From an uncultured cyanobacterium (GTDB lineage Bacteria; Cyanobacteriota; Cyanobacteriia; PCC-9006; JAAUQQ01): a stretch of 64,000 nt of DNA. Below, one piece after another: positions 1 to 64,000 of this stretch. The stretch covers positions 4,000,001-4,064,000 of the forward strand of contig OY970368.1 of assembly GCA_963718615.1 (NCBI GenBank). The letters run 5' to 3'. The notes below the pieces were generated by a model. The model had not been told where the DNA came from and did no database searches. It saw nothing but the letters and a program-made list of their open reading frames with translations. How positions within the stretch are numbered: position 1 is the first letter of the stretch; each line of letters starts with the position of its first letter. Made by a program: the position numbers and the translations under genes.

Positions 1-561
1 TCGGCAGCTCGGCCCAAAATTGCGGATTATCCCTTCACGACGCTGGTCCCGAATTTGGGCGTTGTGCGTCGTGAGTCCGGCGATGGCACGGTGTTTGCGG
101 ATATTCCCGGTTTAATCGAGGGAGCCCATGTGGGAATTGGGTTGGGCCATGACTTTTTGCGCCATGTGGAGCGGACGCGGATTTTGGTGCATCTCATTGA
201 TGTGACCGATGACAATGTTTTGCTGAATTATCAAACCATTCAGGAAGAGCTAAGTTCCTATGGGCGGGGTCTGAGCGATCGCCCCCAAATTGTCGCCCTC
301 AACAAAACCGATGCCTGCGACGAAGAATTAATCGAGTATTTGCAAGCGGAACTGTCCCAGGCGAGTGGCAGTCCGGTGTTTGCAATTTCCGCCGCGACCC
401 AAACGGGTCTTCAGCCGTTGTTGCAGGAAGTCTGGAATCAATTGGACGCGATTAAGGCGAAGGAAGAGGCGGAGCGGTCAGCGCTGGCAGCGGCGATCGC
501 GGCCCAAACTGTCGTAAATCCCCTAGAACCGATCGAAACCGATTTGTTGATTTCCCGTTGA
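1..561 (+). CDS. obgE: GTPase ObgE/CgtA, C-terminal part (gene begins upstream of the window)
   Basis: Frame 1 reads [22 protein letters not shown]...[27 protein letters not shown]...NKTD...ISA, the Obg G2-G5 motifs. Confidence 0.95.
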
Positions 562-628
562 CCCCATCCTGACAGACCCTCCCGATCCCCTCAACCGCTT
601 AACCCAATCGCCAATCTAGTGTCTAAAT

Positions 629-1306
629 CTATGGCGCTGGGGTTTGGGTTGCTGCTTGGGGAGCAGATTGACCGATGCGGGGCTCGGTGCCCGCTAAAAT
701 TCGCTGCATATTGCTGCGGTGTCGAATAATCACGTAAAGGCCGCCTGCTAAGCCAAACAGCAGATAGGGCAATGGAGCCCCGGTCATGAGCATCAAGAGG
801 CTAATGACAATGGCGGCGCTGATCGACGAAAGGGAGACAATCCGCGACATCGCCAACACTAGCGCAAACGTGCCCAATGCACCTAATCCCACGGGCCAAA
901 CCATAGCCAAGAGAACGCCAAGCCCAGTCGCCACGGATTTTCCGCCCCGAAAGCCCAGCCAGACAGGCCAGCTATGACCCAAAAGCGCCGCCAAAGCGGC
1001 TCCGGACACCAGCCAAGCGGAGGCAAGTTCAGGGGAGAGGGGAGCAACATCTAGGTTGAGGAGGGGGAAGAGCGATCGCACTAAAACCACCGCCGCCACC
1101 CCCTTGAACACATCCACGGCCAAGACACCTGCCGCCGGACCCTTTCCCAGATTCCGCAACACATTCGTCGCCCCGGTGCCACCGGAACCCCGCTCGCGAA
1201 TATCAAATCCCCCAATCCAGCGGCCCGCCAGATACCCCGTGGGAATCGAGCCGAGCACATAGGCCAAAAGCAGCAAACCGAGGACAGAGGCGATCGCGGT
1301 CAGCAT
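629..1306 (-). CDS. plsY: Glycerol-3-phosphate 1-O-acyltransferase PlsY
   Basis: GSIPTG, DIRERGSGGTGATN, D..KG, GHSWP..FRGGKSVATG and HRSNMQRI..GTE motifs; hydrophobic protein. Confidence 0.95.
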   Translation of the reverse strand: MLTAIASVLGLLLLAYVLGSIPTGYLAGRWIGGFDIRERGSGGTGATNVLRNLGKGPAAGVLAVDVFKGVAAVVLVRSLFPLLNLDVAPLSPELASAWLVSGAALAALLGHSWPVWLGFRGGKSVATGLGVLLAMVWPVGLGALGTFALVLAMSRIVSLSSISAAIVISLLMLMTGAPLPYLLFGLAGGLYVIIRHRSNMQRILAGTEPRIGQSAPQAATQTPAP

Positions 1307-1360
1307 GGGGATCTAAAAAATCTCAAAAATTTGTGGTCCCATCATGCCATGGCGCGGGGG

Positions 1361-3136
1361 TTAGATCCAATCATCATCCTCGCTTGGACGATCCTCGTAG
1401 GGACGCTCAATCATGCGACTGCGACGGCTTGTGTCCCGTGCCGGTGGTGGTGGATTGCTGCGCCCACTGATGGGAGGAGGAGGACTGCTGCTGCGGGGGG
1501 TGCTGCCCCGTGGGTCATAGCGATCGTCGTAGCGATCGTCATAGCGATCATCGTAGCGATCGTCATACTGATTGCCCCGAACCTGATCATTGCGGGTTGC
1601 CTGATCGAACCAACTTTCGTTGCGCTGACCATAGCGATCGTCCCGGCCATAATTGGGCTCTGGGCGACGACCGTAGGGATCCGGGGCATAGCGATCGTCT
1701 TCGTAGCGTTCTTCCCCAATCAGGCGATCGGTCACCCGGTCAAGGCTGTCCGTGACTCGATCCAAAAAGCCTTTCGGTTCCCGTTCCCGAGACCGGTCCT
1801 CCAAGCTGGCCTTAGGCTGGCTGAGAGGATCCCGCGAAAAAGCAATTAATAGGGGGAACTGAAGCAGCGACACGTCGATTAGCTCTTCCGTTTCGTCCAA
1901 AATCACCAAGGGCAAATCCCCCGCTTGCAGCATGCGCTCGGCCCGCTGAACGAGGGGCTCCGGGGCTTCGCAAAGCACAATGCCCTCATTGGGGCCAAAG
2001 TCGCTGCGGGAAATCCCAAGACATTCCTGAATACCGCGTCGCCAGTCCCCAAGCCGTTCGGGGGTGTTGGCAAGGATCAGGGCACAGACGCGATCGCCAT
2101 ACAGCTCATTCAAAACCGAAATCGCCGCCGAGGCCACTAAAATATTCTGTAGGCGGCTGCCTAGGGTCCGCACCGCACCCCGCCCCCCCCGCTCAAAGAA
2201 CCACTGATGGACTCGTTCCTCATGGATGGCCTCAAAGGTTCGGCGGAGCTGCCACGGTGGACCGTAATAATCCGGCTGACTGCGGTAGCGATCGAGAATA
2301 GCCCGAATTTCCCTTTCTTGGGCTTGGGCATCCTGTTCTGCAAATTTGGGCAATGGCAGCGGTTGTTTCTCGGCAGGCTTGTTGTCCACCTCAGAACTTT
2401 TCGCCTGAACCGTAAGCTGTGTTCCCAGATCCATCTGTTCCGTAACGCTGACCAAATCCTGCAAGCTGCCGACCAGATAATCTTTGAAGCCCTGCACCCG
2501 GACGGCTAAATCCTGGGAAACTCCGGCGAAATTTTCACGCATTTCCTTGCGGATGCTGTCGCGGCGACGTTCGAGCTGCTCAACATTGAGCCGGAGTTTT
2601 TGTTGGCGATCGCTCAACTCCCGCAGGGTTTGGTCAAAGGCCGCTTCCAAGATTGCCTGCTTTGATTCCAAGTCCTGCTCTAGCTTGTCCCGCTTTTGGG
2701 TCAGGGCCGCAATTTCTGCTTCTAGGCTACGAACTTCTAGGCTGCGAACTTCTAGTGGCGTGGCAGCAGAATTAATGGTTTCAATGGTGGTATCAGTGTC
2801 AAGGGTAGGGCTAAGGATAGAGCTTATGGTAAGACCATTGGCTGCGTCCGCAGGCTCTTCCGATGGTGCTAGATTGTCTGAATCTGGACTACCCGAATCT
2901 GGACTATTTGCGATCGCCTCCACCGCTCCCATGGCCGAATCTGCGTAGGCTTCTCCCTGGCGATGGTCCCCTGGGGGATTCTGCTGGCTGGGGACAGGCC
3001 CAAGGTTTAACGGAATTGCATCCGCTGGAATCCCCGCCGGAAGTTCCGCCGGATTCTGGGCCGGATTCTGGGCAGAATTCTGGACAGAATTCTCGGGGCA
3101 AGGGTCAGGGGTTTGCAGCTCGTCAGGATTCATCAT
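1361..3136 (-). CDS. DUF3086-domain coiled-coil protein with a low-complexity YDDR-repeat tail
   Basis: FAGVSQDLAVRVQGFKDYLVGSLQDL and PDYYGPPWQLRRTFE blocks; lies between a DUF3119 gene and plsY as in other cyanobacteria; ATG at 3136 preferred to the ORF-track start. Confidence 0.8.
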   Translation of the reverse strand: MMNPDELQTPDPCPENSVQNSAQNPAQNPAELPAGIPADAIPLNLGPVPSQQNPPGDHRQGEAYADSAMGAVEAIANSPDSGSPDSDNLAPSEEPADAANGLTISSILSPTLDTDTTIETINSAATPLEVRSLEVRSLEAEIAALTQKRDKLEQDLESKQAILEAAFDQTLRELSDRQQKLRLNVEQLERRRDSIRKEMRENFAGVSQDLAVRVQGFKDYLVGSLQDLVSVTEQMDLGTQLTVQAKSSEVDNKPAEKQPLPLPKFAEQDAQAQEREIRAILDRYRSQPDYYGPPWQLRRTFEAIHEERVHQWFFERGGRGAVRTLGSRLQNILVASAAISVLNELYGDRVCALILANTPERLGDWRRGIQECLGISRSDFGPNEGIVLCEAPEPLVQRAERMLQAGDLPLVILDETEELIDVSLLQFPLLIAFSRDPLSQPKASLEDRSREREPKGFLDRVTDSLDRVTDRLIGEERYEDDRYAPDPYGRRPEPNYGRDDRYGQRNESWFDQATRNDQVRGNQYDDRYDDRYDDRYDDRYDPRGSTPRSSSPPPPISGRSNPPPPARDTSRRSRMIERPYEDRPSEDDDWI

Positions 3137-3192
3137 CAAAGTCAAGAGGGCAACAAAGGTTGAGCGATTAGGCTGAAGGATCAGCGGTCCTG

Positions 3193-3585
3193 CTAGTCGA
3201 TTCGGCAGCACCGTTCAGTTAAGCAGGTTTCGAGCTGATTCGGGTCAAACAAAATCGGGAGAAAGTGAAAATTTTTGACTTCGTTGAAATAAAACAAAAT
3301 CGGCACTGGTTGCCAGTAGATGCGCCAATTTTTCCATTCAGTGTAGGGAAATGACTTAAACGGCGGCTGATCCCCCCGTGCAACCTCCAAGGCCGTCGGC
3401 GTAAACCGCAATTTTAAAGTTGCCGCCTGATAGGTCAAGAACAATCCAAATAGAGCTACGGGAAGGGCTACCCAAAGATTGAACCAGGCCACGAGGAGGG
3501 CGATCGCCAACATCCCCAGCGGCACCCAGTAGCTGGGAGCCAGTTCAACGGTATTTGAGCTCGTGGTGGAGGCTGCAGAGGTCAT
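3193..3585 (-). CDS. DUF3119 family membrane protein
   Basis: FPYTEWKNWRIYW..PILFYFNEVKNFHFLPILFDP motif; conserved gene order. Confidence 0.8.
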   Translation of the reverse strand: MTSAASTTSSNTVELAPSYWVPLGMLAIALLVAWFNLWVALPVALFGLFLTYQAATLKLRFTPTALEVARGDQPPFKSFPYTEWKNWRIYWQPVPILFYFNEVKNFHFLPILFDPNQLETCLTERCCRID

Positions 3586-3691
3586 CTCGGTTCCCTAAAT
3601 TTTGGTTACCAGAAATCGCTTCCATTCTAGGATTTTTTCGACAAATTCGGGGGTAGGGGTCTAGGGCGATCGCCCCTAGGGGCACAGCGGG

Positions 3692-4495
3692 TCAGAGATG
3701 GGAGCGAACTTCCGCTTCCGTAAAGCCTAAGGTTTCGGCAATTTGTGGGATGGAAAGACCCAGGGTTTGGAGGCGGGCGATCGCATCCAGACGTGCTTGA
3801 CGCTCCTGTTCCGCCCGTTGATACTCCTGTTCCGCCCGTTGATGCTCCTGTTCCGCTCGCTCACCGCCGGTGGGCAACAAAGAACCGTCGATTTCCCAAC
3901 AACGTAGCCAAGGCAGCTCCATATTTTGGTACCGGCCCATCCAGATCCCCAGCTCAATACCCAAGGGCTCAAGGGGATAACGACCGCGATCGTTGGGCTG
4001 GAGCAGATGATATCGGTTCCCCACTAACTGATAGACCAAAACAGCCGCCTTTTTGACTTCGTAGATGGCATAGTAGGCAGGCCGAATCACCTGTTCGTAA
4101 ACCCAAAACTTACCGCTCCAGGGCTGATTGTCCCGTTCTTCAGCACCGTCCCCAGAGACAAACTCAATCACGACCAGAGGCGGAATGATTTCTTGCCAGA
4201 GCACATAGGAGCGACGAACCTGTCCGTCTAGGGTGGGGGGCACGTTAGGCACATAAAACCAGTCCGGCGCTTCAGCACCCTTTTCCGGGGGATCTGTGAT
4301 TCGCCAATAGATACCGCAGTCTTGACCAATGCAGTACTGTCCGTCGGGGTGCAGGCGTTGTAGAACCGGCTGAAGAGAATCGGTCAATAGCAGGCTTTGG
4401 GGATGCTCTTGAAAATTCTTCACAAACGTACCATCAGTTTCAGGTAAATCTTGATGGGTTGGAAAGGCTGGAGTTATAGAGCGGGCAAGGGTCAT
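3692..4495 (-). CDS. Uma2 (DUF820) family putative endonuclease
   Basis: LPETDGTFVKNFQEHPQ, APDWFYVP, VIEFVS motifs; C-terminal RAEQE repeats. Confidence 0.9.
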   Translation of the reverse strand: MTLARSITPAFPTHQDLPETDGTFVKNFQEHPQSLLLTDSLQPVLQRLHPDGQYCIGQDCGIYWRITDPPEKGAEAPDWFYVPNVPPTLDGQVRRSYVLWQEIIPPLVVIEFVSGDGAEERDNQPWSGKFWVYEQVIRPAYYAIYEVKKAAVLVYQLVGNRYHLLQPNDRGRYPLEPLGIELGIWMGRYQNMELPWLRCWEIDGSLLPTGGERAEQEHQRAEQEYQRAEQERQARLDAIARLQTLGLSIPQIAETLGFTEAEVRSHL

Positions 4496-4575
4496 GGCAA
4501 GAACCTCTTCGCCGAAGGCAACGGTACATTGATTCTATCGAACCTGTTCTAGGACTGACCAACCGCAAAAATTTC

Positions 4576-5364
4576 CTAGAGCTTGAGGGCGGTGCCCTGG
4601 CCCTGAAACAAAATGCCTGAGAGGAAAAAGTTGACCACAAAAATGGCCAGGAGCGTGGTGACCACCGCTGCTGTCGTGGATTCGCCGACGCCTTTTGCGC
4701 CGCCCGTTGTCGTCAGCCCCCAGCTTGAGCCAATAATGGCCACGAGTGCCCCAAACACAAAGGATTTAATCAAGGCGGTCACCAGGTCCCAAACGCCTAA
4801 AAAGCTTCGAATCGAGTCGATAAACACCGAGGTGCTGATTTCGTAGGACCCCATGGCCACCAGCCAACCCCCGAATAGACCGACCAAGGCGAACAGTAGC
4901 GCCAGAATTGGGGTCATGATGCAACAGGCCAGGACGCGGGGGACGACCAGGTAGTCGACGGGATCAGTGCGCAGAACGTAGAGGGCATCGATTTGCTCGG
5001 TGACGCGCATCGTGCCGATTTCAGCGGCAAAGGCGGAGCCCATCCGACCGGCCAGCAGAATGGCTGTGAGCACCGGCGCAAGCTCCCGCACCAGGGACAG
5101 GGCCAAGACGCCCCCCACCACCGCCCCGGCTCCGAACCGGACAAACTCCCGCGCGACCTGAATCGTAAAGACAGCGCCCACAAAAAACGAGGCTACGGAA
5201 ATAATTAAGAGTGAGGCTGGACCCGCTGCGGCCATTTGGTCCACCGTGTTGCGGTGGTGAATACGGCCTTGAACAAGGTGCAACAGCACTTGACCGCCGA
5301 GCAGACAAGCGGCCCAAAGCCGCAGCGCCCATTTGCCTAGTCCTTGGTCCCTCGAAAATTTCAA
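4576..5364 (-). CDS. mlaE: MlaE/Ycf63 lipid-asymmetry ABC transporter permease
   Basis: RELAPVLTAILLAGRMGSAFAAEIGTMRVTEQIDAL; GGAKGVGESTT. Confidence 0.9.
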   Translation of the reverse strand: MKFSRDQGLGKWALRLWAACLLGGQVLLHLVQGRIHHRNTVDQMAAAGPASLLIISVASFFVGAVFTIQVAREFVRFGAGAVVGGVLALSLVRELAPVLTAILLAGRMGSAFAAEIGTMRVTEQIDALYVLRTDPVDYLVVPRVLACCIMTPILALLFALVGLFGGWLVAMGSYEISTSVFIDSIRSFLGVWDLVTALIKSFVFGALVAIIGSSWGLTTTGGAKGVGESTTAAVVTTLLAIFVVNFFLSGILFQGQGTALKL

Positions 5365-5370
5365 ACTGCT

Positions 5371-6141
5371 CTACGCCTCATGGTTGCTGCACAGGACGTC
5401 TTTGAATAACCCTTTGACCTGGTTCCAGGCAGCGGTGGCGGCTTCGGGTCGGTAGGTGTCGCGGCGATCGCAAAAGAACCCATGCCCTGCCCGCTCGTAG
5501 CGAAACACCCGATGCCGTTCACCATTTTGCTGGAGCGCCTGCTCGATCGCATCCACCTGCTCATTGGGAATCAACGGATCTTCATCGCCAAAGAACGCGT
5601 AGACCGTACCCTGAATCTCCCTGGTTCGGTGGAGGGTTGGTGCTCCTCCCCCTGGCGTTAGGGTTGTAATGCCAGCCCCATAAAACGAAGCCGTGGCCTG
5701 GACCTCGGGCAAGGTCGCCGCTAGATATACCACATGTCCACCGAAACAAAAGCCGATGGTCCCGATGGCTGGACTGCCGTTTGAGCGGGATTGGAGTCGA
5801 GTGCCAAAGCGATTTTGTAGGAAGGCGATCGCCCCCTGGACATCACTCAGTAATTCCTCTGCCGTTGTTAATTCCTTATACTTACGGCCTGCCGCCAATC
5901 CGGCCTCATCGTAGCCCACTTCAAAACTAGGGGCGGTGCGCTGATAAATAGCGGGGGCAATGGCAATATAGCCTTCCTGGGCAATCCGCTCCGTCACCTC
6001 TCGGATATGGCCATTCACCCCAAAGACTTCTTGAATGACAATAATGGCAGGGCAGGGACCCTGGCCCTCTGGTTCGGCCAAGTAGGCATCAATGAGCAAA
6101 TCGCCGTTGGGAATTTGAACAGCAGCGGTGCGCAGCGCCAT
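5371..6141 (-). CDS. Dienelactone hydrolase family protein
   Basis: QEVFGVNGHIR, GFCFGG nucleophile, D..I and HGFFCD motifs; ATG 6141 (MALRTAAV) preferred. Confidence 0.9.
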   Translation of the reverse strand: MALRTAAVQIPNGDLLIDAYLAEPEGQGPCPAIIVIQEVFGVNGHIREVTERIAQEGYIAIAPAIYQRTAPSFEVGYDEAGLAAGRKYKELTTAEELLSDVQGAIAFLQNRFGTRLQSRSNGSPAIGTIGFCFGGHVVYLAATLPEVQATASFYGAGITTLTPGGGAPTLHRTREIQGTVYAFFGDEDPLIPNEQVDAIEQALQQNGERHRVFRYERAGHGFFCDRRDTYRPEAATAAWNQVKGLFKDVLCSNHEA

Positions 6142-6395
6142 AGGCAGGACCCTATAGGAAATTTCGACCCCCATAGAATATCTCGACTTGACTAGAAAAA
6201 CATGGGGCAGGGCATCGCCCCAGGGACGAATTGTCTCTGGCTGTCTAAAATTTGGGAGAATCACCTCCATCGCGGGACTGCATCTTTTCAACCTCAGTGA
6301 ACGTCGGTTTGACTGGAGCGGTGTGATCTTCAGCCGCCCTGCCTGTCGTTTGAACGAGTCGTTTCTGTCTAGCCCTTCCGGTTACCCCTAGCGTC

Positions 6396-7379
6396 ATGGT
6401 TAAGTTTCACATCCAGCCCGAGAGCGAAATTCCCGCATCCAATCAGCTCTACAACCAAATGATGTTTGCGATCGCCTCGCGCCAATATCCACCGGGGCAA
6501 AAGCTTCCCAGCACCCGGCAACTGGCCATGCAAACGGGACTGCACCGCAACACGATCAGCAAGGTTTATCGCCAGCTCGAAGACGATGGCTTGGTCGAAG
6601 CTCAAGCGGGCTCTGGTATCTACGTGCGGCAGCAGGGCGAAGACGAAGTCATCAGCCGCCGAACGCCCTTGGTGGAGCAATATCCTGAAGCCTACCGAGA
6701 CATTCGCCATGTGCTGGATACGCTGCTCAAACAGGGCTGCTCGCTCAACGAGGCGCGGGATTTATTTTTGGCGGAAATTGACTGGCGGCTACGGTGTAGC
6801 GCTCAGGTGCTCGTCACTGTTCCCCAAGAAGATCTGGGGGCAGGCCAGCTCATGGTGCAGGAACTAGAGCAGGCGCTGAATATCCCGGTGCAGCTTGTGC
6901 CCTTAGAGGAGCTAGAAATAATTTTGAATCAGACCCGCTCGGGCACCGTCGTCACCAGCCGCTATTTTATGAGTCAGGCTGAGGCGATCGCCTCTCCCAA
7001 ATCCGTCCGCGTGATTCCCGTGGATGTCTACGACTACACCAGCGAGATCCAGCTCCTCAATCAGCTCAAACCGGGGACCTGTGTGGGTATCGTCAGCCTC
7101 AGTCCAGGGTTATTGCGAGGGGCTGATGTGGTGATTCGCAGTTTGATGGGCGATCGCCTCCTGCTCATGAGCACCCAGCCCAACGACAGCTATAAGTTAC
7201 GAGCGATCGCCCGCAGTGCCTCGATTATTCTTTGCGATCGGGCCAGCTATGACACCGTTAGAACGGGTGTCCAAGCGGTCGAGCAGGATTTAATTCGTCA
7301 TCCCAAACTGGTCTGCTGCGAGAATTTCATCAGCGCCACCTCCATCAGCCTCCTGCGCCGGGAATTGGGTCTAGAGTAA
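6396..7379 (+). CDS. plmA: GntR-family transcriptional regulator PlmA
   Basis: FHIQPESEIPASNQL..LPSTRQLAMQTGLHRNTISKVYRQLE; 327 aa; divergent from the dienelactone hydrolase. Confidence 0.85.
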   Translation: MVKFHIQPESEIPASNQLYNQMMFAIASRQYPPGQKLPSTRQLAMQTGLHRNTISKVYRQLEDDGLVEAQAGSGIYVRQQGEDEVISRRTPLVEQYPEAYRDIRHVLDTLLKQGCSLNEARDLFLAEIDWRLRCSAQVLVTVPQEDLGAGQLMVQELEQALNIPVQLVPLEELEIILNQTRSGTVVTSRYFMSQAEAIASPKSVRVIPVDVYDYTSEIQLLNQLKPGTCVGIVSLSPGLLRGADVVIRSLMGDRLLLMSTQPNDSYKLRAIARSASIILCDRASYDTVRTGVQAVEQDLIRHPKLVCCENFISATSISLLRRELGLE

Positions 7380-7407
7380 TGGGTCTAAAGTAGTGGGTCT
7401 AGAGTAA
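7366..7407. repeat. 3 x 14-bp tandem repeat (TGGGTCTAGAGTAA-like) spanning the plmA stop codon
   Basis: tgggtctagagtaa tgggtctaaagtag tgggtctagagtaa. Confidence 0.85.
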
Positions 7408-7432
7408 ATATTTTAGATTGGGGGGCCAAACC

Positions 7433-8188
7433 ATGAAACTTACCTATTTTGGGGCCAACAGTTGGCTGCTCGAATTTGCCGACCTCTGCATCCTCATTGA
7501 CCCTTGGCTCGTTGAAACCCTCACCTTTGGCGGCCAAGGCTGGTTCTTTGAAGGCACCCACACCGCTCCGCCTACCATTCCAGCTACCATCGACCTAATT
7601 TTGCTCTCCCAGGGGCTGCCCGACCATAGCCATCCGCCCACGCTCCAACAGCTCGATCGCCACATTCCCGTCGTCGCCTCTGCCAGTGCGGCCAAGGTCG
7701 CGAAAAAGCTGGGATATTCACAGGTCACGACCCTCAAACCCGGTGAACAGACTGTTCAGGGAAAGGATCGCCTCGCCATCACCGCCACCGCTGGAGCCCC
7801 GGTTCCGCAGGTTGAAAATGGCTATATTTTGCGCGATCGCACCACCCACCAATCCCTATACTACGAACCCCATGGGTTTAGTGAGAGCAGCCTCGCTGAG
7901 CACAGCCCCATTGATGTGGTCATTACCCCGATTGTCAACTTAGCCCTTCCCCTGGCAGGTGCTTTTATCCACGGCAACGAGCGCACTGTAGCGTTGCTCA
8001 AGACCCTACAGGCCCGCTACATCCTGCCCACCGCTGCGGGTGAGGGGGTGAAATATGCGGGTCTAATTGAAAAAGTCTTGCAGGTTGAAGGGGGACCTGT
8101 GGATTTTCGGTCCCAGCTTCAGCAAGCAGACAGTCAGGCCCAATTGATCGAACCTGTGATTAATCAGGCGATCGCCATTAATCTATAA
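7433..8188 (+). CDS. MBL-fold metallo-hydrolase
   Basis: MKLTYFGANSWLL..ILIDPWL, SQGLPDHSH, YYEPHG. Confidence 0.85.
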   Translation: MKLTYFGANSWLLEFADLCILIDPWLVETLTFGGQGWFFEGTHTAPPTIPATIDLILLSQGLPDHSHPPTLQQLDRHIPVVASASAAKVAKKLGYSQVTTLKPGEQTVQGKDRLAITATAGAPVPQVENGYILRDRTTHQSLYYEPHGFSESSLAEHSPIDVVITPIVNLALPLAGAFIHGNERTVALLKTLQARYILPTAAGEGVKYAGLIEKVLQVEGGPVDFRSQLQQADSQAQLIEPVINQAIAINL

Positions 8189-8302
8189 AGGCTCCTTGAT
8201 TGTGCGTGTTTTGCTACGCAGCAAGCAGCAATAAGCGGAATGATTGCCATCATGAAGATGTATTCAAATATTTCCCAAGATTGACAAAATAGGGAAAGAG
8301 AT

Positions 8303-8728
8303 TTAATTCATCCATCCTTGGTCAAAAGCGTAACCGCCAATCGCAGCCCATTGCTCGTAGGTTATGTTGTATTCCGCCAATAATTCATTGCGATACTTTT
8401 CAATCAGTTCAAACTTGTAGTCGCCCTGCAACTTAGACATTTTCTGAGCTTGCTCAACGCTATAGCTAGGAGCAAGTGGATCGCTAGGAATGGGATACTT
8501 AGATTCAGCCTGTTGTCCAGCTTTGCTTTCGTAAGCCTGCGTCTTGGTAAAAATTTCCCGGCGAGTGGCTTCAGGAATTGCTCCAATCAGTTGCTCTCGT
8601 TCTTGTTTTTTTGCTGTAGCGGTTGCCTCTTTCACTTGCTGAGTTTTCTTCTCAGGCGATGAGCCACAGGCGGTTAGAGTAGGGGAGAAGATGAGTAGCA
8701 GGGCAGACGTTACCATGAATCGTTTCAT
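8303..8728 (-). CDS. Hypothetical lipoprotein
   Basis: Basic N-terminus, hydrophobic stretch and lipobox LTA-C; AT-richer than neighbouring genes; no family recognised. Confidence 0.6.
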   Translation of the reverse strand: MKRFMVTSALLLIFSPTLTACGSSPEKKTQQVKEATATAKKQEREQLIGAIPEATRREIFTKTQAYESKAGQQAESKYPIPSDPLAPSYSVEQAQKMSKLQGDYKFELIEKYRNELLAEYNITYEQWAAIGGYAFDQGWMN

Positions 8729-9036
8729 TATTGTTTTTATCTTTGGGGAAAAGGGCAAAAAAAGAGAGTCTTTTACTAAGGTGTCCTACTTTTCAGTTGA
8801 CTTACACGGATAAACTTTGTCCAAGAAGAACCTTGCGACCACCATCTAGTTACGAGACTCTCGGATCTCTTGCGAGTGTAACTCACCCCAATCATTTCCA
8901 TCCACATTGACTAAATTTGCAAAAAAAATTGAAATTTTCCGGAAATTCATAACCCTTTCTCTGCAAGGGGTTTAGGCCCCCCAGGGGGCAATTGCCCCCC
9001 AGGAATGACCCCCTCAGGGATCTACCCGGTGTCGTT

Positions 9037-9063
9037 TTGAAAAAAAATTGGGCATAGTATATA
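9037..9063 (+). promoter_or_regulatory. Putative promoter (A-tract, -10 box TAGTAT at 9055-9060) for the downstream RNA candidate
   Basis: ttgaaaaaaaattgggcaTAGTATatac immediately precedes the closing stem at 9064; the spacing of TTGAAA to TAGTAT (12 nt) is non-canonical. Confidence 0.45.
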
Positions 9064-9177
9064 CAGGTTCACGCGAAGGTATCCGAAAGGGTCTTCACGT
9101 CCAGGTGTTCCCCACGTGCACAAGGGGGAGAGGAAGCTGTAGAAGAGGTGGGAGTCTGCTACAGCTTCCGGAGCCTG
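9064..9177 (+). ncRNA. Candidate structured ncRNA (four-way junction), family not recognised
   Basis: Closing stem CAGGTTC/GAGCCTG encloses three hairpins (9071-9100 with GAAA loop, 9108-9130, 9132-9169 with a perfect 11-bp stem); G-U pairs favour the + strand. Confidence 0.55.
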
Positions 9178-9178
9178 G

Positions 9179-11146
9179 TTAAGGTAAATTGGCGATCACC
9201 ACCGGCTCAATCGCTTCGGCAACCTTAAAGCCAAAGACTTTGGCATAAAAGTAAAGCTCACCATCCAGGGTTCGCTTAATATTTTCAGCCTTGCGAAAGC
9301 CGTGCTGCTCGCCAGGAAACGCTACATAGGCAACGGGCAGTCCTTTTGATTGCAAAACCTCAACCATGCGCTCGGTTTGGTTCGGCGGCACCACCTTGTC
9401 ATCCAGACCCTGGAAGAAAATGACTGGACAGGAGAGGTGCTCGGCATGGTGAATGGGCGATCGCGCCTCATACAGGGCCTTATTCTCAGGATAAGGACCC
9501 ACCAAGCTATCGAGATAGCGCGCTTCAAATTTGTGGGTGTCTTCCGCCAACGCCGTCAAGTCGCTGACGCCATAGCGGCTGGCCCCAGCTTTGAAGACGT
9601 CGTAAAACGTCAGGGCACAAAGGGTGGTGTAGCCGCCTGCGCTGCCGCCGTGGATCGTGAGGCGATCGCCATCCACATCCCCCCGTTCGACCAAATAGCG
9701 CGCGCCATTGACACAGTCTTCCACATCCGCCACGCCCCACTGGCCCTTGAGGGCATCCCGATAGGCACGACCATAGCCGGTACTGCCGCGATAGTTTACA
9801 TCTAGCACCGCAAAGCCTCGACTGGTCCAATACTGAATGCTAAGGTTCAGGCAACTCCGAGCCGCTGCGGTGGGTCCGCCGTGGCTTTTAACCAGTAGAG
9901 GCGGGCGTTCGCGATCCTGGGCCAGATAATCACGATTTTGCGGCGGATAATAAATTCCGTGGGCGACCTGGCCCCCGGTGGTAGGAAACGTAATCAGTTC
10001 CGGTCGGGAGAGATAGCCAGGGTCAAGGGTTAGCTCGCTGGAAGAATGGAGAACCGAGAGCGATCGCGTCGCCAGATCCAACTGAACAATTTCCGTCTGT
10101 CCCGTGGCCGAGCCCGCAATAAAGACAGCCCGTTCCGAATTTGCCTGCATGTCGCTGATTTCGGTATAGGGGCTCTCTAAGGTTTCGAGCTTGCCCGTAC
10201 GGGTATCAACCAGCGCCAGATACCAGATGCCATTTTGGGTATAGGTGCAGACCATTTGTTCTGCCGTCGCAAAGGCATAGGTGTCCATACAAAACACCCA
10301 GTGGGGTAGGCCAAACTCGGCGGCCATGGGGCAAAGTGCTTCCACCGCGCGACCGTTCCAGCGGTAGAAATTCCACCAGCCCATATCGCGATCGCTCACA
10401 AAATACAACTGTCCATCCGGCGACCACTTCGGCTCCACCACCGATTCCTGCGGTCCACCGGCAATGTGCTGAATATTGCCCAACGAACCATCCACCTGGA
10501 ACGTTCCCACCCAAAGATCGGCCCGGTCCCAGGGCATATCGGGATGATTCCAGCTCACCCAGGCCAGTTGGGTACCATCGGGGCTGAGGCGCGGCGCAGC
10601 ATAAAAATCATCGCCGCTCACCAAAACGGTGCCCCCTGCTTCGTCTCCCTCCCAGGAAACCGCAACTAGCGTATTAATAGGCTCTTGCTCTGCTCGGTGG
10701 TCTTCCCGAACCCCAATCCAACGCCGCCGCTTGGCATCAATTTGGCCATCGGCAAACCGCAGCGATAGCTCCGGCGTCAGGGGCTGAGGCATTTCTCCCG
10801 CTGCCAACCGATAGAGTCGCTGATCATCATTATTAGAAAAGTAGGTCACCCCTTCGTGAATCACAAAGGAACCTCCACCATATTCATGCACCCAGTTACG
10901 AACACTGAACGGGGCCGCATTCACCTCGCGTACAGATCCATCCGGACACTGATGCAACAGGACACTCCGTCCGCCCTCTGCTGGACGCATCTCCAACCAA
11001 TAGGTATCCTGAGCTTCCAGGGCCGTACCAATTAAGCTGACGGTGCTAGCGACGATCAGATCTGCGGTAATCGGAGATTTCCAAGAACCGTAGGGAGCTG
11101 CGATCGCAGGGGTCATTCGATCTGTATGCTCAAGTAGAGTCTTCAT
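9179..11146 (-). CDS. S9 family (prolyl oligopeptidase/acylaminoacyl) peptidase
   Basis: APYGSWKSPITAD N-terminus, HGGPT, GGSAGG serine motif, D..VPP, EQHGFR; the start may be 11116. Confidence 0.93.
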   Translation of the reverse strand: MKTLLEHTDRMTPAIAAPYGSWKSPITADLIVASTVSLIGTALEAQDTYWLEMRPAEGGRSVLLHQCPDGSVREVNAAPFSVRNWVHEYGGGSFVIHEGVTYFSNNDDQRLYRLAAGEMPQPLTPELSLRFADGQIDAKRRRWIGVREDHRAEQEPINTLVAVSWEGDEAGGTVLVSGDDFYAAPRLSPDGTQLAWVSWNHPDMPWDRADLWVGTFQVDGSLGNIQHIAGGPQESVVEPKWSPDGQLYFVSDRDMGWWNFYRWNGRAVEALCPMAAEFGLPHWVFCMDTYAFATAEQMVCTYTQNGIWYLALVDTRTGKLETLESPYTEISDMQANSERAVFIAGSATGQTEIVQLDLATRSLSVLHSSSELTLDPGYLSRPELITFPTTGGQVAHGIYYPPQNRDYLAQDRERPPLLVKSHGGPTAAARSCLNLSIQYWTSRGFAVLDVNYRGSTGYGRAYRDALKGQWGVADVEDCVNGARYLVERGDVDGDRLTIHGGSAGGYTTLCALTFYDVFKAGASRYGVSDLTALAEDTHKFEARYLDSLVGPYPENKALYEARSPIHHAEHLSCPVIFFQGLDDKVVPPNQTERMVEVLQSKGLPVAYVAFPGEQHGFRKAENIKRTLDGELYFYAKVFGFKVAEAIEPVVIANLP

Positions 11147-11616
11147 GCAGGCGCAGTCAACCGCTCTCGATGGACATTTGGAACTTTGTCAGCCGATCGG
11201 TTGTCGATTGAAAAAGCGATCATATCAGGACAACCGACCCAAGGTCGTATCACCCAAATACCGCTCTTCACACAAACGCTGACGGCCATCAATATAGAGC
11301 GAAGGGGTCTGAGCCGACAGGGGGCAGCCTCCTTCCCAAAGCTGACACCCTTTCCCCCCGATCGACTCGCTACTCCTGTGGCCCTGGGGGTCGATAAACA
11401 CTTGACGAATGGTCACACTTCAGCAGCTAGGCGCTTGGGACGAGAATAGGACTCATGCGGGGGGGCGATCGCCCTAGGGTTCTCCGAAATTCCAGCATCG
11501 GAGTCTGTAGCTTCTAAAGAGCCCCGTTACGGGAACGAAACCGAGACCCGCTCAGGGCTTTGGCCTATTCCCAGACGGTGCTCCTCAAAACCCTCTCTGT
11601 TCCTGAGCAGCGTCCC

Positions 11617-11814
11617 ATGACCTTTCCCGATAGTCACTCTCCCGTTCGGGAGATTACGGAGCAAATTCTGGCCAGTCGGCGTATCACGCGAAGCGATCAG
11701 CAGCGGTTGATGGTTACGCTTCTTTCCAAAGAAGCCCTCAGTCACGACGATCGCGTTTTGATCGATCGCATTTTCGATCAACTCCATCGTGGTTTGATCC
11801 ACGTTGTCGACTAG
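11617..11814 (+). CDS. Small conserved cyanobacterial protein (65 aa)
   Basis: EQILASRRITRSDQQRLM...IDRIFDQLHRGLIHVVD pattern; followed by two hairpins. Confidence 0.7.
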   Translation: MTFPDSHSPVREITEQILASRRITRSDQQRLMVTLLSKEALSHDDRVLIDRIFDQLHRGLIHVVD

Positions 11815-11858
11815 GACGGGGGCGGTTTTTACCGCTCTCTCCCTGCGACTTAGCATGA

Positions 11859-11895
11859 TGCGCCCTAGGGATTTTATCCGCCCTGGGGCGTTTTG
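11859..11895 (+). terminator. Rho-independent terminator-like hairpin
   Basis: gcgccctaggg...ccctggggcg followed by TTTT. Confidence 0.5.
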
Positions 11896-12156
11896 CTACG
11901 CTAAAAAATCTTGCTATTCCCAGGATCCACTGCTAGTCTACAGCAGCATCCTTGACAAACCGGCCAAAACCACTATTGCTGGAGCGGTCACTCGATCGAG
12001 GTGTCTTTACAATAGAGAAAAACCAAGGGCATAATCGGTTGCTCTAAAGCTCTAAAGGCCGAAAGCTCCCAAGCCCAAAAGCTCCCAAGCCCAAAAGCCC
12101 AAAAGCCATCTTTCCCGAGAGCACCCCGGAGCCGCTGCCACTCACTGCTTTGCGTT

Positions 12157-13632
12157 ATGACACAGCCCAATCTCATTTCTTTAGCCAAGCAGGGGGACAC
12201 TCGCGCCCTCACGAATTTACTCAACCGTTCGCTACAGGCACGGGGAATTGTGGCCAAGGCCACCCGGCGGGAGGGGACGCTCCATGTACTCCTTGAAGCG
12301 GAGACTCCCCCCAGTCAAGGTGCTTCAGTACGTTGCATTCAACAGGGGCTAGAGAAGCTTGACCTGGTGGATACCCCCGTGACGATCTATGGGCGTCAGC
12401 AGGGGACCACCAAAATTACTTGGCAAGAGCATCTTGATGCGCCCATCAATCAGTTTTCGTCCGATCAGTTTTCGCCTGATCCAGGCAATCCCTTTGAGTC
12501 CTCGATTGATGCGCCGCTGAGCGAGGGCTTTGACAAGCCAGAGCTAACCACGGGTGAACCCACCAAGGCTTCGGTGGATTGGTCGGATCAGGCCACGGCG
12601 ATCGAGTCTATTGAGCCGTTACCAACGCCGCCGCCCCCCCCCGGTGTCATTCCCAATCGCGGAGAATCTACGGCCAATTCTCGGAGTTGGGATGATTTTG
12701 ACTTAAATGAAGCGGGCTACAGTGGTGCTGCACCGGCTTCCATGCCCTCTGATCCGGCCTACGGTGAAGTGGAGGCAGGCTGGGGAGGCGAATTTACCCA
12801 AGAGTATTCGCCTGAATTACTAGAACCGACCCTGATCGTGAATGATGAGGGAGAGGATGAATTAGAAACTCCCCTGAGCGATGAGGATGCGGATAGCGAG
12901 ATTTTGCTTTCCCTCTGGGACGACGCCAACTTGGAAGAGGATGATCTAGAAGACCCTTCCGCTGAGGTTTCGGTGGGTAATCTAAACCTTTGGCAAGGGG
13001 ATAATGCTACGCCTCAAGAGGCTGAGTCCACGGTCTTGTCTGATAATCCCATGGTGGTGGGAGAGCCGAGTGGTCGGAGGAACAAGGGCGATCGCCAACG
13101 CTCTGCCCTCCCCCTTCTACTGTTGGGATTGCTAGCAATTGTGGGCGGTATTGCGGCGGCGGCCTGGCTGAATCCCACTTGGCTGGCCCAGGTGCCAGGG
13201 GTGGGTCCGCTGCTAGCTACGAAGGATGGATCTTCTGGTCAAGAGACCGAACCTTCACCTTCCGACTCGGACGCGCCCCCCGTTGTTCAACAGAAAGCCT
13301 CTCCGCCAACGACAGAGGGATCTGCCAGCAATTCCCCAGAGGGTTCTACCGCCCCTGAGAATCCTGAGCCCCCAACATCCGAGGCGACGCCTGTGCCTGG
13401 GGTTACGGTTGAACCCTTTCGAGATGCGGTCAATGCGGCGATGCAGGCGGCTAATTTAGCCCAAGTGGCGAGCAGCGCAGATGAATGGCGTTTAGTGGCA
13501 GATTTTTGGGAGCAAGCCGTGAAAAATATGCAGGCCGTTCCCGCCGACCACCCACGCTACGAAACGGCACAGCAAAAGATTTCAGAGTACCAGCGCAATC
13601 TCGAATATGCTCAGCAGCGGATGAATAATTAG
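12157..13632 (+). CDS. Hypothetical single-pass membrane protein (conserved N-terminal domain, acidic linker, TM helix, helical C-terminal domain)
   Basis: LAKQGD..ALTNLLNRSL N-terminus; TM LPLLLLGLLAIVGGIAAAAWL; C-terminus FRDAVNAAMQAANLAQ..W..A..YETAQQKISEYQRNL. Confidence 0.75.
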   Translation: MTQPNLISLAKQGDTRALTNLLNRSLQARGIVAKATRREGTLHVLLEAETPPSQGASVRCIQQGLEKLDLVDTPVTIYGRQQGTTKITWQEHLDAPINQFSSDQFSPDPGNPFESSIDAPLSEGFDKPELTTGEPTKASVDWSDQATAIESIEPLPTPPPPPGVIPNRGESTANSRSWDDFDLNEAGYSGAAPASMPSDPAYGEVEAGWGGEFTQEYSPELLEPTLIVNDEGEDELETPLSDEDADSEILLSLWDDANLEEDDLEDPSAEVSVGNLNLWQGDNATPQEAESTVLSDNPMVVGEPSGRRNKGDRQRSALPLLLLGLLAIVGGIAAAAWLNPTWLAQVPGVGPLLATKDGSSGQETEPSPSDSDAPPVVQQKASPPTTEGSASNSPEGSTAPENPEPPTSEATPVPGVTVEPFRDAVNAAMQAANLAQVASSADEWRLVADFWEQAVKNMQAVPADHPRYETAQQKISEYQRNLEYAQQRMNN

Positions 13633-13779
13633 CCGTTCATGAGTCTAACGACTAGAATTCTGCGGCTTTGCAACAAGTCGCAACAGAGGTCTTTGCAATT
13701 CACAATGTTTGCTGAAGCTTCGCTAAAGTTCCGTACGCAGAAAAACAAAGTGTATTTCAATACGTGATAGACTTACCTT

Positions 13780-13805
13780 GGACGATGTTTAACATCGTCC
13801 TTTTT
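13780..13805 (+). terminator. Rho-independent terminator
   Basis: GGACGATG-TTTAA-CATCGTCC followed by TTTTT. Confidence 0.7.
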
Positions 13806-14425
13806 ACATGATTATTTTAAATATTTCATGAGGAATCCCACTTTTAGTTGGCGATCGCCTCCCTCTCTCGTAAGCTAGGGTACGATTACTACTATATTCA
13901 TGGTCCCTCTCCTACCTGATTAAAATTATACATTTTGTTCTAGACGATCCGAATTCTTCCAACGGATTGGGCAGCCAGAGCTTTCCGGTTACACCCAGAA
14001 CTTTGTAGAATCTAGATAATGTAGGGGCGACCTTAAGGGTTGTCGATGGGCGTCGTTCTATTCTTGAGGTCGCTATCTATATTCTGCTTAGTTCAAGATC
14101 ATTATCTTTGTGTTTAATTGGTTTCTGTTCCGTTCGATATCTATTCCAAAGCTTGATATATATGATTCCTCTTATGAATAAATCGGTCCGCATGGCTCAT
14201 TGAACCCTTGGGACATTGGTTCGGCGTACTACGCTGTTAGGACCGGTGTGCTTAGCCTTTTGTGTCTTATTTTGCGGAAGTATTGGCCAAGGTTCACGAT
14301 GAATCTGAGGCTAGGCTTTCATTTTCCTAAATTTTCTCTAAATTCACCTCTTTATATTCCCTGTGAGACCAGACAAACTTGCTCCACTGCGACAAAAACT
14401 GCATCATGTTGCGACGGAAGGTCGA

Positions 14426-14932
14426 ATGACCCGCCTTTCCATTTTTGTGGATGGCAACAATATGTTCTATGCCCAGCAAAAAAATGGCTGGTTTTTTGAC
14501 CCGCGTCGGGTTCTCGAGTATTTTGCTCGGAATGTTGATACCGAATTGATGAATGCTTTTTGGTACACCGGCATCAAGGATCCTCAGGATCAGCGTGGCT
14601 TTCGTGATGCCTTGATCAGTCTGGGCTATACGGTGCGAACCAAAATACTTAAAGAGTATTATGACGATAACTCCGGGCGCTATTCCCAAAAGGCGAATCT
14701 GGATATTGAAATCGTGATTGATATGTTCAACACCGTGAATCAGTATGATGCGGTGGTGTTGTTTAGTGGTGATGGTGATTTTGAACGGGCGATCGAGCTT
14801 TTGCGCTCCAAAAACACCCACATTACAGTGGTTTCAACGGAGGGGATGATTGCCCGAGAACTGAGAAATGTCACCGATCGCTATATCGATCTCAACGATA
14901 TTCGTAAATACATTGAGAAAAGTGAGTACTGA
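14426..14932 (+). CDS. labA: LabA (NYN/DUF88 domain) circadian output/feedback protein
   Basis: RLSIFVDGNNMFYAQQKNGWFFDPRRVL..KANLDIEIVIDMF..SGDGDF. Confidence 0.88.
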   Translation: MTRLSIFVDGNNMFYAQQKNGWFFDPRRVLEYFARNVDTELMNAFWYTGIKDPQDQRGFRDALISLGYTVRTKILKEYYDDNSGRYSQKANLDIEIVIDMFNTVNQYDAVVLFSGDGDFERAIELLRSKNTHITVVSTEGMIARELRNVTDRYIDLNDIRKYIEKSEY

Positions 14933-15752
14933 GTCTGAGACCTATCAAGTGGCAACTTTTTATCAGTTCGTCACTTTGCCGGATTGCCGGGAATGGCAAG
15001 AGCCGCTGTTCCGCTATTGTCAAGCCCAAGAGGTTTGCGGGACGATCCTGTTGGCGGAAGAAGGGATTAATGGGACGATCGCGGGAACCACTTCAGCCGT
15101 TACGGCGGTTTTGGATTATCTGAAGCAAGATCCTCGGTTGGCGATGCTGGGTCACCGAGCCGCAGTGGTTCCTCACCCCCCCTTCCAGCGCCTGAAGGTG
15201 AAGCTCAAATCAGAGATTGTCACGTTTGGCCAGCCCAAGGTGCAGCCTAGTCAACAGGTTGGGACCTATATTGCACCCCAGGATTGGAATCAGTTGATTA
15301 ATGATCCTCAGGTTTTGCTGGTTGATACTCGCAATCACTATGAAGTCGCGATTGGCACGTTTCGTGGGGCAGTCAATCCGGAAACGGCCTCGTTTCGAGA
15401 ATTTGCCCAATATGTTGACCAGTCGTTAGATCCACAGCAGCATCACAAAGTGGCGATGTTTTGTACGGGAGGGATTCGCTGCGAAAAGGCTTCTGCCTAC
15501 TTGCTCCACCAGGGATTTGAGCAGGTTTACCATCTTCAAGGTGGCATTTTGAACTACTTAGAATCAATCCCTGAAGATGAAAGCCTTTGGGAGGGCGAGT
15601 GTTTTGTTTTTGATGAACGGGTTGCGGTTAAGCACGGTTTAGCGCTAGGAAGCTACGGAATGTGCCAAGCCTGTGGCTATCCTCTGTCTGCCGCTGATCA
15701 AGCTTCGGAGCACTATCAACCGGGGCAACATTGTCCCCACTGTATGGATTGA
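14922..15752 (+). CDS. trhO: Rhodanese-domain tRNA uridine(34) hydroxylase TrhO (UPF0176)
   Basis: GTILLAEEGINGTIAG, DTRNHYEVAIGTF, MFCTGGIRCEK, CFVFDERV; the GTG start overlaps the end of labA. Confidence 0.88.
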   Translation: MSTESETYQVATFYQFVTLPDCREWQEPLFRYCQAQEVCGTILLAEEGINGTIAGTTSAVTAVLDYLKQDPRLAMLGHRAAVVPHPPFQRLKVKLKSEIVTFGQPKVQPSQQVGTYIAPQDWNQLINDPQVLLVDTRNHYEVAIGTFRGAVNPETASFREFAQYVDQSLDPQQHHKVAMFCTGGIRCEKASAYLLHQGFEQVYHLQGGILNYLESIPEDESLWEGECFVFDERVAVKHGLALGSYGMCQACGYPLSAADQASEHYQPGQHCPHCMD

Positions 15753-15883
15753 CCACTGTATGGGTTGATAGGAGTATAGAATTCAGACCCAGGAGGTCCA
15801 AATAAAGATTTTTAGCAATGCTCCCCCAACTCTGGCAGGGATGAGAGATGATCGGGATATTTCTGTCTTCAGTTGAAAATCCT

Positions 15884-16426
15884 ATGGTGATGCTCTCCTT
15901 GCGTCGGCTGTTGGCTCTGCTGCTGCTGAGTCTAGTTCTCTTTGTTTCGACGGGTTGTGCGGCGATCGCCCCTCCCAAGCCCCCCTCTCAATTTAGTCAA
16001 GTCCAGGAAGAAACCACTGGACGCAAAGCACCCGATGCGGTTGCAGCGGATGCCCAGAAAGGGGCAAGCTTTAACGCGTTTTTCCCCCGTTCTGTAGCGG
16101 GATATAGCGGCTACGAAATTGTACCGGCTCAAGAAAAGCAAGGCTTTGCAGAGTACAAAGTCAATAATAGTGGGACCAATGTGGCGATGTTGTCGATTAA
16201 CGACACGATTAGTAATCCCGCCGCTGCTGAAAAGTATCAGTCGAGTACGCGAACGATTCAGGGTTATCCAGCGCTCAACATTGGCAACAATGGCACGGGG
16301 GTATTGGTGAGCGATCGCTTCCAAGTGAAAGTGCAATCCCGCGATGCTTCATTTACTGCCGAAGACCGTGATGCCTGGCTGCAAAAATTTGATTTTAAAG
16401 GACTCTCAAAGTTAAGCAAAGGATAA
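15884..16426 (+). CDS. Conserved hypothetical lipoprotein
   Basis: Signal peptide ending STG-C; FNAFFP, QEKQGFAEYK and LSINDT motifs. Confidence 0.7.
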   Translation: MVMLSLRRLLALLLLSLVLFVSTGCAAIAPPKPPSQFSQVQEETTGRKAPDAVAADAQKGASFNAFFPRSVAGYSGYEIVPAQEKQGFAEYKVNNSGTNVAMLSINDTISNPAAAEKYQSSTRTIQGYPALNIGNNGTGVLVSDRFQVKVQSRDASFTAEDRDAWLQKFDFKGLSKLSKG

Positions 16427-16504
16427 ACCCATCGTCATTGATCTTTGGGTTACCGATTTCCCGTTTTGTTCATCCCCATTCCTTGCATTTGACAGGAGCT
16501 GACT

Positions 16505-17395
16505 GTGAGTCAAAAACCGATTTTTACGCTGGTTGATGAGCTGCCCACTGGTGGCTTAACCGTGATGGCGCTGCGGGCCTTAGATTTTGCTGTACCAGGG
16601 CAGTGGAACAATTTGGTTGGCTTTAACCAAACCATTCGCGAGGTTACGGGCGAAACCGATGAAGCGCTAATTCAGTCCATCGGAGAGCGGGCCGTGACTT
16701 TGTTTAACGATAAGTCGGAAGGCTATCAACGGGCTCTGTGGCTGTATCAAACCGTAGATGCGGGCTCCAGTGCTTTGGGGGCAGGCATGTTGGCGAATAA
16801 GGCAACGGAAAATATTTCGTTCCTGGGTCTAATCAACAAGTTGACCCCGAAACCAGAGAAGGCTCAAAGCTTCGACCTGACGGTTAAGTTGGTGGTCGAA
16901 CTAGTCGCATTCTGTCAAATTAACGGAATTCCTGGTAATAGCATTGGCGACTTTCTGGCAGCGGTCAAGGACTATGGCGGTGAGTCGCTTATGCGCATGG
17001 CTGCGCTGATTTGCTATGACGGTTTGGTGCCCCTGGGACCGACCTATGCTGAAAAGGGGTTGCAAACCCTCAAGGCTTCGACGGCTTCGGATCTGGACCA
17101 CAACAAAACCTTCAAAAGCGTCAAGGAACTGATTCCAGGCGATAGTGATAAGGGCAAGTTGTCCTTTGTGACGGAGAGTTTTGAGTCAGTTCAGGATTGG
17201 ATGGTGAAGTTCACAGCGGATAAGGGTCTCACCCAGGATCGGGTTGTTGGTAGTTTGAGTAAGTTTGTAGATCTATCTAAGGACAAGCTGGAGTACCTTG
17301 GCGCATTCTTGGACGTGAGCACAAATTACTATGAGCATACGGGGGTTCAAACCTTGGCTCGGCGACTAGTTGAGCGGGCGGCTGCGGAGGTTTAA
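16505..17395 (+). CDS. Conserved hypothetical protein
   Basis: 296-aa ORF with GGAG ribosome-binding site; KPIFTLVDELP..ALDFAVPGQW..YEHTGVQTLARRLVERA. Confidence 0.75.
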   Translation: MSQKPIFTLVDELPTGGLTVMALRALDFAVPGQWNNLVGFNQTIREVTGETDEALIQSIGERAVTLFNDKSEGYQRALWLYQTVDAGSSALGAGMLANKATENISFLGLINKLTPKPEKAQSFDLTVKLVVELVAFCQINGIPGNSIGDFLAAVKDYGGESLMRMAALICYDGLVPLGPTYAEKGLQTLKASTASDLDHNKTFKSVKELIPGDSDKGKLSFVTESFESVQDWMVKFTADKGLTQDRVVGSLSKFVDLSKDKLEYLGAFLDVSTNYYEHTGVQTLARRLVERAAAEV

Positions 17396-17428
17396 CCTGA
17401 ACCTTTGCTCAAAGCCTATGAGGGTTGG

Positions 17429-17470
17429 TAGCCGTTGACTTTTAGCCGTTGACTTTTAGCCGTTGACTTT
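17429..17470. repeat. 3 x 14-bp perfect tandem repeat TAGCCGTTGACTTT (STRR-like)
   Basis: Directly visible between two convergent genes. Confidence 0.9.
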
Positions 17471-17504
17471 AGGGTACAGAGGCGTAGCAGAATATGCCTC
17501 TACC

Positions 17505-19433
17505 CTAAACCCGCAAACCCAAACTTGCCTCTACAACATCTTCGGTCTCAACGGTATGAAAGGCTTCAAGCTGATTTGTGATCGCAGTTTGGGCGATCGC
17601 CAATCCACAGGCCAAATCAATACTGGCTTGATCCAAACTACCCAAGACCTGGTCGAGGGTCATGGGTTGGTCGATGCCGACTTCGGCTTTCAGCACGGGC
17701 AACTGGTGCAGACCTCGGCTGTGCATGCGTTTGAGGGCCGTGGCGATCGCCTCAGACGCCTGGGCATAGACCAACCGCACCGCAAAGACTTCCCCAATCG
17801 GTCGCAGACTCGCCATGGATTCGGTTCCCACAGCGCTCACTAGGGCACGGTTGATATCCTTGAGTGTCACCACGCCAATAATTTCGGCTTCACGATTGAC
17901 AATCAACGCACTCCGACTTTGCTGCTGCAGCAACGCTTGGCCCGCCGCCATAATGCTGAGGTCCCCATCCAACACCGGCAGGGCATGGGTCATGGCTTCG
18001 CTCACGGGCAGGGTTTGCAGAATTTCTTGCAGCGGTTCGCGCTGCATCTGGACCCCCATCGGTTCCAACGGAGCCTGGTCGGTACTGGGTTGCGCTGTTA
18101 GTTTTTCCACGAGCCAAACGCTGAGCCCCACCGCTGCCATTAGCGGTAGCACGATGCGATAATCACGGGTCATCTCAAATAGCAACAGAATCGCCGTCAG
18201 CGGCGCACGGGCACTTCCGGCCAAGACTGCGGCCATACCAACCATGGCGTAGGCTGGTGGTGCAGCCACGGGGAGGAAGGGAAAGAGGAGGGCGATCGCC
18301 TGCCCATACACCGCCCCCAAACAAGCCCCCAAATACATTGCTGGCGCAAAGCCGCCTCCCACTAAACCACTGCCTAGACAGAGGGAGGTGACAAACAGTT
18401 TTAGACCCAACAAACTGATGAGGAGCTCAACCGGAAAGGGCGTATTGCGCAAAATCGCCTCGACAGTTTCATAGCCAACCCCTAGGATCTGGGGAAATTC
18501 CAGCGCTAGAATCCCCACAATCGCCCCTCCAAACATCGGCTGGAGCCAGCGAGGAATCTGGGCAAGCAAAGTCCAGCCCCCTTCCCCCCGAAAGCTCTGT
18601 TGGGCAAACTGGGTGGCTTGGGTAAAGGCGATGGAAATGCCACTCGCCAGAATTCCCAAACCAATATATAAGGGCAATTCCAACGGGCTGCGGACTTCAT
18701 AGGCCGGCAGCGCCAGGGCCGGTTGTGCTCCAATCCCCATCTGTGCCAGCCAAGCGGCAATCACGGCAGCCAACAGCACCAAGCTCACCGAGGCACTGCT
18801 GAACGTCGCCCCCATGAACACTTCCAGGGCTAAAAACACCCCCGCAACCGGCGCATTAAACCCCGCCGCCAGCCCCGCCGCGACCCCGGCGCTCAGCATT
18901 AATCCCAACCGCTCTTGGGAAACCCGCAGATGCTTGCCCCACCGGACGCCCAAACTTGCACCAATCTCAACGCTTGGCCCTTCAGGTCCTAAGGAGGCTC
19001 CGGTTCCCAGGGAGACGGCTGCTCCAATCAGCTTGGGCCAAGTATGTAGCTCACCGGCGTCTGCCTCTTGCAGCGACGAGAGTCCCGGCCCAAAATCCTG
19101 CCAGCGCCAGCGCATCAGTCCTACTATCAACCCACCCAATGCCGGAATTAGGGCCATGGTCCAGTAGCCAAAACCGGACAGATAACTGCTGAGAGGACCG
19201 TGACTCAGATGATGGATTAAATGGTAGCAATGGTGAAAGAGAACAACGGTGAGACCCGTACTGGCACCGATGACCAAGGCCCAAATGAGTCCCAAACCTT
19301 CGGCGGATCGGAGGCGATCGCCATAGGTCTTAAGTTGCGACTTGAGAGGACGCAAGGGGTTAGACAGGGCTGGAGTGAGACGGAGAATTAGGCGTTGGAC
19401 AGCGGCATGAGACAGCAGTGAGAAGGTGGTCAT
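17505..19433 (-). CDS. ClC chloride channel / H+/Cl- antiporter with a CBS pair
   Basis: GASLGPEGPSVEIG, AAGFNAPVAG, GGGFAPAM, APLTAILLLFEMT; C-terminal CBS domains. Confidence 0.92.
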   Translation of the reverse strand: MTTFSLLSHAAVQRLILRLTPALSNPLRPLKSQLKTYGDRLRSAEGLGLIWALVIGASTGLTVVLFHHCYHLIHHLSHGPLSSYLSGFGYWTMALIPALGGLIVGLMRWRWQDFGPGLSSLQEADAGELHTWPKLIGAAVSLGTGASLGPEGPSVEIGASLGVRWGKHLRVSQERLGLMLSAGVAAGLAAGFNAPVAGVFLALEVFMGATFSSASVSLVLLAAVIAAWLAQMGIGAQPALALPAYEVRSPLELPLYIGLGILASGISIAFTQATQFAQQSFRGEGGWTLLAQIPRWLQPMFGGAIVGILALEFPQILGVGYETVEAILRNTPFPVELLISLLGLKLFVTSLCLGSGLVGGGFAPAMYLGACLGAVYGQAIALLFPFLPVAAPPAYAMVGMAAVLAGSARAPLTAILLLFEMTRDYRIVLPLMAAVGLSVWLVEKLTAQPSTDQAPLEPMGVQMQREPLQEILQTLPVSEAMTHALPVLDGDLSIMAAGQALLQQQSRSALIVNREAEIIGVVTLKDINRALVSAVGTESMASLRPIGEVFAVRLVYAQASEAIATALKRMHSRGLHQLPVLKAEVGIDQPMTLDQVLGSLDQASIDLACGLAIAQTAITNQLEAFHTVETEDVVEASLGLRV

Positions 19434-19576
19434 GGAGGGTGCATCGGGCAGCGGGGAGTGCGGCAAAAAGAGACGATAGTTACATTCTGTGATACTTTTC
19501 TCAGTTTGCCCAGTCCCTCATCCGGGGGGATTTTCACGACTTTTACTGCAGTTCTCTACACATGGGGATAAGGGTC

Positions 19577-20941
19577 TCAAAAGTCTTGTCGCTGGCTAAA
19601 TTTCACTTTCAGTCCGTCCCGTGGTTTGGGGGTTGGGACAATCATGAGACTCAAGTCTTGATTGGGCAACAGGGTCCATTGATACTCCCGCAGCAGTCTT
19701 ACGGCGAAGAGTTTCATTTCCAGGCGAGCGAATTCTTTGCCGAGGCATTCCCGCAGGCCGCCGCCAAAGGGTAAATGGCTGAAGGGTTTGACTTTTTCTT
19801 CGGCGCGATCGGGACTAAAGCGATCGGGGTCAAAGGTTTCGGGGTTGGGAAAGACTTCGCTGTCGTTATGGGTGGAATTGATTTGGTAGAGCGCAGACCA
19901 GCCCTTGGGAATGCGAAAGCCGCCGTACTCGCAGTCTTGTAGCACTTCCCGAAAGCCACCGCCGACCGGAGGAATCACCCGCATGACTTCTTTAATCACT
20001 TGATCGAGATAGGTCATTTGCTTGAGTAAATCCAGGGTGATAGGTTGTCCAGTAAACTGTTGTTGTTCAGCACGGGCTTTGGCGAGGACATCGGGATTTT
20101 GGGCGGTGAGGAGGCAGAAGCTGGCGATCGCCGAGGTCAAGGTCTCATGGCCTGCAAATAGCAACAACAACACTTGATCTTTCAACTCTTCGAGGCTCAA
20201 TTGTTCGCCCGTTTCTTCATCACGGGCGTTGAGTAGAATATCAAGGGCGTCGGTTTCAGGGCGATTGGGGGGTTGGGCTGGAGCTTGAGATAAGCAGGTT
20301 TGGCGATCGCGAATCAGCCGTTCGAGCTCCGCTAACAACCCCTTGCGATTGCGCCAAGCTTTGCCAAAAGCAGTCCAAGGCAAATTGACGGGAATCGTAA
20401 ACAGACCCGCACACCAGGTTTCAAACAATTCGCCCAGGCGGGTTTCGGCTCCATTGTCCAGTCCGATCAGCAACTTACAGGCAATATCCAGAGTGTAGTT
20501 GCGTAGCTCTGGGTACCAGGTGAGTTCGCCTAGGTTGAGCCAGCGTTGGCAGTAGCGATCGCTAATCGCCTCCATCGCCGGAATGTAGCCATCCAAGGCA
20601 CGGGGCTGAAAAGCCTGGAACATCAATTTGCGACGGGCCATGTGGGTGTGGCCGGACTGGAGGGCGAGGGAGAGGGGACCGAGGAGTTTTTTGACGCTGG
20701 GGGGCCAACTGACGCGGAAGTATTCGTTTTCGTGGGTGAGGATGAAGCGATTGCCGTCGGGGCCTTTGATGAAGATGGTGGGGCTACCGAGGAGGCGGGT
20801 TTTGAAGACGGGGCCGTGTTGGGCGTGGCGTTTGCTGGCGAAGCTGGGGTCGGTGAAGAAGGCGAGGGTTTCGCCGAGGAGGGGGAGGCCGAAGTTGCCG
20901 GGGGGGAGGGGTTGGGAGGTGGTAGATGGGGTGGGGGTCAT
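19577..20941 (-). CDS. Cytochrome P450 (CYP120-like)
   Basis: LPPGNFGLPLLGET, AGHETLT, EVMR, FDPDRF and FGGGLRECLG heme motif. Confidence 0.93.
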   Translation of the reverse strand: MTPTPSTTSQPLPPGNFGLPLLGETLAFFTDPSFASKRHAQHGPVFKTRLLGSPTIFIKGPDGNRFILTHENEYFRVSWPPSVKKLLGPLSLALQSGHTHMARRKLMFQAFQPRALDGYIPAMEAISDRYCQRWLNLGELTWYPELRNYTLDIACKLLIGLDNGAETRLGELFETWCAGLFTIPVNLPWTAFGKAWRNRKGLLAELERLIRDRQTCLSQAPAQPPNRPETDALDILLNARDEETGEQLSLEELKDQVLLLLFAGHETLTSAIASFCLLTAQNPDVLAKARAEQQQFTGQPITLDLLKQMTYLDQVIKEVMRVIPPVGGGFREVLQDCEYGGFRIPKGWSALYQINSTHNDSEVFPNPETFDPDRFSPDRAEEKVKPFSHLPFGGGLRECLGKEFARLEMKLFAVRLLREYQWTLLPNQDLSLMIVPTPKPRDGLKVKFSQRQDF

Positions 20942-21126
20942 GGCGATCGCGACGGTTTGCTTTTTTATTTTTATAAAGTAGCGCGATCGGGGACGAACGC
21001 CCTCGACGCTGTTTAAGCTCAACGCATCACGTCTTCCTACTCTAGGCTAGATTAGACCCAAAACTCTGATGTCACTGACCCAGCACTATCACCCTCTGCT
21101 TTTGGCGGGGAATTGGAGAAAAGTCC

Positions 21127-21408
21127 ATGCAGTATGTCTTAATCATTCATGAAGTGGAAGCCTACGCCGCCTGGAAAAAAGTTTTTGATGGTGCTGCGAA
21201 TTTAAGAAAAGCAGCAGGTGAGTGTTCTTACCAAGTGCTTACATATGAGAACGAACCGAACAGAATTGTTCACTTCTCTGCCTGGACCTCCACAAGTGCC
21301 GCAAGAAGATTTTTTGAATCGCCAGAGTTGGTGCAAATTCGGGCCGCAGCCGGAGTTAAAGCGCCCGAATTTATCTATCTCGATTTGCTAGATTCTGGTG
21401 TGCTGTAG
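21127..21408 (+). CDS. Small ABM/dimeric alpha-beta-barrel family protein
   Basis: MQYVLIIHEVEAYAAWKKVFD..FFESPEL..AGV; GGAG ribosome-binding site. Confidence 0.7.
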   Translation: MQYVLIIHEVEAYAAWKKVFDGAANLRKAAGECSYQVLTYENEPNRIVHFSAWTSTSAARRFFESPELVQIRAAAGVKAPEFIYLDLLDSGVL

Positions 21409-21426
21409 CGATCGCCCCACCCCCAA

Positions 21427-21987
21427 TCACCGCCGCACCCGTAACCACCCAAACACTTGGTCTACCGTCAACTCCAACGCCAAACCCTCCAAAACCGGCA
21501 ACTCTTGCTCCCCGCGCAACAGTACAGGTTCCCGCCCAGGCCGAAACACCAACACCGAATAATCATCTGGATCCAACAGCCAGCCCAACCGACATCCATG
21601 GCCCAAACAGTGAAGAATATTATCAATCACCCGCGTTGCCTTTTGGTCCGGCGATAAAATCTCAATCGTCCAATCCGGAGCCGCCATAAAATTATCCTCC
21701 GGCTCACCCAAATCATTCACCGGAATCCGCTCCCAGGCCACGATCGCCACATCCGGCACCACAGAACGCCCCCCAAACGTACAACGCAACTCCGGCAAAG
21801 CGGTATAAACCTCACCCGCAGCATCAACAACCCGAAGCAGATGCTTTTGGAGAATAGAGTGACGGGTTTTCGGCATCGGTTTTTGTAATATCTGACCATC
21901 AATATATTCCCAAGCCGGAGACGCTTCAATCTGGGGTAAAGCCAGAAAGTCTTCAAGGCTTAGGCGTTGCACCGAAGACAGGGTCAT
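21427..21987 (-). CDS. Uma2 (DUF820) family protein
   Basis: EYIDGQILQKPMP, PELRCTFGGRSVVPD, PDWTIEILSP. Confidence 0.9.
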   Translation of the reverse strand: MTLSSVQRLSLEDFLALPQIEASPAWEYIDGQILQKPMPKTRHSILQKHLLRVVDAAGEVYTALPELRCTFGGRSVVPDVAIVAWERIPVNDLGEPEDNFMAAPDWTIEILSPDQKATRVIDNILHCLGHGCRLGWLLDPDDYSVLVFRPGREPVLLRGEQELPVLEGLALELTVDQVFGWLRVRR

Positions 21988-22092
21988 GGGATCAGGCTAA
22001 CCGACGTAGCCGAGGAACGGACACCTGTCAGTATAATCGATCCTTCAGAACTACAATTTACCTTCTGCTTGATGTGGCCACAACTGGTTTGC

Positions 22093-22776
22093 CTAGGACA
22101 CCGCGCTCAGCCAAGGCAACGGCAACGATTCCGCTGGTACAATCTGCCCCCAGGGATTAAAGTCGTAGGCCTGAACCTGCCCCGTGCCGAAATCAATCAA
22201 TACAAAACCGGGTTCATGCTCTTTTTTGAGCGTTCCCCCGTTGATCACAATGAGTTCTCCCCACTGACCAACGGCTTTGACCATGCGGTAATGACTATGA
22301 CCATTGAGCAAATAACGATAGCGATCGCCCTGAAGCACCCCCTGAAGTTCTGGATTCGCCTGCCCATGGCTAAGACTATCCTCCGGCAAGACCTTTCCCA
22401 TGTCATGATCTCCCACCCCATGGCAGAGCAAGGCACACCCTTGGGGCGTCATTAGCTCTCGCGTGACGGGCAGTTGCCGTAAAAACCGCTGGGCGATCGC
22501 CGATAGCTGGGTAAACTCTGTACATTCCGGTCGATTGCGTAACTCCCCCGCGATGCACCAGCGGTCATGATTTCCCGCCACCGTCAAAACCTGATGATCG
22601 ATCAACAACTTACAGCAGCGCTCCAGATCTCCAAATCCATCCGTCAGGTCGCCCGTGCAGCAAAGCGTATCGGCTCCTTGGGCAAGGAGAAAGGCGATCG
22701 CCCGCTCCAGCAAAACCGCTTCTGCATGCACATCCCCAATCAGCCCCACTCGTCTTACCTTACGTCGCATCTCCAT
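22093..22776 (-). CDS. Calcineurin-like metallophosphoesterase
   Basis: GDVH, GDLTD, GNHD, CHG and GHSH motifs. Confidence 0.9.
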   Translation of the reverse strand: MEMRRKVRRVGLIGDVHAEAVLLERAIAFLLAQGADTLCCTGDLTDGFGDLERCCKLLIDHQVLTVAGNHDRWCIAGELRNRPECTEFTQLSAIAQRFLRQLPVTRELMTPQGCALLCHGVGDHDMGKVLPEDSLSHGQANPELQGVLQGDRYRYLLNGHSHYRMVKAVGQWGELIVINGGTLKKEHEPGFVLIDFGTGQVQAYDFNPWGQIVPAESLPLPWLSAVS

Positions 22777-22879
22777 ACCCTAGCCTACCCTGTCTCGGAC
22801 CTAACGGAACTAACCACAATACTGATTAAGAAAGCGCAAAAGGTGAAAAAAAGATACGGATTCTAACCCATCAATTCCC

Positions 22880-23770
22880 TCAATTTGAATCCCCATGGAG
22901 TTGGTACTCATCCCAGTAACAGACGGGTTCATAGCCGATCATCTGATAAATGTGATTCGACGTTAAATTGGCAAGCTCGGTGAATAAATAACAGACCTGG
23001 CAACCTTGATCCAGCAAATGATTGCTGAGGGCTGCAACGGCGGCGGCGGCGTAGCCGCGTCTTCGCTGCTCGGGCGGCGTATAGACCGGGCCGATACGAC
23101 CCTTGTTGGACCAAAACGCATTCCCCCCCACCAAGCAGACCGGCTGAGGCGTTGCCCTTGAGCCGATGTCCCAGAGAAACAAATGCCCCTGGGCCAACTG
23201 GTGGTCTGCCCAAATGGCCGAATCCCCCTGTAATCCCCCAAACACCTCCTGCTCAAAGGCTTGGCTCCAGTGGATAAGCAATGGGCGATCGCCCGCCACG
23301 GCCTGCCGCAATTTCCCCTCTGGCTGCGGGATCGACCGTACTTGCTGGAGCTGATGGATGCCCATGGCAAGCTTGATTTGATAGTTCAGTCCCGTCCAGC
23401 GCCCCATGGCCCGCGCAAAACAAGCCGCCTCCGCCTGGGGACCACTAAAACTAGGCAGGGTTTTCCCTAAGGGAACGGCTGCTTTGCTCCAGTGAGTTTT
23501 GATGTGATGGGCGATCGCGTCAATGCCATGGCGATGACGGGCACGGGAGAGCATCAGCGGTCGAGCGGCGGTTTGGATGGCGATCGCCTGCACCTCCCCA
23601 TCGGCTTCTACGGTGATCAACACGGGAGCCGATCGCTGAATACCGGGTAAGGGATGGCGCAACTGCTCGATCACAGCCAAAATTAGATTGTGTGCCGCAG
23701 GCTGAGCTTCCAAAAAGGGCAATACCCGTTCGGCAAAGGACTGGATCTCTTGGGTTTGTTGGATCTTCAT
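22880..23770 (-). CDS. GNAT family acetyltransferase
   Basis: RIGPVYTPPEQRRRGYA..LFTELANLTSNHIYQMIGY. Confidence 0.88.
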   Translation of the reverse strand: MKIQQTQEIQSFAERVLPFLEAQPAAHNLILAVIEQLRHPLPGIQRSAPVLITVEADGEVQAIAIQTAARPLMLSRARHRHGIDAIAHHIKTHWSKAAVPLGKTLPSFSGPQAEAACFARAMGRWTGLNYQIKLAMGIHQLQQVRSIPQPEGKLRQAVAGDRPLLIHWSQAFEQEVFGGLQGDSAIWADHQLAQGHLFLWDIGSRATPQPVCLVGGNAFWSNKGRIGPVYTPPEQRRRGYAAAAVAALSNHLLDQGCQVCYLFTELANLTSNHIYQMIGYEPVCYWDEYQLHGDSN

Positions 23771-23805
23771 ACTTTGACTCAAACATTGCATGCAAAAATA
23801 GGGCA

Positions 23806-24420
23806 ATGAATCGAACGCTGTTTGGCTCCCTGGAACTGTTGTGTGCTATAGGATTATGCCTTGGAGGAGGGGCGATCGCCTTTCCTCAGGCTAGCCTAGC
23901 TCAACCGCTGCACTTGGCCCAAGCCGCCCCTAGCACCAGTCCGCCGTCGATTTGGAAGCTATTTCGGCCAGTGGGTGGGGGCTTTTCCGTGCTGATGCCG
24001 GGGGAGCCGGTGCCCATGGGGGCTTCGTTCCAGGTCCAAACGGTGCCTCTGACGCTGCGACAGTTTGTGGCGGCTCAGCAAGACGACCAGGTGATTTATA
24101 TGGCGGGCTGGCTGGATTTACCCGGCGATCGCCTAGAGGGACCAACGGTGGCGTCCTCCCTCGACAGCGTGCGGGAAGGGTTTCGATCGCGGCTGAAGGG
24201 ATCCGTAGTCCAAGAGTTCGATTTGCAACTGGAAGGCAATCCCGGTCGTCATTTTAAGCTGGAGGCATTGGTGGGCGATCGCCCCTACAGTATCACCCAG
24301 CGGGTCTATCTCAAGGGAAACCGTTTATACCAAGTTACGGCGATGGTCCCCCAGACCCTGGAGAGCAATCTGGTCCAAAGTGTTTCGGGATTTCTACAGT
24401 CGTTTCGGTTTGTACCCTAG
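23806..24420 (+). CDS. Hypothetical secreted protein
   Basis: Signal peptide; GGFSVLMPGEP, LEGNPGR and RVYLKGNRLYQV..FLQSF motifs. Confidence 0.7.
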   Translation: MNRTLFGSLELLCAIGLCLGGGAIAFPQASLAQPLHLAQAAPSTSPPSIWKLFRPVGGGFSVLMPGEPVPMGASFQVQTVPLTLRQFVAAQQDDQVIYMAGWLDLPGDRLEGPTVASSLDSVREGFRSRLKGSVVQEFDLQLEGNPGRHFKLEALVGDRPYSITQRVYLKGNRLYQVTAMVPQTLESNLVQSVSGFLQSFRFVP

Positions 24421-24432
24421 TTAGCTTGTACC

Positions 24433-25596
24433 CTAGTTAGCTTGTACTTTAGGCATCGCCCCCCGCTGGGATTGGAGCGTAAAGTAAAAAGTACTGCCTT
24501 TACCGGGACAACTCTCCGCCCAAATCTTGCCGCTGTGGCGGTGAATAATGCGCTGAACGATGGCGAGTCCGACCCCATTGCCTTCGTATTGCTGATGGTG
24601 ATGCAACCGCTGAAAAGGCACAAAGAGCTGACTGGCGTCCTCAGGATCAAAGCCAATGCCATTATCCCGGACAAAATAAATAGGCTCGGTGACAGGGACT
24701 ATCGGTTGATGAGGCAACACTTGCAATTCTGGTAAACGTCCCAGTTCAATCCGCGTTGATGGAGACCAGCGGGTATATTTCCAGGCATTGCCCAGAAGAT
24801 TGTCTAGCACCATCTCAAGCTGACGCTCATCGCCCTCTACCCAGAGATTGGGGGCGATCGCGAAGGTTGCTTCACGCTCCGGTTGAGTGAGCTGTAGATA
24901 TTCTGCAATGGCAGTAGCGCATTGGCTCAGATTGACCCGCACCGGCCTAAAGGGTCGGTAGCGCACCCGCGAGAGTTGCAACAGGTCTTCCACCAGGGTT
25001 TTCATCCGCTGGGCAGCGGTTCGCAACAGCTTCAGATAGGACCGTCCGGAACCGTCGAGGTCGGGGTCAAATTGCTCCAGGATCAGCTTGCTATATTTCT
25101 CGATGTGGCGCGAATAGCCCCACAGATCATGGGAAACCGTCTGGCAGAAGGCTTCCATTTCCTGGTTCATCAGTTCTAGCTCGTGGGTGCGCACCTCAAG
25201 CTCCTGCTGACGCAGGTTCCGCTCGGTGATGTCGCGCAGGGAGACCAGATAGGATGGCTCTCCCTCCCAGTCCACCGGGACGACGCGCATTTCTGCAACA
25301 TAGGGCGGTAGCTCTGAGGCTCGTTCTGCGAGCTGTTGCGAAGATCGTTCTGATGATTTTTCTGATGACTTTTCTGGCGGTCGCTGAATGCGAACCTCTG
25401 TTTTATCCTTGCCCACGATGGGATAGCCAAATATTCGCCCACAAAGCTCCTCGACGGAACGGTTGAACAGTGCCGCTGCGGCAGGATTAGCAAAGGAGAT
25501 GCGACCTTCCTGATTAACGACCAAAATTCCATCAGCGTTATGAGCAACTAGCGTCCAGAGCAGTTCCTCACCAGGTCGCCAGACTCGCTGAGTCAT
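24433..25596 (-). CDS. PAS-domain sensor histidine kinase
   Basis: PAS (ADGILVV..FANPAA..LRDITER), H-box SHDL, N-box NLLGNAWKY, DNGIG, GNGVGLAIV. Confidence 0.9.
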   Translation of the reverse strand: MTQRVWRPGEELLWTLVAHNADGILVVNQEGRISFANPAAAALFNRSVEELCGRIFGYPIVGKDKTEVRIQRPPEKSSEKSSERSSQQLAERASELPPYVAEMRVVPVDWEGEPSYLVSLRDITERNLRQQELEVRTHELELMNQEMEAFCQTVSHDLWGYSRHIEKYSKLILEQFDPDLDGSGRSYLKLLRTAAQRMKTLVEDLLQLSRVRYRPFRPVRVNLSQCATAIAEYLQLTQPEREATFAIAPNLWVEGDERQLEMVLDNLLGNAWKYTRWSPSTRIELGRLPELQVLPHQPIVPVTEPIYFVRDNGIGFDPEDASQLFVPFQRLHHHQQYEGNGVGLAIVQRIIHRHSGKIWAESCPGKGSTFYFTLQSQRGAMPKVQAN

Positions 25597-25710
25597 AGGG
25601 AGCAATAGGAGGTAGGGTTGAGCAAAACGGGGTTAGCTGAGCTTGACTCTACTCTACCTGGTTTCCGCCCGGAAAACAGCCTGGGGGCTGGGCCTGCTTT
25701 AGCTGGAGGA

Positions 25711-26007
25711 TTAGCTGGAGGATTTACCGTTGGTACCGTTGAGGTATTGTTCTGGGGCGATCGCCCCCAGATCAGACAAATCCCCCACCATTCGTTGGGG
25801 CGGCAGCGGCAACTCCCGCAGCAGGGTCGGCGTTAGTAAAATGCCTTCGGCTTCTGCAAGCTCCGGTTCTTCTAAAACATCAATAATCGTCAGCTGATAA
25901 CGGCCAGGTAATTGCTGCTCGCAATAGCGAATGACATTCTCTAGGGCTCTTTGATCCGCAACCGAATCACTGGAAATGAACAATCTGAAGGAGTAATTTT
26001 GAGCCAT
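25711..26007 (-). CDS. kaiB: KaiB-family circadian clock protein (orphan paralogue)
   Basis: FRLFI..ALEN..CEQQLPGRYQLTIIDVLEEPELAEAEGILLTPTL..LPLPPQRMVGDLSD. Confidence 0.85.
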   Translation of the reverse strand: MAQNYSFRLFISSDSVADQRALENVIRYCEQQLPGRYQLTIIDVLEEPELAEAEGILLTPTLLRELPLPPQRMVGDLSDLGAIAPEQYLNGTNGKSSS

Positions 26008-26635
26008 AAATCATCTATGAATTGAGCTTGATCTGGGATAAGTTCTCACCTAAGTTGAAAAGCTCCTTTAAAAGCTCCTTCGATGAATTGAATCTCCCAG
26101 TCGCTATGTTGATCTTTTTTATTGCTGTTGATTTAGCAAATGGTCTAGCAGATCTAGCAGACTTGGCCAAGACACTGGCTATAAAGGTCTCTTTTGACCA
26201 AGAGAGCGTTCTTTACAAAAGTAAAGGACTTGTTTAGGGCTGCACCTAAAACTATATTAAGACTTTGGGATCAGGGGTTCTTGGGCTCTATTTAGGGTCG
26301 ATAGCTTGCTAAAATGGAGCGTTAAATCTTAAGAAAAATAAAAGTATTTGTGCAAAGACGATCGCATTGTACTTTTCGATTTTGCGAGAAAATGGCGATC
26401 GAGAAATTCTCGTTTCTGGAGTCTATATAAAATCCTGATACTTGCAATAAGTTCTACTAGATTTTTAGGGAATGATACCGTTCTCGAAAAAATGGGCAGT
26501 ATAAGGGTTCAGATAGAAACGCCCCATCTCGCTGAACTAGTCTCTCCTTTTATTCATCCTGCAATGTCTGATGCCCTCTTGGATCTTCTGGCTCCCACCC
26601 GAGCGCAACACCTCTAGATAGATCCAACTCCCACT

Positions 26636-27100
26636 ATGCGGTCATCTCAGCAACTCCAGGAACGCATCGTTACGTTTCTTCAGCAGTATGCAGCAGGCAC
26701 TCGCGTTTTTACGCGGGTGGTCATGCGCAATAATCAACCTGTGGTCTCAGGCCCTAATCTGGAGGGGGCGAACCTGAGCGGAACGCACCTGGCTAATATT
26801 GTGCTCAATGGTGCTTATTTACCTCAGACCAATTTTAGTTGGGCGAACCTTCAGGGGGCAGATTTAAGTGAAACCAACCTGGATTCTGGTAACTTTTGGC
26901 ACGCGAAGTTAATTGAAGCCAAGCTCAAGGGAGCCAAGCTCAGTCAAGCGTTTTTAGTCGGGGCAGACCTGACGGGAGCGCACTTGGCCGGAGCGGACCT
27001 GAGCTATGCCAATCTCAAGGACGCAATTCTCAACGGCACCAATTTGGACGGTGCAGTCCTGACCCAAACGGTGATGCCGGATGGGTCAGTGCACGATTAA
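26636..27100 (+). CDS. Pentapeptide repeat protein
   Basis: A(N/D)LXX repeats; ends MPDGSVHD. Confidence 0.9.
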   Translation: MRSSQQLQERIVTFLQQYAAGTRVFTRVVMRNNQPVVSGPNLEGANLSGTHLANIVLNGAYLPQTNFSWANLQGADLSETNLDSGNFWHAKLIEAKLKGAKLSQAFLVGADLTGAHLAGADLSYANLKDAILNGTNLDGAVLTQTVMPDGSVHD

Positions 27101-29922
27101 CGGTTTCGGGAATCACGAATTTTCGGGGCACCCATCGGTTTGCGTTTTTTCATCAGCCAAAGCACTACCCCAGCGGTCAGTACCGGGGTTAGCGGCGAAG
27201 GCTCGGGCACGGAGGTGTTTGCCTGTAGCGGGTTGAAGGGTTTTTCTAGGGTTTCCTCGCCCGATTCGACGGTGCGGTCAAATCGATCCGCTGCGGCTTC
27301 TGCCTCGGCGAGGAGGCGACGCTGTTCGTCGTTGACCAGGACAATCATCGATGAGTAGGGGGTGACGATTTGGTGCTGTTTGGCGATCCGATGAATGCCA
27401 TCTAAGGCTTCTGCGGTGGTATCTAGGCGACGGCTCAGGTGCTGAATCAACTGTCGGGCGGCGAGCGGGGTAACGTCAGGGGCGATCGACCCATTCGAGG
27501 GTTTAGCGAGGGCTTGGACCGACCAAGCATAACCATCGACTACGGTTTGAGCGCTGAGTTTGGCTTGGGTTGCGGCCCGCTGGAGGACGGGGGCGATCGC
27601 CCGTTCGGCTCCCCCGCCACTGTCTTGCATCAGCTTCAGCACCCCATCATCATAGGCCGGGGGAAGTTTCCCCAAATGCACCATCCAAAGCGGTGCTTCC
27701 ACTGCCGGTAACTGACCCCCCTCTGTGGAAAGCTCGTAGGTATCCCCATCGGTCAGAACCACAATGCCATCGTAGGCAGTCTTGCCCTTGAGCTGGTCAA
27801 ACTGTTGGAGCATGGTTTTGAGCTCTAGGCTGCCGTAGAAAGAAACCTGAGCAGGATTAAACTGCCGCAGATCGTCTAGGCGTTCCGGTTGGGCTTGGCT
27901 AGCAGCCGTTAAGAACAGGTCGGCGTCGTTGTTGTTGAACTGATTGTCGGCAAAGCCTTGGTGCTTCAGCCATTGGAAGGCTTCTGCTAGTTCCTGGGGA
28001 TGTTGGGCCATGCTGCGAGAGCGATCGAGGACGATCGCCCAACGCTGTCCCTGGGGAAGAACATAATCTTGAGGCTGGAGGGGCTGTGCTGTGATTCCGT
28101 AGCCCTCTAGTTCAATGTGATGCTGCTCAGGAGGGGCTTGGGATTGGGCAAGCAGAAAAGCCGGTAGCCAAGGTTCCGGATCCTGACCCTGGCTAGACGG
28201 ACTCAATCTTTCCCCATTCACCCTTTCCCCATTCACCCAGCGTTGGGTTTTGCCAGTCCAGAAAATATTGCGCTTCTCCCCCAGTTGCGGCAATGGCCAG
28301 CCCTGGTCCGTCTTCATCACCTGGTAGGTCATCCAGAGATGCATTTCCGTCGGCTGGTTTTCTAGGCGCGTGCCATCAGCGGCCCAGCCGGGTACCTGAG
28401 GCGGTACGGGAAAGGCGCGTAGCCGATAGTGCCGAGGCCCCACCTGTTCGAGCAGGGCGGGATCCACGGGATTGACTCGTTGTACCTGGGAATTGTAGAC
28501 CTTTTGGGCCGCGCCTCGGGGAGAGACCTGGGGCTGAAAGCGTTGGCTCAGATCCGCTGTGTCGCCCAGCCACAGCCCCGTTAACACTGCACTTTCCGGC
28601 AGCGAAAAGGAGTAATAGACTTCCTGAACATCATTGGTTTGATTTTTGTAGACCTCGTGGAGTTCCACCTCGGCCCAGTCGCCCCGCTCGGTGACATCCA
28701 ACCGCTGTTGCGCCAGCAAAACCTTTTCCTGATTAATATTCAGCAAGCCCGCCTTGGCCTGATCTCGATTGGCTGTGGCATTGAGGGCCTTGCGGATGGC
28801 GACGCTTTCGGCTTTTTGAATAGGCTGGTCAAAAAATTGAGCGTAGAGTTTGGCGGCTTTTTGAGCGTCGTTTTGACCTTGGCTTTGGTAGAGAAACGGC
28901 GAAAACAGTTGGCTATAGAGCGACTGTAACCGTTGGGGGAGGTCACCGCTCTCGGGAAAGGTTTGTTCGTAGATGTTCTGAATATGATTGTTGTCTTTGA
29001 CAGAACTGATATAACGGTAATCCGCAAGATAGGCATTGAGCAATCCTTGGCGGATTCTGTCGGATTGGCGCAGAAGCTGCTGTTCCTGTTGGGGCGTACT
29101 GGCGGCGGTTTTCAGCAGGGCAAAGGCTTGGGTTTGGGGTTGATGGTTGAGCTGATTGAGGACTAAACACCAAGTGGCGAGCGTTGCCAGACCGAGGGCG
29201 ATCGCCTTCCCCCGTCCCCACTGTCGACCCAATTGGCGAGCCCCTTCCTGCCCCGTTTGGATATAGAGCCCCACGAGCATCACCGGAGCCGTGATCAACA
29301 GCGTGGCGCTCAGCCAAAGCAGAATCAGGCCTGCCGGTGCCGCCAGAAATAGCCCAGCCCCGTCCTGGCGCAGGGCATCCCAAAAGACACTAACCCAGCT
29401 AAACGAGAAAAATCCTTCGAGGAGCACATAGGCGCTGGGGATCGCATAGAACAGCAGTAGACTGCCGCCATAGAGACCCATCAAAAGCATGAGGCTGTGG
29501 AGGATGGCCTGGGCGATCGCCCACCCCCGCTGCCGCGCATACCCTCTAATTAAATACAACCCAAAGGCACCCATACTCAGCAGCAGACTGCCCAGCAGCC
29601 AATTGCCCGCCGGACTCAGCTCCCGCAGGGCAAAGAGCCGCACCAGACAGAGCAGAAAGAGGGGAATTTCAACCCCATAGAAAAGACTGAGAATTTTGCG
29701 CGGCTGCTTGATGAAGCGCAGGCCCAGCCCGATGGCGCACACCGGAACCAACAGCAGCAACGCTAACGAAATCGCGAAGATGGTGGGAACTTGGCCGAGG
29801 GCGATCGCCTGAATCAGCGGCCATCCCACCGTCGGCAAAATCCCCAAATACACGATGTAAACGAATAAAAAATTCCAAAGCCAAAACGTACTCTGGGCAA
29901 AAATCGCAAAAAAAAGCTTCAT
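27097..29922 (-). CDS. PEP-CTERM system integral membrane protein (TIGR02921-like) with VIT and VWA-like regions
   Basis: Multi-TM N-terminus; VIT-like FSLPESAVLTGLWLG..PRGAAQKVY..DPALLEQVGP; VLDRSRSM; IVTPYSSMIVLV; C-terminal VPEP, TM helix and basic tail. Confidence 0.85.
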   Translation of the reverse strand: MKLFFAIFAQSTFWLWNFLFVYIVYLGILPTVGWPLIQAIALGQVPTIFAISLALLLLVPVCAIGLGLRFIKQPRKILSLFYGVEIPLFLLCLVRLFALRELSPAGNWLLGSLLLSMGAFGLYLIRGYARQRGWAIAQAILHSLMLLMGLYGGSLLLFYAIPSAYVLLEGFFSFSWVSVFWDALRQDGAGLFLAAPAGLILLWLSATLLITAPVMLVGLYIQTGQEGARQLGRQWGRGKAIALGLATLATWCLVLNQLNHQPQTQAFALLKTAASTPQQEQQLLRQSDRIRQGLLNAYLADYRYISSVKDNNHIQNIYEQTFPESGDLPQRLQSLYSQLFSPFLYQSQGQNDAQKAAKLYAQFFDQPIQKAESVAIRKALNATANRDQAKAGLLNINQEKVLLAQQRLDVTERGDWAEVELHEVYKNQTNDVQEVYYSFSLPESAVLTGLWLGDTADLSQRFQPQVSPRGAAQKVYNSQVQRVNPVDPALLEQVGPRHYRLRAFPVPPQVPGWAADGTRLENQPTEMHLWMTYQVMKTDQGWPLPQLGEKRNIFWTGKTQRWVNGERVNGERLSPSSQGQDPEPWLPAFLLAQSQAPPEQHHIELEGYGITAQPLQPQDYVLPQGQRWAIVLDRSRSMAQHPQELAEAFQWLKHQGFADNQFNNNDADLFLTAASQAQPERLDDLRQFNPAQVSFYGSLELKTMLQQFDQLKGKTAYDGIVVLTDGDTYELSTEGGQLPAVEAPLWMVHLGKLPPAYDDGVLKLMQDSGGGAERAIAPVLQRAATQAKLSAQTVVDGYAWSVQALAKPSNGSIAPDVTPLAARQLIQHLSRRLDTTAEALDGIHRIAKQHQIVTPYSSMIVLVNDEQRRLLAEAEAAADRFDRTVESGEETLEKPFNPLQANTSVPEPSPLTPVLTAGVVLWLMKKRKPMGAPKIRDSRNR

Positions 29923-30017
29923 GGTCAGCCCTGGCATCGAGCCGCAACAACGGGGCAAATTCCCTTGGAAAGATCCACACCCAGCATGAGTGTTTTTCCG
30001 GAGGCTTGTCTGAACGC

Positions 30018-30614
30018 TTAGAAAATGCGATCGCGCCGATAGGGCTCCTTCCGAACCTGCTCAAACCGACCCATCAAATAGGCCACGCCAAAATCCCCAT
30101 TGGGATGTTTTTCTAGCAAGTCCGCAACCCAGAACACCTGTTCCGCTAAATCTGGCCCAAGTTTGTCGAGAATGGCCTGCCGCTCTTGATCCGCCAGCTC
30201 CTTTTTGCGCACTCGGTTTTGCCAGTCCGTCGAGAACAGCCGATGGATGGCCGTATGAAACCCCAGCTTCTCTAGGATGTTCCACTCGCCGCGATCGCAC
30301 CAAATGCCATTACAGCTAGGACAGCGCTCAACGTAAAACACCGGTCGGTACCCCACCTTCGCCCGCGAGAGATAACTGCCGCATTCAGGACAAAGCGCCG
30401 CTTTGGTGTCGTAGGGGGGCTGAATAAACTCCACGTCGACGCTGTCGGGCAAGCGACCCGGATCGGGCTCAGTTTGAGACTGACTTTTTTGCCAAACCTT
30501 ATATTCCTCTGCGGGAATCCAGTGGCCCTTACAGTCAGAACAATAATGGGCACGAAGCTGATCCGTCAGATAAATCTCAGACAGGAGGGTTTTCCGATCT
30601 TTAGGACAGAGCAC
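30018..30614 (-). CDS. zf-TFIIB-type zinc-ribbon protein
   Basis: CPKD..CSDCKGHW and CPECG..CPSCNGIWCDRGEW. Confidence 0.8.
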   Translation of the reverse strand: MLCPKDRKTLLSEIYLTDQLRAHYCSDCKGHWIPAEEYKVWQKSQSQTEPDPGRLPDSVDVEFIQPPYDTKAALCPECGSYLSRAKVGYRPVFYVERCPSCNGIWCDRGEWNILEKLGFHTAIHRLFSTDWQNRVRKKELADQERQAILDKLGPDLAEQVFWVADLLEKHPNGDFGVAYLMGRFEQVRKEPYRRDRIF

Positions 30615-30798
30615 GTGGGTTCAGGGGGCTAAAGGATTCGCAAGATCTCAAGGCTAAGGTGTGAGGATAGCGAAAAGTCAAGCGACCACACCGCTAATAC
30701 AGCTTCAAGCCGTTAGCAGTAAGCACTTTAGTGCCGAGTGAAGGACTGATTTTGTACTTTAGCATTCTTGCCCTGAATCGCAAGGTCTTAGGTAGCGA

Positions 30799-31221
30799 TT
30801 ATGACGTTGTATCTAGTGCTGCGTCTGGCGTTGCGTCTGGCGTTGCGTCTGAAGTTGCAGCTGAAAGGATTTGTCGTAGACCTTGGCAATAGTCTGCCAG
30901 CAATCGGAGGCGATCGCCAATCTGCTGATAGCGCTGTTGACGAGTCGCAGCCTGACGAGCACTCTGCAAAAACAAAAGATCCGTCTGGAGGAGCCGCATC
31001 TGTTTGCGCATTTCCGTTTGGACCGATTGTAAAAGGGCGGCTTGTCGGGGGGCGCTTGCCCCCTCCCAGGACTTAACCTGTTGTTGGTAATGGCGCTGGA
31101 CTGCGGCCCAAGCGGGAGCCAGGTTCTCCTGCTGCGCCACGGCCTGGGTCATGGCGGCTAGGGCCTGCTCTAAGGCCTCTAGGGCGGAATCATAGATTTC
31201 TGGCAACAAAAAATCGTTCAT
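30799..31221 (-). CDS. patD: PatD-like protein
   Basis: QSVQTEMRKQMRLLQTDLLFLQSARQ..TRQQRYQQIGDRL..L..YCQ; divergent from the RSH gene, the known patD context. Confidence 0.8.
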   Translation of the reverse strand: MNDFLLPEIYDSALEALEQALAAMTQAVAQQENLAPAWAAVQRHYQQQVKSWEGASAPRQAALLQSVQTEMRKQMRLLQTDLLFLQSARQAATRQQRYQQIGDRLRLLADYCQGLRQILSAATSDATPDATPDAALDTTS

Positions 31222-31655
31222 TAATTCCGGAATTGTTAACGTCGTTAAGGAAATGTTAAGAATGAACGGAATTTTTCGGTATTATTGGACCTAATCTCCA
31301 GTTCTGCGGAGAATTTCTCTGGGAAAACTTTACCTATTGATGAAGAAAAGGTCGCTGAAGCCTGTCTTTTCTTTCTGTAGTCTGACGTTTTTTTTCAAAT
31401 GTTCTGACTGCCCCAATAATCGTCCAGGCTGAAGATGACGTCGTCAGGGTTAGTTAAGATCCCCTAAAAACTCTAGAATTTCTACCCTCGCATTTTTTGC
31501 AGAAGCGGTCATCCTAGAGTTATGGCGTGATTGAAGCAGCGACTCCGCTTTAATTTAAATCTTCTTATTCTGGATTACCCATTGGATTCATCTTTTGAGG
31601 GATCAACACCGATCTCTCATTGGTTTCCCCTCTCTCTTTTCTTGGACTTCGAGCT

Positions 31656-34052
31656 ATGAACGTTGCGATCGCCACGGCCCTGCCCACGACCCAAGCCCCT
31701 TCTTCCCCAAGCTACTCTGGCACAGGTTCTAGCCCTGATCCGGGCGAGGAATCTCAAGTTTCAACTCAAGCCTCGAAGGATTACGAAATTACGGTCCCGG
31801 CATGGTTGCAAAGTTGTTTGCTCAGTCAAGCGCCAGCCCTTCTCGAAGGTGAAGCCGCCCCCGATCCTGCCGCTGTCTCTCAAGGGGGATCCGGTGATTT
31901 AGTGTGTCGGGCATTTCAGTTGGCCTACACCCTGCACGAAGGGCAGTTTCGGAAGTCCGGTGAGCCCTATATTTTACATCCGCTGGCAGTGGCAGAATTG
32001 CTACGCGACTTAGGGGGAAGTGATGCAGTCATTGCCGCAGGCTTCTTGCACGATGTAATAGAAGATACCGCAATTACCTCCGAGGAAATTGAAGAAAAGT
32101 TTGGTTCTGAAGTTCGTCAGTTAGTCGATGGCGTCACCAAACTCTCTAAATTTAATTTCTCTAGCAAAACCGAAGAGCAAGCGGAAAACTTCCGACGAAT
32201 GTTTTTGGCCATGGCTAAAGATATTCGGGTGATTTTGGTGAAGCTGGCGGATCGCTTGCACAACATGCGGACGCTGGAGCATATGCCCGAAGCAAAGCGG
32301 CGGGTGAAGGCTCAGGAAACTCGCGATATTTTTGCCCCCTTGGCGAATCGGCTAGGGATCGGTCGGGTGAAGTGGGAGTTGGAAGACCTGGCGTTTAAGT
32401 ATTTGGAGCCGGATGCCTATCGGGAAATTCAATCCTTCGTGGCGGAAAAACGCACGGCGCGGGAGGAGCAGCTAGAGACCAGTATTGGGATGTTGCGCGA
32501 TCGCCTCACCCAAGCGGGCATTCAGATTATGGATCTGAGCGGACGGCCCAAGCACCTCTACAGCATCTACAGCAAGATGCAGCGCCAGAAAAAAGAGTTT
32601 CACGAGATTTACGACATTGCGGCGCTTCGCATTATTGTGCAGACCAATGAGGAATGCTATCGGGCCTTGGCCATTGTTCACGACATTTTTCAGCCGATCC
32701 CCGGACGATTTAAGGACTACATTGGCCTACCCAAGCCCAACCGCTATCAGTCCCTCCATACCTCGGTAATTGGTCTCTCGAAGCGACCCCTGGAGGTTCA
32801 GATCCGCACGATAGAAATGCACCATGTGGCGGAATACGGCATTGCGGCCCACTGGAAATACAAGGAAACCGGTGGCTCCCAAGGGCGGATGAATACCAAG
32901 GACGAGAAGTTCACCTGGCTGCGGCAACTCTTGGAGTGGCAAAGCGATCTGAAGGATGCGGAGGAGTATCTCGAAACCGTCAAAAATAATCTGTTTGACG
33001 AAGATATCTATGTGTTTACGCCCCAGGGGGATGTGGTACCCCTAGCCCAGGGGGCAACGACCGTGGATTTTGCCTATCGGATTCACTCGGAAGTGGGCAA
33101 TCACTGTGCTGGAGCCAAGATTAATGGACGCATCGTGCCGTTAGATACGGTGCTGAATAATGGTGACATCATCGAAATCATCACCACGAAAAATGCCCAT
33201 CCCAGTCTGGATTGGATGAACTTTGTGGTGACGTCCGGTGCCAAGAATCGGATCCGCAACTGGTTTAAGCGCTCCCATCGGGACGAAAACCTGCTGCGCG
33301 GACGGGACATGCTGGAGCGGGAGTTGGGCAAGTCTGGATTTGATGCTTTGCTGAAGTCAGAGCCCATGCAGCGAGTGGCGGAACGCTGTAATTACAATTC
33401 CGTCGATGATTTGTTGGCGGGACTCGGCCACGGCGGCACAACCCTAAACTTGATTGTCAATCGGATTAACGAAGCCACCCGCGAACAGCAAACCAAAGAA
33501 CAGGCTAAGCTGCCGGTCCCCAGCAATGCGGAGGTGATTGAATCCTTCAATACCAGTAGCCACCATCACCATCCCACTAAACGTCGCTACAGTGATAGTT
33601 CACCGATTTTGGGGGTGGAAGGACTGGTGCATCGGTTGGCACGTTGCTGTAGTCCACTACCCGGTGAAGATATTATCGGTGTGGTTTCCCTCGGCGGGCA
33701 GGGGATCAAGATTCACCGTCAGGGCTGTGGGCGGCTCAAGGATGTGGAGGGCGATCGCCTCATCCCCGTCCGCTGGAACCGCGAAGAAATCAACGGCAAC
33801 CATCCCCCCACCTATCCGGTGCCCATTCAAGTGGAAGCCATCGATCGCATTGGCCTCATGCGAGACATTTTGGTTCGCCTCAGCGACCACCACATCAATG
33901 TTAGCGATGCCAAGGTCACCACGGGGCCCAATAAGCCCGCCATTATTGACCTTTCCATTGATGTCTCCCACCACAGCCAAGTGAATCAGGTCTTTACCCA
34001 TTTGTTGCAGCTCAGCGATGTGTTGAGCGTGCGCCGGGTGAATAAAGCCTAG
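31656..34052 (+). CDS. relA: Bifunctional (p)ppGpp synthetase/hydrolase (RelA/SpoT homologue)
   Basis: [41 protein letters not shown]; TGS, ZFD and ACT domains. Confidence 0.96.
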
Positions 34053-34102
34053 TTTCGGCTCTATCTCGGGTCTGTGCTGGGGCCTATTCTTCAATCAAAT
34101 CC

Positions 34103-35608
34103 ATGGTGCTAGAAACCCAAAATCCGTTTTTGCTGTTGCCCTACGAGCCTGCCTTTGAGTCTCTGGGGGAAGACTATGGCGATCGCGTCAGCGCTGCCGA
34201 GTTCCCCGAGCAGATTCTGCGGTTTCGCAACGATGCCCTCTTGCCCCAGCTGGGTCTGGATCCGCACAGGGTTAGCGATGCGGACTTTACGGAGGCCTTT
34301 GGGGCCTTTTGGGGGCGATCGCCGTTTCTGGCAATGCGCTACCACGGCTATCAGTTTGGTGAATATAACTCCCGACTGGGGGATGGTCGCGGTTTTCTCT
34401 ATGGCCAGGTGCGGGGCATCGATGGCGAACTCTATGACCTTGGCACTAAGGGCTCGGGGACAACGCCCTATTCACGGGGCGGCGACGGGCGGCTGACGCT
34501 CAAGGGGGGGGTGCGTGAAGTCTTGGGGGCGGAAGCTCTCCATGCCCAAGGGGTTCGGACCTCCCGCTGCCTCAGCCTTGTGGAAACGGGCGAAAAACTC
34601 TGGCGGGGCGATGAGCCTTCACCGACCCGCTCCTCCGTGATGGTGCGCTTGAGTCGATCCCATATTCGCTTTGGCACCTTTGAGCGCCTCCACTCCCTCA
34701 ACCGTCCGGATTTAATCCAACCGCTGCTAGACCACGTCATTGCGGTCTATTATCCCCATCTCCAGGGTGACCCCGATGCGGGCGTGAAGTTTTACCAGGA
34801 GCTGGTCCTGCGCGTTGCTGAACTCGCGGCCCAGTGGACCTCTGTAGGGTTTTGCCATGGGGTTCTCAATACCGACAACATGGCGATTACCGGCGAAAGC
34901 TTTGACTACGGTCCCTACGCGTTCATTCCCACCTATAATCCCAAGTTCACCGCCGCCTATTTTGACTACTACGGGCGTTATAGCTACGGTAATCAGCCGG
35001 GGATCTGCCATCTCAACTTACAAATGTTACAAGCGCCCTTGGGTCTGATTTTGCCCAAGGCTGAGCTCGAAGCAGCCTTAACGGCCTTCGAGGGACATTT
35101 TCAAGCGACCTATCGTCAGCGGATGTTCAATCGCCTGGGGTTTGGCCCCACCGCCAGCTCCGGTGACTGGGCGAATGACTGGGCAGATGGCTGGGCAGAT
35201 GACCTGGTGCGCTGGACGGTTCAGCTTTTAGCCATAAGCCAGGTGGGCTATGGGGATTTCTTCCGACGGCTGCGGCTGCAATTTTCGCCCCAGTGGCGCG
35301 AGGACGGGATGGCGATTCCGGTCGAGCTGTTTCGACCCGACCTGGAAACCGAGTTAGGAGCCGAGTCAAAAAACGAGTCCCAGGACTTTCAGCTAGAAGG
35401 CTGGGAGCAATGGCGCGATCGCTACCACCTTGCCCTCAATCAGCTCTCTCCAAAGCAGTTTGAAACCGTCGCCCCCTGTCTCCAACGACACAATCCCCTG
35501 ACAATTTTAGTCCGTCCTGAAATTGAAACCCTTTGGACCGCTATCGACCAACGCGATGACTGGGAGCCCTTTAATGAACTGGTACAGCGTTTACAAACTG
35601 GCCAGTAG
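34103..35608 (+). CDS. selO: Protein adenylyltransferase SelO (YdiU)
   Basis: [42 protein letters not shown]. Confidence 0.92.
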
Positions 35609-35833
35609 TTAAACCAAACGTTCTTTTATTCGAAATTCATCAAAAATTAAGCCAGATCTGGCTTGCGGCGTCTGGGCGATCGCCGCAGAGGATGCTATCC
35701 TAATCCTGCAAATTGCCGCTCCTGCCCAGCATCGGTAATCCTACGGCGTCAATCCCTAGGCTTGCCATCCCCCAGGAATGTGCTAAAACCGATCCAATGT
35801 GTCCAACTTTGGGCGCAAGTATCTGGAAAACCT

Positions 35834-36568
35834 ATGAGCGAGACGACGGCATTTTTAGCGGGTACTGCGGTAGCAGGAATCTCAGCCCTTCTCTTATTGA
35901 AGGGTGGATTTGGCTTGGGTCAACCGTCGTCCCCCTATGGCTTGACCCCGGCCCAGCCGACGCCTCTGCCCCCAGCCCTGAGCACAGCGCCAGCACCAGC
36001 GACAGCCCCAACCCCCTCCGATCCTTGGGGACAAAATCAGAACGAATTGCTGCGATCGCAGCTCGAACAACAAAAGACGCTCACCGGCCAACTCCGCTCT
36101 CAGCTCGATCAACAGGAGTCCATGACCGAGCAATTGCGGTCTCAGCTAGAGCAGCAGCGCAACCAGACCGATCGCGTCGTGGCTCAGCTCCAGGATCAAC
36201 AGCGTTCGGTCGATCGCCTCTCGATTCAGCAGGGGCTCCCCAATGGCGGCATGCCCGGCGGCGCAGTCCTGGCGCAGAATAACCAAACCTCGCCCCAGGT
36301 GGTTTTGCTGTGGGCCATGGGGGGCGTCTTTTTGTTGGTCATTATTGGCGGTGGCATCCTCCTACTCGTGGTGGTGGTCCTAGCCAGTCAGCAACAGCCC
36401 CGGCGGCAGCGGCCCCCTCAGCCTTACATGCTCCATTCCCAGGGGATGCCAGAACCTCCCTATTACCCGTCCTACCCCCCCCAGCGTCCCCGTCAACAGC
36501 AACCGCCAACGACCTATGTGTTGCCTCAGCGCAGTGTCCGACGGGTAGATTCCTACGATTCTTATTAA
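35834..36568 (+). CDS. PatN-like membrane protein (hydrophobic N-terminus, Gln-rich coiled coil, TM helix, Pro-rich tail)
   Basis: MSETTAFLAGTAVAGISALLLLKG N-terminus and domain order match the described PatN architecture; orthology not verified. Confidence 0.6.
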   Translation: MSETTAFLAGTAVAGISALLLLKGGFGLGQPSSPYGLTPAQPTPLPPALSTAPAPATAPTPSDPWGQNQNELLRSQLEQQKTLTGQLRSQLDQQESMTEQLRSQLEQQRNQTDRVVAQLQDQQRSVDRLSIQQGLPNGGMPGGAVLAQNNQTSPQVVLLWAMGGVFLLVIIGGGILLLVVVVLASQQQPRRQRPPQPYMLHSQGMPEPPYYPSYPPQRPRQQQPPTTYVLPQRSVRRVDSYDSY

Positions 36569-37140
36569 TCTTGCTCAATAAATTTTTTGTGTAACCGACG
36601 CCTCAGGCGTTTGCGGTGGGCGCGGTGAAGTAAATATCGAGAGCCCCAGTAGCCTAAAACCGACAGGACCAGCCCCAGCAGCGCGCACCCTAGAAAAAGA
36701 GTCCCAACAAACTGGCCCCCCAGATCCAACATCGCCTGGGTGCTCAGAAAGGTCTGGGTACTAAAGCTTTGCGTCTCGTTGTTGAGGACCCACTTGCCTA
36801 CGTGGAAACCGAGGCTGTAGAGGGGGATATAGGTGAGGGGATTGCTAATCCAGGTGGAGGCAGCGGCGACTACTCGGTGACCTCGGAAGACGCTGGCTAG
36901 GGCGATCGCAATGACGATCTGAAGCCCAAACAGCGGCAAATATCCCGAAAACAGCCCCACCGCCAAGCCTCGGGCGATGTAGGTTGGATCCGAGTGCAGA
37001 CGGATAAAGCGATAGTAAAAATAGCGCATCCTCCGTTTCCAACCGCGTCGGGGCGATCGCGGCTGATTGTCTGGTTTGAAGGGATAACGGTAGGGCAAGG
37101 GCGCGGATGTTAAATCTGAATTGAGCGGAGATCGCTGCAT
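36565..37140 (-). CDS. DUF2062 membrane protein
   Basis: IARGLAVGLF..PLFGLQ..TWISNPLTYIPLY. Confidence 0.85.
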   Translation of the reverse strand: MQRSPLNSDLTSAPLPYRYPFKPDNQPRSPRRGWKRRMRYFYYRFIRLHSDPTYIARGLAVGLFSGYLPLFGLQIVIAIALASVFRGHRVVAAASTWISNPLTYIPLYSLGFHVGKWVLNNETQSFSTQTFLSTQAMLDLGGQFVGTLFLGCALLGLVLSVLGYWGSRYLLHRAHRKRLRRRLHKKFIEQD

Positions 37141-37357
37141 GGTTGACTCAGGAACCTAAGCGCTAGGGGATCACGACGGAGCGGGGTAGATCGGGCAGTC
37201 ATGGGGAAACTACGGGAAACTACTCTATTTTTAAGGAGATATCCCCATTATCTCGATGGACCTGGGACGTGACAAATTTTCTAGAGAATAAACGGCCTGA
37301 AACGGAACGCTAATCGAACGCTAATCGAATGCCAATCGAACGCCCATTGAACTCACT

Positions 37358-38725
37358 ATGACTGCCACTATTGTCGCGATCGCCACTGCTATCGTTCCCC
37401 AGCAGGGCTCTGTGGGAATTGTACGGATGTCGGGTCCGGAGGCGATCGCCATTGCCCGTCGTCTCTTCCAGGCTCCAGGTCAGCAGCCCTGGGAAAGCCA
37501 CAGAATTCTTTATGGTTATGTTCAGGATTTCAAATCCCAGGAGACGATTGACGAAGCTCTGCTCCTGTTAATGCGGGCTCCCCGCTCTTACACCAAGGAA
37601 GATGTGGTGGAGTTCCATTGCCATGGCGGCATTATGGTGGTGCAGCGGGTGCTGCAGCTCTGCGTGGCGGCGGGGGCGAGGCTGGCCCAGCCGGGGGAAT
37701 TTACGCTGCGGGCGTTTTTGAATGGACGCATTGACCTGACCCAAGCGGAAAGTGTAGCGGATTTGGTCGGTGCCCAGTCGCCCCAGGCCGCAGGCTTTGC
37801 ACTGGCGGGAATTCGCGGCAAGCTGGCCCAGCCCATTCGGCAGTTGCGATCGACCTGCTTAGACATTCTGGCGGAAATCGAAGCGCGGGTGGATTTTGAG
37901 GATGACTTGCCCCCCTTGGATGAAACGGAGATTCGGCGGCAGTTGCGGGCGGTGTTGGCGAACCTCAATCAGATTTTGGCGACGGCGGATCGGGGGGAAC
38001 TGTTGCGATCGGGCTTGAAGGTGGCGATCGTTGGTCAGCCCAATGTGGGGAAGTCGAGTTTGCTCAATGCCTGGAGTCGGAGCGATCGCGCCATTGTCAC
38101 AGATCTACCGGGCACGACGCGGGATGTGGTGGAGTCGCAGCTTGTGGTGGGTGGGATTCCAGTGCAGGTGTTGGATACGGCGGGGATTCGGGAGACGGAG
38201 GATCAAGTGGAACGGATTGGCGTGGCGCGATCGCAAGCGGCGGCCCAGGAGGCAGACTTGGTTTTGCTCACGCTGGATGCTTCCGTGGGCTGGACAGCGG
38301 CGGATCAGGAGATCTATGGGCAAGTGCAGGGACGATCTCTGATTATTGTTTTGAATAAGGTGGATCTGCTCCAGCCGGGACAAGCCTTGCCACACCTGCC
38401 GATACCAGCCAGGGTGGTTAAAACGGCAGCGGCGAAACATCAGGGCATCGAGGATTTGGAGCAGGCTATTTTGCAGGAAGTACAGAGCGGAGATGCCCAG
38501 GCAACCCAGCTAGACTGGGCGATCAATCAACGTCAGGCGGCAGCATTGACGCGAGCCCAAGTGGCCTTGGAGCAGGTGCAGGAGACCATTGCGGAGCAAA
38601 TGCCCTTTGACTTTTGGACGATTGATCTGCGGGGTGCGATTCAGGCCTTGGGAGAAGTCACAGGTGAAGGTATGACAGAGCCGATGTTAGAACGGATTTT
38701 CAGTCGGTTTTGTATTGGTAAATAG
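37358..38725 (+). CDS. mnmE: tRNA modification GTPase MnmE
   Basis: [29 protein letters not shown]; ends FCIGK. Confidence 0.97.
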
Positions 38726-38906
38726 GTTTTGTATCGGTCAAGAAATGTCCTCGCTGTATCACAAGCCTTACATAACTTTAACTTTTGGCGGTGATAAGCA
38801 TTTCCTATCCAGCGTGGGCACGCTAATCCTAGCTGAACTATTCCTCGATGAAGAGAAATTGAGTCAGCCCCGCTAACTTCACCCACTTCACCGAGAGGTA
38901 CCTCCA

Positions 38907-39356
38907 ATGACGCTGGATTCTCCGCAACCCGCCTCCGCCGGAACCGCAACCCTAAGCCGTACTGCCCAGCGCAGCGTCGCACCGGGCCTAGAGACGTCTC
39001 GTGCTGCCACTGCCCCCCGGCCCGATTGGCAGCCTGCCCTAGAGCTCCAAGAAACTGCTGATCGGATCTATGTGCAACTGCAACTACCGGGCTTTTGTCG
39101 AGAAGCAATCGAGATTCAGGCAACCCCCACCGATGTCATGGTCCGGGGAGCTCATTTTTCAGCCTATGGTTCCTCGAAAGGCTGCGTGCTGGCTTCAGAA
39201 TTTCACTACGGTCCGTTTGAACGGGTGATTTTGTTGCCCACTCGCATTGACCCGCAGCATAGCCAAGCGGACTTTCACCAGGGATTATTAACTTTGACGC
39301 TGACCAAAGCTACAGCCAAAGTGACAGCCAAAGTGACAGCCAAAGCGACGGCCTAA
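38907..39356 (+). CDS. Hsp20/alpha-crystallin small heat-shock protein
   Basis: WQPALELQET..LPG..SEFHYGPFERVILLP..GLLTLTL. Confidence 0.85.
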   Translation: MTLDSPQPASAGTATLSRTAQRSVAPGLETSRAATAPRPDWQPALELQETADRIYVQLQLPGFCREAIEIQATPTDVMVRGAHFSAYGSSKGCVLASEFHYGPFERVILLPTRIDPQHSQADFHQGLLTLTLTKATAKVTAKVTAKATA

Positions 39357-39387
39357 CCCAGTCAGCGCCTCACAAAATATTAGCCGC

Positions 39388-39678
39388 CTAGGCCAAGGTC
39401 GCTGTTGTGAAGCCACGCTCGCTGCCCCGATAGGTTGCAACGGTAGCGCGGCCCGTACCCCGATGACCCGCCAGGGTGGTCTGTGCTCTGCCGGTACCTC
39501 GGTAAGCCACGGTTTGTTCTGCTTGTTTTGCTTCGACCCGGCCCGTGCCACGATAGGCGAGGGTCGGGTTTTTGTCAGCAGCGGTGTTGATCGAGGAGTT
39601 GATCGAAAAACTGAGGGGAGTGGCGATCGCCAAAACAGCGAGAACAGCGACACGGGTTTGAAGGGTAGAAAACATCAT
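39388..39678 (-). CDS. PatX-like secreted peptide precursor with four RG(T/S)xR cores
   Basis: Signal peptide, then YRGTGR, YRGTGR, HRGTGR, YRGSER encoded by different synonymous codons; AAGGA ribosome-binding site. Confidence 0.8.
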   Translation of the reverse strand: MMFSTLQTRVAVLAVLAIATPLSFSINSSINTAADKNPTLAYRGTGRVEAKQAEQTVAYRGTGRAQTTLAGHRGTGRATVATYRGSERGFTTATLA

Positions 39679-40169
39679 GATTATCCTTGCAGGGTTGGTT
39701 GATTTGCTTGTTTGACTTGCTTGTGGAGATCTACAAAACCCCGCCACTTTCTACGCACTGCACTGAAAATTTGATGTCGATTAAAAAATTGTTCTAAGGG
39801 TGATTCTTTCAGTGAAATTTTCGACGGTACCGAAAGTTGTCTAGGACAAATCACCTAGATATGATGTCTGTCTCCTAGGAAATTTCAGGAAAGATCAAGG
39901 GGAAACCCACCTACCCCCCGAGGAAAGCTGGGGACAGCTCACAGACTGGCTCTCGCCCCCGATCGCTTCATCCGATATCTGGGGAACGCTAAAACCAGAC
40001 CTAGCCATTTCTGTTTCTGTTGACAGGTTTTTTTGCTATGGCTTCTTTCCTGAAGCTTCCCTGCGAACCGTTGGCTTGGGGCGATCGCTCTACCAGAAAT
40101 CTCCGCAGTGCTCCGCCTATACCCGAAGGGTTAGGGGGTGGTGAAGCGGAGCGCGACCGCAGGAAGCAA

Positions 40170-40583
40170 CTAATCAATCTCGGCCTGCTGTTGAATATAT
40201 TGCCTGAGAACAGATATAGGGGCTCCGCCACAAGAAATAATGCAGTAGGAACGACTCCAAAAGATCGGCTTATCTCGGTAGATCTGATTAAGGTGTTCAC
40301 CAAACTCTTTCCTGATTAACCGACTAGAGACAGTTTTTAAGTTGTTCACCAACTTTGACGGCTGAACCTTGGGATTGATCGAGATAAGAAGATGAACATG
40401 GTCAGCCTCCCCATTAAACTCAAGCAGGTTGCCATCCCACTTAACGAGCGTCTGCGCGAATATCTCTCGCATTCTGTCCAGCATGGGTTTTGTGATGCAC
40501 TTTCGTCGGTACTTAGTGCAAGCGACTAAGTGGAATTGAAGATTATAGGAGCAGTGGTGGAGTGTATTTAACGGTTGCGACAT
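40170..40583 (-). CDS. tnpA: IS200-family Y1 (HUH) transposase TnpA
   Basis: FHLVACTKYRR, EADHVHLL (HUH), FWSRSY, YIQQQ catalytic Tyr. Confidence 0.95.
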   Translation of the reverse strand: MSQPLNTLHHCSYNLQFHLVACTKYRRKCITKPMLDRMREIFAQTLVKWDGNLLEFNGEADHVHLLISINPKVQPSKLVNNLKTVSSRLIRKEFGEHLNQIYRDKPIFWSRSYCIISCGGAPISVLRQYIQQQAEID

Positions 40584-40610
40584 TGTAGGCGACTAAGCTA
40601 GAATAAGACC

Positions 40611-41798
40611 ATGCTAACACTGACCTATGAGTACAAACTGAAGCCAACCGCTCAGCAGATTGAGGAGCTAGAAAATAGCTTGGATGTTTGCCGAAAAGTC
40701 TGGAATTATGCCCTGAAAGAGCGCAAGGACTGGATTGCTTCAAGAAAGTGTCCTATCAATGCTTGCTCAATTCGGGGTGAGTACATCATGGCGGCGGATG
40801 CTCCCTATCCCGGTTTTGCTCACCAGTGCAAATCCCTGACCCAAGCCAAGAAGACTAATCCTGACCTCAAGTCTGTCAATGCTCAATCCCTTCAGCAAGT
40901 GCTGAAGACTTTAGAAAAAGCATTCAAGGATAAGGCAGAACGGGGGTTTGGGTTTCCTCGGTTTAAGAAGTCGGGGCAAATGAAGTCGTTTCTGTTTCCT
41001 CAATTGGGTAAGACTCCACTGGGAGACGGGTGGGTAAATCTTCCCAGTATTGGGAAAACTGCTATCCGGCAGTCTCGGCCCTATCCCGAAGGCTTCCAGG
41101 TGAAGCAGGCCAGGATAGTGAAGCGGGCGTCAGGGTTTTATGTGGTGCTCTGTTTTCAAGCGGAGTTGTCCATTCCCGATGTGCCATTGGTAGGTCAGTG
41201 TGTGGGTGTCGATGTAGGGTTGGAATATTTCCTGTCAGCCTCGGATGGCTTGCAAGTTCATTGTCCTCGGTTTTTCGTTGACCTGCAAAGCGAGCTGAAA
41301 TTGCTGCAACGCCGGTTGAAGAAAAAGGTGCTGGGGTCGAAGAACTGGAAAAAACTTCAACTCAAGATCGCAAAGCTGCATGAACGAATCAGCCACACTC
41401 GCAAGGATTTTCACTTCAAGATTGCTCATCTGCTCTGTGACCGGGGCGATGTGATTGCGGTGGAGAATCTGAATCTAGTGGGCTTGTCCCGTGGCATGTT
41501 GGGTAAACACATGCTCGATGCTGGATTGGGACAGTTCCTGAATCAGATTTTGCCTTGGGTTTGCTTCAAGCGAGGGAAGGGGTATCTGAAAGTGGATGCC
41601 CGTGGAACCTCTCAGCAATGTCCTGATTGTGGTCATGCTGTCAAAAAGCAGCTTTCAGACCGTTGGCATAGTTGTGCCCATTGCGGGTCATCAATGCCTC
41701 GGGATATTGCCAGCGCGATTGTGATTAAGCAAAGGGCCGTGGGGCGCACGGTTCAAGAAAAGGCTTGTGGAGACGGTCTAGCGGGGGTGGCGGCATGA
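40611..41798 (+). CDS. tnpB: RNA-guided endonuclease TnpB
   Basis: HTH N-terminus; RuvC-I GVDVG, RuvC-II VENL, zinc finger CPDC/CAHC, RuvC-III RDIASA; all catalytic residues present. Confidence 0.95.
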   Translation: MLTLTYEYKLKPTAQQIEELENSLDVCRKVWNYALKERKDWIASRKCPINACSIRGEYIMAADAPYPGFAHQCKSLTQAKKTNPDLKSVNAQSLQQVLKTLEKAFKDKAERGFGFPRFKKSGQMKSFLFPQLGKTPLGDGWVNLPSIGKTAIRQSRPYPEGFQVKQARIVKRASGFYVVLCFQAELSIPDVPLVGQCVGVDVGLEYFLSASDGLQVHCPRFFVDLQSELKLLQRRLKKKVLGSKNWKKLQLKIAKLHERISHTRKDFHFKIAHLLCDRGDVIAVENLNLVGLSRGMLGKHMLDAGLGQFLNQILPWVCFKRGKGYLKVDARGTSQQCPDCGHAVKKQLSDRWHSCAHCGSSMPRDIASAIVIKQRAVGRTVQEKACGDGLAGVAA

Positions 41799-41896
41799 AT
41801 GTGCTGTTATCTAGCCAAGAGTCTGTGAAACAGGAATCTCCATCCATATCGCCTAGCGATTGGGTGGATGAGCGTCAATTCTCTTCGCTTCTGGAT
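41700..41896 (+). ncRNA. Predicted TnpB omegaRNA/reRNA (scaffold to TCAA at 41878, then a flank-derived guide); 5' boundary approximate
   Basis: Established location, overlapping the tnpB 3' end and the IS right end; right-end hairpin at 41838-41872. Confidence 0.65.
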
Positions 41897-42114
41897 TAGC
41901 GATACGGGTGTAGGCATCTTGCCCCTGGAAATGACCCGACTATTCCAGGCGTTTGAATAGGTAGGTGACAAAAACCGTCAGGTCGAAAGCAAGCAATGGC
42001 CAAGAAGGGCTAGTGCAGATGCGCCGCTCCCGGTCAGATTTAGTGATTACCGACTTGGCCATGCCTGTACTAGATGGCTTTGAGCTATTGAAGAATTGCT
42101 GCGATCGCCCCTAG
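41879..42114 (+). pseudogene. Relic of a hybrid histidine kinase (HATPase fragment joined to a receiver fragment)
   Basis: LRFWISDTGVGI..LFQAFE*VGDKNRQVE, then a frameshift to ASNGQEGL..DLVITDLAMPVLDGFELLK; premature TAG at 41958-41960. Confidence 0.85.
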
Positions 42115-42162
42115 GCACTGAGCACCCATAAAGGGCGTGAACTGCACGCTCCTAGTGATGAC

Positions 42163-43971
42163 CTACGACGCAGCTCCCTCCTCTTTCTTCGGTTTATACG
42201 TCGATTTCACTTCCAGTTCCCGCAACTGTTTTTCATCCACATGGGCCGGAGCATCGGTCATTAAACAGCGAGCCTGTTGGGTTTTGGGGAAGGCGATCGT
42301 GTCACGGATCGAATCTTCACCCGCCATTAGCATCACCAGGCGATCGAGACCATAAGCAATGCCACCATGGGGTGGGGTACCAAATTCAAAGGCATTGAGC
42401 AAAAAGCCGAATTTTTCCTGGGCTTCTTCCTCGGACAGGCCGATGGCCTCAAACACCTTTTCTTGCAGCTCCCGCTGGTAAATGCGCAAACTGCCGCCGC
42501 CGACTTCCGTGCCGTTGAGCACCAGGTCATAGGCTTGGGCACGGGCGGTTTTGAGGTCGTCGATATCCTCGGGATGGGGCGCTGTGAAGGGATGATGCAG
42601 CGCTTCTAGACGCTTTTCGTCGGCGTTGTATTCAAACATCGGAAACTCCGTCACCCAGAGGAAGTTGAGCTGATCCTCAGGCACCAACCCCATGTCGCGG
42701 GCCACAAACTGACGGACGCGATCGAGGGATTTGTTCACCGTCTCCGCATCTGCCGCGCCAAACAGCAAGAGCGTCCCCGCCTCAGCCCCCGTGCGTTGGA
42801 GGATTTCTGCCTTTTGCGCCTCGCTGAGGCCGGTTTTGATGGCACCGATGGTGTCCATGTCCCCATTTTCACGGACACGGATATAGGCAAGACCCTTGGC
42901 ACCCGCTTCGGCAGCTTCCCGGAAGACATCCCCACCGGGCTTAATCCGCACATTGGAAATCGCATCGTTACCGTTGGGAATCGGCAGAATTTTGATGATG
43001 CCACCGCTGGCAACGGTGCCTGAAAAGACCTTAAAGCCGCAATCTGCCAACAGGTCGGTCACCTCAACCAGTTCTAGACCGTAGCGGGTATCGGGGCGAT
43101 CGCACCCATATTTCGCCATGGAAGCTTTGTACGTCAGCCGAGGGAAAGGCCGGGGCAAATCAATCCCCTTGACGGTTTTGAAAATATGGCAAACCAGCGC
43201 TTCGTTGAGCTGAATAATTTCCTCCTCGGACATGAAGCTCATTTCCATGTCGAGCTGGGTAAATTCCGGCTGGCGATCGGCCCGCAGGTCTTCATCCCGG
43301 AAACAGCGGGCGATTTGGTAGTAGCGATCGCACCCCGCCACCATCAACAATTGCTTGAACAACTGAGGAGACTGGGGCAACGCAAACCATTCGCCCAAAT
43401 TCACCCGTGACGGGACCAAAAAGTCCCTGGCCCCCTCCGGCGTGGACTTGTTCAAGATCGGTGTTTCCACCTCCATAAACTGCTCTTGGTCTTCCAAGAA
43501 CCGACGGATCGCCTTAACCACAGCATGGCGAAGTTGCAAGTTCTGAGCCATGCGCTCCCGGCGCAGGTCGAGGTAACGATACTTGAGCCGTAACTCTTCT
43601 TTCACGGACTCGCCACCGTCCGCCGCCGAGACCTGGAACGGTAATTGCTTGTTGACCGTATTCAGCAGTTCGATACTGTCCGCGTAAATTTCAATCTCGC
43701 CCGTGGCCAACCGGGGATTTACGGCCCCGCCCTCGCGGGCGCTGACCCGCCCGGTGATGCGAACGACATACTCACTGCGCACCGCTTCTGCCTGGGGGTA
43801 GGATTTGGGCGTACGTTCAGGATCGCTGACAATTTGGACGATGCCCTGGCGATCGCGCAAATCCACAAAGACCACGCCCCCATGGTCACGGCGGCGATCA
43901 ACCCAGCCACAGAGGGTCACGACTTCACCGATATGCTGGGCGCGGAGTTCGCCGCAGTAGTGGGTTCTCAT
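42163..43971 (-). CDS. aspS: Aspartate--tRNA ligase
   Basis: [55 protein letters not shown]. Confidence 0.97.
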
Positions 43972-44342
43972 GGGGACTACAGACTCTAGTGTTTATAAAT
44001 ACGCAGCTTTCTATTATCCAGCATGAACCGGGAAATGCAGCAGGCAATCTGCCAATTCACTCGCCGGTTTTTTGGTATTTTTGTACTGCATTGCGACTGG
44101 CCGCTCCCCCGTAGAAGTTCGAGCCTGTCAGTCACGCATTAAGCAGATTCACGGAAAAATAAGATAGAGAGAACAACGGATTACGGGTGAATCCGCCGAA
44201 GGTTAAGAAGAGATGAAAGAATTTCACTGAGCGTTTCAGTGATGATCTACGGACTGAACACAGGATGCTTTGACTTAGATGCTTTGACTTAAATAAGTTT
44301 GCAATAAATGCAACACCTGAAATATTTCAGGAGGAAACCCGC

Positions 44343-44783
44343 ATGATTCGTCGATTGACTATTCTGGAGGCTGTTGCCCATGAGCAACAGTGGATCACGG
44401 TATTATCTGGGTTTTTAGGGCTGATTCTTTTGGGTAGTTTGACCCATCTTCCCTTAGTGATCAAACTGTTTTTAGGATTTGTGCTGAGCTTGGCGCTCTA
44501 CGGTACAACTATTGTTTCTTTTCGACATATTCGTGTACTCATGTTAATTGGGCTGATTGGCCTAACCCTCTTCAGTATGATCGAGGTTGAAAACAGCCTA
44601 GTTTATGGGTTGTTTTTGAAGTCTACGGATTTTAATGGGATAGTCTTACCGGCTTTGAGAGCGTTGGGCGATCGCCTATTGATTCAGCCTGAAGTTTCTT
44701 TATTATGGACGGTCCCAATTTCATTCTCGGGCAATTTACCGAGTCTAAATTCAAGGCATTCAGCGCAACTACCGAGTTTTTAA
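44343..44783 (+). CDS. Hypothetical membrane protein
   Basis: Strong AGGAGG ribosome-binding site; three hydrophobic segments; no family recognised. Confidence 0.55.
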   Translation: MIRRLTILEAVAHEQQWITVLSGFLGLILLGSLTHLPLVIKLFLGFVLSLALYGTTIVSFRHIRVLMLIGLIGLTLFSMIEVENSLVYGLFLKSTDFNGIVLPALRALGDRLLIQPEVSLLWTVPISFSGNLPSLNSRHSAQLPSF

Positions 44784-44870
44784 ACTCAACAAATACATGA
44801 ATTGTACATAGAATTCTTCTGGGATTACGGCTCATAATAAAGGATGAGTTTCACTCCGCTCGTCTAGGTC

Positions 44871-47789
44871 ATGTTTGAACCCTTTGGCTATCTGGCTCAC
44901 CGCCAATTCCCTACCCCAGACCTACAGTGGCAAATGGAGCAGGACATCAACCATGGGGATATTTTGCTCAAACTGTCTGATTGGGCCACCCAGGCAGCAG
45001 AACAGTCTACAACGCATCCAGATGACATTAACCTAGCGACCATTCTACAAGCTGCCCAAGAAATCTCGGGGCTCCTCGAATGGAACGAGCTAGCTGAGCG
45101 GGTGAGTCAACAGATTCAGTTTCTGGCTCAAGCAGACCGCTTATTTCTGATCTTACCGAGTGAAATTCAAGCCGTTGCAGAGCAATCATCGCAAACTGAA
45201 TTAGACCTTCCCATCCATTGGATTGAGCAGGTCCAACGAACGAGACAAGCCGTTTACCTGTCTGGCTTTTCCGCAGAGGCTGCAAGTCTAGATCCAGATC
45301 ATTGGGCTACCCATTCTCCCCAATCATGCTTCTGTGTGCCCCTGCTCCATCAGGGGCAATGTTTTGGGAGTATTTACCTCGAATCTGATCATTCCCTAGG
45401 GTTGACGGAGGAGAGTCAGATCCTCATCCAATTTCTCTGTACTCAGGCGGCGATCGCCTTCAGTAATGCGCAGCAATACGAGCGAGTCAAAACTGAGACA
45501 GCAAGGCTAGAACATATCAACAGTTTGATTCGAGCCCAGCAAGATGCCGAGCTAGACGGTATTTTAGCCGTCGATGAAAACTATCGGTTTATTAGCTGCA
45601 ATCGCCGATTTCAGGAACTTTGGGGTATCCCAGAAGAGATTTTCCAATCTCAAGAGACCGATCGCATCAGACAATGGGTTTATGAGCAGGTCGAAGAACT
45701 GCCCAGCTTTGTTGCAAGAATTCAAGAACTTTACAGTAATCCAGGCTTTAAAGCACATGAGGAAGTTCGGCTCAAAGATGGTCGAGTATTTGAGCGATAT
45801 TCAAGCCCGATCCTATCTGAGAAAGGTGAGTTTTGGGGACAGATTTGGTGTTTTCGGGATGTCAGCGAGCATAAAGCCATAGAACAACAGCTTTACCAAT
45901 CTCAGCAACTGCTACAGCTTGTCCTGGATACGATTCCCCAGCAAGTTTGTTGGAAGGATAACAATTCTGTCTATCTCGGTTGCAATCAGGCTTTTGCCAC
46001 GATGGCAGGGCTAGAGTCTTCCAAACAGATTATGGGTAAGACGGATTACGATTTACCTTGGAAACCGCAGGAATCAGAGTTTTTCATAGACTGCGATTGT
46101 CGTGTGATGACCAGCGGCCAAGCTGAGCTCGGCATTATAGAACCACTCCTGACAGGAGAAGGCGAACAAATTTGGCTAGAAACTAATAAGTCTCCTCTTA
46201 GAGACCATTGCGGTGATGTAAAAGGGATTTTAGTCACCATTCAAGATATTACATCCCAGAAAAAAGCAGAGCAAACCCTGCAGCGAATCAATGAAGAATT
46301 AGAAGAACGAGTATCTCAGCGGACGGCTGCATTGGCCGCGATGAATCAGGCACTGGCAGAAGCAAAAATAGCGGCTGATAACGCAAGCCAAGCTAAGAGC
46401 GAATTTCTGGCTAATATGAGTCATGAACTGAGAACTCCTCTAAATGGCATTTTGGGTTATGCACAGATTTTATATCGATCTAGTGATGTTACAGCCAGAT
46501 CAAAAGAGGGCATTACTGTGATTCAGCGATGTGGCGAACATTTACTTCAGTTAATTAATGATATATTGGATCTATCTAAAATTGAGGCTCGTAAGCTTGA
46601 TTTAATCCTCGCTCCTACCCATTTTCCCTCATTTCTTCAGGAAATTGTTGAGATCTGTCGAGTCCGTGCCGATCAAAAGAATATTCAATTTTATTATCAG
46701 CCAGATCCGAGCCTTTCCCATGGACTGGAAATTGATGAAAAACGTCTACGGCAGGTTTTAATTAACATTATCGGAAATGCTATCAAATTTACCGATCATG
46801 GACGTGTTACCTTTGCAATCAAAAAACTTGAGTCCAATCTAGACCCCCATCAAGTCCGTTTAAGATTTAGTGTGTACGATACAGGCGTTGGCATCTCTAC
46901 TGAAAACTTAGGTCGTCTTTTCCATGCCTTTGAGCAGGTCAGTGAGGGCCGGCATCAGATTGAAGGGACAGGCCTAGGGCTTGCAATTAGTCAGAGACTT
47001 GTTACCCTCATGGGAGGTGTGATTCAAGTTGAAAGCCAACTCAATCAGGGCAGCCATTTCTTTTTCGAATTAGCGTTTTTTACTTCGGATGCGTGCTCAG
47101 TTGACAGCCAATCATCCAGTGAAAATATTTCAGGCTATCGGGGTCCGCGCCGCCATATTTTGGTGGTGGATGATCGTCGGGAAAATCGAGATGTGATCAA
47201 GCAGCTTCTGGGAAATATAGGCTTTACAGTGACTGAAGCGGAACAGGGCCAAGAGGCGCTCGAAAAAATGCAACATCATTTGCCGGATCTGGTAATTATG
47301 GATTTATGTATGCCTGTACTTGATGGCTATGCCTTTCTAAAAGTAGTACGCAATCACGAGAAGTTTTCTTCTATCCCCGTTATTATCTCTTCCGCTTCAG
47401 TTGGCGAAGCAAACCGGCAAAACAGTATACAAGCAGAGGACAATAATTTTCTAAGTAAACCGATTCGCTTAGACGAGTTGTTGATTGTGTTGCAAAGCCA
47501 TTTATCTCTGACCTGGCATTACAAAGATGATTGCAAAGATTCATCCCCCCCCTTGGCACCACCAACGAATCCTCAGCAACCCTCGGATCTTCCATCCCAA
47601 GATAATTTACAACTGTTGTTTGAGTTGATTAGCCGGGGAAGAATTAAAAAGTTTAATGAGTTTTTGGAGGAACTCCGTTCTCAAAATTTAGGCCATGCTG
47701 AATTTCTCGATCGCCTACGGTTTTTTAGTCGACGATTTGAACTAGAGAAAATTGAGAGTTTGCTGCAAGAATATCTAATAAAGTCCTAA
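44871..47789 (+). CDS. Hybrid sensor histidine kinase (GAF-PAS-PAS-HisKA-HATPase-REC)
   Basis: KSEFLANMSHELRTPLNGILG, GNAIKFT, DTGVG, GTGLGLAIS; receiver VVDD..DLCMP..SKP. Confidence 0.93.
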   Translation: MFEPFGYLAHRQFPTPDLQWQMEQDINHGDILLKLSDWATQAAEQSTTHPDDINLATILQAAQEISGLLEWNELAERVSQQIQFLAQADRLFLILPSEIQAVAEQSSQTELDLPIHWIEQVQRTRQAVYLSGFSAEAASLDPDHWATHSPQSCFCVPLLHQGQCFGSIYLESDHSLGLTEESQILIQFLCTQAAIAFSNAQQYERVKTETARLEHINSLIRAQQDAELDGILAVDENYRFISCNRRFQELWGIPEEIFQSQETDRIRQWVYEQVEELPSFVARIQELYSNPGFKAHEEVRLKDGRVFERYSSPILSEKGEFWGQIWCFRDVSEHKAIEQQLYQSQQLLQLVLDTIPQQVCWKDNNSVYLGCNQAFATMAGLESSKQIMGKTDYDLPWKPQESEFFIDCDCRVMTSGQAELGIIEPLLTGEGEQIWLETNKSPLRDHCGDVKGILVTIQDITSQKKAEQTLQRINEELEERVSQRTAALAAMNQALAEAKIAADNASQAKSEFLANMSHELRTPLNGILGYAQILYRSSDVTARSKEGITVIQRCGEHLLQLINDILDLSKIEARKLDLILAPTHFPSFLQEIVEICRVRADQKNIQFYYQPDPSLSHGLEIDEKRLRQVLINIIGNAIKFTDHGRVTFAIKKLESNLDPHQVRLRFSVYDTGVGISTENLGRLFHAFEQVSEGRHQIEGTGLGLAISQRLVTLMGGVIQVESQLNQGSHFFFELAFFTSDACSVDSQSSSENISGYRGPRRHILVVDDRRENRDVIKQLLGNIGFTVTEAEQGQEALEKMQHHLPDLVIMDLCMPVLDGYAFLKVVRNHEKFSSIPVIISSASVGEANRQNSIQAEDNNFLSKPIRLDELLIVLQSHLSLTWHYKDDCKDSSPPLAPPTNPQQPSDLPSQDNLQLLFELISRGRIKKFNEFLEELRSQNLGHAEFLDRLRFFSRRFELEKIESLLQEYLIKS

Positions 47790-47874
47790 GCCTGTCCTGC
47801 TGCCTTTTAAGCCTTAGTAGGACAATCATGCACTCGAATCAGCGAAGAATAAACACCTCATTTGCTTTAAGATT

Positions 47875-49965
47875 ATGGCTTACTCTACTCAGGGACTAAT
47901 TTTAATTGTTGACGATACACCTGCAAATTTAAATGTAATTTCAGAAACCTTGGCCGATGCAGGATTTGAAACTGCGATCGCCACCAGCGGAGAGCGAGCC
48001 CTGCTACAGATTCAACGGGATCAGCCCGATCTAATTCTTTTAGATATTATGATGCCTGGGATTAATGGGTTTGAGACCTGTCGTCGCCTAAAGGCTGATC
48101 CGCGTTTTAGCCGAATTCCGATTATTTTTATGACGGCTTTGGCGGATATCAATAGTAAAGTGGAGGGCTTAGAAGCTGGAGCCGTTGACTATATTACTAA
48201 GCCGTTTCAAGAACAGGAAGTTTTGGCTCGGGTTAAGATCCATTTGGAGCTTAAACGTACCCAGGATCAATTGCGGCAAAGCGAAGAACGGCTGGATAGT
48301 ATTATCAGCGCCTTGGAGGAAGTGGTCTTTTCTGCTTTTTTGGAACCGCTAGAGTTTTCCTATCTTAATCCTGTTACTGAGCGGGTTTTAGGGCACCATC
48401 CTGATGTTTTTTTCGTAGATCCTCACCTTTGGTCTCGATTAGTTCATCCTGAAGATCGCGATAGAGTTCAACAGTTGTTGAGTCAGCTAGAAAATAATAA
48501 ATTTTTAGACTTTGAATATCGAATTCTGAATGACTCTGGAGAAACTCGCTGGCTTCATTGCCGTGCTCAGATTCGGTTTCAGGTTGCGGATGAACGCTTT
48601 AGACTTGATGGAATTGTTCATGACATTAGCGATCGCAAACAAGCAGAGCATGAATTGCGCTACACGGCTCAGCACGATAGCTTGACGGGGCTAGCCAATC
48701 GGGCGTATTTTATGGAGCAATTAAATGATGTCCTCCAGTATCCTCGTCAGCGAAAAAGTGATCAATTTGCTATCTTATTTATTGATCTCGATCGTTTTAA
48801 AACCGTTAATGATAGTTTAGGACATCTCTGTGGTGATCAATTATTAATTCAGGTGAGTGAAGTTCTTAAAGACTCCATTCGTCCCTCCGATATCGTTGCT
48901 CGTCTAGGCGGAGATGAGTTTACTATTTTACTCAAGAATATTCATGAATCTCGCGAAGCAGTAACCATTAGCGATCGTATTCAAGAGCAACTCCGAGAAC
49001 CATTTTGCCTAGAGGAACAAAATGTATTTGTTAGTGCGAGTATCGGAATTGTTCTAGACTCTGAAAAGTATCAAAGCGCAGACGAGTTACTCCGTGATGC
49101 TGATATCGCGATGTATCAGGCAAAAAATCTAGGCAAGGCTTGTCATCAGCTCTTTAGCGAAGAGATGTATAAACAGGCTATTCAAAAACTCACGCTAGAA
49201 AATGAGCTGCGATTGGCAATTGATCGTCAAGAATTTGTCTTGCATTATCAGCCGATCAAAAAACTATTAAGCAACAAAGTTACGGGATTTGAGGCTTTAG
49301 TACGCTGGAACCATCCGGGTCGAGGCTTTATCCCACCCAATGCGTTTATTCCTTTAGCAGAAGAAACAGGGCTCATTATTCCACTGGGTGAGTACATCTT
49401 GCGAGAAGCCTGTTTGCAAATGAGCCGCTGGCGAGCTCAGTATCCAGCGGTTGATCATTTGGTGATGAGTGTTAACCTATCGAGTAAGCAACTACAACTT
49501 CCTAACTTTCTAGAGATTTTGGAGAATATTGTTGCTGAGACTAATCTTCAGCCTGCCAACTTAAAATTGGAAATTACAGAAAGTCTATTGATGGATAATA
49601 GTGATGCGACATTACAACTTTTACAAGAGCTACAAAAACGGGGATTCCAACTCAGTCTAGATGACTTTGGCACAGGCTATTCTTCCTTGAGCTATCTCCA
49701 TCGATTTCCTATTAATACCCTCAAAATTGATCGCTCGTTTGTCAAAACCATGGAGCCGGGATTAACCAGCTTCGAAATTGTTCGCACGATTACGGCTTTG
49801 GCTCGAACTTTAAAACTCAACGTTGTCGCTGAGGGGGTGGAGACGGCTGAACAGGCAGAATATCTTAAGTCGCTTGATTGTGATATGGTTCAAGGCTACT
49901 TCTTTTCCAAGCCTCTAGGGATTGAAGATGCAACTCGCTGGCTGGAGGAAGAATTACAAAATTAA
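47875..49965 (+). CDS. REC-PAS-GGDEF-EAL diguanylate cyclase/phosphodiesterase
   Basis: Receiver IVDD..LDIMMP..KP; RLGGDEF; FEALVRW; DDFGTGYSSL; VAEGVE. Confidence 0.95.
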   Translation: MAYSTQGLILIVDDTPANLNVISETLADAGFETAIATSGERALLQIQRDQPDLILLDIMMPGINGFETCRRLKADPRFSRIPIIFMTALADINSKVEGLEAGAVDYITKPFQEQEVLARVKIHLELKRTQDQLRQSEERLDSIISALEEVVFSAFLEPLEFSYLNPVTERVLGHHPDVFFVDPHLWSRLVHPEDRDRVQQLLSQLENNKFLDFEYRILNDSGETRWLHCRAQIRFQVADERFRLDGIVHDISDRKQAEHELRYTAQHDSLTGLANRAYFMEQLNDVLQYPRQRKSDQFAILFIDLDRFKTVNDSLGHLCGDQLLIQVSEVLKDSIRPSDIVARLGGDEFTILLKNIHESREAVTISDRIQEQLREPFCLEEQNVFVSASIGIVLDSEKYQSADELLRDADIAMYQAKNLGKACHQLFSEEMYKQAIQKLTLENELRLAIDRQEFVLHYQPIKKLLSNKVTGFEALVRWNHPGRGFIPPNAFIPLAEETGLIIPLGEYILREACLQMSRWRAQYPAVDHLVMSVNLSSKQLQLPNFLEILENIVAETNLQPANLKLEITESLLMDNSDATLQLLQELQKRGFQLSLDDFGTGYSSLSYLHRFPINTLKIDRSFVKTMEPGLTSFEIVRTITALARTLKLNVVAEGVETAEQAEYLKSLDCDMVQGYFFSKPLGIEDATRWLEEELQN

Positions 49966-50042
49966 TCGAGGCTTGCTGAAAAGGTCACCTCCTTCTCTAG
50001 TCGCAGATTGCGAACTGAAGCTGGGCGATCGCTAAGGCGTGA

Positions 50043-50846
50043 TTAATGCACCGCCTGAATTGGCCCCTCCACACTGGCACTAAAAAACTGCCGCACATAG
50101 GGATTCTCCGTCTCATCCAGCTCCCCAGCAGCCCCCCGCCAGCACACCTCCCCCCCATAGAGCATCACCACCTGCTCCGCTGTCCGACGGATCGTACTCT
50201 CCTGGTGTGTCACCACCACATAGGTCGAACAATTTGCTTCATTACAGCCCAAATTCCACATCAAGTCTTCAATAATCGTTGAAGCGATCGGATCCAACCC
50301 CGCTGTTGGCTCATCGTAGAGAATTAACCCCGTTTGGGTGCGATCGGCAGAATTGGGATCCTCAATAATCGCCCGCGCAAAACTCACCCGCTTGCGCATC
50401 CCCCCCGACAACTCCGCCGGATACAAATTACAGATATCTCCTAATCCCACCCGGTCCAAGCTCTCCAACACCAACTCCCGAATTCGACGATGGGGCAACT
50501 TGGAATGCTGATAGAGAAAAAAGCCAACATTTTCGCCCACCGTTAGGGAATCAAACAGCGCCGCCTGCTGAAACACTAAGCTAATGTGAAACGGGTCCGC
50601 CGCATCCTCGATCAGGCTTCGTCGGGGCTCCCCCCGCAGCAGCACCTGCCCCTCATCCGGCATCAACAACCCCGCAATCACCCGCAGAATCGTCGATTTT
50701 CCCGTGCCGGAGGGGCCGATAATGGCGATGCGATCGCCCTCAAAGATCTTGAGATTTACCCCCTTCAAAACCGTCTGATTTCCGAAAGTTTTATAAACTC
50801 CCCGCAATTCCACCAAGGGAATTTGAGTTGCCTCTACCATGGGCAT
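50043..50846 (-). CDS. mlaF: MlaF/TGD3-like ABC transporter ATP-binding protein
   Basis: GPSGTGKS, FQQAALFDSL, LSGGMRKRVSFARA, YDEPTAGLDP. Confidence 0.88.
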   Translation of the reverse strand: MPMVEATQIPLVELRGVYKTFGNQTVLKGVNLKIFEGDRIAIIGPSGTGKSTILRVIAGLLMPDEGQVLLRGEPRRSLIEDAADPFHISLVFQQAALFDSLTVGENVGFFLYQHSKLPHRRIRELVLESLDRVGLGDICNLYPAELSGGMRKRVSFARAIIEDPNSADRTQTGLILYDEPTAGLDPIASTIIEDLMWNLGCNEANCSTYVVVTHQESTIRRTAEQVVMLYGGEVCWRGAAGELDETENPYVRQFFSASVEGPIQAVH

Positions 50847-50936
50847 GCGTCCTCAGAGTCTGTAGGATAGGCACCTTGCCCCCTACTCTACACTGGCCAC
50901 GGCCCCCCTTTCGACGATGGAGTTTGAGACGGGATA

Positions 50937-52310
50937 ATGAGCACCATGAGCTTGTTCAAACGCACTATATATAGCCTAGGCCATGGTCTGGGACGGGTTT
51001 CCCGCCAGCGGACCCCTCGCCGGGTAGGTCAGTGGTTTAAGTGGCTGATGCCGGGCCTTTTCGTCAAACGCTGGATGTTTATGAGCGCTTCTGGCGTTCT
51101 ATTAACCGGCTTGGGACTAGCGATTTGGGCTAATTTGAGCCCGGTCCACTACATGATTCGGTTTACCCGCGATGCCCTAGAAACCATCACCCGTGTCATT
51201 CCTAGCAGCATCAGTGGCCCCTTGGTTTTGTTAGCCGGTTTGCTTTTTGTGTTTTGGGGCCAAAGCCGCACATTCGACAGCATCAGCGATGTCCTGATGC
51301 CGGAGCGAGACGAGGAACTGGTGGACATGCTCCTCACCCATCGGCGGCTCAATCGCGGTCCGAAGATCGTAGTCGTGGGGGGCGGGACCGGTCTATCGAC
51401 GCTGTTGCGGGGGATCAAGGTCTATAGCTCGAATATTACGGCGATCGTCACCGTGGCCGATGATGGCGGGTCCTCCGGGCGACTGCGGCGGGAAATGGGC
51501 GTTCAGCCACCGGGAGATATTCGCAACTGTGTGACGGCCTTGGCGCGGGAAGAAAAGCTGCTGACGGAACTGTTTAGCTATCGGTTTGAAACCGGCGATG
51601 GCTTGGCGGGCCATAGCTTTGGCAACTTGTTTTTGACGGCGATGACCAACGTCACCGGGGATTTTGAGCGGGCGATCGCCGCCTCCTCCGAAGTCCTGGC
51701 CGTGCGAGGGACCGTCCTCCCCGCCACCCTTAGTGATGTGCGCCTCTGGGCCAAGCTGGAAGATGGTCGCATCGTCGAAGGGGAATCCAATATTCCTAAG
51801 GCCGGGGGGAAAATCGTTGAAATTGGCTGTAGTCCAGAAAATCCTCCGGCCCTGCCTCGGGTGTTGGAGGCGATCGCCGACGCCGATTTCATCATCATTG
51901 GCCCCGGTAGTCTCTACACCAGCATCATCCCTAACCTCCTGGTCCCGGACATTGCCGACGCCATTGACCGAGCCGAGGCTCCCCGGATTTATGTCTCCAA
52001 CGTCATGACCCAACCGGGGGAAACCACGGGGTATAGCGTTGCCGACCACATCGCCGCCATCGACCGATCCTGTGGTCGAGCCTTATTTGACGCGGTTTTA
52101 GTCCAGCGCATGCCCCCCTCCGAGGTCGCCCTAGTGCGCTATGCCCAGGAAAAATCCCACCCGGTTTCCTTCGATCGCGAAGCCATCCTGCTATCGGGCC
52201 GCCGCATTGTCCTCGCCAATGTCATGGACGAAGAACCCGATGGCCTCGTACGTCACAATTCCCAGCGGCTGGGGCGTATCTTGATGCGTTGGTACCAAAA
52301 AAATTGTTAG
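50937..52310 (+). CDS. YvcK/gluconeogenesis-factor family protein with N-terminal TM segments
   Basis: [35 protein letters not shown]. Confidence 0.9.
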
Positions 52311-52376
52311 GCGGCGCTGAGGCTGCGTTCGATTTAGCGGCGTTCGATCGCTGCGTTCAATCAAAAATGTCAAGTC

Positions 52377-52916
52377 ATGATGGAAGCGCTGACCTGTTTT
52401 CTACCCGATGCCACAGCAACCCATCGTCTGGGCTCGATCCTCGGCGAAACCCTACCTCCAGGGGCGGTCCTCTTGCTCGAAGGGGATCTGGGCAGTGGTA
52501 AAACCAGTTTGGTTCAGGGGATTGGGGCTGGGTTAGGGATTGGGGAGGCGATCGCCAGCCCCACGTTCACCCTGATCTGCGAATACCTCGAAGGCCGCCT
52601 GCCGCTCTACCACCTTGATCTCTACCGCCTCACCCCCGCCGCCGTGGACCCGCTTTATCTAGAAACCTATTGGGAAGGCGAAGAAGTAGAACCGGGCATC
52701 ATGGCGATCGAATGGCCCGATCGTCTCTCCTATCGACCCGAACGGTATCTTTTAATCACCCTCACCCCCCAAGCCGAAGGCCGCCAAGCCCAATTGCAAT
52801 GGCTGGCAAACCGCTCCGGCCATCCCCCCCTCCCCAGCCCAGAGACCTCAGAATACGAAGCCTGGGTCAAGATTCAGCAAATGCTGGATAGGACGGGTCT
52901 AGCGCTCCCCAGATAA
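52377..52916 (+). CDS. tsaE: tRNA threonylcarbamoyladenosine biosynthesis ATPase TsaE
   Basis: GDLGSGKT, SPTFTL, HLDLYRL, IEW. Confidence 0.93.
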   Translation: MMEALTCFLPDATATHRLGSILGETLPPGAVLLLEGDLGSGKTSLVQGIGAGLGIGEAIASPTFTLICEYLEGRLPLYHLDLYRLTPAAVDPLYLETYWEGEEVEPGIMAIEWPDRLSYRPERYLLITLTPQAEGRQAQLQWLANRSGHPPLPSPETSEYEAWVKIQQMLDRTGLALPR

Positions 52917-52973
52917 CGCGCCAAAAACCGCTATATTGAAATTCGTCTTGATAGAGAGGAACTGGGAACCAAC

Positions 52974-53957
52974 ATGGCTGAAACATTATTGTTTAATGCC
53001 CTGCGGGAAGCTACCGATGAAGAAATGGCTCGCGATCCCAGCGTCCTGGTGATGGGAGAAGATGTGGGCCATTACGGAGGCTCCTATAAGGTCACAAAAG
53101 ATTTATACAAAAAATATGGGGATCTTCGCTTACTCGATACGCCGATCGCCGAGAACAGTTTTACAGGCATGGCCGTAGGGGCAGCGATGACTGGCCTGCG
53201 CCCGATCATCGAAGGCATGAACATGGGCTTTTTGCTCCTGGCCTTCAACCAAATCGCCAACAATGCTGGCATGCTGCGCTACACCTCCGGCGGCAATTTC
53301 AAGATTCCCATGGTGATTCGCGGTCCCGGTGGCGTCGGTCGCCAGCTCGGCGCGGAGCATTCCCAGCGGCTCGAAGCCTATTTTCATGCGGTCCCCGGTC
53401 TCAAGATCGTCGCCTGCTCGACACCCAAAAATGCCAAGGGGCTGCTCAAGGCGGCCATCCGCGATGACAATCCAGTGTTGTTCTTTGAGCATGTGCTGCT
53501 CTACAACCTCAAGGAAAATCTGCCCGAGGGCGATTACATCCAGCCCCTTGACAAGGCCGAACTGGTGCGCGAAGGCAAAGACGTGACGATCTTGACCTAC
53601 TCCCGCATGCGCCACCACTGCACCCAGGCGGCCAAGGCGCTGGAGAAGGAAGGCTACGACCCCGAAGTCATTGACCTAATCTCCCTCAAACCCTTTGATT
53701 TTGAGATGATCGGCGCTTCGATCCAAAAGACCCACCGGGTGATCATCGTTGAAGAATGTATGCGCACGGGCGGCATTGCAGCAGAACTGATCGCCTCGAT
53801 TACCGATCGCTACTTTGACGAACTCGATGCTCCCCCCGTGCGTCTGTCCTCCCAGGACATCCCCACCCCCTACAATGGCACCCTGGAGAACCTCACCATC
53901 GTGCAGCCCGAGCAAATCGTAGGGGCCGTGAAAGACATGATGGCCCTGCAAATCTAA
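52974..53957 (+). CDS. pdhB: Pyruvate dehydrogenase E1 beta subunit
   Basis: [39 protein letters not shown]. Confidence 0.96.
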
Positions 53958-53981
53958 TCTGGCGTGAACCAGGAGTAAACC

Positions 53982-55391
53982 ATGGGTAAACAACGGGGGC
54001 TGCTAGCCCTGATTCTGGCGCTACTGATTGGGGCGATTATCGTTCTGGTCAAGGTTCCACCTCGGCTGGGGCTAGACCTGCAAGGCGGTTCTCAGCTCAC
54101 AATTTTAGTGAAGCCCACGAAGGACATTCCCAAGGTTTCCGAGCAAAATTTGCAGGATGTCACCCGCGTCTTGGAAAACCGGGTCAACGGTTTAGGGGTG
54201 GCTGAGGCCATCGTCCAGACCGTTGGACAGGATCAAATCTTGGTGCAACTCCCCGGTGTGAGCGATCCGCTCCAGGCCGAGCGGGTGTTGGGCGGTACGG
54301 CCCAGCTGGAATTCCGGGCGCAGAAGGCGGGTAGCGAAGCCCAGATTACGGCGGAAACGGCGGCTCGGGGGGAGATTTTGGCCCAGCAGGCGATCGCCCG
54401 CGACCAAAAAGATGAAGCCGCCCTCCAAGAAGCCCAAGCCGCCCTCCAGCGCAGCGACGCAGCCATTGCCGCGCTGTTTGAACCGGGGGAACTCAACGGT
54501 CAGTATCTCCAAGGAGCCGTCGCAGAACCCGCAGGCACCGGCAAAGTCTGGGCCGTGAGTTTGCGGTTCACGGCCAAGGGCGGCGATCTGTTTGCGCAGT
54601 TGACTAAAAATATTGCGGGGACCGGTCGAGGTCTGGGAATTTTTCTAGACAACCAGTTGATTAGTGCGCCGGTTGTGGGGGCGCAATATGCCCAAACCGG
54701 GATTACCGGCGGCGGTGCCGTGATTGAGGGGCGGTTTACGTCCCAGGAAGCCAGCGACCTCGCCATTCAGCTCCGGGGCGGTTCGTTACCTTTACCGGTG
54801 GAAGTGGTGGAAAACCGCACGGTGGGTGCAACCCTGGGCCGCGACAGTATTCAAAAAAGTCTCTATGCCGGTTTGGGGGGATTGGCCCTCGTCTTGGTGT
54901 TTATGGTGGTCTACTATCGGTTGCCGGGGGCGATCGCCGATCTCTCCCTCATCGTTTATGCCGTCCTCTGTCTCGCAGCCTTCAATCTTCTCGGCGTAAC
55001 CTTGACCCTCCCAGGGATTGCAGGTTTTATTCTCAGTATTGGCATGGCGGTGGATGCCAACGTCTTAATTTTTGAGCGGACGCGAGAAGAACTGCGGGCG
55101 GGCAAAAGCCTCTATCGGTCAGTGGAGTCTGGCTTCTACCGAGCCTTTAGCAGCATTCTCGATGGCAATGTCACCACCCTCATTGCCTGCGCGGCCCTGT
55201 TTTGGCTAGGAACCGGATTGGTTAAAGGATTTGCGCTAACGTTGGCCATTGGGGTAATCATCAGTATGTTTACAGCCCTGACCTGTAGCCGCACCTTGCT
55301 CATGACCGCGCTAACCATTCCCAGTCTGAAAAAGCCCCAGCTTTTCGCTCCCAAGCTGAACCTACCGCTCAAAACTGCTAAATCCTCCTAG
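53982..55391 (+). CDS. secD: Protein translocase subunit SecD
   Basis: LGLDLQGG, RVNGLGV, GMAVDANVLIFER. Confidence 0.96.
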   Translation: MGKQRGLLALILALLIGAIIVLVKVPPRLGLDLQGGSQLTILVKPTKDIPKVSEQNLQDVTRVLENRVNGLGVAEAIVQTVGQDQILVQLPGVSDPLQAERVLGGTAQLEFRAQKAGSEAQITAETAARGEILAQQAIARDQKDEAALQEAQAALQRSDAAIAALFEPGELNGQYLQGAVAEPAGTGKVWAVSLRFTAKGGDLFAQLTKNIAGTGRGLGIFLDNQLISAPVVGAQYAQTGITGGGAVIEGRFTSQEASDLAIQLRGGSLPLPVEVVENRTVGATLGRDSIQKSLYAGLGGLALVLVFMVVYYRLPGAIADLSLIVYAVLCLAAFNLLGVTLTLPGIAGFILSIGMAVDANVLIFERTREELRAGKSLYRSVESGFYRAFSSILDGNVTTLIACAALFWLGTGLVKGFALTLAIGVIISMFTALTCSRTLLMTALTIPSLKKPQLFAPKLNLPLKTAKSS

Positions 55392-55439
55392 CTCGTTCAG
55401 TCCGCTTAAGATTAGTCCTCTTCAATCCGTCGTGATGGC

Positions 55440-56396
55440 ATGAAGCTCCTCATTTCTAAGCAGCGCAAACTTTGGTGGTTGATTTCCGGGATTTTAACCC
55501 TGATTTCCATCGCCGCTATGGCTATTTCCTTTGGGAAATTTGGTTATCCGATTCGACCAGGCCTCGACTTTATTGGGGGAACCCGACTTCAGATTGAGCG
55601 CAACTGTGCTGAGGCGGACTGCTCCCAGCCGATTGACCCGGCTCAGGTGCGATCGATCTTAAGTGAACAGAACTTGGGCAATAGCAGCGTTCAGGTGATC
55701 GGCGAGAACAAACAGGGGGTTGTCATTCGAACGGTCAATTTGGATGGGGAAAAACGAACGGAGTTACGCGATCGCCTCGCGGCTAAGATTGGTCCCTTCG
55801 ATGCCAACAGTGCCCAAATTGATACGGTTGGGCCAGTCCTAGGCCGCCAGATCCTCGCTTCTGGTCTAATGGCGCTGATTGTCTCCTTTGCAGGGATCGT
55901 GGCCTATCTCAGCGTCCGGTTCAAGCTGGACTACGCACTCCTGGCGATCGTCGCCCTTTTCCACGATGTTTTTATCACTGTGGGCTTTTTTTCCGTTCTG
56001 GGTCTAGTAATGGGGCTAGAGGTGGATAGTCTATTCATCGTGGCGCTGCTAACAATTACTGGCTTTTCCGTCAATGACACCGTTGTAATTTATGATCGCG
56101 TCCGCGAAACGCTCCAACTCAACCCAGAGAACTCCATCGACCAGGTCATTGATGATGCGGTCAATCAGACCTTAGGCCGTTCGATCAACACCACGCTGAC
56201 CACCCTTCTGTCCCTCGTGGCGATTTTCCTGTTCGGAGGAATCACGTTAAAATATTTTGCCCTAGCGTTGATTATTGGATTTATTTTGGGTGCTTATTCC
56301 AGTATTTTCATCGCCAGCTCGCTTTTGGGCTGGTGGCGGGGACGGCAGGGCAATGCGTCTCTCCTCACCGCTGAAACAGCAGACTCGCTCGACTAG
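55440..56396 (+). CDS. secF: Protein translocase subunit SecF
   Basis: [36 protein letters not shown]. Confidence 0.96.
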
Positions 56397-56432
56397 AACT
56401 TTCGATTGAATGCATTCCTCGTTCAGTGAGTC

Positions 56433-56831
56433 ATGACCCAGCGTCTACGCCAAGCCTTTGATTCCGTTGAACCACGGCTGCGACGGGCCGTGGTTCGCCT
56501 TTATTGGTATCGACAACGGCAGCGGTGGCGAACGATCCTGCTGCTCTGGCTGGTGCTCGTCCCCCTTTGTCTGTGGGGCTTGCGGGAAATGTTGGGGCTT
56601 TTGACGGACTACTTTACCTGGTCTGCGATTCGCTACGGCTTGGCTTATCATCCCCTACCGGCGATCGGTCTGCTGAGTACGATGATCTTGACCACCACCC
56701 GCAGTCTCGCCATGGCTTGGAGCCGATTGATTGGTCCGTCTCAACGTCAGGTGCGGCAGATGGAGGCGATCGCCCAGCAAATTCAGAACCAAGGTAAAAC
56801 CCACCCCCTTCTGGCAGCAGCTCTGGGGTAG
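56433..56831 (+). CDS. Conserved hypothetical membrane protein
   Basis: Two TM helices; YFTWSAIRYGL..I..QG..HPL pattern; follows secF. Confidence 0.7.
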   Translation: MTQRLRQAFDSVEPRLRRAVVRLYWYRQRQRWRTILLLWLVLVPLCLWGLREMLGLLTDYFTWSAIRYGLAYHPLPAIGLLSTMILTTTRSLAMAWSRLIGPSQRQVRQMEAIAQQIQNQGKTHPLLAAALG

Positions 56832-56839
56832 CGATGTTT

Positions 56840-57469
56840 CTAGCTCGATCTGAGGGATGGTAAGCGAGATTGGAGGAGCGATCGCGTATTCACCTGGGCC
56901 ACTGATTCCAGTAAGTCAGACCCAATCTCCTCTGCTGAGCCCGCCTCCTCTTCGGCGGCGGACATGGTGTCATCATTCAACCGACTGCGGTAGGAGCGCC
57001 AAGCCATTTGCACCGCCAAGGGCATCACCCCCACCAAATTCCCCACCAGTTCATGGGAAATGGCCGCCGCTTCAGACTCTGGCAACCATTCGCACAGCCG
57101 CTCGACAATCTGGCAACTGCGGCGCAGGGGCACGGGCGATCGCGCAATTTCTTCTAGGGTACGCAAATATTCCACCCGTTTTCCCAAGGCCCGCTGGCGG
57201 TCTTCAGCGTTGCGCAGCGGGCAAAAGCGGATCGTGCCCACCGGAATCACTTTGTTGCCCCGGAGATCAAAGCTGTTGACCAGAGCCGCACCGGGGCCGA
57301 TGAAATCTGCGTAGTGGGCCTTTTGAATAATGATGCCACCTCGGGCTTCTGGGGCGATCGCCAGCACCGGTCGACTGCTGCACTGGGAGTAGCGAATGGC
57401 GGCCTGGAAAATTTGACGAACCTGCTGGGGAGAGGAGCCCCCTGCAGTCTCCGATGGTGCTGCCTGCAT
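56840..57469 (-). CDS. Hypothetical protein, possibly with a degenerate Crp-like fold
   Basis: GGIII..YADFIGPGA; C-terminal ISHELVGNLVGVMP HTH-like segment. Confidence 0.6.
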   Translation of the reverse strand: MQAAPSETAGGSSPQQVRQIFQAAIRYSQCSSRPVLAIAPEARGGIIIQKAHYADFIGPGAALVNSFDLRGNKVIPVGTIRFCPLRNAEDRQRALGKRVEYLRTLEEIARSPVPLRRSCQIVERLCEWLPESEAAAISHELVGNLVGVMPLAVQMAWRSYRSRLNDDTMSAAEEEAGSAEEIGSDLLESVAQVNTRSLLQSRLPSLRSS

Positions 57470-57576
57470 AGTAGTAGAACGCAAATCCCTGTAAAAGACA
57501 CCCGCTGGATGGTTCAGCCAGGTTAGCTTCAGCCAGGCTTAGAGTACCCGGAGTCTCAGAAGAACTTCGCAAAAAA

Positions 57577-58896
57577 TTATTCAGAGGCCGGGGGATTGGC
57601 CAAAATATCCGATGGGGAAAGCTTATCAGCAGGGGCGATCGCCACGCTGTGACCCAAATCATCGTTGAGCAAATCATCGTTGAGCAAATCATCCTTGAGC
57701 AGGACGGTTTCAACTTCGAGAGGGGCTGGATTGTGGGATGACGCAGTGGCTTCGAGGGATTGGGCGGCGGCGGGTTGCAGGGCAAGGTGATAGCGACGGG
57801 CAGGGGTATCGCAGCGATCGAGCACATCTTTGATCAGCCATTCCTGAATCCAGGTTTTAGCCACGACGGTTAGGGGCAGCGCCAACAGGAGGCCCAACGC
57901 CCCAAAAACACTAGCAAAAAACAATTGGGCAATCAGCGTCAGCGCTGGCAGCAGCGAGACTTGGCGGGCCATAATCGTCGGCGTCAGCCAGTAGCTTTCA
58001 ACGTTTTGAATGACCACATACAGAATCACCACGGCTCCCACTTTCCAAGGGGGTCCCAAAATCGCCACTGAAATTGGGAAAATCACGCTCAGGGCCGGAC
58101 CAATGTTGGGGATAAAGTTGAGCACCCCGGCCAAGAGGGCATGGGCGAGGGCCAGGTCAATGCCCAGCATCGACAGACCAATGCCGCTGAGGAAGGCGAT
58201 CGCCGTCGAGCTAATCAACACCCCCGAGAACCAACTGGTTAAGGCTGCTTCGCATTCGCTAAAAATCTCATCCGCCCGCCGCCGATAGAACGAAGGAAAC
58301 AGCACCAAAAAGGCATGGCGATAGGCTTGGGGGTTGGCCAACAGCATCAGCGTCAGCACCAGCAGGAACAGCATCTGGAGGGCGACGCCCAGGGCATTGT
58401 TGAAAAAGGCAAAGAAATTTTTGGCAATCAGCCCTGCTTGGTCCGGTAGCCAGGTAAAGTCCCAAGTTAGACTGGGCGTGCTGGTTGGACCCACCATTTC
58501 GTTTTTCGCCCAGGCCCGAATCAATCCGAGAAAATCCTGGATGCCCTCGGTCCCCGGCGGCACGAACCGAATCAGATAATCAATCACATCCGGGATGACG
58601 CGGCGAATTTGCTGCAGCCCCACGGGCACCCGCTGAATTAGCTCCTGGACCTGCTGGACAAAGGGCGGCACCACCAGCGCCACAAATAAAACCACAAAAA
58701 TCAGGACACAGCCTAGCGTCAGTAAGAGGGCCGATCCCCGCTGGAAGCCAAATCGCTGAAACCGTCGCACCAAACCATTGGCCGCTGTCGCCAACACCAC
58801 CGCTGTAAACAACAGGAGCAGCAGTTGGCGAATTTGCCACAGAATATAGAAGGCTGCCCCGATCGCAAAAAGCCCAAGCCATTGACCTAATGTCAC
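57577..58896 (-). CDS. AI-2E family transporter
   Basis: LGQWLG..YILWQIRQ, LNFIPNIGP, QNVESYWLTP, FGALGLLLALPL; GTG start. Confidence 0.9.
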   Translation of the reverse strand: MTLGQWLGLFAIGAAFYILWQIRQLLLLLFTAVVLATAANGLVRRFQRFGFQRGSALLLTLGCVLIFVVLFVALVVPPFVQQVQELIQRVPVGLQQIRRVIPDVIDYLIRFVPPGTEGIQDFLGLIRAWAKNEMVGPTSTPSLTWDFTWLPDQAGLIAKNFFAFFNNALGVALQMLFLLVLTLMLLANPQAYRHAFLVLFPSFYRRRADEIFSECEAALTSWFSGVLISSTAIAFLSGIGLSMLGIDLALAHALLAGVLNFIPNIGPALSVIFPISVAILGPPWKVGAVVILYVVIQNVESYWLTPTIMARQVSLLPALTLIAQLFFASVFGALGLLLALPLTVVAKTWIQEWLIKDVLDRCDTPARRYHLALQPAAAQSLEATASSHNPAPLEVETVLLKDDLLNDDLLNDDLGHSVAIAPADKLSPSDILANPPASE

Positions 58897-61424
58897 CGTC
58901 TTTCCCTCCTAGTAACGACTGGCCGATTCAACCCCAGTTTTCACTCCCCCCCTGGTTAACGGAGGTTGTACAACTATATACCCCAGATTCTGACGGACCC
59001 CCTAAAGGACCATCGGCAGGAAAATCAGCAGGAACATTTGCGGCTCAGCTGCTTTGGCAACGGGGATTGCGCGATCGCAAGACTGTTCTGGCCTTTTTAG
59101 ATTCTTCCCAATATTCACCCACCAGCGCTTTTGCACCGGGAACCGAGTTTGGCCAGGAGATGGCTTGGGCGGTTCGGCGGATAGACAGGGCAATCGCCCA
59201 ACGGGAAAAAATCGCTATCTGGGGAGACTTCGATGCGGACGGCATCACAGCCACAGCGGTTCTCTGGGAAGGTCTGAGCCATTGGGTCGAGCGCACCACC
59301 CATTTGCGATTTTATATTCCCAATCGCCTCACCGAATCCCACGGCTTGTCTGAGCCAGGATTGCAGCAGTTGGCAGCCTGGGGCGCAACGCTGCTGATCA
59401 CCTGCGACACAGGCAGTACCGAGACTGAGCGCCTTGCCTTGGCTCAGCAGCTTGGCCTGGATGTGATTGTCACCGATCATCACACCCTTGCGCCGGAACG
59501 CCCGCCGGTGGTGGCCCTAGTGAATCCGCGATCCCTCAGCGCCGACCATCCCTTGGCCGATCTCTCCGGCGTCGCTGTGGCTTACAAGCTGATCGAAGCG
59601 CTCCAGGAAACCCAGCCTCTGGCTCCGAATCCCTGCGACTCTCTTCTAGATCTGGTCGCCATTGGTCTGATTGCCGATCTGGTGGCCCTGAAAAACGACA
59701 GCCGCTATTTGGCCCAGGAAGGTTTGAAACGGTTGCAGAGATTGACGCGATCGCCCCAGGAGCGTCCCGGTGTGGCAGCGCTGCTCCAGCGCTGTCAGCG
59801 CAGTGGCGATCGCCCCACAGATATTTCCTTTGGCATCGGTCCCCGGATTAACGCTGTCAGCCGGATCCAGGGGGATGCGAGACTTTGCGTTGAACTGTTG
59901 ACCAGTCGGGATTCCGTTCGCTGCCAGGGGCTAGCCGATCAGGTGGAGTTGTTGAATAGTCGCCGAAAAGCTTTACAGCGCAGTTTGGAATTGGAGGTGC
60001 GATCGCGGCTCACCGGGTTAGATCTCTCGACCACCGCTGCTATCGTCCTCGCCGAAGTGGGCTGGCCCCTGGGGGTTTTAGGTCTCGTCGCCGGACAAAT
60101 TGCCCAGGAATTCGGCAAACCCACGGTGCTACTCAGCATTGATGAAACCCCAGATCCCTTGACGCGGGGCTCAGCTCGCTCAACCCAGCAAATCGATTTT
60201 TACCCCATTCTTCAGTCCCAGGAGGATTTACTCACAAGCTTCGGCGGTCATCCCTATGCCGCTGGCCTTAGCTTACCCGTTGAGAACCTGACGTTCTTTG
60301 CGGAGGGCTTGAATCAAGAGATGCGCCGACAACTTGCAACCATGCCTGCGATGTCAAAGCACCAAGCCGATCTGGTCCTGACCGTTGCCGACTTGGGCCA
60401 ACCGCTGTTCCGCGCCCTCAAGCTGTTAGAACCCTGTGGTATCGGCAATCCGGTCCCCAAATTACTGATCCGCAACTGTCGTTGTGAAAATGCCCGTCAT
60501 TTCAATATTAAAGACAGCAAAGGTGGAAAAGTTCGCTATATTAAAACCCAATTTCAACTCCGAGATCTTTCCACGACTCAACCCTTTCCGAGTCACTGGT
60601 GGGGTCACTATCGCGATGAACTACCGCTAGGCCTTTGCGATGTCTTGGGTGAATTGGATTACGACAGCTATGCCAAACAATACGAATTCCGCCTGATTGC
60701 CGTGCGATCGGTGGCCGAGCCATTCCATGAAGAATCGAGCAATGAAGAATCGATAGAAAATCAACCGCAGAGGCAGGCGCAAGGGCAGGCGCAAGGGCAG
60801 GATGAACGGCGGTTCGTCCCTACGGGGATGGCTGGAAAAATCCATGAGTTGCTTGACTGGCGCACTCACCCCCCGTCCTCTTCCCTCCAGCCTCCGTCCT
60901 CCGTCCTCCTGATGACCCAACCGCCCCAGTCCTGGTCCGACTTTCGCCCTTGGCTCAAGCAAGCGCAAGCGCAGCAGCGTCCCTTGGCGCTGGCCTATGG
61001 TCAAGCCTTGCCATTGCCTCCCCAGGAAACTTGGAAAATGCTGTTGGGACTCGTGAAATATTTGGTGCGGACCCAGGAGGCGATCGCCCTCAAACGACTG
61101 CAAAATCGTTTAAAGCTTGATGCGGCAACACTGGACTTGGCCTGGGGGGCGATCGCAGATTTAGGATTAGAAATCTATCATCCAGACTCCCAACATGTAC
61201 AAATCAAACCTGTACAAATCAAACCTGTACAAATCAAACCATTGGAAACAGTCGAATTTTTCATGGGTAATCGTCCTAAGATGCTGCTGAGTTCCTCTAA
61301 TGCGATGGATCGGTTTCTTACTGCGTTACAGGAATCCTATTTTCGTCAGCAATACTTTATTGAAGTTCCCCTAGAAACGATTCGACAGATGCTGTCTATG
61401 GATTCTGCCGATTTAGGATTCTAA
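58890..61424 (+). CDS. recJ: Single-stranded-DNA-specific exonuclease RecJ
   Basis: GDFDADG, TCDTG, TDHH, PRINA, GSARS, FGGHPYAAG, LEPCGIGNP. Confidence 0.95.
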   Translation: MSPSFPPSNDWPIQPQFSLPPWLTEVVQLYTPDSDGPPKGPSAGKSAGTFAAQLLWQRGLRDRKTVLAFLDSSQYSPTSAFAPGTEFGQEMAWAVRRIDRAIAQREKIAIWGDFDADGITATAVLWEGLSHWVERTTHLRFYIPNRLTESHGLSEPGLQQLAAWGATLLITCDTGSTETERLALAQQLGLDVIVTDHHTLAPERPPVVALVNPRSLSADHPLADLSGVAVAYKLIEALQETQPLAPNPCDSLLDLVAIGLIADLVALKNDSRYLAQEGLKRLQRLTRSPQERPGVAALLQRCQRSGDRPTDISFGIGPRINAVSRIQGDARLCVELLTSRDSVRCQGLADQVELLNSRRKALQRSLELEVRSRLTGLDLSTTAAIVLAEVGWPLGVLGLVAGQIAQEFGKPTVLLSIDETPDPLTRGSARSTQQIDFYPILQSQEDLLTSFGGHPYAAGLSLPVENLTFFAEGLNQEMRRQLATMPAMSKHQADLVLTVADLGQPLFRALKLLEPCGIGNPVPKLLIRNCRCENARHFNIKDSKGGKVRYIKTQFQLRDLSTTQPFPSHWWGHYRDELPLGLCDVLGELDYDSYAKQYEFRLIAVRSVAEPFHEESSNEESIENQPQRQAQGQAQGQDERRFVPTGMAGKIHELLDWRTHPPSSSLQPPSSVLLMTQPPQSWSDFRPWLKQAQAQQRPLALAYGQALPLPPQETWKMLLGLVKYLVRTQEAIALKRLQNRLKLDAATLDLAWGAIADLGLEIYHPDSQHVQIKPVQIKPVQIKPLETVEFFMGNRPKMLLSSSNAMDRFLTALQESYFRQQYFIEVPLETIRQMLSMDSADLGF

Positions 61425-63011
61425 TAGTTTAATCTTCAAAACCTGGCAGAGACGCTTACAATCCTGAGAACTAGGCATAAACCGACCTTTTTCTACATCT
61501 CGAATCCAGCTTTGGCTCTTATTAAGTTGTTCGGCTAGCGCGCGCTGGGAGAGAGATTGGCGTTGACGGGCTGCTTTGATTTCATGAGCCGAAAGCAGCG
61601 TTGAGAAAGAGGAGGCAGGGGTCGTACGGCGACGCTTGGGTGGACGACGAACCGCAGATTGCCAGTCATCACACAGATCAAAACCCTGTAAACGGGCATT
61701 GAGCAAACGTTGCCACTTGTTGCGCGGTGCATTTCCCGTCAGGCTTAGTAATTGATTGGCATCCTCTGTCCAAAAATCAAGGGCGGCCTCCGCATCCTCA
61801 GGGATATCTGCAACCCTTGCCCAAAGGGGCTGGATTTCAAGGGGATAGGTTTGCGGATCAAACAAAGGTTTAATGCCGTAATAATATAGCACTTCCAAAT
61901 CATTTTCAAAGGTCTTAAGGAGACGCTTACAAGAGCCTCGCACCGTTGTTGCTTCTTCCAGCTTGGCTTTGCCATAGGCAACAGATAACAGCGTCCGGAT
62001 CGTAACTCGTTGATCGCCGCCCAAACGCAGTTTAAACAAAAGCCACAGCAGCAGTCGAACCGAGCCTTCATGCTGTTGCCAATGACTAAAGATTTCCACC
62101 AGTAAAGATTGGGGAAGTGTGCTGTATTGATAAAAAGCATTTTGGTGATGGGCATCCTGCTGATTCAGAAACTTCTGCGCCCAGATCCCAGCCTGGATGA
62201 CAAAACTCAAACCAATCAAATGACGACAACCTTCAGCATCTTCCTCAAAGTAATACTGAGTATCGAATAGCTGCCAAATAGCATGTTCTGAGAAATGAAA
62301 GGGCTTCACTTTTCCTTGGCGTGGCCAGTCAACAGTCACTAAACAGCGACAGGTCTGATAAACCAAATCTTTAATTAAGGTTAGTTTATTCAATTTAGTT
62401 AAATCTTTGCGTTTATCCAGCCCTAAATATTGTTCGAAATGTTGGCTAGTTAACTGAAAAGGTTCTTCCCAGGGGCGATCGCGACCCACTGCATAGGCCG
62501 CAAAAATCAGATGTACACAGGCAGCACGCAATTCAAACTGGGCGATCGCGTCCCGTCCTGCCGCTGCCGTCATCGGCTCCGAGGTAAACGGATTCTCTGC
62601 TAAACGGAACTGCAATGACCCTCGCCCTCGATGGACTGAGCGATGGTAGCAAAAGCGCCCCTCAAGATCCGATTGCCAGGACAGCGTTTGGCGCTGTGCC
62701 AAAATATTACAGGTCTCCCAGATTACCAATGAAGAGGCAAAGGGGTTTGTTTTTCCATTTAGAAAGATATCGGGAATGGCAGCCGGAAGTAGGGTACTCT
62801 TACAGCGACCTTTTCTAGATGGCAGTGGAACCAGCTTCCCGACATCGCAAATAGTTGCACACAGAGGTTCTGTGAAGTCAGCACAATCATCACAGAGCGT
62901 TGGGTCAATCCAGTAACTTTTACCGTCATCGACTAGCTGAATTGCCTCCTTAGGACATGCCGGACGACAGCTATCACAAGCGATACAACCATCTTTAATC
63001 GTGAATGTCAT
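61413..63011 (-). CDS. cnfR: CnfR (PatB) nitrogen-fixation transcriptional activator
   Basis: N-terminal 2x[4Fe-4S] motifs (CIACDSCRPACP; CDDC..CATIC), conserved central domain, C-terminal XRE HTH (SQRALAEQLNKSQSWIRDVEKGR). Confidence 0.85.
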   Translation of the reverse strand: MTFTIKDGCIACDSCRPACPKEAIQLVDDGKSYWIDPTLCDDCADFTEPLCATICDVGKLVPLPSRKGRCKSTLLPAAIPDIFLNGKTNPFASSLVIWETCNILAQRQTLSWQSDLEGRFCYHRSVHRGRGSLQFRLAENPFTSEPMTAAAGRDAIAQFELRAACVHLIFAAYAVGRDRPWEEPFQLTSQHFEQYLGLDKRKDLTKLNKLTLIKDLVYQTCRCLVTVDWPRQGKVKPFHFSEHAIWQLFDTQYYFEEDAEGCRHLIGLSFVIQAGIWAQKFLNQQDAHHQNAFYQYSTLPQSLLVEIFSHWQQHEGSVRLLLWLLFKLRLGGDQRVTIRTLLSVAYGKAKLEEATTVRGSCKRLLKTFENDLEVLYYYGIKPLFDPQTYPLEIQPLWARVADIPEDAEAALDFWTEDANQLLSLTGNAPRNKWQRLLNARLQGFDLCDDWQSAVRRPPKRRRTTPASSFSTLLSAHEIKAARQRQSLSQRALAEQLNKSQSWIRDVEKGRFMPSSQDCKRLCQVLKIKLLES

Positions 63012-63123
63012 GACAAAAGGCGTTTCATCAAAAAATTAACAAGCCCTAGAGCATGTCATGGCATTCATTATTAATTTATTTCCAATTCAAGAGCGTTCAA
63101 GTTGGACTTTTTATCTTGCTTTT

Positions 63124-63139
63124 TGTCTTAATAGCTACA
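63124..63139 (-). promoter_or_regulatory. Possible NtcA-binding site upstream of cnfR
   Basis: TGTA-GCTATTAA-GACA on the minus strand (GTA-N8-GAC, one mismatch to GTA-N8-TAC), AT-rich flanks, ~113 bp before the ATG. Confidence 0.4.
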
Positions 63140-63514
63140 TTTTTATAAAAAAATAACAATATTTTTAAATTGTTTCAAAATTTATTTAAAAACAACGAAT
63201 TGTCACTTTTGTTGATCTTTTGCTATGATACGAACTCGGATCTATCCGCAGCCATCAGAGTTACTTCTTTGAAGTCCTACGCATTTAACTAGAACTCCCA
63301 GTCGTAAGCATAAACAATCCAGTTTTTGCCTTGATCCCTTAGGTATTCACTGTAGTCTGCAAGATGATCAAAGCCTACCCAACCAAGAAAAATCTCGGAG
63401 GCTAGCCAAAGAAATAGCTCAAAGGTAAACCGACGGAATCTGATTTTCATCACATATTAGCCTCACAATCAATTGATCGGAGATAGCTAGAGAGATTCGT
63501 TCTAAGAAACACGC

Positions 63515-63829
63515 TCAATCTAGTAGGTAAGCCCGATAGAGTGGCAGGGAAAAAAGCTGATAGGCACTGAGATGGACAACTCCAGCCTGTAAGTTGACTT
63601 GGCTCCGGCCAATACAATGGATGCGATCGCCCGGTTTCAACTGCTGCCGCAACGGTACCTGAAACAGTTGAGAGATACGCTTGGGCAGATCAATCGCAAT
63701 TTCTTCCTCTTCAATTTCTAAAACAATGGACTCAGGCTGGTCCAGATTTTGCCCTAAAAAACCTAGAAAGGTTCCTTCTAAATTAAACAGTCCAGCAGGG
63801 GGAGAAGCAAGGAGGAAAGAGGATATCAT
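63515..63829 (-). CDS. Hypothetical protein resembling the N-terminal domain of cyanobacterial (2Fe-2S) ferredoxin-domain proteins
   Basis: FNLEGTFLGF..I.LPK..LKPGDRIHCIG pattern; no Cys-cluster domain follows. Confidence 0.55.
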   Translation of the reverse strand: MISSFLLASPPAGLFNLEGTFLGFLGQNLDQPESIVLEIEEEEIAIDLPKRISQLFQVPLRQQLKPGDRIHCIGRSQVNLQAGVVHLSAYQLFSLPLYRAYLLD

Positions 63830-64000
63830 GGTTAGGAAATAAAGGTAAAAAGTGGAGAGTTGAGCTTAGTTAAGAGTCGAGCATCGCAAGCAGAACGTAG
63901 TAGTCAAATGGCAGTTAAACGCAGCAGTTAAATGCAGCATCTAAACATAGACTCTTGGGCTGAAAGCTGATGATTATAGGGCTGTTACAGTTTAGTTCAA

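Follow-up and report, generated by a model that had tools for sequence, protein, structure and literature searches.

Does the interval between a hydrolase gene and a convergent peptidase gene in this stretch of DNA hold an RNA gene in its own right and, if so, how might such an RNA act? The window, by which we mean the whole 64,000-nt stretch that was analysed, had been the subject of an earlier note, in which an independently transcribed RNA of ~114 nt, folded as a four-way junction, was proposed. The landmarks of that proposal are all present: CAGGTTC at 9064-9070, GAGCCTG at 9171-9177 and, between them, three hairpins, at 9071-9100 (with a GAAA loop), at 9108-9129 (TTCCCC...GGGGGA) and at 9132-9169, the last with a perfect 11-bp stem formed by GGAAGCTGTAG and CTACAGCTTCC (9132-9142/9159-9169). 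The structure so drawn ends at 9177, which is 1 nt before the stop codon of the peptidase gene (9179-9181). Here we describe the conservation, selection, fold, strand and distribution of this element, together with what we infer of its transcription start, its action in trans and its target. Comparison of related sequences shows that the following feature is genuine: a non-coding, structured element of the + strand that is under selection.

9064-9178, + strand: structured-RNA core of 115 nt, conserved over its whole length

A structured RNA was thus the right kind of object to propose, and a conserved fold with covarying homologues is found in all eight genomes of the family. We see an even chance that the element encodes a lineage-specific structured sRNA with its own promoter, which probably acts in trans by base-pairing through an invariant loop and for which clpX is the best predicted target.

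The earlier note had recognized no known RNA at this locus, and the Rfam and ARAGORN checks were both negative. Rfam 15 gave no match in the 64-kb window at gathering thresholds; at E values up to 10, the region 8750-9300 returned only four chance-level rows, the best of which scored 20.5 bits against a threshold of 58 bits and sits on a palindrome upstream of the element. Longer forms of the RNA from two relatives in genus g3, described below, likewise had no Rfam match at E up to 10, and ARAGORN listed no tRNA or tmRNA gene in 8500-9700. When the motif strings were searched for in the published literature (8.4 million papers), two unrelated neuroscience papers were the only matches.

BLASTN searches of 61 related genomes produced clear matches only within the family of the window (f1), with identities to the window element of 90% (G001), 89% (G003), 70% (G005), 68% (G002) and, for a partial match, 74% (G004). 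An exact-pattern scan of one genome per species (185,579 species) found seven loci, six of them in metagenome-assembled genomes of the same family that are labelled Synechococcales or Pseudanabaenaceae. The seventh, in a Dehalococcoidia record, is without the rest of the element and was rejected as chance; the 21 loci of a metagenome pattern scan were also attributed to chance because none has the 5' block, GGTTCAC, upstream. We then relied on a covariance model built from six of the seven sequences known at that time, the sequence of G004 having been omitted from the seed alignment because MAFFT placed its 5' end wrongly, and included again by way of the model. Applied to 151 cyanobacterial genomes, the model found one copy in each of the eight genomes of the family (E 8e-28 to 9e-8), including a copy in G006 that BLASTN had missed, and nothing credible in the other 143, four of which had matches at E 0.44-0.99. 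A search with the filters off in 23 loci (85 kb) at orthologues of the hydrolase gene in other families reached 15.4 bits at best (E 0.055), and neither BLASTN nor the model detected a paralogue in the window's own genome. By these searches the RNA family is absent from Rfam and is seen in only one cyanobacterial family among the genomes covered. As a separate observation, a genome of another family (G059) has an sRNA-like unit at L131:2290-2440 (+), upstream of and divergent from the orthologue of the hydrolase gene, in which a -10-like AGTATA is followed by CAGGCTCACC, resembling the 5' block, and then by a 16-bp hairpin, a linker containing GGGAG and a strong terminator. This unit scores 14.4 bits with the model and is a candidate homologue only.

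Conservation of the element exceeds that of its surroundings. In the two flanking genes, four-fold degenerate sites have identities of 0.51-0.55 between the genome of the window (G000) and G001 and of 0.24-0.47 between G000 and genus g3, values that are close to saturation. Over the same comparisons the element is 90% (G001) and ~70% (68-74%, g3) identical, with long invariant blocks; being far more identical than the four-fold sites, this intergenic DNA is under purifying selection. Coding potential does not explain this, and a 44-aa ORF at 9048-9182 was rejected: the core is 108, 113, 115, 116 or 149 nt long among relatives, and because the differences, which lie in hairpin 1, are not divisible by 3, there is no conserved reading frame.

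The element lies 3' of a Lactamase_B_3 (MBL-fold) hydrolase gene and 5' of a convergent Peptidase_S9 gene, an arrangement present at all seven loci tested with Pfam, and it shares the strand of the MBL gene in all eight genomes. In the window the convergent ORF (9179-11146, - strand) encodes the Peptidase_S9 protein, and the last conserved strand of the element, GCCUGG at 9173-9178, adjoins its stop codon. The hairpin at 9132-9169 could on this account have been simply the terminator of the peptidase gene, a case that the earlier note had itself raised. We rejected this identity: it is the whole 115 nt that is conserved, not this hairpin alone, and in relatives the element is far from the peptidase stop (~235-260 nt in G001 and G003), the ORF tables giving distances that differ widely. 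The terminator scan found no T-run on the - strand after this hairpin and, in G005, the peptidase gene has a terminator-like hairpin of its own beside its stop, distinct from the terminator of the RNA.

The distance from the MBL gene to the element is 876 nt in the window and 128-328 nt in relatives, with values of 128-158 nt in genus g3. In this genome only, a 141-aa lipoprotein ORF (8303-8758, - strand) is situated between the MBL gene and the RNA; read from an internal Met, it has a lipoprotein-type signal peptide and an L-T-A-C lipobox, and its product had no Pfam match. This ORF and the RNA diverge, so 8760-9050 may be a control region common to both. Directly 5' of the MBL-hydrolase gene there is a gene for a GntR-family regulator (6396-7379, + strand). 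Two tandem repeat arrays were seen downstream of the RNA in G003 (L064:1640-1760 and L106:2918-2990): units of ~16 nt of the type GATTTTCGTTTCGATA and, immediately ahead of the 3' end of the peptidase gene, an 18-nt unit, CAGGTTCTCGAGGATTTA, present four times. CAGGTTC occurs both in the CAGGTTCTCGAGGATTTA repeats and in the 5' block of the RNA.

The conserved fold consists of the following parts.

9064-9073, + strand: 5' tail CAGGUUCACG, identical in seven of the eight genomes (CAGA in G006) and unpaired in the RNAalifold consensus
9071-9100, + strand: hairpin 1, with 10 pairs, 88.9% of cells paired and 2 pairs changed on both sides
9101-9106, + strand: 5' strand of the closing helix, CCAGGU, with 6 pairs and 100% of cells paired in all eight genomes
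9108-9129, + strand: hairpin 2, UUCCCC...GGGGGA, with 3 modelled pairs, 100% paired, 1 of them changed on both sides
9132-9169, + strand: hairpin 3, with an 11-bp stem and 8 modelled pairs, 96.9% paired, 4 of them with compensatory changes on both sides
9145-9157, + strand: invariant 13-nt loop GAGGUGGGAGUCU, at the apex of hairpin 3 and identical in all eight genomes
9173-9178, + strand: 3' strand of the closing helix, GCCUGG, partner of 9101-9106

In the RNAalifold consensus of six sequences, CAGGUUCA is unpaired and CCAGGU pairs with GCCUGG, forming a helix that encloses hairpins 2 and 3 and leaves hairpin 1 outside. When this consensus structure was placed on the model-based alignment of eight sequences, 95.5% of 224 cells were paired; slid controls gave 34-51%. 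Seven pairs have changed on both sides, a number that rests on few independent events because there are only about four lineages among the eight genomes. The covariation score was 0.259 as against 0.187 in shuffles, and none of 500 shuffles reached the observed value. Conservation of hairpin 1 is confined to its base, the upper part being variable and expandable: a 68-nt insertion in G004 folds as one long hairpin, and the GAAA loop, to which the earlier note had given weight as a GNRA loop, is present in the window but is kept in only three of the eight genomes (G000, G001 and G003), the g3 genomes having other loops. Hairpin 2 is seen in every single-sequence fold and always has GCAC in its loop. 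There is no double change in the closing helix, where a C-G pair becomes U-G in G006 and a U-G pair alternates with U-A.

The fold of minimum free energy (MFE) for the + strand of the window (9064-9177, RNAfold) is -50.5 kcal/mol with a z score of -3.79, a value equalled by none of 200 dinucleotide shuffles, and its topology is exactly the four-way junction described previously. In that fold the tail, 9064-9073, would pair with 9171-9177. It is possible, therefore, that the four-way junction is the functional form, or that the RNA switches between four-way and three-way junctions, the single CCUGG at 9174-9178 having a choice of partners: the CAGG at the 5' end, the CCAGG inside the element and, in genus g3, CCAG/CCGG further downstream. 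All of these partner words are conserved, and the four-way (A-type) closure is the MFE in four of seven single sequences. Constrained folding from a start at C9064 puts the two closures within 0-3.7 kcal/mol of each other in the eight genomes, with the four-way closure better in three, the alternative better in four and one tie; from a start at G9066, the three-way closure is better in all eight. Conservation favours the latter closure as well. Only 78.6% of cells are paired in the four-way closing helix (9064-9070/9171-9177), compared with 100% in its competitor; its pairs 6 and 7 fail in four and seven of the eight genomes, respectively, so that only four to five of seven pairs are general, and in G006 a G-to-A change breaks it with an A.C mismatch, whereas the competing helix is kept there through a U-G pair. 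From its inferred start to its terminator, the RNA of G005 is 189 nt long, with a z score of -4.66, and has an extra downstream hairpin that competes for CCUGG; in genus g3 the MFE at full length favours this hairpin. Weighing conservation and these folding models, we read the conserved architecture as a 5' tail, hairpin 1 and a three-way junction, with the four-way junction as a possible alternative state; that the latter is the functional fold, or one arm of a switch, strikes us as unlikely.

A stable fold does not identify the strand. The - strand, at -43.8 kcal/mol (z -3.92), folds unusually well too, and so the single sequence from which the earlier note had argued for the + strand does not settle the matter. 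The relatives give an answer. There are 29 G-U cells and 5 A-C cells in the alignment of eight sequences, and 95.5% of cells pair on the + strand as against 84.8% on the - strand; because G-U cells outnumber A-C cells, we assign the element to the + strand, and this part of the earlier claim stands. The same data bear on the idea that the conserved feature acts only as DNA, whether as clustered sites for protein binding or as a genomic signal of another sort, without a functional RNA. Both the good fold of the - strand and the CCWGG-type and G/C palindromes, which read alike on the two strands, would fit such an element. But compensatory changes in three helices preserve pairing rather than sequence, the G-U pairs favour one strand and the 68-nt stem expansion in G004 is typical of RNA, and we regard this explanation as very improbable.

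Upstream of the core, three features deserve attention.

8977-9019, + strand: C-run/G-run palindrome array, which includes a perfect 16-nt palindrome at 8984-8999
9016-9027, + strand: inverted repeat AGGG-N4-ACCC, invariant in all eight genomes and centred ~43-44 nt 5' of the inferred start
9053-9058, + strand: -10-like hexamer CATAGT (CAnAnT in the family), with A2, A4 and T6, its most important positions, invariant in all eight genomes

The -10 box proposed by the earlier note, TAGTAT, is found at 9055-9060 and ends 3 nt 5' of the stem. A promoter at this place is plausible: an alignment of the upstream 125 nt from eight genomes has an invariant GCA.A.T, so the invariant CAnAnT lies 2 nt upstream of the proposed box, whereas T6 of the TAGTAT frame is present in seven of the eight genomes. 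With either frame, the start is predicted at about 9065-9068, inside the 5' strand of the four-way closing helix; for the CATAGT frame we place it at about 9065 (the A of CAGG; range 9064-9068). The -35 region is weak in all eight genomes, and a strict sigma-70 scan of 8600-9400 listed no promoter; in G005, the strict promoter scan detected TTGTGA-16-TATATT. A promoter dedicated to the RNA is plausible from the sequences. AGGG-N4-ACCC is the only upstream G/C element found in all eight genomes and could serve as an operator or as the site of an activator. Seven genomes, all but G004, have an upstream G5/C5 (or G4/C4) hairpin, the loop of which varies; the palindrome array 8977-9019 may act as DNA, in regulation, or as RNA, in a leader hairpin. 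We rejected the notion that the G/C palindromes are a genome-wide repeat, as their frequencies equal the shuffled expectation; other palindrome "clusters" in the 6.1-Mb genome are overlapping counts of single sites, and there is no other true cluster.

The length of ~114 nt must count as provisional. Each of the five g3 genomes has, 3' of the core, a 7-bp hairpin, then a 13-bp hairpin and a T-run, giving ~185 nt in total. The 13-bp terminator hairpin is present in all five, with 100% of its cells paired, four compensatory pairs (in G004) and one G-U pair (in G002). An automatic terminator scan listed this hairpin on the - strand only; we read it on the + strand because a T-run follows it, because it has a G-U pair and because the peptidase gene has a terminator of its own further downstream. 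The scan of the window found neither a terminator nor a T-run beyond the core, and G001 likewise has no terminator there; the one in G003 is weak and ~185 nt downstream. In the window, a transcript could therefore possibly read through, antisense to the peptidase 3' end. Taken together, the G-U pairs, the CAnAnT hexamer and the covarying intrinsic terminator of genus g3 support a transcription unit on the + strand.

It is also possible that the element acts in cis, as a structured 3' untranslated region or a stability or termination module of the mRNA of the upstream MBL hydrolase or, in the window, through a read-through transcript antisense to the 3' end of the peptidase gene. The element is on the strand of the MBL gene in every genome, only 128-158 nt downstream of it in genus g3, and the scan of G005 found no + strand terminator between the two; in the window, the core stops 1 nt short of the peptidase stop without a terminator of its own. 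Against this, the window has retained both the element and its -10-like box even though an opposite-strand lipoprotein gene and 876 nt intervene, and an invariant A2/A4/T6 hexamer is hard to explain within an untranslated region. The antisense overlap is not conserved either, as the distance to the peptidase stop varies so widely. We consider action in cis distinctly unlikely.

The invariant 13-nt loop can be read in two ways. One is as a ligand: the RNA would be a decoy or scaffold that presents its purine-rich loop and the repeated words UUCACG and CAGGU to a protein and acts by sequestration, one version being mimicry of a ribosome-binding site or of a segment of 23S rRNA. The RNA has more structure than is usual for an sRNA that acts by base-pairing (z -3.8 for the window element and -4.7 for the 189-nt form of G005), UUCACG and CAGGU each occur twice in six of the eight genomes, and the loop contains the Shine-Dalgarno-like GAGGUG. 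Eleven loop nucleotides are identical to nt 1047-1057 of 23S rRNA (as located by the Rfam LSU match), a segment which we take to lie near the base of the GTPase-associated centre, and the identity extends to all three rrn copies of the genome itself (L134, L135 and L136). However, this match does not co-vary: the 23S rRNA of G004 differs at one position and the loop is unchanged. Furthermore, AAGGAGGTGGG, which makes up most of the matched segment, is shared by 17 of the 20 cyanobacterial 23S genes that were compared, some of them from genomes where the RNA was not found, and the 11-mer has a BLAST E value of 0.30. From these comparisons, the 23S match of the loop is probably due to chance. 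Nor is there a linked partner gene, the neighbours being a hydrolase and a peptidase. A protein-binding role seems to us, on the whole, improbable.

The other and preferred reading is that the loop is an antisense seed. The RNA would be transcribed from its own promoter (CATAGT, 9053-9058), starting near A9065, and would consist of a single-stranded 5' tail, AGGUUCACG, a hairpin of variable length and a three-way junction, closed by CCAGGU/GCCUGG, that holds a small hairpin and a long hairpin exposing the loop. The loop would then act as a seed for base-pairing in trans, and pairing with codons 5-8 of clpX would hinder the initiation of translation. What recommends the loop is that it is identical in all eight genomes, apical in a covarying stem and predicted to be accessible. 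The 5' tail was also considered as a seed and rejected, as its best complements, of 12 and 11 nt, are inside coding regions and at start codons there are two 10-mers only.

The longest perfect complement to the loop in its own genome is 12 nt long and covers codons 5-8 of clpX, a gene that lies outside the window (C1:440062-441408, - strand). In a target scan of 9,558 windows, each spanning -50 to +40 at the first start codon of an ORF of 100 aa or more, the clpX window ranked first, with -26.6 kcal/mol as compared with -22.2 for the next (mean -11.9, standard deviation 2.5). When the loop was shuffled without change of composition, 1,981 of 20,000 sequences also had a perfect 12-mer in the start windows, and the clpX match is therefore not significant (p ~0.1). 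The 12-nt site is kept in seven of the eight family genomes, the exception, G001, having one end change that is uncompensated in the loop. None of 21 other cyanobacteria has the site; 19 of these have CAT in place of CAC, which can still form a G-U pair. We also observed that the initial codons of clpX (K-Y-D-S-H-L) hardly vary at synonymous positions among 29 cyanobacterial genomes of 24 families (L074-L103). This points to a constraint at the nucleotide level at the start of clpX, whatever its cause; since the codons are conserved in cyanobacteria not found to carry the RNA, their conservation is not due to the RNA. Given the modelled pairing and its background, clpX is a possible but doubtful target.

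A more specific mechanism may be envisaged. clpX is downstream of clpP, in the same transcript direction, and an undescribed RNA confined to one family, whose Shine-Dalgarno-like loop pairs with clpX codons 5-8, could uncouple the synthesis of ClpX from that of ClpP, with the choice of partner for CCUGG serving as a conformational switch. We think this combination rather unlikely. A literature search on clpX and small RNAs in cyanobacteria found no such case among the top-ranked matches.

To our knowledge, no regulatory RNA has been described for this family, which is represented mostly by metagenome-assembled genomes. This branch of the cyanobacteria has been little studied, and the element would give it a well-defined family of structured RNAs for which the comparative evidence is clear. 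It is compact, with a predicted promoter, a core of ~115 nt and an invariant 13-nt loop, and leads to sharp predictions about the start, the fold and the target. If the link with clpX is true, this would be an sRNA connected to the Clp protease machinery; if it is false, the element would be one more lineage-specific sRNA candidate, which is a common outcome.

How does the candidate compare with known systems? It is like an intrinsic terminator of the peptidase gene in that its hairpin 9132-9169 is 10 nt from the peptidase stop in the window, and unlike one in that it is conserved beyond the hairpin, has no T-run on the - strand and is far from the stop in relatives. Ribosomal-protein leaders are regulatory RNA sites that mimic rRNA, and 11 of 13 loop nucleotides of the candidate are those of a 23S segment; unlike such leaders, the candidate is not upstream of a ribosomal protein gene, does not co-vary with the 23S rRNA of G004 and has a match that is within chance. 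With 6S RNA, the architecture of which is a long helix with a central bubble, it shares a strong conserved secondary structure, a single copy and a transcription unit of its own, here inferred, but it has a junction architecture and no match to the Rfam model of 6S RNA. Closer parallels are offered by the trans-acting sRNAs of cyanobacteria, such as Yfr1, PsrR1/SyR1, IsaR1 and NsiR4. Yfr1 is reported from all cyanobacterial lineages (PMC2190773), in contrast to the candidate, which was found in one family only (eight of eight genomes) and not in the 143 other cyanobacteria searched. Although it is more elaborately folded than the trans-acting sRNAs, with a three-way junction, and is without an Rfam match, the candidate resembles them in being a small, single-copy, intergenic non-coding gene with a conserved unpaired motif flanked by hairpins, a -10-like box and, in genus g3, an intrinsic terminator.

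What the first reader, a model, noticed from the sequence alone, without database searches (positions are those of the whole stretch)
39388..39678. Multi-core PatX-like secreted precursor: four RG(T/S)xR cassettes, each after a T-[LV]-A motif
Seen: a 96-aa ORF with a ribosome-binding site, a CA-rich leader and a Sec-type signal peptide. It continues PTLA-YRGTGR (39538-39555), QTVA-YRGTGR (39487-39504), TTLA-GHRGTGR (39448-39465), ATVA-TYRGSER (39415-39432) and ends TATLA. The cores use different synonymous codons (CGT GGC ACG GGC CGG; CGA GGT ACC GGC AGA; CGG GGT ACG GGC CGC), so the repeat is kept at the protein level rather than being recent DNA slippage. Known: RG(S/T)GR is the HetR-inhibiting pentapeptide of PatS, HetN and PatX; PatX is a signal-peptide protein usually described with one motif. 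Inference: this is a polyprotein-type precursor, cut at T-[LV]-A to release several copies of a diffusible HetR-directed signal plus one variant (RGSER). That would be an amplified or combinatorial cell-cell signalling system in a probably non-heterocystous filament.
Basis: partly seen in the sequence, partly recalled or inferred. Interest (0 to 1): 0.85.

Follow-up and report, generated by a model that had tools for sequence, protein, structure and literature searches.

The report
Extra multi-copy PatX-like secreted peptide gene
A small gene in a filamentous, nitrogen-fixing cyanobacterium encodes an exported protein carrying three copies of the peptide known to switch off the developmental regulator HetR plus one conserved variant, and it is an extra, differently controlled relative of the known patX gene rather than a one-off oddity.

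Summary
Window 39388-39678 (-) is a 96-aa ORF with a ribosome-binding site and a hydrophobic N-terminus. It carries YRGTGR, YRGTGR, HRGTGR and YRGSER at the stated coordinates, written in different codons. It is the only reading frame in the 6.1-Mb genome with more than one RG[ST]GR.

The gene is real. Orthologues with 3-5 cores and the same YRGSERG tail, ribosome-binding site and upstream box occur in relatives.

It is not this genome's patX. A single-motif patX lies directly upstream of one of two hetR genes 2 Mb away. The window gene has no hetR neighbour and no DIF1-type promoter motif.

Multi-motif proteins are not rare. In 13 of 13 motif-positive genomes outside this family, a 3-8-core gene sits in the patX position upstream of hetR.

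YRGSERG and RASGR are conserved units of a lineage-specific gene family. That family includes a second paralogue in this genome.

The best reading is an exported, multi-copy PatX-like pro-peptide. HetR targeting and processing are inferred, not shown. I call it a new variant of a known kind, with moderate interest.

The parts
39388..39678 (-). Coding sequence of the 96-aa multi-core PatX-like precursor (stop codon 39388-39390).
   Evidence: It is conserved in relatives.
39577..39678 (-). N-terminal export signal region, residues 1-34. It has an n-region with R9 and a hydrophobic core V10-L22. Candidate signal-peptidase sites lie after S25 or A34.
   Evidence: Hydropathy and the -3/-1 rule. The N-terminus is conserved in orthologues. 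SignalP was not run.
39538..39555 (-). Core 1, YRGTGR, preceded by PTLA.
39487..39504 (-). Core 2, YRGTGR, preceded by QTVA.
39448..39465 (-). Core 3, HRGTGR, preceded by TTLAG. It is identical to the PatX hexapeptide shown to bind HetR in Nostoc.
   Evidence: PMC12756182, section 7.
39409..39432 (-). Terminal variant unit YRGSERGF, a separately conserved 8-mer of this gene family.
39684..39688 (-). Ribosome-binding site AAGGA, 5 nt before the ATG. CAAGG is invariant in three orthologues.
39773..39787 (-). Conserved upstream box TTTTAATCGACATC (ATCGACA at -103). It is a candidate promoter or operator element shared with orthologues and is not a DIF1 motif.
39380..39396 (-). Weak terminator-like hairpin with a T-run, overlapping the stop codon.
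   Evidence: consensus scan only.

Best explanation
The ORF is a real gene for a small pre-pro-protein of the PatX kind. I propose four steps:
1. Its N-terminal signal sends it through the Sec pathway to the periplasm.
2. The roughly 60-70-residue mature part is low in complexity and probably unfolded. It is a string of three [YH]RGTGR cores, each after an Ala or Ala-Gly, followed by one YRGSERGF unit.
3. Periplasmic proteolysis releases several RGTGR-bearing hexapeptide-size products per precursor. In Nostoc the peptidase PatP does this for PatX.
4. These peptides spread along the filament, enter cells and occupy the hood-domain cleft of HetR, lowering its DNA binding. This is the mechanism shown for HRGTGR/ERGSGR in Nostoc/Anabaena.

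Within this genome it is a second or third source of such peptides. It is unlinked to hetR and driven by a different, non-DIF1 promoter, so it would couple HetR inhibition to another input and give three inhibitors per translated chain.

Shown here:
- The gene, its motifs and its conservation.
- Its promoter and linkage differences from patX.
- The presence of patX, two hetR genes and intact peptide-pocket residues.

Inferred:
- Export, the cleavage sites and release.
- Uptake and HetR binding.
- The role of YRGSERGF, which is unknown. It could be a distinct signal or a processing or retention determinant.
For: Sequence and uniqueness in the genome:
- ORF, cores, codons and ribosome-binding site are as described.
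- It is the only frame with more than one RG[ST]GR, 1 of 80 frames that hold the motif.

Conservation:
- Orthologues of 109-130 aa carry 4-5 RGTGR, or 3 RA[ST]GR, plus the YRGSERG tail and a similar N-terminus.
- The upstream box and ribosome-binding site are shared.
- All 8 of 8 genomes of the family match the profile.

Link to the PatX system:
- The genome has two hetR genes and a 46-aa patX (...HRGSGRK) 256 nt upstream of hetR1.
- In 13 of 13 motif-positive loci outside the family, a signal-peptide protein with 3-8 [YH/D]RGSGR cores lies directly upstream of hetR on the same strand. Each has TCCTGA at -59 to -66, as this genome's patX has at -66.
- All 17 of 17 motif-positive genomes have hetR, against 211 of 401 genomes overall.

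Receptor competence:
- HetR1 keeps R223, E253, E254, D256, D270 and D278. HetR2 keeps five of the six, with E254 changed to A.

Processing logic:
- Of 134 cores, 83 have A at -2, 96 have Y/H at -1 and 115 have I/V/L at +1.
- The HetR cleft takes a hexapeptide, and longer N-terminal extensions should clash (PMC4649674 passages).
- HRGTGR binds HetR at 88 nM, and PatX needs export and PatP (PMC12756182 section 7).

Weak leads:
- The ESM Atlas gives PatX clusters as nearest, at 0.82 and 0.81.
- NCBIfam PatX scores 12.5 bits.
Against: - There is no DIF1-type motif (TCCGGA or TCCTGA) within 130 nt of the start. The one TCCTGA at -212 is not conserved in orthologues.
- No hetR lies within 1.9 Mb.
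- NCBIfam heterocyst_PatX scores 12.5 bits against a cut-off of 30, and Pfam gives no hit. That model also misses this genome's own hetR-linked patX.
- In the closest genus one orthologue has RA[ST]GR in all three cores. The family's long paralogues are mostly RASGR/RGSERG. No call or paper I saw shows that these variants bind HetR, so the family's common target may not be HetR.
- In Leptolyngbya BL0902 the transcriptome effects of deleting patX were 'basically independent of HetR' (PMC11298460 passages).
- I have no expression data, and export was not predicted with a dedicated tool.
- A PatP homologue was not sought, because I held no PatP sequence.
- The link between motif and hetR rests on only three families, so it is weak as independent statistics.
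Confidence: 0.5

Rival explanations
1. It is a secreted multi-peptide signal precursor as above, but its peptides act on a receptor other than HetR, or on only one HetR paralogue. That receptor could be a periplasmic or membrane sensor. The family would have left the PatX-HetR circuit and now encode its own peptide code of RGTGR, RASGR and RGSERG.
For: - It is unlinked to hetR and has a different promoter.
- YRGSERG[VLIF] and YRASGR[FL] are conserved as distinct units.
- All cores of one orthologue switch together from G to A at the second core position.
- There are several paralogues per genome in this family.
- PatX effects were HetR-independent in Leptolyngbya BL0902 (PMC11298460 passages).
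Against: - Three cores are letter-perfect RGTGR, and one is exactly the HRGTGR hexapeptide measured on HetR.
- Both HetR paralogues keep the pocket.
- The same unit architecture is the hetR-linked patX in other families.
- The long RASGR paralogues carry a perfect DIF1 TCCGGA at -65 in 5 of 5 genes. That ties the family to the HetR/HetZ regulon promoters described in PMC7377430 (abstract only seen).
Confidence: 0.27
2. It is a small, disordered periplasmic or cell-surface protein whose R-G-rich repeats serve a structural or binding role, for example on cell wall or sheath polymers. It would not be cut into signals, and its likeness to PatS/PatX cores would reflect common descent without retained signalling.
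For: - The mature part is Thr/Ala/Gly/Arg-rich and lacks any Pfam domain.
- No processing enzyme or transporter gene lies next to it. The neighbours are hsp20, mnmE, aspS and an IS200/IS605 element.
Against: - Selection acts on the exact hexamer and on its flanks rather than on composition. The cores use different codons, and the flank statistics are strongly biased.
- The spacers between cores vary freely in length and sequence among orthologues, as expected for a string of excised peptides.
Confidence: 0.13
3. It is a RiPP precursor, for example a repeat-bearing cyclophane or other radical-SAM-modified peptide, with the aromatic-Arg-Gly units as modification sites.
For: - Repeated aromatic-X-X units resemble multi-core RiPP precursors (my own knowledge).
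- A hetR-linked relative (L026) touched NCBIfam HaaA at 13.6 bits against a cut-off of 55.
Against: - It has a Sec-type N-terminus rather than a RiPP leader.
- There is no maturase, radical-SAM or transporter gene beside the window gene or beside its orthologues. The neighbours are hsp20, mnmE, an IS element, dapB and a coiled-coil protein.
- The HaaA score is far below the cut-off.
Confidence: 0.03
4. It is not a gene, only a chance open frame.
For: None beyond its small size, the lack of a database name and the absence of RNA data.
Against: - Full-length orthologues exist at 34-46% identity with conserved motifs, ribosome-binding site and upstream box.
- It is 1 of 80 frames in the genome-wide motif count.
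Confidence: 0.02

Closest known systems
PatX (heterocyst-inhibiting protein; NCBIfam NF047413; Pfam PF28278), as studied in Nostoc/Anabaena PCC 7120
   Same: - It is a small protein with a hydrophobic, Sec-type N-terminus and an RG[ST]GR core.
- One core is the identical hexapeptide HRGTGR.
- It occurs in a genome with hetR.
- Homologues with the same repeat unit occupy the patX position upstream of hetR in other families.
   Different: - It has three cores plus a YRGSERGF unit instead of one core.
- It is not next to hetR.
- It has no DIF1-type motif at about -60.
- It scores below the NCBIfam cut-off, 12.5 against 30 bits.
- The genome already has a canonical patX.
hetR-linked multi-motif PatX of other filamentous cyanobacteria, for example 'hypothetical protein IQ260_27710' of Leptolyngbya cf. 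ectocarpi LEGE 11479 and proteins of Symploca sp. SIO2G7 and Leptothoe kymatousa
   Same: A signal peptide is followed by 3-8 repeats of [A][YHD]RGSGR[IVL][ED].
   Different: - Those use RGSGR and, where I saw the context, sit upstream of hetR with TCCTGA at -59 to -66.
- They lack the terminal YRGSERG unit.
- The context of the three named proteins themselves was not examined.
PatS and HetN of heterocystous cyanobacteria
   Same: They share the RGSGR-type core that binds the HetR hood domain (PMC4649674 passages; PMC7761841 passages).
   Different: PatS and HetN are thought to be processed in the cytoplasm, have one core and lack a Sec signal (PMC12756182 discussion).
Polyprotein pro-peptide precursors such as yeast alpha-factor or animal neuropeptide precursors (recalled from general knowledge, no call)
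   Same: One exported chain carries several copies of a short signal, separated by spacers, and is cut to release them. This gives amplification per translation event.
   Different: They are unrelated in sequence, in organism and in processing enzymes. This is an analogy of logic only.

Membership tests
PatX | At least one RG[ST]GR pentapeptide. | tested here: met
   There are three RGTGR cores. The motif requirement is stated in PMC7761841 passages.
PatX | Hydrophobic N-terminus or Sec signal peptide. | tested here: inconclusive
   R9 is followed by a hydrophobic core with a Kyte-Doolittle mean of 2.84, and there are small -3/-1 sites. SignalP and DeepTMHMM were not available. The feature as a criterion is used in PMC12756182 methods and is also recalled from the Elhai & Khudyakov 2018 abstract, which I did not see.
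PatX | DIF1-type promoter motif (TCCGGA) shortly upstream of the gene. 'Within 69 nt' is recalled from Elhai & Khudyakov 2018, which I did not see. The DIF1 promoter of patX is stated in PMC7761841 and PMC11298460 passages. | tested here: not met
   There is no TCCGGA in 3 kb around the gene. There is none with one mismatch or fewer in -130..0. The only TCCTGA is at -212 and is not conserved. As controls, the genome's own patX has TCCTGA at -66, and 13 hetR-linked relatives have it at -59 to -66.
PatX | Located upstream of, or close to, hetR. This is usual but may not be obligatory. | tested here: not met
   The hetR genes lie at 6.007 Mb and 0.369 Mb, and this gene lies at 4.039 Mb.
PatX | Co-occurrence with hetR in the genome. 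| tested here: met
   There are two PF03574 matches above the cut-off.
PatX | Score above the curated cut-off of NCBIfam NF047413 (30 bits). | tested here: not met
   The score is 12.5 bits, E 0.19. The model also gives no hit to this genome's hetR-linked patX, so it is narrow. Pfam PF28278 is not in the local library.
PatX | Inhibits HetR or differentiation after export and PatP processing. | not testable with these tools
   This needs bench work. Complex prediction gave no verdict (see Tried and rejected).
RiPP precursor (repeat-bearing, radical-SAM modified) | Adjacent maturase or transporter genes and a leader peptide recognised by them. | tested here: not met
   The neighbours are hsp20, mnmE, DUF2062, IS200/IS605 and aspS. 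Orthologues lie between dapB and a coiled-coil protein.

The most novel reading that the evidence does not exclude
This cyanobacterial family has expanded PatX into a small gene family of exported poly-peptide precursors that encode a combinatorial peptide code. The code has three conserved core types: RG[ST]GR, RA[ST]GR and YRGSERG. All copies within one precursor are kept to one type, different promoters drive different precursors (DIF1 or the ATCGACA box), and two HetR paralogues differ at a pocket residue (E254A). Different precursors would then address different HetR paralogues or other receptors, giving a multi-channel cell-cell signalling system in a diazotrophic filament that may form no heterocysts.
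Probability: 0.2. Interest if true: 0.8.

Novelty: new variant of a known kind. Interest (0 to 1): 0.55.

Why it matters
PatX-HetR is thought to be the ancient patterning pair of filamentous cyanobacteria, yet its role outside heterocyst formers is open. The authors of PMC11298460 and PMC12756182 both say so.

Three findings bear on that question:
1. Many filamentous cyanobacteria encode PatX as a multi-copy precursor. This changes the stoichiometry assumed in activator-inhibitor models.
2. HMM-based censuses with trusted cut-offs can miss these genes. A strain cited as hetR-positive and patX-negative holds a 6-core protein.
3. One lineage has unlinked paralogues with variant cores and different promoters. 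These give ready-made natural variants (RGTGR, RASGR, RGSERG) for testing what HetR paralogues recognise.

It would matter less if Elhai & Khudyakov 2018 already catalogued multi-motif forms. I could not read that paper.

Tried and rejected
- **Complex prediction.** I sent the HetR1 hood domain (residues 216-301, two copies, 11-row alignment) with residues 36-96 of the window protein (5-row alignment). The score was 0.01 against a mark of 0.32, so no verdict. It is not used as evidence either way.
- **The look-up of sequencing runs.** No RNA holder was listed.
- **Chance hit.** The double-RGTGR pattern hit in G013 (L006) lies in no ORF of 40 aa or more in that frame, so I took it as chance.
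- **Synteny.** In relatives the orthologue lies between dapB and a coiled-coil protein. In this genome dapB is at 1.209 Mb with no such gene after it, and the coiled-coil homologue is at 2.981 Mb. The window ORF at 35663-36568 is not that protein. Synteny is therefore broken, and it told me nothing about function.
- **nif linkage.** nifD is 33 kb from the gene, but the genes in between are housekeeping or signalling genes. I rejected linkage to the nif cluster.
- **Binding sites.** There is no HetR-type GGGN5CCC and no NtcA-type GTAN8TAC site in the 492 nt upstream.
- **Sigma-70 scan.** It found no convincing promoter upstream of the gene.
- **Literature.** Searches found no held paper that mentions multiple RGSGR motifs, RASGR or RGSER in this context. 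One search gave 0 papers for six phrasings. Searches listed only 5 of 11 and 5 of 48 matching papers, all unrelated. Elhai & Khudyakov 2018 is not held and supplements are closed. Their tables, and Table S3 of PMC12756182, may already list multi-motif PatX.
- **Organism.** It was not named, and heterocyst formation was not determined.
- **PatP.** It was not sought, because I held no PatP sequence and typed none from memory.
- **Not used.** Structure prediction and fold search, because the mature part is expected to be unfolded.

Full report
**1. The observation.**

Reading the minus strand of window 39200-39900 and listing ORFs gives a 96-aa frame at 39388-39678: MMFSTLQTRVAVLAVLAIATPLSFSINSSINTAADKNPTLAYRGTGRVEAKQAEQTVAYRGTGRAQTTLAGHRGTGRATVATYRGSERGFTTATLA.

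YRGTGR is at 39538-39555, YRGTGR at 39487-39504, HRGTGR at 39448-39465 and YRGSER at 39415-39432. It also confirms that the cores use different synonymous codons.

AAGGA lies 5 nt before the ATG. Tandem Repeats Finder sees no DNA repeat with the cassette period.

The genome is 6,095,823 bp in one contig, with 52.3% G+C. In a six-frame scan, 80 stop-to-stop frames hold RG[ST]GR. Only this one holds more than one, and it holds three.

The N-terminus has one Arg followed by a hydrophobic core with a Kyte-Doolittle mean of 2.84. Small residues fit cleavage after S25 or A34. No dedicated signal-peptide predictor was available.

**2. It is a real, conserved gene.**

A word-indexed search found one relative, P0002, of 120 aa with five RGTGR and a YRGSERGF...NLA end.

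A full HMMER scan of 1.84 billion representatives with a two-sequence profile gave 43 proteins at E <= 0.001. I fetched 40 of them and left out P0018 and P0023, which are 931 and 496 aa.

Three of those fetched (P0006, P0034, P0037) are unrelated repeat proteins. The rest are small proteins with an uncharged N-terminal run and several [YHWD]RG[ST]GR, YRASGR or YRGSERG units.

Full-length orthologues (P0003, P0004, P0005) share the N-terminus, 3-5 cores and the terminal YRGSERG...[LI]A.

The three orthologous upstream regions share several features:
- The box TT(T)ATCGACAYC.
- The blocks CGTA and TGTAG.
- The ribosome-binding CAAGG.

A profile search of the genome's own family found matches in 8 of 8 genomes.

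**3. What else the genome holds.**

hetR (PF03574) occurs twice, at 6.007 Mb and 0.369 Mb.

Upstream of the first copy, 256 nt away, lies a 46-aa ORF: MNSRVFLQDACFAIAPALAPLAYPLLAHPLLAHPLQTALHRGSGRK. It has TCCTGA at -66. This is the canonical single-motif patX.

No RG[ST]GR ORF of 30 aa or more lies in the 1.28 kb before the second hetR.

I read the printed alignments to solved HetR structures against the contacts described by Hu et al. 2015 (PMC4649674 passages). HetR1 keeps R223, E253, E254, D256, D270 and D278. HetR2 keeps five of these and has Ala at 254.

In an 11-protein HetR alignment, R223, E253, D256, D270 and D278 are invariant.

A wider motif scan found a second unlinked paralogue at 2,698,285-2,698,728 on the minus strand. 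It is 140 aa and identical to P0019. It carries YRATGR, three YRASGR and two YRGSERG. It has a perfect TCCGGA at -65 to -60 from its ATG. It lies just downstream of NifH-family and Oxidored_nitro genes that look like chlL/chlN.

nifD lies at 4,072,435, which is 8 kb past the window end. The organism is therefore a diazotroph. The genes between it and this ORF are unrelated to nif.

**4. How the window gene differs from patX.**

There is no TCCGGA within 3 kb. Nothing within one mismatch occurs in -130..0. One TCCTGA at -212 is absent from the orthologues.

The neighbours are hsp20, mnmE, DUF2062, aspS and an IS200/IS605 tnpA-tnpB pair 0.5 kb upstream.

NCBIfam heterocyst_PatX scores 12.5 bits against a cut-off of 30. 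That model also misses the genome's hetR-linked patX. Pfam gives nothing.

The ESM Atlas lists PatX clusters as nearest, at 0.82 and 0.81. That is only a lead.

**5. Multi-motif forms elsewhere.**

I searched 401 genomes of the class, the window's genome (G000) included, with a degenerate DNA pattern for two [YH]RG[ST]GR spaced 6-36 nt apart. It matched in 17 genomes.

All 17 fall in three families:
- The window's own family: the window's genome plus 3 of the 7 others.
- A second family: 8 of 39.
- A third family: 5 of 39.

The backward-read control matched in 6 genomes.

hetR is present in 211 of the 401 genomes and in all 17 matched ones. With only three families this is weak as independent statistics.

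tblastn shows hetR directly downstream, on the same strand, in 13 of the 13 loci from the two other families. It shows none in the loci from the window's family.

Those 13 proteins are 61-121 aa with 3-8 cores. All have TCCTGA at -59 to -66. They are therefore the local patX genes.

Relatives of one of them include proteins from Leptolyngbya cf. ectocarpi LEGE 11479 (6 cores), Symploca sp. SIO2G7 (4 cores) and Leptothoe kymatousa (5 cores). All 21 of the 57 rows that carry a name read hypothetical or uncharacterized, and 2 of the 57 carry PF28278.

PMC12756182 cites the LEGE 11479 strain as an example of genomes with patP and hetR but no patX (section 7 part 3). Cut-off-based censuses therefore miss such genes.

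**6. The family in this lineage.**

Within the window's family I found four types:
- The hetR-linked single-motif patX, seen in this genome only; the other genomes were not checked for it.
- Long paralogues of 140-172 aa with 3-5 RASGR and 2-3 YRGSERG. They have TCCGGA at exactly -65 in 5 of 5 genes.
- The window type, with the ATCGACA box at -103 in the window and -90 in L049.
- Short forms of 67-89 aa.

Flank statistics were taken over 39 family proteins.

| Unit | Instances | Position -2 | Position -1 | Position +1 | Position +2 |
|---|---|---|---|---|---|
| RG[ST]GR | 134 | A in 83 | Y in 68, H in 28 | I/V/L in 115 | E/D in 56 |
| R[GA]SE[RH] | 23 | not strongly biased | Y in 22 | G in 22 | V/L/I/F in 23 |

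YRGSERG[VLIF] is therefore a conserved unit in its own right, not a decayed core.

One orthologue (P0005) has A at the second core position in all three cores, where the others have G in all of theirs.

**7. Mechanism.**

Three results are established for Nostoc and Anabaena:
- PatX must be exported. It is matured by the periplasmic peptidase PatP. HRGTGR binds HetR with a Kd of 88 nM and blocks DNA binding (PMC12756182, sections 7 and 15 read).
- The HetR hood cleft holds a hexapeptide by its two arginines, its serine and its free N-terminus. Longer N-terminal extensions should clash (PMC4649674 passages).
- RGSGR or RGTGR is the only feature shared by PatS, PatX and HetN (PMC7761841 passages).

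By inference, the window protein is exported and cut on both sides of each core. The conserved Ala before the core and the hydrophobic residue after it fit defined cleavage sites. Three HetR-directed hexapeptides would be released per chain, from a promoter different from that of patX. My confidence in this whole chain is about 0.5.

The main rival, at 0.27, is that the family's peptides address another receptor or only one HetR paralogue. The RASGR and RGSERG variants favour this. So does the report that patX acts largely independently of hetR in Leptolyngbya BL0902 (PMC11298460 passages).

A structural role (0.13), a RiPP precursor (0.03) and a non-gene (0.02) are less likely.

**8. Comparison, novelty and scores.**

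The protein works like PatX, and it belongs to the wider PatX-like repeat family by homology of its units to hetR-linked proteins. As a patX gene in the strict sense it fails three criteria: promoter motif, hetR linkage and the curated HMM score.

I found no paper in the held library that describes multi-motif PatX, unlinked PatX paralogues or the RASGR/RGSERG units. The founding PatX paper and all supplements were out of reach.

I therefore rate it a new variant of a known kind, with interest 0.55. The unlinked, differently regulated paralogue family with variant cores is the part worth following.

Noticed in passing
G000:C1:2698285-2698728 (-); locus L043 4783-5205: This is a second unlinked paralogue in the same genome. 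It is 140 aa with YRATGR, three YRASGR and two YRGSERG. A perfect DIF1 motif TCCGGA lies at -65 from its ATG. It sits just downstream of NifH-family and Oxidored_nitro genes that look like chlL/chlN. The same motif at the same distance occurs in 5 of 5 such genes of the family.
   Followed up: partly
L001 (G000:C1:6005352-6008798) and L002 (G000:C1:367836-371282): There are two hetR paralogues. HetR1 has the canonical 46-aa patX 256 nt upstream. HetR2 has no RG[ST]GR ORF upstream and carries Ala at the peptide-contact position 254. Six of the 7 other genomes of the family have hetR matches, five of them two each.
   Followed up: partly
P0076, Leptolyngbya cf. ectocarpi LEGE 11479: This 110-aa 'hypothetical protein IQ260_27710' has six RGSGR motifs behind a signal-like N-terminus. 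PMC12756182 names this strain as an example of genomes with patP and hetR but no patX, so the published census seems to miss multi-motif PatX.
   Followed up: partly
window 40170-41798: An IS200/IS605 element (tnpA on the minus strand, tnpB/Cas12f-like on the plus strand) lies 0.5 kb upstream of the gene. In two relatives the orthologue lies between dapB and a coiled-coil protein. In this genome those two genes are at 1.209 and 2.981 Mb.
   Followed up: partly
window 38907-39356 (+), repeat at 39304-39353: The convergent Hsp20-family gene ends in a 12-nt tandem repeat of 4.2 copies, which encodes KATAKVTAKVTAKATA.
   Followed up: no
G000:C1:4072435-4077511 (8 kb beyond the window end): nifD scores 847 bits, above the cut-off. 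Weaker matches just downstream are probably nifK and nifE/N. The organism is therefore a diazotroph. Whether it forms heterocysts was not determined.
   Followed up: partly
window 39695-39724: A 13-nt repeat of 2.3 copies lies in the CA-rich 5' leader. It corresponds to a 16-nt insertion relative to the orthologues' leaders.
   Followed up: no
window 44871-49965: A hybrid GAF-PAS histidine kinase with a receiver domain is followed by a receiver-PAS-GGDEF-EAL protein. Together they form a c-di-GMP signalling pair.
   Followed up: no
P0006: This 402-aa protein has about 20 repeats of NSSH[AEG]GT[GD]R. It matched the profile only through the GTGR repeat and seems unrelated, since it has no signal peptide.
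   Followed up: no
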